Assembly (NCBI GenBank): GCA_053919585.1
Contig: CM132796.1
Length of the DNA stretch: 64,000 nucleotides
Strand: one strand, 5' to 3'
Origin: Euprymna scolopes
Taxonomy: Eukaryota
Shown: piece by piece, positions 1-64,000 of the stretch
Layout of the letters: each line of letters opens with the position of its first letter
Position numbering within the stretch: the first letter of the stretch is position 1
The notes under the pieces: model-generated
Database searches by the model: none
Seen by the model: the letters and a program-made list of their open reading frames with translations, nothing else
What the model was told of the DNA's origin: nothing
Position numbers and translations under genes: made by a program

Positions 1-1238
1 CGGTATTTATGAATTGACAAGGAATGAAGGTTCGTAAAATGTTTGTAGGTATGTATGAATTGACAAGGAATGAATGTTCGTAAACGTAACTTATCTTTTG
101 GACGATGGATGTGGTAGAGGTAGGCTGGTCATCTGCTGTCGGTGATGCGTGCCCTGGCTTGTAACTGGAAAGCGGGTGACTTCTTTCATCAGCAGCTAGC
201 AGCCCGGCGTCTTCGTCTTCTTTTTCCTCCTCTCTCCTCTAGTTCCCTAAAATCCCTCGTTTTATAGTGGCAAACCGGCTCCCAGTGACTGTGATATTTG
301 AGGTGTTTATTTTAGGCGCGGAGCTCTGCCAGTGGTCGATAACTATTTTGTGGTTATCTTATTTTTTTCTTCCCAAGCAGAAGCGATGCGTGGAGCCATG
401 TGCAAAAGACGATTTTTCATTTTGTCTCTCATGGGGGATACGGTAACATTCGGTTCGCTGCTAATTCTCATCATCTTCCCACAAGTCTAAGTGATGACGG
501 TTGAAGTCAGTTACAAAAAAGGCTTGCAAGCGAATTTGCAATGCCAAGGACAGGCGAGTTTGTATAGATATCGGTGTGCATACTGCATCATTTGTATTGA
601 TCAGATTCCCATGCATTGGTTGAATCAACAAGTGTCCAGTCGTCAAGTTTTTAATGTGCATGTCGCAGCTAACTCGTTTTAAACTGGTATGACTTCTTCC
701 ATCATAGCCAGTCGTTCAGTTTTCCAATGTGCATGTCGCAGCTAACTCATTTTAAACTGGTATGAGTTCTATATGGTTGTTATTTATGTCCGTGGATTTT
801 CTGTGCTTGACGAAAATCGGTGAAAGTTCAGGTTTGCTGAATAAGTTGTTGGAGAAAGTTTGTAAGTCTTGAAGAGTGTTGTTTGCGGAGCTTGACTTTT
901 TATGTCTTGTATAAAGTCAAGAGCTCGGTGTCGGTTTATGTTCAGGGATGTGTTTGAATGTGTCAGCCGCTTCATCGACCATGGCGGGAGGTAATGTTTG
1001 AACCATGTTCACTGAATGTCGGTAAATGTATCAGGGATACAGATTACAGCGATGCTGATGGAGGAATCATAGTTGGTGTTGTCGCTATCCATATTGTATG
1101 ATTGTCCAACTCACATTGGGATGAAATCACTTACTATGGGTGTCGATGTTGGTCTTGCAAACTCAGAAAAAAAATAAAAATAAAAAAAAATAATGTGTGA
1201 AATGGGGTTGAACAATCACAACAAAGATGACCGAGGCG

Positions 1239-1265
1239 ATTCTCCGCCTCGGCGAGGCGGAGAAT
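1239..1265. repeat. 27-bp near-perfect palindrome (13-bp arms, 1-nt centre)
   Basis: attctccgcctcg-g-cgaggcggagaat. Confidence 0.85.
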
Positions 1266-1818
1266 AAATTTTATACAACGTTTATTTTCTCAAAATCGTA
1301 AATAAGTGAAAAAAGAAGACCAGAAAGTTTCTTCTTAATTAAAATCTCTTCCTGCGACTAAGGTAATAAAATGTTCGTTATAAAAAATGATTAAACAACA
1401 TAAAAGTCAATGGCTTACTTTAGCAAAGAATAAGAAAAGGGCAAAAAGCCCATTTCCACGTGGAGAAAATTATCAGGTGCAGTAGGTGCACACGCGTTTA
1501 ACGTCCTGTGGACGGAATCGGCATTATTGTTTACCGCATGCTGCTTTGCTGCTGTGCTCGTGCTCGACTGATTGGTTTTGGCATAAAATGCCCTTTTTAT
1601 AGATGTCAAACCGGCTTCATGAAAGCTGTCGGGAAAATATTTTTGAAAGTTGCTTTCTTCGTAATCCAATTGGATGGAGGGGGAGGACAACATCTTTGTG
1701 ACGTAAAGTGCTTTGGAATACGTCTACATGAAAAGGCAGAGTTTTAGTTTTTTTTATGCCCACAGAATTTGCGTGGGTATAAAAGGGAAATGTGCGCATA
1801 GTTGAAACGATCTTTACA

Positions 1819-1847
1819 CAGCAGCAGCAGCAGCAGCAGCAGCAGCA
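1819..1847 (+). repeat. (CAG)9 microsatellite
   Basis: Direct reading. Confidence 0.95.
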
Positions 1848-3095
1848 TGTGCACACACAACTGAGTTTTACAGTTGAAGAGCACACATGATGCATTGATG
1901 CAGATGCATGCACTGACTGCGCGCTATTATTCTGATTGAGTAGATCCCGCCGTCATTTGCCGAGTCGACGGCTGGGGCGCTCTGGGCTATAATAAAACTG
2001 TTGTATTTCAAAGAGTAGGTTTTAAAGCGAAAGGCATAAGGGACGGGGTAGGTAACACAAAACTTTAACCTTAGTGAAGATTAGTGTAACCAACCTTAAA
2101 CTAAAGGCAGAAACAGAATTAAAACGTGTCTCAAAAAAAAAAAAAAAAAAAAAAAAGAGAGAGAAAGAAAGGAAGCACGTGTACAGTTTAATACGGTTGG
2201 AAGAGTATTATAATTTGGAAATGTTGGGAATTTATCCGTTTTTAAATAAATTCGACAAGGCCAGCAAAATAAATAAATAAATAAATACAGGTAAATGTTT
2301 ACTTTAACTACAAAAGAACACCGACCAATAAAAATTTTTTTTTGGGGGGGGGGGGTCGCCGACAACGAATCTGATATTCAAACCCGTCGCAAATTTACCG
2401 GTTTGCATGGTATTAACCCCTGAATCCTCGCACTATTTTGTGCCAACTCACCGCCATCGTTTATGCTATTCTTACATGATGCGTTCGCGCATGGACGCGC
2501 GTAGTAAGGTGACTTGTCACATCGCGGAAGAATTTTTTAGCAGACATTTAAAATAACAAGAAAGTTTTCAAAAACAAAATGTGGTTCATTTTTCTATGTT
2601 ACGTAGTTTTTGATGCTTTTTTAATTGATCTAAAAAAAATTAAGTTTTCACGAGCGATTAACAAAAACATTTTTATTTATTTATTTTTTTTTGGAGGGGG
2701 GGGTCAATTATAAAACTTGTACAACATTTAACAGATGCTTCTACAGTTTAATTTACCGTTTTTCCGTAAGTAACGCGCCGACATACACCGAGCAGAAAAA
2801 CTTTAATTTTTCACAAAAAATTCTGTTTACATTGAGGGGTAGGGCGGTGGAGGGGCAGGGGCGACGGGTGGTGTCGCGCGCGTTAATTAAATGGCAGAAA
2901 GCACCTGTTAAATGTTGTACAAATTTTATAATTGAAAAAACCCTCTACAAAAAAAATAAATAAATAAAATAAATAAATAAAATAAAAAACGAAAAATAAA
3001 AATGCTTTTGAAAATCGCTCGTGAAAACTTAATTTTTTAGATCAATTAAAAAAAGCATAAAAAACTACGTAACACAGAAAAATTAACCACATTTT

Positions 3096-3183
3096 TTTTT
3101 ACATAGGCATCACCACTTATCAAGGCCAAGAGGCCACTCGAGGATAAGGGTTAAAGAGTGTACAGTAGAAATTGGACAATATA
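3096..3183 (-). mobile_element. Severely 5'-truncated LINE insertion (3' tail only)
   Basis: Reverse complement of the LINE 3' end at ~14935-15027 including poly(A); flanked by the direct repeat cacatttt (3088-3095, 3184-3191). Confidence 0.85.
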
Positions 3184-3300
3184 CACATTTTGTTTTTGAA
3201 AACTTTCTTGTTATTTTAAATGTCTGCTAAAAAATTCTTCCGCGATGTGACAAGTCACCTTACTACACACGTCCATGCGCGAACGCATCATGTAAGAATA

Positions 3301-3730
3301 TGTAGCAGAAACAAATAGAACTCTTTTCTTGTGCATCAGTACCTTCCCTGACTGTGTGATATGGCACATACTGACCAATCAGAAGCATAGCGCAAGGATC
3401 TTCCTTACCCCCTTAAGGAACTATAACTGCTTCCGTCCCGGAGGAGAAAAACTCTACCCTTTTCCAGTAAGATGTCAAAGAGAGCGGACCTGTTTCCTCA
3501 CGCTCTCTCTCTGCCTACACCGGTATCTACAATTCCCACATGGGATTAACTACCGGTCAAAGGCAGACGAGTTCTATCCTAGCTATATCTAAATGGCATC
3601 ATGCCCTTTCTTCAATAAACCATTTCCTTGCAAGTTTTACGAAATCGTTTCTTCGTTTATTCAGTAGCTTGTGTTGAAATATTTATTTTATTAGGGAGTG
3701 CCCGAAAAGCATTAACTCAACTCTCTAAAA
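3301..3730 (+). repeat. LTR (430 bp), forward copy
   Basis: Starts TGTAGCAG; has CCAAT, TATAA and AATAAA; ends CTAAAA; followed by the PBS; related to the LTR at 63360. Confidence 0.9.
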
Positions 3731-3748
3731 TGGTGACCCCAACGTGAT
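3731..3748 (+). promoter_or_regulatory. Primer-binding site, tRNA-Trp 3' end
   Basis: tggtgaccccaacgtgat versus the recalled tRNA-Trp complement TGGTGACCCCGACGTGAT (1 mismatch). Confidence 0.9.
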
Positions 3749-5620
3749 TTGGACTTCGTCTATAACTATATAGACGACATTCTTGTGGCAAGTGTGTTAC
3801 CTGAGGAACACATCACTCACCTCCGCCTACTGTTTGAATGTTTTCAGCAATACCAGGTGAGGATTAACCTTGGTAAATGCGTTTTCAGTGTTTCGTCACT
3901 AGTTTTCCTGGGCCACATTATCAGCCCAGACGGTATATCTCCGTTACCAGAAAAGGTGAAAGACCTTCAACCACCACTTCACTTTGCCAACTTAGGCACT
4001 TCCTCGGTCTGTTGAACTACTACAGACGCTTTATCCCACACTGTGCGGACCTTCTAGCTCCTCTTTCCGACCTGTTACGTAACAAGAAGAAGAAAAATGA
4101 GCAAATCTCACTTAATGAGGTTCAGCTAAAAGCTTTCAATGAAGTGAAAATAAAACTAGCGATAACATCTTTACTTGCACATCCTGTATCCGATGCCAAG
4201 TTTTCACTGGTCATTGACGCATCAGGCACAGCTGTAGGTGCAGTGTTGCAACACAGCACCAACAACAGTTACAACCTCTCGCATACTTTTCGCAACAACT
4301 GAAACTGGCAGAACAACGTTACAGCACGTTTGGCCGTGAACTGCTGGCAATGTACCTCACAGTGAAACACTTCCAACATTCACTTGAGGGTCGTCAATTT
4401 GTGAAGTACACTGATCACCATCCGCTTACATGCGCACTTCGTTCTAAGCCGGACAAATATTCTCCCCGTGAAACACGCCACTTGGATTTTGTTTCGCAAT
4501 TTACCAGCGATATCCGACATATCTTGGTTGAGCAGAATGCAGCGGCAGACGCCTTGTCTCGCCTTCCCATTAATTCTCTGTCCTCACCATCGGATATCGA
4601 TTTACAGCAGATGGCCTTAGACCAGCCAAGTCGGGACACATTGGATCCATCGTCGCCTGAATTTGGACTTGCAAATTCGCATACCTGCCCGTACCTACCT
4701 CGAACACGCAGATCATCTGTGACACCTCAACGGATTCGCCTCGACCATTTGTTCCAAAGACTCATCGTTGAGTTGTTTTTGACACTTTACACAACCTGGC
4801 ACACCCCGGATGCAAAGCCACAGTGAAGCTGATTACAGCTAGATTTTTCTGGCCAAATATGAGGCGTGATATCACTGCCTGGACACGTTCCTGTGTATCC
4901 TTCCAAAAGTCAAAGGTACACAAGCATATCCGTGCACCCCTTGGAACATTCACCACCTCAGACGCTCGGTTTAGCCACATTTACATAGACTTGGTTGGAC
5001 CTTGGCCGGTCAGTCAGGGATTTATGTATCTTCTGACCTGTATAGACCGTTTCACATGGTGGCCTGAAGCCATTCCCCTCACAGACATTTCGGCTGAGTC
5101 TGTAGCGCGAGCCCTTATATCAGGCTGGATATCGCCTTACGGAGTTCCCACCACCATCACCACTGATCGTGGCGTACAATTCGAATCCCACCTATTCTAG
5201 GAACTGTCCAGGATCCTAGGGATCACACGCATTCGAACAACAAGCTATCACCCAGCTTCTAACTGGATGATAGAACGCTTCCATCGCCAATTGAAAGCAG
5301 CATTACGTGCTTACCCTGACCAACAGCGATGGAGCGAGTACTTACCGGTCGTCCTTCTTGGCTGTCATGCCTCAATCAAAGAGGACTTGGGTTATTCTGC
5401 AGCTGAACTAGTCTATGAAGCACCTCTATCATTGCCAGGTCAGATGCTGATCACGATAGAGGATACAACAACTGACTCAGCTCTGTATGTCAACAGACTA
5501 TGAGCCTATCTCAGTAAGCTACCACCGATGCACCCTAGGGAACAGACCATAAAATCTTTGGTCCCGAAGGACATATAAACATGGACCCACGTGTTCCTTA
5601 GAAAGGACGCAGTAAAAGCT
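3749..5620 (+). pseudogene. Gypsy pol remnant (C-terminal RT, RNase H, integrase) with frameshifts and stops
   Basis: [45 protein letters not shown] motifs; colinear with 61010-62890. Confidence 0.9.
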
Positions 5621-5624
5621 TCCA

Positions 5625-6054
5625 TTTTAGTGAGTTGAGTTAATGCTTTTTGGGCACTTCCTAATGAAATAAATATTTCAACACAAGCTACTGAATAAAC
5701 GAACAAACGACTTCGTAAAACTTACAAGGGAAAGGTTTATTGAAGCAAGGGCATGATGCCATTTAGATATAGCTAGAATAGAACTCGTCTGCCTTTGCCC
5801 GGTAGTTAATCCCATGTGGGAATTGTAGATACCGGTGTAGGCACAGAGAGAGCGTGAGGAAACAGGTCTGCTCTCTTTGACGTCTTGCTGGAAAAGGGTG
5901 GAGTTTTTCTTGTCCGGGATGGAAGCAGTTATAGTTCCTTAAGGGGGTAAGGAAGATCCCTGCGCTATGCCTCGGATTGGTCAGTATGTGCCATATCGCA
6001 CAGTCAGGGGAGACACTGACGCATAAAAAAAGAGTTCTATTTGTTTCTGCTACA
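5625..6054 (-). repeat. LTR (430 bp), inverted copy
   Basis: Full-length reverse complement of 3301-3730 with scattered substitutions; preceded by cca (TGG of the PBS on the minus strand). Confidence 0.9.
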
Positions 6055-6951
6055 AGTAGCATAAACGATGGCGGTGAGTTGACACAAAATAGTGCGAGGG
6101 TTTAGGGGTTAATACTATGCAAACGGTAAATTTGCGACAGGTTTGAATATCAGATTCGTTGTCAGCGACCCCCCCCTCCAAAAAATTTTTTTATTGGTCG
6201 GTGTTCTTTTGTAGTTAAAGTAAACATTTACCTAAATGAATAAAAGAATAAAATAAAATGGTGGGGGTGGGGGGTAAATTAATAAAGTCGAAAGAGGCAT
6301 TGTTTAAAATAAAGAAAATATTTTATTTACAGAGATTGCAAATTATCCCCTTTGCGGGCATTCAAGAACATAAACGTCAAGTAACAAAAACAGCACAAAA
6401 ACAAACAAACTACACGTCGTTTCAACAAACGTGTCAAACGACTACCATTAATATGAAAAAAAAAATAAGCATTTTTTTTTTTTAGCGAATTTGACCCACA
6501 AATGAGAATTTTACAAAATAAATCCAAACAATTCTTAAGTATTGATAAATATAAGCTAAACTTGCTAGAAAAAAATCGACACGTTTAACTAATGAACGGA
6601 CATTTTTACACGAGGAACAAAATAATGATTATACCGTGTAACGATGATAATTCATTCTTCTTTAATAGTTGACTGTATTTTAAATAATCTCATCTTTTAA
6701 TTTTGATTTAAAAAAATATTTTCATATATTTTATTTTCTTAACAAATTGACCACACAAACAAAAGTTGTATCAATTTATTAAAGAAATTTTAACAAACAA
6801 ATGTTATATTTTGAACAAAAAAAAAAGGAAAAAACGAATTCATCACGATTTTTATTTATTTATTTTTGTATTGAATTCCTGGAATTAAAGGTAAGTAAGT
6901 TTTTATTTATTTATTTATTTATTTATTTTTTATACTTAAAAAAAATAATTG

Positions 6952-7549
6952 GGGTTTGTATTACTGTACACATAGATTCGAAAAAGTTGTCAAAAACAAA
7001 TATATAACAAATAAATGTTATCAAAGGCAAGATAAGTTACTTTTCTGCCAAATTGGATATATTTTTTGTGTTTTTATTCAATGTAGCATATTTATTCAGC
7101 TCGAAAAACATAGAGTGTTTACCGATGTATTCGAAAATTCAAGATGGCGTCTCACACCCTCTTTAACACCGTAAGTTTGGAAAAAGGTGTTATAAATAAA
7201 AAACTATACAAAATACTATTAAAAACCCGCCGAATATATGTCAATCTATGTCACGGTAACATATATTGAGCGAGTTTTTAACAGTATTTTATCCTGTTTT
7301 TTATTTATAACATCTTTTCCCACACTTACCGTGTTAAAGAGAGAATAAGACGCCATCTTGAATGTTCCAATACATCGATAAACACTGTATGGTTTTCGAG
7401 CTGAATAAACGTGTTACATTGAATAAAAACACAAAAAATATATCTAGTTTGGTAGAAAAGTAACTTATCTTGCCTTTGATAACGTTTATTTGTTATATAT
7501 TTGTTTTTTGACAACTTTTTCGAATCTATGTGTACAGTAATACAAACCC
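6952..7549. mobile_element. Palindromic MITE (~290-bp arms, GGGTTTGTATTAC termini)
   Basis: Nearly the whole element is self-complementary; further copies at 58.2-59.3 kb. Confidence 0.85.
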
Positions 7550-8772
7550 AAAATGTGTTTATTTTAAGTGAAACTTATATGATTTTTGAGAAAATACTAA
7601 TGTTTACCATAAACACAATAATGTTATTCGAAGTTGGTCGAATTATTAGACAACTGAGCACTAGAAAATAAATAAGTTAATTAATAAAAAAAATTGCTTT
7701 TTCGGTATTTAATTATTTTAATATTTAAAAAATTATTTTCTGCTACATTTACCTTTAATGTTGCTAGAAAATTCTGTTGTATTTTTGATGTTTTATCCAA
7801 TATTTTAGAATGGGGATCCTTTTATTTTATAAAGTTTACATAAAATGAGCACCCATTTATTGGCCATCACCAATTAGTAGAAACTTAATGTAAAAAAAAT
7901 ATTGGTAAACTTTTATAAGCAAACTCAGCATAGTTTACCCCATAAAAAAAGTAAAAATCTACTTTTTAGGACTATTACGTTTCAACGCATTAGAAAAAAA
8001 ATATCTGCAAAGAACTAATTAAAAAATCAGCAGGTGCAAAGTACTGGGGCTGCTGCAGTGCTGCATTGCCATTTGGTGAATGGATTGTGGACCATGGAGT
8101 AGCTTCTGGTGGGGCTTCTAGATGCCATTAGTGAGTAATTGCTATGGCTTTATCTTATGTACTACAAAAAAGGTAAAATAAAAATAAATACATTTCTTCG
8201 TTTCTTTTTCTCTCTTACTTTTCCTCTCTGCCCTGCTCTTAGCAAGTCTGTCGACCTATTCCACAAATCCCAAAACTCCATCATGAAAAGTTTCCAGAAA
8301 AAATACACAATCAAACTCATATCTCCAACTTCCAACGTAGATCCCCACTACCATGTCTCCTTCTCCAACATCTGGGGTCTATGTTCTAACTTTTCAGAAG
8401 TTGAAGCTTAATTACAAGAGACTAAACCAGACCTATGATTCCTAAGCAAAACTGGCATTGGACAGACTTTTTCTGTGGAGAAAGAAGTGGCTTACCGTTA
8501 AAGCGGCTGTGTGTTTGTGCATGCAAAGCACAAATTGAGAATCAAGATGGCACCCGCATACGTTTATGTGGAAAAAAGTCTTGCGGAATCTCGGGGAATC
8601 TCGGAGAATCTCATACCCTGATTCCATAAATAACGAGGAAAGGAAAGTGGGAGGACAGACGATCTTTAGTCACTAAAGCGAACGGACGTGTGTAAAAGAA
8701 GAGGTAGAAGAGAAGAGTGTGGTGAACGAAACAAACAATGACTCGGTTGAAAGTAGAGTTGTAACGAACACA

Positions 8773-8784
8773 AGCTATTTCGGC
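8773..8784 (+). promoter_or_regulatory. Putative atypical PBS complementary to tRNA-Phe nt 1-12
   Basis: AGCTATTTCGGC directly after the 5' LTR; identical at 37838-37849. Confidence 0.7.
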
Positions 8785-9537
8785 ATGACGTCAGGATTTG
8801 ACCCCAAGCTAATTCCCCTGTTTGATGGCAGTAGCACTGATCAGTCAGTGCAGGAATGGGTGGAAAAAGCAGAATTAATATGTCAGCTCAGTGGGGTGAA
8901 GCGTATGGAATGCGTGGTCCCAATGCACCTCACTGGGGGAGCATATGCAGTATACTAGCAGTTGGCTGATGAGAAGAAAACAGATTTTGCCTGCATCAAG
9001 CGCGCCCTTTTTACAGCATTTGCGTTAGATCCAGTTACTGCATGGAAGGAATTCATGGCCCGAAAATTACATCCCGGGGAAACGGTGGATGTATATCTGG
9101 CTGAGCTAAAAAAATTATCGGTCCTTTTTGGAGGGATGTCAGACAAAGGCTTGGTGTGCGCCTTTGTTGCAGGATTTCCTAAGAGTGTGGAAGATCTGCT
9201 CCGTGCCTCATCCCAAGTGGACGAGATAGACATATCGGAAGTATTGGTGCGGGCACGAGCAATACTAAAGAAAAGCCCTAACACTATAGACCAAGCGGCA
9301 GCTGTACAACCATCACAGGTTGGATTGCAGGACCTGGGCGAAGCTACAACCTGCTATAAGTGTAGAGGACCCAACCATTTGGCCCGTGATTGTCTTTCGT
9401 CACGTCAATCAACTCGGAAACTTGACGGGCTGCAGTGCTACAAGTGCAAAAAACGCGGACACCTGGCCCGCATTTGTCCGGGAAATGGGCAAGGGGAAGA
9501 AGCTACAGCTCCAGTCTTCTCTCCAGATCGTCATTGA
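8785..9537 (+). pseudogene. gag with two CCHC knuckles, one premature stop (8956-8958)
   Basis: CYKCRGPNHLARDC and CYKCKKRGHLARIC; ATG immediately after the PBS. Confidence 0.85.
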
Positions 9538-12500
9538 GCAGGGCGCTACCCACTGTAAGCATACACATTAATGGAAGCGAGCGCCTCGCGCTTGTGGACA
9601 CTGGGTGCACCCAGACTCTTGTAAGCAAGATATGCTGTGCCACTTGGAAAGCAGAGAGAATTCCGGTACTAACTGTAGGCGGAGGTTCACTAGCCTCTTG
9701 TGGGGTGAGCATTATCTGCGCAAGCATCAACGACGGGCCTGCAGTAGCCGTGCGAGCCCTGGTTGTGGAGGGAGAGCTTCTCAGGTACGACCTACTCCTG
9801 GGTATGGACTTGATTACACAACTGGGTGGAATTACTGTGGACAGAACTGGCAAGGTACAGTTCTCCCGATGTGAGGAACATGTTTGTGCTGCCATAACTC
9901 TCGACGAGCCTGACTTTCATGCAGAGTATGATAGAAACACCAATGCATGGATGGCGTCTTGGAAGTGGTCAAACAATCAGCCACAAATATCCTTGCGGAA
10001 CCAGTTATCGGAATATCCCCCACCTATGTGGCTAAGGGAGCAGTACGAAGAAGAACTGCAAATGTGGATCGACAATGGCTGTCTTCTTCCATACCCAGAG
10101 GATGAGCTTGGCCCCCTGTGAGGGCTGATTCCCTTGATGGCCGTCGTACAAGAGACCAAACAAAAGGTCTGCCCCATCCTAGACTACCGTGAGCTCAATG
10201 AGCATGTCAACCCATATACAGCAAAGGCTGATGTGTGTGCACTCAAATTAAGGGAGTGGCAACAGCAGGGATTGGACATGGCGACTCTGGACCTACGCAG
10301 GGCCTATCTGCAAATACGCATTGAGAAGAAATTGTGGCCATTTCAGACTGTGGAAATTGGAGGAACCCGATAGTGTCTAACCAGGCTAGGGTTCGGTCTA
10401 AATGTGGCACCAGGCATTATGGCAGCAATCATGCATGCTATCCGGCAGCAAGATGAGGCAGTGCAACAGGCAACATCCTCATATATCGATGATATATTCG
10501 TTAATGAGAGCCTCATGTCAGCACAATCCGTTAGAATGCACTTTGAGAGCTTTGGACTGACATGTAAGGAACCAGAGCATCTGTGCGATGGAACAAAAGT
10601 TCTCGGCCTGCACGTGCGCAATAGCAAGGAGGGACTTTGCTGGAGAAGAGGAAGTCATGTCCCCAAGGTCCCATCAAACATCACTCGACGAACAGTATTT
10701 TCGCTTTGTGGAAAGATGTTAGGCTATTTCCCTGTATGCGGTTGGCTCAGGGTGGCCATGGCGGCCATAAAAAGATGTGCAACAGCCGTGTCGTCGGGAT
10801 GGGATGATGCAGTACACAATGCCACCCTAAGGAGCATGCTGACAGAGACTGTGTCTAGGGTGACCAGTGATGACCCCGTTCAGTGAAAGTGGTGCGTCAG
10901 CAGGAATGAGTTCACAGTCTGGGTGGATGCTAGTTCACTGGCCCTTGGAGTTCCCCTGGCAGTTAATGATTCAATTATTGAAGATGCCTGTTGGCTTCGG
11001 CCAGAGAATGATTCGAGGCACATAAACCTGGCCGAACTTGATGCCACATTGAAGGGCGTTAACTTGGCGCTTCAATGGCAAGCCAAGGTTCTACATATCA
11101 TGACTGACTCGGCATGCACTCATCAGTAGATAACCGATGCATTAAGTGGAAGAGCATGGCTGACGACACGAGCATCGAGTGAGATGTTAATTTGAAGATG
11201 GCTTGCCACCTTGGTCGACACCATCACAGAGTACAACCTGACTGTTGACGTAATGTTGATCAGGTCTGCGCTTAACAGAGCAGATGCTCTGACAAGAGTC
11301 CCTCAACGATGGCTTCTGGCTGGTGCTCGGAGAGATTCTGATAATCTGCGAAACACATGTGCAGCAGTTGTGTGTAATGTGGATGCAGCACGCATCATGG
11401 ACATTCATCGACAGTGTGGACATCCTTGCATCAAGCGGACACTACTTTGTCAAGATGATTGATCCAGGAGTGGAAAAAAAGATATCTGAAGAGTGGTGGA
11501 AAGTTGCGAGGCCTGCCAATCCATCGACCCAGCTCCAGCACAATGGAAGAAAGGGGAGTTGGGAGTGAGTGGTAAGTGGCAGAGAGTGGGCATGGACATC
11601 ACACACTACAGTGGCAACTACTTCCTTACCCTCATCGATTGTGGGCCTACATGTTTCGCAGTCTGGAGACTCCTCGGGCGCCAGGACTCTTGCAACATTA
11701 TTCGCCAGCTGTCATCTGTGTTCTGTGAAAGAGGTGCAACCGATGAAGTGCTGACGGACAACGACCCAGCCTTTTGCAGCCATCAGATGAGGCAGTTCTT
11801 ACAAGAATGGGGTGTGCGGCTGCAGCTTAGATGCGCTTATGTGCCTTCTGGCAATGGTATAGCTGAGAGAAACCATCGCAGCATCAAAACAATTGCAGCT
11901 AGAAAGCAGTACACCATTGCAGAAGCTGTGTACTGGTATAATCTCATGCCAAAGGATTGCGTCTCTCCAGGAACGGCGCCTGCAAACGCAATCTATCAGT
12001 ACCGTGTCCGAGAAAAAGGAATCCACCCCGATACAACTGTGGCCACTGAGATAGAACGGAATCGATATGCCAAAGGGGATGCTGTCTGGGTGAAGCCACC
12101 AGGAAACCGATGTACTGACAAGTATAAACGGAGCACAGTGACCGATGTGGTGAGTCAGCAGTGTGTCCAGGTTGATGGCGTACCCCGTCACGTTAGGGAC
12201 CTACGGCCGGCGACACATATACCACCTCCAGTGGACGATGAGTGTGACTCTAAGACGAGTGGGCCATCGCTTTGGTTTGCAGCATCCCTATCAAGCAGTA
12301 ACTCTGATATCAGTAGCCTCCACGGAGATGAAGCCTTCCCCGACCATCAGGTGGTGGATGAGAGAGCATGCAAAGATGAGAGCAGCACTGTCCCCCTTCG
12401 CAGAAGTACCCGACGGCAGCGATCACCACCCCCCTGCCGTCTCTGTGATCATGAGATCAGGGGGGAGTGTGGAGAAAGAAGTGGCTTACCGTTAAAGCGG

Positions 12501-12605
12501 CTGCGCGTTTGTGCATGCAAAGCACAAATTGAGAATCAAGATGGCGCCCGCATGCGTTTATGTGGAAAAAATTCTCGGGGAATCTCGGAGAATCTCGTAC
12601 CCTGA
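9480..12605 (+). pseudogene. pol (protease, RT, RNase H, integrase) in the -1 frame, several stops
   Basis: ALVDTG, LDLRRAYLQ, SYIDD, DASS, NLAELDA, MDITH/TDND/AER; frame runs through the PPT into the 3' LTR. Confidence 0.9.
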
Positions 12606-15600
12606 TTCCATAAATAACGAGGAAAGGAAAGCGGGAGGACAGACGATTTTTAGTCACTAAAGCGAACGGACGTGTGTAAAAGAAGAGGTAGAAGAAAAGA
12701 GTGTGGTGAACGAAACAAACAACGACTTGGTTGAAAGTAGAGTTGTAACGAACACATTTTCCCTAGAGGAGTTCGTAATTAAAGGATATTCTATCTTAAC
12801 TTCCAAATCTGCCCTCGAAGATCGCCATGGGCATAAAATATGTGCCGACATTAAAGATGGCTTTCCATGTGGTGGGGACATCTCCAGAGAAGATCCTATA
12901 TGTGCTTCCGATTCGCACTTGCTCACAATACTACGTTTATATTTTTATATTTGCTCACTATTGTCCCCCCCCCCCGCAACAGGGGAGTTACTATCTTTAA
13001 AAGTATATCTGAGAAAATTTACCACGTCCTGTTTGCTAATCCTTAAGGTAAAATTCCCTTATTTGGATACTTTAATGTTCACAGTATGGAATGGTTAACC
13101 AACTCAAACAAGACCGATGATGAGGGGAGTTTCTGTCATGATTTCTCCATTGCTTATGACCTCGCTCAGATTGTTCACGAACTCACCAGTTTTGGCAAAT
13201 AGCAAACAGAATTCTGAACAGAAGTGTGTGCTCTATCCCAACCATCATCAATGGACCTGAGGTAATCTCGTCAGCATCAGAAAAAGCCAAACTTTTTGTC
13301 AAGAACTTTTAGCTAATTCTACCCTTTGCGACCAAGGTTGCCAACCCCCAATATTTCCTCCTGTATCAGAAAGCAGGCTATGTGACATACAGATATCTGT
13401 ATGTGATGTTGCCAAGCTAATCAAAAACCTGGATTCCAGTAAAGCAACCGGCCCTTGAAGCATTCTAATTATAGCGCTCAAAAAACTTCAACAAGAACTG
13501 GTACCCATACTTACAAAGCTGTTTAAACGTGGTCTTAAAGAGAATTTCTTCCCATCATTCTGGAAAATTTTATCAGTATGTCCTGTATTTAAGAATTCAG
13601 GTGGTCGGTCATATCTCTTTCAGTGCAGGCCAATAAGTCTCCTGTGCATCATGAGTAAATTGCTGGAATCTGTGTTAAATAGAGAAGTAGTCAACCATCT
13701 CAGCAAATATAACCTTAGTGACATGCAATATGGTTTCCATTCTGCTAGATCTACAGCAAATGTGCTTACAGTTATATCGCATAGTATTAGTGAATCTCTT
13801 GACAGAGGCTTCCTTTCTAGGACAATTGCTCTTGACATATCAAAGGCCTTTGATAGGGTGTGGCGTAAAGGTTTACTTCACAAGATCTCCAGCTATGGTA
13901 TAGCTGGAAATTTCTTCTTAATTATTAAATCATTTCTCTCTAATAGGTTTATAAGAGTAGCAGTTGATGGGCAGAAATCAGAAGCTCACAGTATTAATGC
14001 TGGAGTCCCTCAGGGTTCGATCCTGGGCCCAACTCTCTTCCTGATCTACATTAATAGTATTTCAAATCACATCCTTACATCATTCTACATTTATGCTGAT
14101 GACACTATCATCTATGGTAGCATATCAAAGACCGTAAACGACCAATTTCTCTCTTCTCTCTCCTCTGATCTTGAGCATGTGGTACAATGGAGAAAGAGGT
14201 GGCTGTTTTTTTTTAATGCATCTAAAACCAAGCTTCTATCTTTACATCATCAGTACTCGGATCCCCATCTGGCATCAATTAAAATAAATGGCTTCATTTT
14301 TTGACAAGCTTCTGGACTTGACCTTTACTCCTGATCTGAAATAGATCAAATCCGTTGCCGAGGTCACTGGAAAAATCGTTGGATCCTTCTATGAATCTAG
14401 TAGATATATCACTGCTGATGCAATTCTCTACCTATATAAGAGTCAGGTACGTCCAAGGATGGGGTACTGTTGCCACATCTGGGTAGGAGCTGCTAGAAAG
14501 GATTTATTCTGCCTTGATAGAGTTTAAAATAAACTTTGTAGCCTAGTAGAGGATACTGTTTTCTCTTCCCTACAACCTCTTTCTTACAGAAGAGATGTTG
14601 TGAGTTTGTCTCTGGTTTATCGTTATTTTCATGGCAAGTGCTCGTCTCAGCTCCAATCTATGGTCCCCCCTCGCCAAAACTTTCATGAGAAACACTCGTT
14701 TAGCTGAAAACACTATCAATAATTTCCCCCACTCTTTATCTGTACCTAAACCTAAACGTAGATTCCATGAACAAAGCTTCTTTCTTAGAACTGCACGCCT
14801 GTGGAACTGTCTTCCGTTTGTCTGCTTTCCAGCTGACTACAATATGGTTGTATTCAAGTCCAACATAAACAAGTTCTTGATGAGCTGTTTCACTTAAGTT
14901 AAAAAATTTACCAAATTTCCATTACTAACGATTACGATATTGTCCAATTGACTACTGTACACTCTTTAACCCTTATCCTCGAGTGGCCTCTGGGCTTTTA
15001 TAAGTGGTGATACCTATGTAAAAAAATAATATTAAGATATTAGAGAGAGGGATCACTTTCCTATATAAATTTAACATAAAATGAACACCCACTTTGTAGC
15101 CAGTTAGTGGTCAAAAAGATACGTAATCATTATGTTTCCAATTTTTGTAGCAGAGCTAGAAGGAACAGTGTCATATCCGTTTTTGATTTCTCACGTTTTT
15201 TAAGGAGGAGTAGAGCCCACGTGCTGTTAGCTATTATGTACTTTCACCTAACAATTTATTAAAAAAGATGCCATAAAAATATCGTTGTGCATAACAAAAC
15301 TTTATAAAACATGTCACCGTAACATTTATTGAGTGGGTTTTTACTAGTTTTTTGTTTCTCTTTTTTTTTGTTGAGCGATTATCGGCACTTCCCAGGTGAC
15401 CCTCTCTCATTGCAACCATTTTTTTCTTCTTGTTGTAATGAAAGTATAAATTAGTAAACAAAGATCCACCTCCCTGTATTAAAAATGGCTTTCTAAATAA
15501 TAATGTAATTAATGATGGGAGGATTTTTTTATTTGAATCATGACAAAACCTCAAATGGATAAGTAAATTAAATGCCTCCTTCCCTGAATGTAAAATTGAT

Positions 15601-15715
15601 ATAAAAAATTGACCCCCCATGTTTATATAAAATTTAAAAAAATACGAAATAGGATTACACTTTCTTTAAATACCAAATATGAATTTGAATATCAAAATTA
15701 AGAATGTCAATAATG

Positions 15716-15783
15716 ATATTTTAATGGTATCTTTTGTTTATTAAAATGTTAATTTTAATAAACAAAAGATACCATTAAAATAT
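15716..15783. repeat. Perfect 32-bp inverted repeat, 4-nt loop
   Basis: atattttaatggtatcttttgtttattaaaat-gtta-reverse complement. Confidence 0.9.
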
Positions 15784-15949
15784 TGTTGGCAAAAGTACAG
15801 ATTACTTAATATATAACCTTCAATCCCTCTTGAAAAATGTAAGAAAAGCAAAACAGGTTTGAGTCCCTTGTTATATCGCATATCCCTCCATATTTACATA
15901 AAACAGAAATCAGCAGGAGCAGTGATAGTGACAAAGATGGCGACACTAA

Positions 15950-16600
15950 GGCAAACCCTGTTTGTCGACACAAACAAAATGATCACACCAAATGCATACA
16001 ATAGCATCAAGCCCTATTTCTTTCCATGTCTACATAAACGGCATAATCCACAAATCATCCCAGCAAAGAAAAGAGGAAATCATTAATCAAAAAAGAATCA
16101 AATTCAAAGCATAAACATCACCTTATTGACTGTTTGGTATGGATCAGACAATTCCTTGAGACACACTTACACAAACAAGTCAAGCATTTTTTCAAAGATT
16201 ATGCCTGTCATTCACATGCAAAACAAGGCCACCAAGAATGCTGATAGGGCCTTCAGAAAAATCAAGGACCAATTATCCTCCCTGACTTCTCCAAGCCCTT
16301 CACACTCACTACAGATGCCAGTGACGTTACATGTGGGGAAATGCTAATGCGAGAAGCTAACAATGGGAAGAAGAACATTGTCACAGTCACATTCCATACA
16401 GTCAATCCCACAGAACAGAATTGGTCCACAATGGAATGTGAAGCATACGCCATGAAATGGGCGATATTGAAATTCAACTATTTCTTCTGCAACCGTCCCT
16501 TCATCATCTTCACAGACTACATGTCATTCACATACCTGGACCAACGTGAATTCAACAATGCAAAAATACGAAGATGGCAGGTTGATATGCTCAGCCGAGG
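15950..16600 (+). pseudogene. Old Gypsy RT/RNase H fragment
   Basis: TDASD, TEQNWST.E.EAYA, RPFIIFTD, NAKIRRW. Confidence 0.7.
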
Positions 16601-16789
16601 TTGCAGACAGAAGAAAACCAAGACTTCAACGACCCCAACCCGGCAGAAAAAAAACATTCACGTTAAATGACTACAACTTATGCATTTACATCCCGTTGTA
16701 GTGCATCAGTGATCCCAACAGTCTACAACTCTTCCCCAAGACACACAAACCACAGAATACCCACACACAGAAACACGTTTACATTACAC

Positions 16790-18870
16790 TTGAACTTCTG
16801 CATGTCAGTACAGTTGGGAAAGCAGAATCCCGGCAAGGAGTTCCAAAGTCTAGAAGTTCTAGGGAAGAAGCTATTGAAGGAGAAGGTTTTCTTACACCTA
16901 GAGATCTCTACTGTGTAGGGGTGGGATTTAGCTGCTTGTCGGGTTTGTTGAGGGTATTTACATCGAAGGGGTACAAGTGCTTGTAGTTGTCAGAGCATTC
17001 ACCATTAAAATACTTGTAAAATAGGCAGAGGGATGCAACATCTCATCGATGGGACAGAGGCTGAAGCTTAGATGACACTTCAAGACCTATCAGGTTAGCG
17101 ACTCTCTTTTAAACCTTGTCCAGGAGTGAGAGACTAGTAGCAGATGTACCAACCCAAATGTGACAACAGTACTCCATACATCGGCGAATGGTGGCCTTAT
17201 AGAGGTATAGGATATTTTCAGGCGTTAGTAGCTTTCTAGCATGGTAGAGAGAACCTACCTTTTTCGCAGCGGTCCTGGCAATGCACTCAATGTAATTATT
17301 CCAACTCATGTTTCCTGTAAATGTACGGCCAGAGTTTAAAGGAAGTACTTTCAAGTAATCTGATTTTGGTCATTGGTATTAGTGATAGAGAAGGTTTCTT
17401 GTAATTATGGAAGAAAACAAGCTTAGTCTTAGCAACATTGGATGTGACTATCCATTTTTGTCTCCATTCTACTAAAGATTGAAGGTTTTCCTCTAGTGTT
17501 TCTGCCATTTCCTTAGATATGTGTTTTCCTCTCATGCCTCATGCCAAGCATGTTATAGAGCGTGGTGTTATCAGCAAATATACCCATCTCAGAGACAGTT
17601 TTATCAGGGAGGTTATTTATCAATATTACAAATAATAAAGGTCCAAGGATAGACCCCTGAGGTGCTCTTGCATTATATCATATATTAATTACGTTATGTA
17701 TTCCAGTGATACCATATGATCTGATTTTCTTGAGAAGGCTATCGTGTAAGAACCTTTCAAAAGTCTTAGATATATCTAGGGCTACCGCTCTACCCTTCCC
17801 TGCTTTGTGTAGTGAATGGTATATATGTTCAGAGATTACAGTTAGGATATCTGCTGTGAAACAGGCTTGCCTAAATCCATATTGTTAGTCGGTCAGAAGT
17901 TTAGCAGCTGTAAGGTGAGAGACTAGGGCTGGGTTAATTATGGACTCAAATATTTAGGCAAAAAGTGGGAGGAGGCTAATGGAGCGATACTTTAATGAGT
18001 CAGTTCTTTTGCCAGAATTCTTGAAAACTGGTATCACAGAAGCAGTTTTCCCACAGTCAGGAAAACAAGATTCATTAAGGCATTTCTTGTAAAGTTTGTC
18101 GAGAACTGAAGCAATCTCAGTGGAGCATTTTTTTAATAGCACTGCCAGGATGAGATAGGGTCCACATGCTTTCAAGGTGCCTAGGTTTTTTATGATACCA
18201 TGCACCTGAAAAGGGGTGATTTTCAGATCATCTAGTGTAGCGTCTGTCCACAAAGGAAAGTCAGGGAGGGAGTGGTTTGCTGGGTCCAATGTGGAGTTCG
18301 AGGCAAACCGACTGGCAAGCAGGTTAGCCTTCTCTGTTGCCGTGCAAACAACCTCATGATTGTTTGATAGTGGGGGAATTATTGACTGACTATTATTTAC
18401 TACACTGTTGTGGATTTTCCAAAATAATTACAAGTTCCTAATTTCTGTGCTTCGATGCATTTTCTTGTGGTTTCAGGGTATTCTCTCTTAACTGTCGCTA
18501 TTTCTCTCTTACAATTACTTCTGGCTTCTATAAACTTCTGTCTGTTTGAACTGCACTTATGTTGGTTAAATATATGGTTTGCATGCTGCCTTTGAGCAAT
18601 GGCAGCTGCACAAGTAAAAGTAAGCCATTGGGGAGAGTAGGGCTTGCTTTAAAATTTCTGCATAGGAACATGTGCTTCAATTACAGTTTGGAACCATTTA
18701 GTTGTCTTATTTGCACACTGTTCAGCAGGAAGAGAAAACATATTTCCCCTTGGGGCATCTCTAATGAGATCGCCGCGGGCTTTCCAGTCAGTCTTTTTAT
18801 AATGTCTTGTTGTTTTGAGCAGTGGCTCTTCAGTTTTGGGTCGAGAATTTAGGGCGATTTCATAGCGTGA
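16790..18870 (-). mobile_element. Decayed APE-type LINE fragment
   Basis: Minus-strand KACGP, VIPVFKN, YRSISLLP, QGSILGP, YKATIRRCMEYCCHIW. Confidence 0.8.
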
Positions 18871-20196
18871 TCAGCATTCCTGAAAGGAAAAATACCAAAG
18901 ACATATATCAAATAAAAGAAGGAAAGGAAAAGAAAAATAGAATTTCTCTCTTGTTAAAGAGATATTGTCGCTTTACCGACTGTTTTACTTTTTTAACTAA
19001 TGTGATTTCTCTTTATTCATAATTGTTTCAATTATTTGAAAAAAAACATGGAGAATTAAAAGCCCGTTATGAATGTTCAGACTGGTGGTGAAACACAACT
19101 GAGAGAGAGGAATATAGATGCGGGAAACTGGGGCATATCACATTTAAAGATTACGAACCTGAAATGAACTAAACAATGGAGAGTAAACCACCAAGAGCTG
19201 TGTTGACAAATCAGAAGATTGAAACATATCGATCATTCATCAGAAACGGTTTTCTCCAGAATGAAAGAAAGAATCAAAAAAGTAAAAGAAATATTTAGGT
19301 ACCATCAACTAGAATCGAAACGGAAAACAAAACCATACCATTCAAAGCTGCTTACGTTATCACTGTACCAACCTGACACGCATATGAACTGATTAAGCAT
19401 TAAAAAATTAAAAATAAATCAGGATGAATATACAAAATGTATGACGATATTTTTCAATTTTAACCCTTTTTTGATCTCTTAAAAACTATTTTAACCGCCT
19501 TCAGACCCATAAAAGAACGGTCCATAAAAGATCCAAGTATTTAATGCCTTAAGTGTCGCTCTGCAAATTTTAGTTTTGTTGGAGATCGAGTTTTTAAATA
19601 TGGAGATAGACAAACAAACTTATATATTAGATTAATCTAGAGGTTGTATTTTCAATCTTATAATATTGACAATATTAAGCAAACCAAATACTGATATGTG
19701 AATTTCATTTATATTTTACAGATTTCTTGATTGAACGCCTCTATCGAACTTCAATGGATCATTTCCTTTAAACAATATCATAAAAAACTATTTGGAATTC
19801 AACAGCGAAATCTGTGGATACTGTTCAACAACTTTTGTGAAATAGTGGAGAGAACATCATTCATCTCGAAGGTTATATTAATTTTCTGAAATATGTGTTT
19901 TATGTTCAAATAAATCAAACAATATAAAAAGATAAAAACTACAAATTGAATAAAAAAGATGTAGATATTGAAATAAAACAATATTTTATAAAGTACAGGA
20001 AACTATAGCTGTAAGAAATATCTTTTCGAAAATGGACACTAGATAAATGCTACATTCTTGTGAAGAAGCTGATATTCTTTTTTGAATTAAATCAAATTTG
20101 CTTCAACATCTGTGAATTAAGATTAAAATATTGAGGATAGAATACCATATATTTTTATAACTACGTTAATAATATCGTCCTCTGATCAATTAAAAA

Positions 20197-20805
20197 ATGC
20201 AGGCACAGAGTAAGGAAAAGCCACATTCTTGTAAATTATGTGGATATTCTAGTTTTTATAAATCATCCTTAGTGAAACATATGAGAATTCACACTGGGGA
20301 AAAGCCACATTCTTGTAAAGTATGTGGATATTCTTGTTCTGAAAAATCAAATTTAAGGAAACATATGAGAACTCACACTGGAGAAAAGCCACATTCTTGT
20401 GAAATATGTGGATATTCTTTTTCCAAGAAATCACATTTACTTACACATATGAGAACTCACACTGGGGAAAAGCCACATTCTTGTAACTTATGTGCATATT
20501 CTTCTTCTCAAATAGCAAATTTAGTAAGACATAAGAAAACTCACTCTGGGGAAAAACCACATTCTTGTGAAATGTGTGGGTATTCCTTTTCTGAAAAATC
20601 AGATTTAGTTAGACATATGAGAACTCACACGGGCGAAAAGCCACATTCTTGTAAAGTGTGTGGATATTCTTGTTCTCAAAAATCAGATTTAGTTAGACAT
20701 ATGCGAACTCACACTGGGGAAAAGCCGTATTCCTGTGAATTTTGTGGATATTGTTGTTCAAAAAAGTCAAATTTAGTTACACACATGAGAACTCATGCCT
20801 ACTAG
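20197..20805 (+). CDS. C2H2 zinc-finger protein, 7 tandem fingers
   Basis: Intact ORF, CxxC...HxxxH with TGEKP linkers; candidate splice acceptor ttttacag ending at 19721. Confidence 0.85.
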   Translation: MQAQSKEKPHSCKLCGYSSFYKSSLVKHMRIHTGEKPHSCKVCGYSCSEKSNLRKHMRTHTGEKPHSCEICGYSFSKKSHLLTHMRTHTGEKPHSCNLCAYSSSQIANLVRHKKTHSGEKPHSCEMCGYSFSEKSDLVRHMRTHTGEKPHSCKVCGYSCSQKSDLVRHMRTHTGEKPYSCEFCGYCCSKKSNLVTHMRTHAY

Positions 20806-47973: not shown

Positions 47974-48699
47974 TTTAGTGAAAGTTGTTATAAAATGTGG
48001 TATTTGATTCTCGTTTTTATATTCTTACTTCACAAATTTTGAAGCAAATTTGATTTCATGCAAAGATAAACGCCATCTATTTCACTAGAATATTGCATTT
48101 ATTTGGTGTTCATTCTTTCAGAGATATTGCTTTCCTCTATTATTTCATGTATCAAAAAATATTGTCTTTTCAAAAGCCACATATTTTTCAGTTTGTGATT
48201 CGATTTCTTAGTGTTTTAACTTATTTGAACAGTAAGCACATATTTCAAAGAATATGACCGTCGATGTTGTATAACTGTAAAACAAAATTTGTTAATAGTA
48301 TCCAGTACAATACATCTCACAGATGTAACTGTTTACATCCAAATAAAACTTTGCTGTTTTTAGGATAACGTTTAAAGCAATAGATGATCCATTAAAATTC
48401 AATAAATGGGTTCAATCAGGAACACCTGTAAAATAAATGAAATTCAATATTTTTAGTATTTTCATTCACATATTAGTATATTTATTATTATATTTATTAG
48501 TATACTGTTTATTGTTTATATCATGTATTTCTCATTTTGTCAATCCAATTATTTAAATCTTAGACGTGTTTAAAGAAAGATATAAATTATCACTCACAAT
48601 TCACATAAATATTAATTATTTATAACAAAACTTAATAACGTGATGTTTTATCTTTAACTAGATTTTTAACTCACTAAGTATCAAATACACTCACAAATA

Positions 48700-51480
48700 C
48701 TTTGAGGATAGAACAAGGCTGTCTTAACTTTTAAAGACAATTACTTAAACCTGAGAGTATTTTATGCATCTAAAAATCTCACAATTAGCACATGCACTGA
48801 GAAATGTTGGCAAATCTAGGTTGGTGTACCTCCCAGAACTATCTTTGTCTTAGACAAGGTTTAAAATGCATTACAAATCTAATAGGCCGCGCACCTAGTC
48901 TCATGCTCAACCCTTTCTCTCATATCAATATATCGCATCCCTATGTCTATGTTACAAGTACTTTAATGAAATTTTCTCTAATGAACTCAGAACAATTGTA
49001 CTCCCTCAACGTACATACTCCCAGCACACTCAATAAGCATTGGACCCCTTCTTCATTGGTCTCTTGATGCTGGAAAGCCTTCATAGTTTTCTCCTTTGGA
49101 TTGCTCGACTTTACAATTTACCATTGAATGTTTGATATTTAAATATTAGTAAGACTCAATAATTAAATTCCTAAAAACATTAAACTTAACCGTGTTATTT
49201 AGTTTTTAACAAAATATTTTATGGCAATACAACACATATTGATTGGTGCTGACATTCACATGTGAAAACTACATTTCCAACTTCATCTCATATATTTCGC
49301 AATTTCTCAATGTTATTATTTTGAGCTAATTATTTTTAAGGAGAAATATCCGTAATCCTTTAATCCAGCTGAAAGTTAAGTTTTCATGTGTTATCTTTAA
49401 ATATCGGGAAGATCATGATTTTTTAAATATCTATAAACAGATAATTAAAATTTAACCATATTTCTTTCGGTTTTGAGTCTTAATTTCTTCTTTCTCTCAG
49501 TATTTAGTTTCATTTTAATTTGACTTTACATGTTTTGTTTTTATGTACATCCAATGATCACTGTATCCCATAATTGACTTATCTCTCATTCGAAGATGTA
49601 AACAAATATTTTATGAAAATACAGCTAAGACATTTATATATATGCAAACTATCATTTTCTTATTTACACATAAGTTACACATATTAAATAATAAATCTGT
49701 GAAAATTTGTATTCATTCTTTTATTTAATGTTTCCTTTCTAGTTTTTAAAAAGTTTGTTTTTATATTTCTCAGTTGATTTGAACCATGTATTTCTTTTAA
49801 TCGATATTGACTTCTTTAATCAAATTAATTATAGTGTTACCTTTATTTTAGGTGGAAATTTCATTGGATTATGAAAATCGCAAGCGGTTCACAATCACAT
49901 GCATATTTCCATCAGTGGAGATGACAACATAAACGTTTTGCAGTTATTGCAGTGTCGACGTCCTCCTACATACAGCACCTACTTTCCTAAATGCTCACTA
50001 AATGGTACTGACCAGGCTCAATGTTTTTTTAAATTCGCTGATGTATAAGAGAATTGATGTGTCAATGTAGTTAGTCCGTATACAAATTATGAAGCCACTT
50101 GAATATCTATTTACTTTTGTCTAAAAAGATCAATCTTGTAGGTAAGAAGAAGCACAACTTTTAGGAAAGAAGGTACTGAAATATGATGATGTATTCTAAG
50201 GAATATATATATTGAATAGGGTATTTATGAATATATATATTTTATTAGATTCAAATAAAACTTGTGTAAAATTAGTCAAGTCTCAATTGTTAGATTTCAA
50301 CCCACAGATGCCAAAATTCCTTAGTCCAAAAACTCAGCTCTCTGCTATTACTCTCTTCACACTTTTGCTAATCGAACTTACTTCTTCAAAATCCAATGAA
50401 TGCCCTCTCTGAAAATCAACCCTCTTTTATCTTCAACCAGGAGCATCTCATCTGCATATCAGGTGGTAACATTGCAGGCATATAAAGAGATAAGCAGGCT
50501 ATTTTTATTTCTTTTTTCTTCACTCATTTCTTGTCCACCTAGATTCATACAAGTTGCACAAGGCAGGTTTGTAACAACTTTTTAAACATTTCAGACCACA
50601 TAACTCTTAATGTATCAACCATTGACCAAATCAGATCATTTAGAAAAAAGTACTTCTAATAAATTGGCAGCAATATAATTCAATATTTACATATATAAAA
50701 CAGGTGAATCCGCAAATTTCTGTAACACATTACAAAATTTTCTTTGATTCATTTTTAAAATTTCAAATGTTTTTATAGGAATTTTATAGTGATATTTTAC
50801 TGAATAAAACATGTATGGTTGTTTTATGGCAATTTTAGGTATTCACACACCACTTTGTGAAAAATTCTCATTCATCCCAAAACACATTGATATGTAAGGA
50901 AATATAATGCATTAGGAGTCAAACATACAGGGCATCCTGAATTGTGCAAATATACCAGGTCACCTACAATTTATGTGAATATAAAATTATTTGTAACTAA
51001 GCTTATCAGCGTGATTAATGTTTTATTTCTAATTATCAGTATGAATAATGTTTTAATTCACACATAATCAATCCAATAACTTTGAGGATATTACAGAGAA
51101 TACAAAAAAGTGGGCTTTCTTAAACAATTACTTAAACCTGAGAGTATCCTATACATCTACAAATCTCACATTAGTACATGCACTGAGTAATGTTGGCACA
51201 TTTAGGTTGGTGTAACTCCCACAACTATCTTCGTCGTAGACAAGGTTTAAAAAGTGTTACAAATCTAATAGGTCTTGCACAACTCTTTCTCTCATATCCA
51301 ATCTGTCTGTTTTAGGAGTACTTTAATTGACTGTTCTTGAATGAACTCCTAGCAATTGTATTCCTCGACATACTCTAAACACACATGCCAAGTAGCAAAA
51401 TTTTCCTTTTCTCTGCTTGTCTCAAAATGCTCGAAAGCCTTTGATTCTAATAGTTGTCCCCTTGGATTGCTTAGAATTTT
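48700..51480. repeat. Diverged ~400-bp direct repeat pair (48700-49110 and 51080-51480)
   Basis: Shared acaattacttaaacctgagagtat...catgcactgag...agacaaggtttaaaa...acaaatctaatagg. Confidence 0.8.
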
Positions 51481-51523
51481 ACATACCTGTCTGATCCATG
51501 GTATTTCCTTTTGTATATACCTA

Positions 51524-52683
51524 CACAGACATGACAGAAAAGAATAGACACTAAAGTAAATGTTTTCCTAAGATTAATATATACTTATTTATATTTATAG
51601 ATAAGAATAGTGCTGAAATAACTAATAGTATCTCATTAAAATATCCTCTAACAACACTGAAGCATGCCTCGACCCAAATGAGCATTTCTGCGAGGACAAA
51701 TCATGGGTTAATATGATGGTGGTCTTAGTCAATGCAAAATAGCATGAAATCTTTCAATACCGCTTTCTGTTGTTAATAAAGTGATCATACAATTCACAAG
51801 AGAGGACAAAGAGTGAACAAAACCTTACCCCTCTAAACGAACCCTGCATCGCGTGAAAAGAAATGTTGAAGAGGATCCTGGGTGCAAAGCCTCTCACATT
51901 GCAACACAAGCTGGCGTCCCAGAACAGTTGTCAGGTATCTTCACAAGCTAGGCTATTATGACAGAGTTGTGAGAAGGAAACCTCTTCTTTATCCTGCCCA
52001 TATCAAGTGCAGAAAAGATTGGGCTCATGAGATGGTGGAGAGAGCTATGACCTTTTCGGCCAATGTCATTTTCTCTGATGAGTCATGATTTGCATTATTT
52101 CCCGACAGTGGAAGGGTATGGCTATGGAGGCTTCTTGAGAAAAAGTTGGACTTAAAAAAACTGCAGCCAACGATAAAACATGGGGGTTTCCTGGTTATGG
52201 TATGGGATGCAATTTGGAGTGGTGGTTGCTCAAACCTGGTGGAGTGTGAAAGAAACATAAATTCTGCTAAATATGTTTCAATATTACAGGAAGGACTCTT
52301 ACCAATATTCTCAAGTGGTAAAATGAATCAAGTTAACTCCCTATTTATGGAAAACAGAGCTCCTTGTCACTTTGCTAGGGCAAGACAAGTCCCCAGATAT
52401 ACAACCAATTGTAAACCTTTGGGGCATATTACATCGGAACCTTCGCAAAAAGAAAAGAAACCATATTCCAAGCCTGGATTTTTAGCATTATTGCATTAGA
52501 CATAGCAAGAAATCCCTCAAAATGATATTCGTCAACTGATCAATGCTATGGCTAGATTAGTCCTAGCATTTAAAACAGCAAAGGGAATTTCAATTAGTTA
52601 TTAAATTTGTGACCATTTACTTTTTATTTTGTTCTATAAATTTTATGTTTATTGAAATAAACTGTTTTTCTGTCATGCCTGTG
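51524..52683 (+). mobile_element. Tc1-family transposon, decayed; partial second copy at ~52690-52870
   Basis: TIR cacagacatgacagaaaa / ttttctgtcatgcctgtg with TA flanks; MPRPK, RRKPLL, VIFSDES, KHGG..VMVW, APCH. Confidence 0.9.
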
Positions 52684-54899
52684 TATGTTGCTAGGCTACT
52701 ATGGTAGAGCTGTGAGAAGGAACCTTCTTCTTTGTCCTGCCAATATCATCAATTGCATTTCATCAAAATAGCATTATTTCATCAGACATTGCAAGAAATT
52801 CCTCAAGATTATATTCGTCAACTGATCAATGCCATGTCTAGAAAGGTCCTATCATTAAAAACAGTAAAAGCAGCCGATACTGTGGGTCCCATGCGATCAA
52901 AATCTGAAAATTCTGGCCTCAGTACCATTTCAACTTCGACAGGAGACCAGAAGTCAACAGGGACTCCACTTGGGGAGCAGTATCTCAGTAAAAGTCATGA
53001 AAATCTTGCCGTGCGTCAGAAGAAGAAACTCTCTCTACTGACAGATCAATCGAAGTTGAATACTAATACGGCTGTGACTAGCAATACTACTACAACCACC
53101 ACCAGTACAAAGACGGATTCCATAAAAACTAGTAAAAAAGAAAAGGTTCTGGAGGAAAATGACAAAAATGTCATCTTTGCAAAATCGTCAAAAGTTTAAA
53201 AGGTTCTACAACCAGCGCCATCCGAAAAGCGTCAAGCACCAAGAATTTATACAAAAGCAGTGCATCCAATAAAAATGCCTCACATAGAAGGAAGATTCAA
53301 CCCATGAAAAAAACTCACAGAGTGTAATCAAAGGCAAATCATTACCAAAGAGGACGTCGGCACCAGCTGATGCCATGGCCAACAATGCTGAATTATTTGC
53401 TAATTTTGAGCGAGAGGAAAAGCTTCAAGACGGTTGGGTCTCTGAACTGATCCGTATCACAGGACAAAAAGCTGAAGTTGAAAAGTTAAAATATGAAATT
53501 CAAACCCTAAAGGCAAAGATTCCCGCCTGTGATCTAGAAGAGGAATCTGACCTTTTACGACGTCAAAACAAACCCCTTCAAGACCGATTAAAAGACCAGG
53601 GGGATTCCAATGGAGCACTTGCCTGCACACTGATGGTGTACTGGTGCAATTTCATAAATGACAATTGGACGAGGAGTGTTCTGTCTTCAGAACGAAGGGA
53701 CACATGCTTTAAGAGCACCGGTTCCCCGAGCCTCTTTTTCATTCATCTCTGTATGAGTTTTTTTTATAAGTTTTCCCTTTTTATTTTCTTCCCTTCCAGC
53801 TCTTTCTTTAAAGAAAAACTTGGCCGTTTTCCAAATAAAAAACAGAAAACTTCTTATTGCTATTCTTCAAGAACTTCGGGTTCTTACGCGATCTCATCCT
53901 AGTCTTGTGTTCGATTCTGTTTTTCTTCCTTTTTCTACCGCGGAATTCGAAACTATATGCACAACCTTTCTTGACTCCCCAGCCATGAGGTATGTTAGAA
54001 TATCCCTTTATTCCTCACCTTGTGCTCTTTTATCGACTTTACCTTCCTATCACTTCTATGAAAAAACTTGAAACCTTATTTATGTTTAATTAATCCAGTG
54101 CTTAATTAAATCCAGTGCTTAATTAATCCAGTGCTTAATTAATCACGGTGCATAAACTGCTTATGCAGTTTATGCGCCGTGCTAAAATAACCTTCGGAGA
54201 AAAAAAGAGACATAACTGTTCCAGACTTTCACCTAACAAATTAATGAAAGAGAAAAAAGACACTTTATAACTGTTCCAGACTTTCACCTAACAAATTAAA
54301 GAGAAAAAAGACACTTTATAACTGTTCCGGACTTTCACCTAACTGTTGATTGAAGAGGAGAAAAAATATCCTAGAATTGATTAATTCGGAATCCTATCCA
54401 AAATATCATTTATTTTCATTTATTATTTCTTTTTATTTCATTATTTTTTCTCCTTTTTATTCCTCTTTTTGTTTTATTTTTGTTTCAGATTTTTTTTACC
54501 TAATTAATAAAGCGTTTTCAACCTAACAGTTGTTTTCGTTGTGTTAATTTGAGTTTATCTGTCTGCCCAATGCATGCTTTCTGAAGTTTGACTGCTGGAA
54601 GGTATTGTAGGTACCTGAAAGCAAGATTATGAGGAATAACTGCCGCGAGTCCAGAACAAAAACATTATTAAGAAATTAATTTTCCAGGAATTCATCGTCA
54701 AGCCCAAATATCAGCTGACGTGATATTGTAAACAAACACTGACGGAATTTGATGAACTACATTATTATTATTATTATATTTTTTTCGAATTAGTCCACTG
54801 GGCAAATTATTTCCTGTAATATATAATAATCAATAGAGGATTGATTCTCCAATAATACATATACAATCTGCATAGATTAAAATATGTTTAGGCATATTG

Positions 54900-54931
54900 T
54901 ACGGCAGGGCAACGTCGGGCGTCTAGCTAGT
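54900..54931 (+). mobile_element. Possible Helitron 3' terminus
   Basis: Degenerate gggcaacgtcggg hairpin ~8 nt before CTAG|T. Confidence 0.5.
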
Positions 54932-55065
54932 CTTTAATATTTATCATATTTTTAAAAATTCCTTCTTTGTGGACATTTTTAAAAGTCCGTTGGAACGTAA
55001 TAGCACAAAAAACTGAATTTGGATGTTTTTTTAGTGAGTTGACTACGCTGAGTTAGATAGTAAAT

Positions 55066-56410
55066 TAGGCACCGCCAAAAATGGCCGCAAAATCAAGTTG
55101 TTGTTGTTTTTTAAAACTAAATTACATTTATTAAAATCCATTATTTCTGAGTAACTTTTTTTCCAGAAAGATAAAACCCTGAATTTTATCATATAGAAAC
55201 AGAATAATGTAAAACTTTTCTACTATTTTTAATTAAATTTTAAATGTTAAATTTTCCCAAAAAGTTAACAATTGACATTTTTTGTCTTGCACAAAAAACG
55301 TACTTAAATATTTAAAAAAAAAGGTTTTTGAAATAATTAATTTATTTATTTATTATCTAACTAAGATTTAGGATGATTTTCTAAGAGAATATGCAAAAAT
55401 ATTATAATATAAGTACCTGAATTTCAAATAATTCCACTTATTCATATAGGTAACCAGATATTTCGCGTCGATGTAGAGTCTAGATCGACTCTGTTTACGT
55501 TTGCGTTTGATAATAAGAAAACTATGGAAGACCAAACAGGCCAAAAAAACTTATTTTTCAGTGACGAAAATTTCAATGTATTATTAAGCTGAGGCTGGCC
55601 AGTACCAGATGGGTGACCATTTGTATGAGTTTGGTTTTTAATGTGTATGTGTGTGGGGGCCAGGCTCCCCAAAATGGGGGGGGGGGCAATTTAAAGCAGA
55701 ATAAAAAAAAATTATTTCAGCGCGTTTGGTCCACCGTAGTCGAAAGGCGGCAAACGTTTTCAAACGGGATAAAAAAAAATGATGCTATTTTTAACACAAA
55801 GGGCACAATATTTATCGATTTTTTTTTTGTATCGATTCTTAAAAGCATGCCCTGTTTAATAATGGTCATGCATTATTCGGCTCGCTAAAAAAAAATTGTT
55901 AATTTATTTATCAACAATTTTAAAATGGCTTTTTTCGTATAAATATTAAAAAAAAATTTTTTTTTGTTTTGCTTAACTTAAATTAATTATTTTACTTAAC
56001 ATATTCACCGAATTTCACACTTCAAAACTCAAAAGCGGGATAATTAAACACAATCGAAGTTCTGATATTCAGACGTCAAAATAAGGTATGCAAACAAGTT
56101 TTTTTTTTTTTAATCTATAATTCTGTCCCTTACAACAACACAATATGTTTTGTTCAGTTTCAGATGATTATTTTAAGCATATTTGTTCCCACTTCAAAAC
56201 AAGGGGGGGGGGTTGTAAGCAAAAAAAAAATATATATATAAATATCGTTTATGAAAAATAAGTACACTGTTATAAAGTTCATTCTTCTCCTAATAATCGC
56301 TGAAAATTTCGTATTGATCGGATAATTACCTGATTTTTGGTAGATTTTTAAAAAGACGGTCCGTCAAAAAGTACTGACCTGCCCCCCCCCCCCAGTTTTG
56401 GCGGTGCCTA
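55066..56410. mobile_element. hAT-type non-autonomous element (1.35 kb)
   Basis: 15-bp TIR TAGGCACCGCCAAAA; perfect 8-bp TSD tagtaaat (55058-55065, 56411-56418). Confidence 0.9.
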
Positions 56411-58201
56411 TAGTAAATATTTGTTTCTACATTGGGTTTCTGCTAATCCGTGATAGCCAATAAATGGGGTTTCATTTTATGTATAATTTAATAAAGAAAA
56501 CGATCTCCATTCTAAAATGTAAAGTACTAGATAAAACATCAAAAGTCAAACGGAATTCTCTAGCAACATAAAAGGTAATTAGTGTAAATAGAAAAAGATT
56601 TTTTTTAATTGTTAAAACAATTGAATATCGAAAAAGCAGTTTTTGTGCTCAGTTGTCTAACATGTGAGAAAATAAAATTCGACTAATTGCGAATCAAATT
56701 ATTGTGTTTTTAGTAAACATTATTATTTTCTCAGAAATCACATAAGTTTCACTTAAAATAAACACATTTTTGACAACAATCTAAATGCAGATTGAATAAT
56801 ATGTTTTTAGAATATTTTTTTTAATCGGAGATTCATAGTTTTTTTATTCCCGTCTATGAATCAATATTTTAAGTGGATTGCAATAAAAATAAACTTATTT
56901 TAATATCTTCATATTATTTTAAAAGTTTTTACGTGTAAAAAAAACAAAAAAACTTACCTTTAATTCCATGCATTCAATACCAAAAGAAATCGAGATGAAT
57001 TCGTTTTTTCTTTTGTGTTCAAAACAGAAAATTTGTTTTGTTTGTTAGGATTTTTTTTTTTTTTGGGTAAAGTGCTACAACTCTTGATTTGTGTGACCAA
57101 TTCATTAAGAAATAAAATATATGAAAATATAAAAGAATCAAAATTAAAATATGAAAAATACGATTTAAACGCGAAATTATTTAAAAAGGGAATAAACCGC
57201 TAAAGAACAATGGATTTAAGTCATCGTAAAACGGTGTAATCTTTATTTCGTTCTTCATGTAAAAATGTCCGTTCATTAGTTACATGTGTCGAATTGTTTT
57301 TCTTTGTCCATACATTGATTGGGATTTCTGAAGTAAATGTCTCTTTCGTCTATCCAATTCATTAAAAATATATATGAAGATAGAAAAACCGGTTTCACTT
57401 NNNNNNNNNNNNNNNNNNNNNNNNNNNNNNNNNNNNNNNNNNNNNNNNNNNNNNNNNNNNNNNNNNNNNNNNNNNNNNNNNNNNNNNNNNNNNNNNNNNN
57501 NNNNNNNNNNNNNNNNNNNNNNNNNNNNNNNNNNNNNNNNNNNNNNNNNNNNNNNNNNNNNNNNNNNNNNNNNNNNNNNNNNNATCCACAATGAGAACAT
57601 TTCAAATAATCGTTATATAAAAAATTGCGAAACTGAGTATTTCACATAAACAACTCAAATAAAAGGAAAGAATTTCACAAAAGGCGAAATCAGTCAAATG
57701 ACAAAAATAATTTTGAACCAAGAAAATAAACTATAACCACAGGATTACATGGCCCTTTTGCAGTTTAGGAAAACAAATAGGGAAGAAAATGGGACATAAC
57801 AGTAAGAATCCCACTGGATTGGATAGTGAAATTGGCGTTATTACTATAAAATATTGATAGAATTTAAAAATTTAAATGATTGTAAAATAAATTAATTACT
57901 AAGTATTTAATAATTATTAGTATAAAAAAGTAAATATTGTAAAATAATTTTCAAAATCTTAGATGTAAGTAACACAATTCGATTGGCTATTAAAAGTGAA
58001 ACAAATCGACTCAGATATTTCCTCGTTCAGTTCTAGTTATCTTTGAAAAAAAAAAAGAAGAGTTTTCTACTATTGTCAATTTCAATATCGTTTCTTTCTG
58101 TCATTTTATTTATAAAATTACGCGGGAGTGATTAAAAAAAAAAATCTAAATTGCTAAAAATGACTTTTTAAAAAAATCCTGTATTTAATAAAAAGAAAAA
58201 T

Positions 58202-59335
58202 AGGGGTTGTATTACTACAAATAGATTCGAAAAGGTTTTCAAAAAGCAAATATATAACAAATAAATGTTATCAAAGGCAAGATAAGTTACTTTTCTACCT
58301 AACTATTTTTTTTGTTTTATTTAATATAACATGTTTATTCAGCTCGAAAAACATACAGTGTATAAATGTTGTGCATTTTCTCCTAATAATTACTTTAATA
58401 AACACAAGGCCAAACGACATTTCTTTTAACAAAACAACAACAGAGGGTTTATTTAGAAAAGGCGAGATTGTATCTCAGACCGGAGAGCCCGGAAAACTCG
58501 TCCCGGGAAAACTCGTCCCGGGAAAACTCGTCTCGGGAAAACTGGTCCCCTTTCGCTAGGTAGGAAAACTGGTCCCTTATTGAATAAATGCCGATTGAAA
58601 ACACATTTTATGATCGTTCTTGAAGGAGATATTATTTTTTTAAATAGACTATAGCCCCCCCCCTAATATTTTTAAAAAATATTTTTACTTGTTTAATGTT
58701 TTTTTTTTTTGGGGGGGGGGGGGTTGTATTACTGTACACATAGATTCGAAAAAGTTGTCAAAAAACAAATATATGACAAATAAATGCTATCAAAGGCAAG
58801 ATAAGTTACTTTTCTACCTAACTGGATATATTTTTTGTGTTTTTATTCAGTGTAACAATGTAACATGTTTATTTAGCTCGAAAAACATGCAGTGTTTACC
58901 GATGTATTGGAAAATTCGGGTTTGTATTACTGTACACATAGATTCGAAAAAGTTGTCAAAAAACAAATATATAACAAATAAATGTTATCAAAGGCAATAT
59001 AAATTACTTTTCTACCAAACTAGATATAATTTTCGTGTTTTTATTCAATTTAACATGTTTATTCTGCTCAAAAAGCATACAGTGTTTACCGATGTATTGG
59101 AAAATTCAAAATGGCGGCCGACTCTCTCTTTAACACGGTAAGTTCGGGAAAACTTACATATAAATAATAAACTAGACAAAATACTATTAAAAACCACCGA
59201 ATATATGTCAAGTTATGTCACGGTAACATATATTGAGCAAATTTCTAACAGTGTTTTGTCTAGTTTATTATTTATTACACCTTTTTCCGAACTTACCGTG
59301 TTAAAGAGAGTCGGCCGCCATTTTAAATTTTCTAA
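58202..59335 (+). repeat. Three partial copies of the 6952-7549 MITE, with an intervening 15-bp GGAAAACTCGTCCCG array (58490-58577)
   Basis: Copies start at ~58203, ~58721 and ~58918. Confidence 0.8.
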
Positions 59336-59393
59336 TCTCAAGCACGTTACTTGATAGACACAGGTGCTTCTTGTAGCATTTGGCCACTTCGAC

Positions 59394-60175
59394 TTTTTTT
59401 TTTTACACAGTGATCACCACTTATCAAGGCCCGGAAGCCACTCAGGGATAAGGGTTATTGCAAGTACATTACGTTAGTGTGGAGATTTGATGAAGTGTTT
59501 ACTTAAGAGGGCGGTTCATTAGGAATTTGTTAACATTGGACTTGAAGACATCCAAGTTGTAGTCCGGTAGGAAGCAGGCCGACGGAACAGAGTTCCACAG
59601 GCATGCAGTTCTAAGAAAGAAGCTTTGTTCATGGAATCCGCATTTTGATTTAGGCACAGATATAGAGTGGGGGAAAGTTTTCACAGTGGATTCAGCTAGA
59701 CGGGTGTTTTTCGTGAAGGATTGGTGAGGGGGGACCAGAGATTGGAGTTCAAACGAGCACCTGCCATGGAAATAACGATAAAACAAAGACAGGCTCGCAA
59801 CGTCTCTTCTGTGGGAGAGAGAGGTTGCAGGGTAGAGAAAAGGGCATTCCCCACTAAGCCACGAAGTCTATTTTGTACTCTGTCAAGGCAGGAAAGGCTG
59901 TTTTTAGCAGCTCCTGCACAAATATGGCAACAGTATTCCATCCTTGGACGTACTTGGCTTTTATATAGATAGAGAATTGCATCAGTAGTGAGATATCTTC
60001 TGGAGCAGTAGAAGGATCCCACCATCTTTCCAGCGACCTTGGCAACAGACTTGATGTATGTGTTCCATTTCAGATCAGGAGTAAAGGTCAAACCCAGAAG
60101 CTTGTCAAAACACGGGGCCTCACTCAGACGAGAGCCATCCATCACAATTGATGCCAGATGGGGATCAGAGCATTG
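59394..60175 (-). mobile_element. LINE 3' portion with poly(A) tail
   Basis: YKSQVRPRMEYCCHI, FYRYFHG; tail shared with 14960-15027. Confidence 0.9.
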
Positions 60176-63100
60176 AAAGAAAGGCCACCAGTTTCGTTGA
60201 TAACCCTGCAAGCGGTGAACTATTTGCCTATCACTACGTATCGTCAAATTTCATGTTCTCTGGACTTGAATTTATGGAGAGACTTTACGTAGGTTTTCAC
60301 CATAGCAGATTTACCATACCCCATCTTAGGCACGGATTTCCTACACCATTTTAATTTAATGGTAGACATGTGCAGACGCCGGCTGATAGACGCTAGCATG
60401 GAACTTTTCATCCCTGGCTTGTTATCAAATGCCCCATCTATCAGCCCAGTATTTTTCATTGCCGATGCGAATGACCCGTACCACGAGGTGCTACACTCCT
60501 ACCCGGAGTTAACAAATTTGAATTTTTTGGTGAGCAAACCCATGCACACCACAGAACACCACGTCGAGACCACAGGTGCTCCTGTGTTCTCACACCCTCG
60601 TCGCCTTCCTGCGGATAAACTCAAAGCAGCGAAGGCAGAATTTAATCATATGCTACAGTTGGGAATAATACGCCCTTCATCCAGTCCTTGGGCTTCCTCT
60701 CTGCATATGGTCCCAAAACGAGACGGAGATTGGCGTCCGACTGGGGACTATAGACGACTTAATGCCATGAAGGTACCTGATCGCTACCCAATCCCGCATA
60801 TTCAGGACTTTGCTTCCTCTCTACATGGTTGTAAGACCTTTTCCAAACTAGATTTGGTGAAGGCTTACCATCAAATACCAGTTAATCCGGCCGACATACC
60901 AAAGACTGCCGTAACAACTCCATTCGGAGCCTTTGAATTTCTTACCATGCCTTTCGGCCTACGTAACGCTGCCAGTACTTTTCAGCGCTTTATGGATGAA
61001 GTAGTGCGTGACTTAAATTTTGTCTATAACTATATAGACAACATTCTCGTGGCTAGTGCCTCTCCTGAGGAACACATCACTCACCTCCACCTACTTTTCG
61101 AACGGTTTCAGCAATACCAGGTGAGGATTAACCCTGGTAAATGTGTTTTCGGTGTTACGTCACTAGTCTTCCTGGGCCACGTTATCAGCCCAGACGGTAT
61201 ATCTCCATTACCGGAAAGGTGAAGGCTCTACAAGACCTTCAACCGCCCACTTCATTTCGCCAACTTGAACACTTCCTCGATCTGTTGAACAACTACACAC
61301 GCTTTATCCCACACTGTGCGGATCTCTCAGCTCCTCTTTCCGACCTGTTACATAACAGGAAGAAGAAAAATGAGCAGATCTACTTAATGAAATCCAACTT
61401 AGAGCTTTTGATGAAGTGAAAAATACACTAGCAACAACATCTTTACTGGCACATCCTGTACCCGAGGCCCAGTTCTCACAGGTCGTTGACGCAGCGGGAA
61501 CAGCTGTAGGTGAAGTGTTGCAACAGCAGCACCAACAACAGTTACAACCTCTCGCATACTTTTCGCGACAGCTAAAACCGGCCAAACAACATTACAGCAT
61601 GTTTGGCCTGGAACTTCTGGCAATGTACCTTGCAGTGAAACACTTCCAACATTCACTCGAGGGTCGGCAATTTACAATCTATACCGACCACCGTCCACTG
61701 ACACATGCACTGCGTGCTAAGCTGGACAAGTATTCTCCACGTGAAACACACCATTTGAACTTTGTTTCGCAATTTACTAGCGATATCCGGCATATCACGG
61801 GTGAACAGAACGCAGCAGCAGACGCATTGTTTCGCCTGCCCATTAATTCTCTGTCCTCACCATCTGATATCGATTTGCAACAGATGGCCTTAGATCAGCC
61901 AAGTCTGAACACGTTGGATCCATCGTCACCTGAATTTGCGACTTGCAAATTCGCATACCTGCCCGTGCCTACTTCTGACACGCAGATCATCTGTGACACC
62001 TTAACGGATTCACCTAGACCATTCGTTCCAATGACCCATCGTAGAGTTGTTTTTGAAACTCTACACAACGTAGCACACCCCGGATGCAAAGCTATAGTGA
62101 AGCTGATTACAGCTAGATTTTTCTGGCCTAACATGAGGCATGATATCACTGCTTGGACACGTTCCTGTGTATCTTGCAAAAAGTCAAAGGTGCACAAGCA
62201 TATCCGCGCACCCCTTGGAACATTCAGCACCCCTGACGCTTGGTTTAGCCATGTTCACATTGACTTGGTTGGACCATGGCCAGTTAGTCAGGGATTTACT
62301 TATCTCCTGACCTGCATAGACCGTTTCACACGGTGGCCTGAGGCCATCCCCCTTAGTGACATTTCGGCTGAATCTGTAGCGCGAGCCCTTATATCAGGCT
62401 GGATATCGCGTTACGGAGTTCCCACTACAATCACCACTGATTGTGGTGCACAATTCGAATCCCACCTATTCTGGGAACTGTCCAAGATCCTCAGGATCAC
62501 TCGCATTTGGACAACAAGCTATCACCCTGCTTCTAACGGGATGATAGAACACTTCCATTGCCAATTGAAAGCAGCATTACGCGCTTACACCGACCAACAG
62601 CAATGTACATACTGGTCGTCCTTCTTGGCTGTCGGGCATCAATCAAGGAGGACCTGGGATATTCGGCAGCTGAACTGGTCTATGGAGCACCTCTATTGTT
62701 GCCAGGTCAGATGCTGACCCCAATAGAGGATATAACAACTGACACAGCTCTGTATGTCAACAGACTATGAGCTTATCTCAGTAAGCTACAGCCGATGCAC
62801 CCTAGGAAACAGACCATTGAATCTTTGGTTCTGAAAGACATATCGACATGGACTCACGTGTTCCTTAGAAAGGACACAGTAAAAGCCCCCTAACTCCACC
62901 TTACACTGGCCTTTATCGCGTGCTTTCACGCACTGACAAAATGTTGATCTTAGACATTAGTGGTAAAAAAGAGACAGTATCGGTAGATAGAGTAAAAAGA
63001 GCCTTTCTGGACACATTAACACCTGAGCCACACATTCCTCCAACATACACACAGCATCATCATACACCTGAGGTAAATGTTCCTCGTGAGAACAATTATG

Positions 63101-63775
63101 TGACCACTACACGTAGTGGTCGACGGGTACATTGGCCGAAGAGACTATGCAAAACTGTGTATTTCTGTTGAGAAAGAACATTTTTTCTCTCCTTTCCAAA
63201 AAAAGAACATTTTTTTCTTCTCTCCTTCACCAAAAAAAAAAAAAAATTTTTTTTTTCAAAAAAATACTCAAATAAATTTACATTTCTATTGTATTCTTCT
63301 TCTTACTATTTGTTAGGCTACCTTTTTCTCTGTCGGCTTTCAGCCTAAGCAGGGGGTTATGTAGCAGACGCAAATAGACCTCTTTCTTCTTGCACATATT
63401 CCTCCCTGATTGAGTGATTTGGCCATACACTGGCCAATCAGAGGAGTAGCGCATGAATATTTTAAATCACCAAGGACCTGACAGCTTCCGGTCCTGAGAA
63501 GAAAACACTCTCTTACTCCACCAGCTTTCGAAGGGACTAGACTTTTCGCTCCTCTGCTCCTACTAGGTATCAGACGACAGCCACCGGCTGTAACTACTTA
63601 GTAAGCAGTGAAGTCCCGAACCTTCCTTCCTTCTTTTCCTCCTTCGAGTTTAATGCCTTTTTAAATAAACCTTTCCTTGTTAAGTTTAAGAAGTGGTTTG
63701 TTGTTTGCTCGGAAAATTGTGTTAAATTATTTTATTAGGGAGTGCCTTAAAAGCACCAAATATATAATCCCTAAA
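60176..63775 (+). mobile_element. 5'-truncated Gypsy (CsRn1-like) element: part of protease, RT, RNase H, IN, PPT, 3' LTR 63360-63775
   Basis: [61 protein letters not shown]; aagcaggggg PPT; LTR TGTAGCAG...CTAAA. Confidence 0.92.
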
Positions 63776-64000
63776 AGTGAAAGTGGCGTTATTACTATGA
63801 AATATTGTTAGAATTTAAAAATTGAAATTATTGTGAAAGAACTTAATTGCTAAGTATTTAATAATTATTGATATAAAAAATAATTATTGTAAAATAATTT
63901 TTAAACAGTTAAAGTCATATCTAAGTAACACAATTCGATTGGCTATTAAAATTGTAACATTTTACTTAGTTTTAAAATTAAAAAAAAAAAATAATTAGAT

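What the first reader, a model, noticed from the sequence alone, without database searches (positions are those of the whole stretch)
8773..8784. LTR retrotransposon lineage whose PBS is complementary to the 5' end (nt 1-12) of tRNA-Phe
Seen: elements A (8474-12756) and B (37369-41278) have unrelated LTRs and diverged coding regions, yet both carry exactly AGCTATTTCGGC abutting the 5' LTR terminal CA (8773-8784 and 37838-37849). Identity stops on both sides of the 12-mer. There is no TGG, and neither LTR contains the complement, so this is neither a normal CCA-end PBS nor self-priming. Knowledge (recalled): metazoan cytosolic tRNA-Phe(GAA) begins GCCGAAATAGCTCAG, so the 12-mer is the exact complement of nt 1-12, and conservation ends at tRNA position 1. 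The priming modes I know are the tRNA 3' end, the half-tRNA-iMet of Copia/Ty5, and Tf1 self-priming, where the first 11 nt of the RNA are cleaved off. Inference: this lineage primes with a 12-nt 5' tRNA-Phe fragment, perhaps released by a Tf1-like cleavage acting in trans. I know of no description of this mode but cannot search the literature.
Basis: partly seen in the sequence, partly recalled or inferred. Interest (0 to 1): 0.95.

Follow-up and report, generated by a model that had tools for sequence, protein, structure and literature searches.

The report
Retroelement primer site matching tRNA-Phe start
A family of retrovirus-like jumping genes, very abundant in this mollusc genome and also found in barnacles, sea spiders, whipworms and Hydra, has at the place where DNA copying must start a 12-base site that pairs with the first 12 bases of a transfer RNA rather than with its tail, which points to a way of starting reverse transcription that I could not find described.

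Summary
AGCTATTTCGGC follows the terminal CA of the 5' LTR in elements A and B. Their LTRs are unrelated and their pol genes are about 46-55% identical.

The host tRNA-Phe(GAA) gene (about 757 copies) begins GCCGAAATAGCT, so the site is an exact complement of nt 1-12.

Genome-wide, CA plus the 12-mer occurs 5,481 times (control 1), in at least 15 different flanking contexts. Identity stops on both sides of the 12-mer.

Relatives were found by integrase similarity alone. Seven elements from at least six other hosts carry, at the same place, AGCTA + 4 variable bases + GGC. Three variants complement 5' ends of tRNA-Phe genes seen in environmental DNA. The Hydra site complements a flatworm tRNA-Lys(UUU) 5' end.

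No LTR holds the complement of its own site, so Tf1-type self-priming is excluded. There is no TGG site.

Heritable variation is confined to the two positions opposite tRNA A5 and A6. In family A the canonical and variant sites occur 56:42 and are interspersed on the tree. This fits copying of a canonical primer, though two near-identical masters are not excluded.

The priming itself, the cut after U12 and its nuclease are inferred. No description was found in the searchable literature. Two earlier notes of this scan reached the same reading on other windows of this genome.

The parts
8469..8473 (+). Target-site duplication TTTTC, left copy (element A)
   Evidence: The same 5 bases follow the 3' LTR at 12757-12761. 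RNA-library contigs join about 8467 to about 12758 without the element, which are copies of the surrounding repeat lacking this insertion.
8474..8772 (+). Element A 5' LTR (299 bp, TG..CA)
   Evidence: Direct repeat with 12468-12756, 94-97% identical. Holds no complement of the primer site with up to 3 mismatches.
8773..8784 (+). Element A primer-binding site AGCTATTTCGGC, complement of tRNA-Phe nt 1-12
   Evidence: It is the only stretch of the element of 10 or more bases complementary to the host tRNA-Phe.
8785..9534 (+). Element A gag, with two CCHC zinc knuckles and one in-frame stop at 8956-8958
   Evidence: The ATG follows the primer site directly. zf-CCHC E 1.5e-11. Frame pieces listed.
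9426..12467 (+). Element A pol, broken into several frames: protease, reverse transcriptase (YIDD motif), DUF7047, RNase H, integrase
   Evidence: Pfam hits gag-asp_proteas, DUF7047, RVT_3 (weak, E 0.021) and rve. Frame pieces. Other copies of the family keep open pol frames of more than 1,000 aa with the same domain order.
12459..12467 (+). Element A polypurine tract AGGGGGGAG
   Evidence: Lies directly before the 3' LTR. The same GGGGGAG-type tract precedes the 3' LTR in the Trichinella, Trichuris and Amphibalanus relatives.
12468..12756 (+). Element A 3' LTR
12757..12761 (+). Target-site duplication TTTTC, right copy (element A)
37369..37837 (+). Element B 5' LTR (469 bp, TG..CA), unrelated to the LTR of A
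37838..37849 (+). Element B primer-binding site AGCTATTTCGGC
37850..41159 (+). Element B internal region: degraded gag-pol of the same lineage
   Evidence: tblastn with a family-A pol frame gives colinear pieces that are 27-55% identical. Weak DUF7047 and Integrase_H2C2 hits.
41160..41172 (+). Element B G-run in the polypurine-tract position
41171..41281 (+). Element B 3' LTR, truncated after about 110 bp
   Evidence: 90% identical to 37397-37479. The sequence beyond is unrelated.

Best explanation
The 12-mer is the minus-strand primer-binding site of a retrovirus-like LTR-retrotransposon lineage. The lineage has gag with CCHC knuckles, then protease, a divergent RT, DUF7047, an RVT_3-type RNase H and an integrase.

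Shown:
- The site pairs perfectly with nt 1-12 of the host cytosolic tRNA-Phe(GAA). That is the 5' strand of the acceptor stem, U8, A9 and the first three bases of the D stem.
- It abuts the last base of U5.

Inferred:
- The zinc-knuckle Gag anneals the genomic RNA to the tRNA 5' end, displacing the tRNA's own acceptor and D-stem partners.
- A cut between U12 and C13 gives a 3'-OH opposite the first base of the site.
- RT extends this 12-nt RNA into U5 and R.
- Later, plus-strand strong-stop DNA copies the primer back to its 5' terminal G1 and runs off. This fixes the length of the site at exactly 12 nt and re-imposes the tRNA sequence at each cycle.

Who makes the cut is open. It could be the element's RNase H acting on the RNA/RNA duplex, as in Tf1 but in trans (my guess, about 60% of this reading). 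Or a host nuclease could supply a ready-made 5' fragment (about 40%).
For: 1. Position and match. The site is directly after the LTR's CA in A and B and matches the host tRNA-Phe gene 12 of 12.

2. Abundance. CA plus the 12-mer occurs 5,481 times against a control of 1. In a sample of 100 sites I counted 83 preceded by CA and 11 by TA, in at least 15 different flank contexts, with no identity outside the 12 bases.

3. Lineage-wide trait. Relatives were fetched by integrase similarity alone. At the same place they have:
- AGCTATTTCGGC in Aplysia and Amphibalanus;
- AGCTATCGCGGC in Trichinella;
- AGCTATCGAGGC in Trichuris and in one ENA sample of unknown organism;
- AGCTATCACGGC in Pycnogonum;
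- AGCTAACCGGGC in Hydra;
- AGCTATTCCGGC in another ENA sample of unknown organism.

4. The variable bases are those opposite tRNA nt 4-7. Environmental genes beginning GCCGCGA, GCCGTGA or GCCTCGA followed by TAGCTCAGTTGGGAGAGC were called tRNA-Phe(GAA) in 69 of 73 ARAGORN calls, though the search pattern itself demanded the Phe-type D arm. GCCCGGUUAGCU is the 5' end of Schistosoma japonicum tRNA-Lys(UUU) (PMC3653858).

5. Drosophila tRNA-Phe has the same 5' 25-mer as this host (PMC7038984).

6. None of the eight LTRs tested holds the complement of its own site with up to 3 mismatches. No other conserved complementarity to tRNA-Phe was found.

7. Footprint of function. Counts in the own genome, against 5,481 canonical sites:
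- T>C at site position 4: 22;
- transitions at positions 5 and 6 together: 119;
- T>C at position 7: 505;
- T>C at position 8: 690.

8. Family A has canonical and position-8 variant sites at 56:42. No tRNA gene matches the variant. The two states are interspersed on a star-like tree, need at least 4 changes and occur together in subclades with 90-96 support. A canonical primer copied onto variant templates would give this.

9. The 12-bp RNA duplex is predicted at -18.7 kcal/mol.
Against: - No biochemical evidence exists: no strong-stop DNA, no 12-nt RNA and no cleavage assay.
- The tRNA sets of Trichinella, Trichuris, Pycnogonum, Hydra, Aplysia and Amphibalanus could not be read with these tools. 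Cross-species covariation therefore rests on tRNA-Phe variants that exist somewhere, not on each host's own gene.
- I could verify the pol lineage only for A, B and the relatives from other hosts.
- A 12-nt primer cut inside the D stem has no known precedent.
- The abundant site variants put a C opposite tRNA A5 or A6. They are a mismatch to the only tRNA-Phe found and are not yet explained.
- The 56:42 mix in family A could also come from two nearly identical master copies with recombination.
Confidence: 0.68

Rival explanations
1. The site binds intact tRNA-Phe through nt 1-12, but no cut is made. DNA synthesis starts from an internal 2'-OH (retron-like branch priming), or the bound tRNA only serves packaging or placement while another 3' end primes.
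For: The sequence data show only pairing, not a cut. Retron reverse transcriptases prime from a 2'-OH (my own knowledge).
Against: No LTR element is known to do this. The LTR boundary lies exactly at the base opposite U12, which is what a 3'-OH at U12 predicts. No second conserved site or complementarity was found near U5.
Confidence: 0.04
2. The primer is not tRNA-derived. Some other host or element RNA ends in the complement of the site, and the likeness to the tRNA-Phe 5' end is coincidental or comes from a tRNA-derived repeat.
For: Only the 12 bases are conserved, and short primers could come from many RNAs. The genome holds many tRNA-Phe copies, which could seed derived transcripts.
Against: The match ends exactly at tRNA position 1. 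The site changes between host taxa at acceptor-stem positions, and the changed forms are again 5' ends of real tRNA-Phe or tRNA-Lys genes. In the own-genome sample the 12-mer contexts are LTR ends, and no other repeat class appears.
Confidence: 0.05
3. Tf1/sushi-type self-priming: the 5' end of the element's own transcript folds back on the site and is cut.
For: The site length (12 nt, against 11 in Tf1) and its direct contact with U5 resemble Tf1 and Tj1 (PMC4600332).
Against: None of the eight LTRs, from seven hosts, contains the complement of its own site with up to 3 mismatches. In the window the complement is absent on both strands.
Confidence: 0.01
4. The 12-mer is conserved for another reason, such as a regulatory, translation or host small-RNA target site beside the gag start. 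Priming would then use an unrecognised site elsewhere.
For: In family A, gag's ATG follows the site directly, so the site lies in a translation-initiation context.
Against: In other families and hosts the distance to the ATG and the bases after the site differ. An element has no reason to keep a target for host silencing. No canonical TGG site or other tRNA complementarity exists in the elements. The boundary of an LTR is by definition set by the primer's 3' end.
Confidence: 0.04

Closest known systems
Drosophila copia / yeast Ty5 'half-tRNA' priming
   Same: The primer is a 5' part of a host tRNA whose new 3' end is made by an internal cut. The binding site is not complementary to the CCA end (PMC5371799; details from my own knowledge).
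   Different: In copia and Ty5 the tRNA is initiator tRNA-Met. The site pairs with the anticodon-stem region and the primer is about 39 nt. Here the tRNA is tRNA-Phe (probably tRNA-Lys in Hydra). The site pairs with the extreme 5' end, nt 1-12, and the cut would fall in the D stem. The pol order is also different: integrase is last here and comes before RT in copia.
Tf1 / Tf2 / Tj1 / sushi self-priming
   Same: A short site (11 against 12 nt) lies directly after U5. The primer is a 5'-terminal RNA segment that has to be cut off at the end of an RNA/RNA duplex. In Tf1 the cut needs the element's RNase H (PMC4600332).
   Different: In Tf1 the primer is the element's own transcript and the complement lies in the LTR. 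Here the complement is absent from all LTRs tested, and the partner is a host tRNA acting in trans.
Canonical retroviral and Ty3/gypsy tRNA 3'-end priming
   Same: A host tRNA is used. The site lies next to U5. The primer is copied during plus-strand strong-stop synthesis, so the site is renewed from the tRNA.
   Different: The canonical site is 8-18 nt beginning TGG and pairs with the CCA end, and no cut is needed. Here there is no TGG, and pairing is with the opposite end of the tRNA.
Odin retrotransposons and lokiretroviruses (PMC9040795)
   Same: Retrovirus-like LTR elements of invertebrates without env and with an added RNase H. Here the integrase profile hits retroviral integrases best (MMTV E 7e-14, PFV 3.6e-5, against Ty3 1.7e-3), and the RNase H is of the RVT_3 type.
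   Different: Odin was reported only from sea anemones, at 1-6 copies per genome, and that paper does not mention primer sites. No phylogeny was made here, so kinship is open.

Membership tests
LTR retrotransposon with Ty3/gypsy-retrovirus gene order | Direct LTRs with TG..CA ends, a short target duplication and a polypurine tract before the 3' LTR | tested here: met
   Element A. Relatives.
LTR retrotransposon with Ty3/gypsy-retrovirus gene order | gag with zinc knuckles, then PR-RT-RNase H-IN in that order | tested here: met
   Pfam hits on A and on open frames of other copies.
Canonical tRNA 3'-end primer site | A site starting TGG, complementary to the 3' CCA end of a tRNA, within a few bases of U5 | tested here: not met
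   No TGG site follows the LTR in A, B or the seven relatives. The only complementarity to tRNA-Phe of 10 or more bases is to nt 1-12.
Tf1/sushi self-priming elements | Complement of the site present at the start of the transcript inside the LTR | tested here: not met
   No match with up to 3 mismatches in any of eight LTRs.
copia/Ty5 half-tRNA priming | Site complementary to the anticodon-stem region of initiator tRNA-Met; Ty1/copia gene order (IN before RT) | tested here: not met
   The site complements tRNA-Phe nt 1-12. Integrase is C-terminal.
BEL/Pao | Pao-type protease and gag domains (Peptidase_A17, DUF1758, DUF1759) and DUF5641 after the integrase | tested here: not met
   None of these Pfam families hit the pol frames. 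The DUF1759 genes in L007 and L046 lie outside the elements.
Troyka | CG..CG termini and 3-bp target duplications (PMC12440569) | tested here: not met
   TG..CA ends and a 5-bp duplication.
Odin retrotransposons | RT, RNase H and IN branching as sister to lokiretroviruses; tether plus added RNase H | tested here: inconclusive
   An RVT_3-type RNase H lies after DUF7047, and the integrase is nearest to retroviral integrases. The RT gave only a faint match to foamy-virus PR-RT (E 0.16). No reference sequences were available for a tree.

The most novel reading that the evidence does not exclude
A metazoan-wide, retrovirus-like LTR lineage (molluscs, crustaceans, sea spiders, trichinellid nematodes, cnidarians) starts reverse transcription from the 5'-terminal 12 nucleotides of a host tRNA, mostly tRNA-Phe, cut between U12 and C13. 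This would be a fourth priming mode, beside the tRNA 3' end, the half-tRNA of copia and self-priming. Standard LTR annotation tools compare primer sites with tRNA 3' ends only and would miss it. The site polymorphism opposite A5 and A6 would then be a genomic record of primer copying, or of a modified or edited primer.
Probability: 0.55. Interest if true: 0.9.

Novelty: new variant of a known kind. Interest (0 to 1): 0.85.

Why it matters
How reverse transcription is primed is a defining trait of retroelement groups, and only a few modes are known.

- A site for the opposite end of a tRNA would add a mode that needs a cut inside the tRNA D stem. That implies a new substrate for a retroelement RNase H, or a use for very short 5' tRNA fragments.
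- It would explain why thousands of LTR elements in invertebrate genomes seem to lack a primer site to programs that test tRNA 3' ends only.
- It would give a simple 12-base marker for annotating this lineage.
- It bears on host defence. The 3' tRNA fragments known to block canonical primer sites would not touch these elements.
- The lineage's integrase is nearer to retroviral than to Ty3 integrases, so the trait is also relevant to how retroviral priming evolved.

Tried and rejected
- Self-priming: rejected.
- A tRNA-Lys-type site in the own genome: CA+AGCTANCCGGGC occurs 3 times against 5 for the control, so there is no such family here.
- A tRNA gene matching the variant site: GCCGGAATAGCTCAGTTGG gave 0 hits and GCCGGAATAGCTCA gave 5, which is background.
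- Extra complementarity between the element RNA and tRNA-Phe (bipartite site as in Ty1 and Ty3): only chance 8-9-mers.
- Reading the tRNA genes of other hosts: not possible. The genome search refuses those loci, and no tRNA lies in the fetched flanks.
- Loci without a usable result: T. murrelli (L046) showed no LTR pair around the integrase. Portunus (L168) lies in satellite DNA and has no site of the expected form. P0017 is not on record.
- Classification by solved structures and the protein atlas gave only generic RT neighbours.
- RNA-library contigs cover the whole element, including the U5-site-gag junction. They cannot show transcript starts or primers, and DNA carry-over is not excluded.
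- Literature: ten full-text searches found no description of a primer site for a tRNA 5' end. They included the site's sequence itself. The Odin and Troyka papers do not mention primer sites.

Full report
**1. The observation**

AGCTATTTCGGC occurs twice in the window, at 8773-8784 and 37838-37849. No other match appears on either strand with up to one mismatch, and none of 100 shuffles reached two matches.

Element A is a complete LTR element:
- LTRs at 8474-8772 and 12468-12756, 94-97% identical, with TG..CA ends;
- a TTTTC target duplication and a polypurine tract AGGGGGGAG before the 3' LTR;
- gag with two CCHC knuckles, protease, an RT with YIDD, DUF7047, RNase H and integrase, all broken by stops and frameshifts.

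Element B has a 469-bp 5' LTR (37369-37837) and a truncated 3' LTR.

In both elements the 12-mer begins at the base after the terminal CA. The LTRs are unrelated. The pol regions are colinear but only about 46-55% identical in most pieces. So these are two families of one lineage that share nothing around the site except the site itself.

**2. The tRNA**

The window's genome is 5.9 Gb, with chromosome-sized contigs numbered to at least 46. Runs holding the element are labelled mollusc. I infer a decapodiform cephalopod, but this was not checked.

The genome holds about 757 copies of the 25-mer GCCGAAATAGCTCAGTTGGGAGAGC, mostly in tandem arrays. ARAGORN calls the gene in L001 tRNA-Phe(GAA), and its first 12 bases are the exact complement of the site. 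Drosophila tRNA-Phe has the same 5' 25-mer (probe sequence in PMC7038984). Within elements A and B and the Aplysia and Amphibalanus relatives, nothing else of 10 or more bases is complementary to this tRNA.

**3. Abundance and sharp borders**

The 12-mer occurs 9,280 times in the genome, against about 99 for the reversed control. With the CA prefix it occurs 5,481 times against 1.

I took a sample of 100 sites with 12 bases of upstream and 11 bases of downstream flank. By my count:
- 83 were preceded by CA, 11 by TA and 6 by something else;
- at least 15 different flank contexts appeared;
- identity stopped on both sides of the 12 bases.

The strand excess of the 12-mer equals the number of tRNA genes. 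That leaves roughly 8,500 non-tRNA sites.

**4. The trait belongs to the lineage, not to this genome**

A search with A's integrase found relatives at 40-60% identity in Pycnogonum, Trichinella, Trichuris, Amphibalanus, Hydra, Portunus, Aplysia and unnamed assemblies. I fetched the DNA around ten of them. This choice was blind to the primer site. I then located their LTRs by self-comparison.

Seven loci had an LTR or LTR junction that I could read. All seven have a 12-base site of the form AGCTA-NNNN-GGC directly after the LTR's CA:

| Host | Locus | Site |
|---|---|---|
| Aplysia | L043 | AGCTATTTCGGC |
| Amphibalanus | L044 | AGCTATTTCGGC |
| Trichinella sp. T8 | L007 | AGCTATCGCGGC |
| Trichuris suis | L045 | AGCTATCGAGGC |
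| ENA sample, organism unknown | L169 | AGCTATCGAGGC |
| Pycnogonum | L047 | AGCTATCACGGC |
| Hydra | L008 | AGCTAACCGGGC |
| ENA sample, organism unknown | L170 | AGCTATTCCGGC |

In L170 the repeat found by self-comparison runs on past the site, because the 3' LTR is followed by a second site and gag start.

Read as complements, all are GCC-NNNN-TAGCT. Positions 1-3 and 8-12 of the tRNA stay constant, and the middle of the acceptor stem varies. That is where tRNA isoacceptors differ between taxa.

I could not read those hosts' tRNA genes. Indirect checks gave the following:
- A scan of metagenome contigs for GCC[G/T][C/T]GA followed by the Phe-type D arm found genes starting GCCGCGA, GCCGTGA and GCCTCGA. 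ARAGORN called 69 of 73 of them tRNA-Phe(GAA).
- GCCCGGUUAGCU is the 5' end of Schistosoma japonicum tRNA-Lys(UUU). That species' tRNA-Phe starts GCCGGAG, which shows that the Phe acceptor stem does vary among animals (PMC3653858).

These results show that each variant site complements the 5' end of a real tRNA. They do not yet show that it is the local host's tRNA.

**5. Rivals at sequence level**

- None of eight LTRs contains the complement of its own site with up to three mismatches, so Tf1- or Tj1-type self-priming (PMC4600332) is out.
- No TGG site is present.
- A tRNA-Lys-type site is not enriched in this genome.

**6. A footprint of function in the variants**

Because copies are young, post-insertion decay of the site is low. 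T>C at site position 4 occurs 22 times, and transitions at positions 5 and 6 together occur 119 times, against 5,481 canonical sites.

Two variants stand out:
- T>C at position 8 (AGCTATTCCGGC) occurs 690 times.
- T>C at position 7 (AGCTATCTCGGC) occurs 505 times.

These positions lie opposite tRNA A5 and A6. The variants are therefore inherited by active lineages, while the part of the site nearest the presumed primer 3' end is kept intact.

The position-8 variant is common in some families, including family A and at least three other flank contexts, and rare in others. No tRNA gene beginning GCCGGAATAGCTCA exists in the assembly.

In family A, the first 100 of 387 sites with family-specific flanks split into 56 canonical, 42 variant and 2 other. 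I built a tree from 2.5 kb of pol-integrase sequence of 33 copies. It is a star-like burst with median end branches of 0.015. The 7 copies known to be canonical and the 5 known to be variant are interspersed:
- at least 4 changes of state are needed;
- clustering is no better than in shuffles (99 of 500 shuffles were as low);
- three subclades with 90-96 SH-aLRT support hold both states.

From retroviral work (my own knowledge), this pattern is what follows when a template with an altered site is primed by the normal tRNA. The minus strand carries the template's version and the plus strand carries the primer's version. The mismatch is then resolved about 1:1. The pattern thus fits a canonical tRNA-Phe-derived primer that is copied.

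It does not prove this. Two near-identical master copies plus recombination would look similar. Why C opposite A5 or A6 recurs in several families is unexplained. Possible causes are a tolerated mismatch (predicted duplex -14 to -15 against -18.7 kcal/mol), descent from hosts whose tRNA-Phe has G there, or a primer base read as G.

**7. What the lineage is**

Open pol frames of other copies give protease, a weak RVT_1 hit, DUF7047, Integrase_H2C2 and rve. Relatives also carry an RVT_3-type RNase H.

A profile of the C-terminal half hits retroviral integrases best: MMTV 7e-14, PFV 3.6e-5, RSV and HTLV about 1e-4, and Ty3 1.7e-3. The RT gives only a faint match to foamy-virus PR-RT.

It is not BEL/Pao, not copia and not Troyka. 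Whether it is kin to Odin (PMC9040795) is open.

**8. Expression**

Contigs from oligo-dT and poly-A RNA libraries cover the whole of family A, including the U5-site-gag junction. This is compatible with full-length transcripts, but DNA carry-over cannot be excluded, and contigs show neither starts nor primers.

**9. Mechanism**

Shown: the position, the perfect pairing with tRNA-Phe nt 1-12, the sharp 12-nt borders, the spread across the lineage, the absence of alternatives, and variation confined to the distal middle of the duplex.

Inferred:
- annealing with help from the zinc-knuckle Gag;
- a cut between U12 and C13;
- extension from U12;
- plus-strand copying of the 12-nt primer to G1, which explains why conservation ends at tRNA position 1.

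The nuclease is unknown. It may be the element's RNase H acting as in Tf1 but in trans, or a host enzyme.

**10. Novelty**

Known modes are the tRNA 3' end, bipartite sites in Ty1 and Ty3, the copia half-tRNA and Tf1 self-priming (PMC5371799). Ten full-text searches, including the site's sequence, found no report of a site for a tRNA 5' end. Subscription journals and Repbase reports are not covered.

Two earlier notes of this scan, s1-244830 and s1-241393, reached the same reading on other windows of this genome. They are not independent evidence.
- the site variants in Trichinella, Pycnogonum and Hydra, and their match to real tRNA 5' ends;
- the position-specific variant counts;
- the 56:42 split in family A and its tree.

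I rate it a new variant of a known kind: priming by a tRNA fragment.

Noticed in passing
own genome, G000:C28:101.70-101.72 Mb and C18:100.1-105.5 Mb (L001-L006): tRNA-Phe(GAA) genes number about 757 and sit largely in long tandem arrays, with 219-bp spacing on C28. This is an unusually large family for one isoacceptor.
   Followed up: partly
own genome, sites listed: Variation of the primer site is concentrated at the two positions opposite tRNA A5 and A6: 690 and 505 copies, against 22 at position 4. It recurs in several unrelated families, yet no tRNA gene matches either variant tested.
   Followed up: partly
window 8400-12800: The window copy of family A differs from RNA-library contigs mostly by having A or T where the contigs have G or C (about 45 A>G and 42 T>C out of some 120 differences). 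It has the longest end branch in the family tree (0.036 against a median of 0.015). It is an older, G>A/C>T-decayed copy.
   Followed up: partly
window 8467 / 12758: Contigs in several runs join the left flank to the right flank without the element. The DNA around A is itself a repeat, and copies of it exist without this insertion.
   Followed up: no
window 37843-37856; own-genome family with flanks ATTTTTGTTTCA..CCGAATATGGC: In element B and in the commonest own-genome family, the bases right after the site (CCGAA..) form an imperfect palindrome with the 3' half of the site (..TTCGG). It looks like a weak mimic of the tRNA 5' end. Other families lack it.
   Followed up: no
L007:4207-7604: The Trichinella element carries an internal tandem duplication of about 1.8 kb of its gag-pol region, with the two copies 93% identical.
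   Followed up: no
L170:4906-5269 and 9629-9984: In this unnamed assembly the 3' LTR is followed again by a primer site and the start of gag. These are tandem elements sharing one LTR.
   Followed up: no
L168 (Portunus trituberculatus): The integrase gene lies inside a dense array of satellite-like repeats of about 95-190 bp. No LTR or primer site could be found.
   Followed up: no
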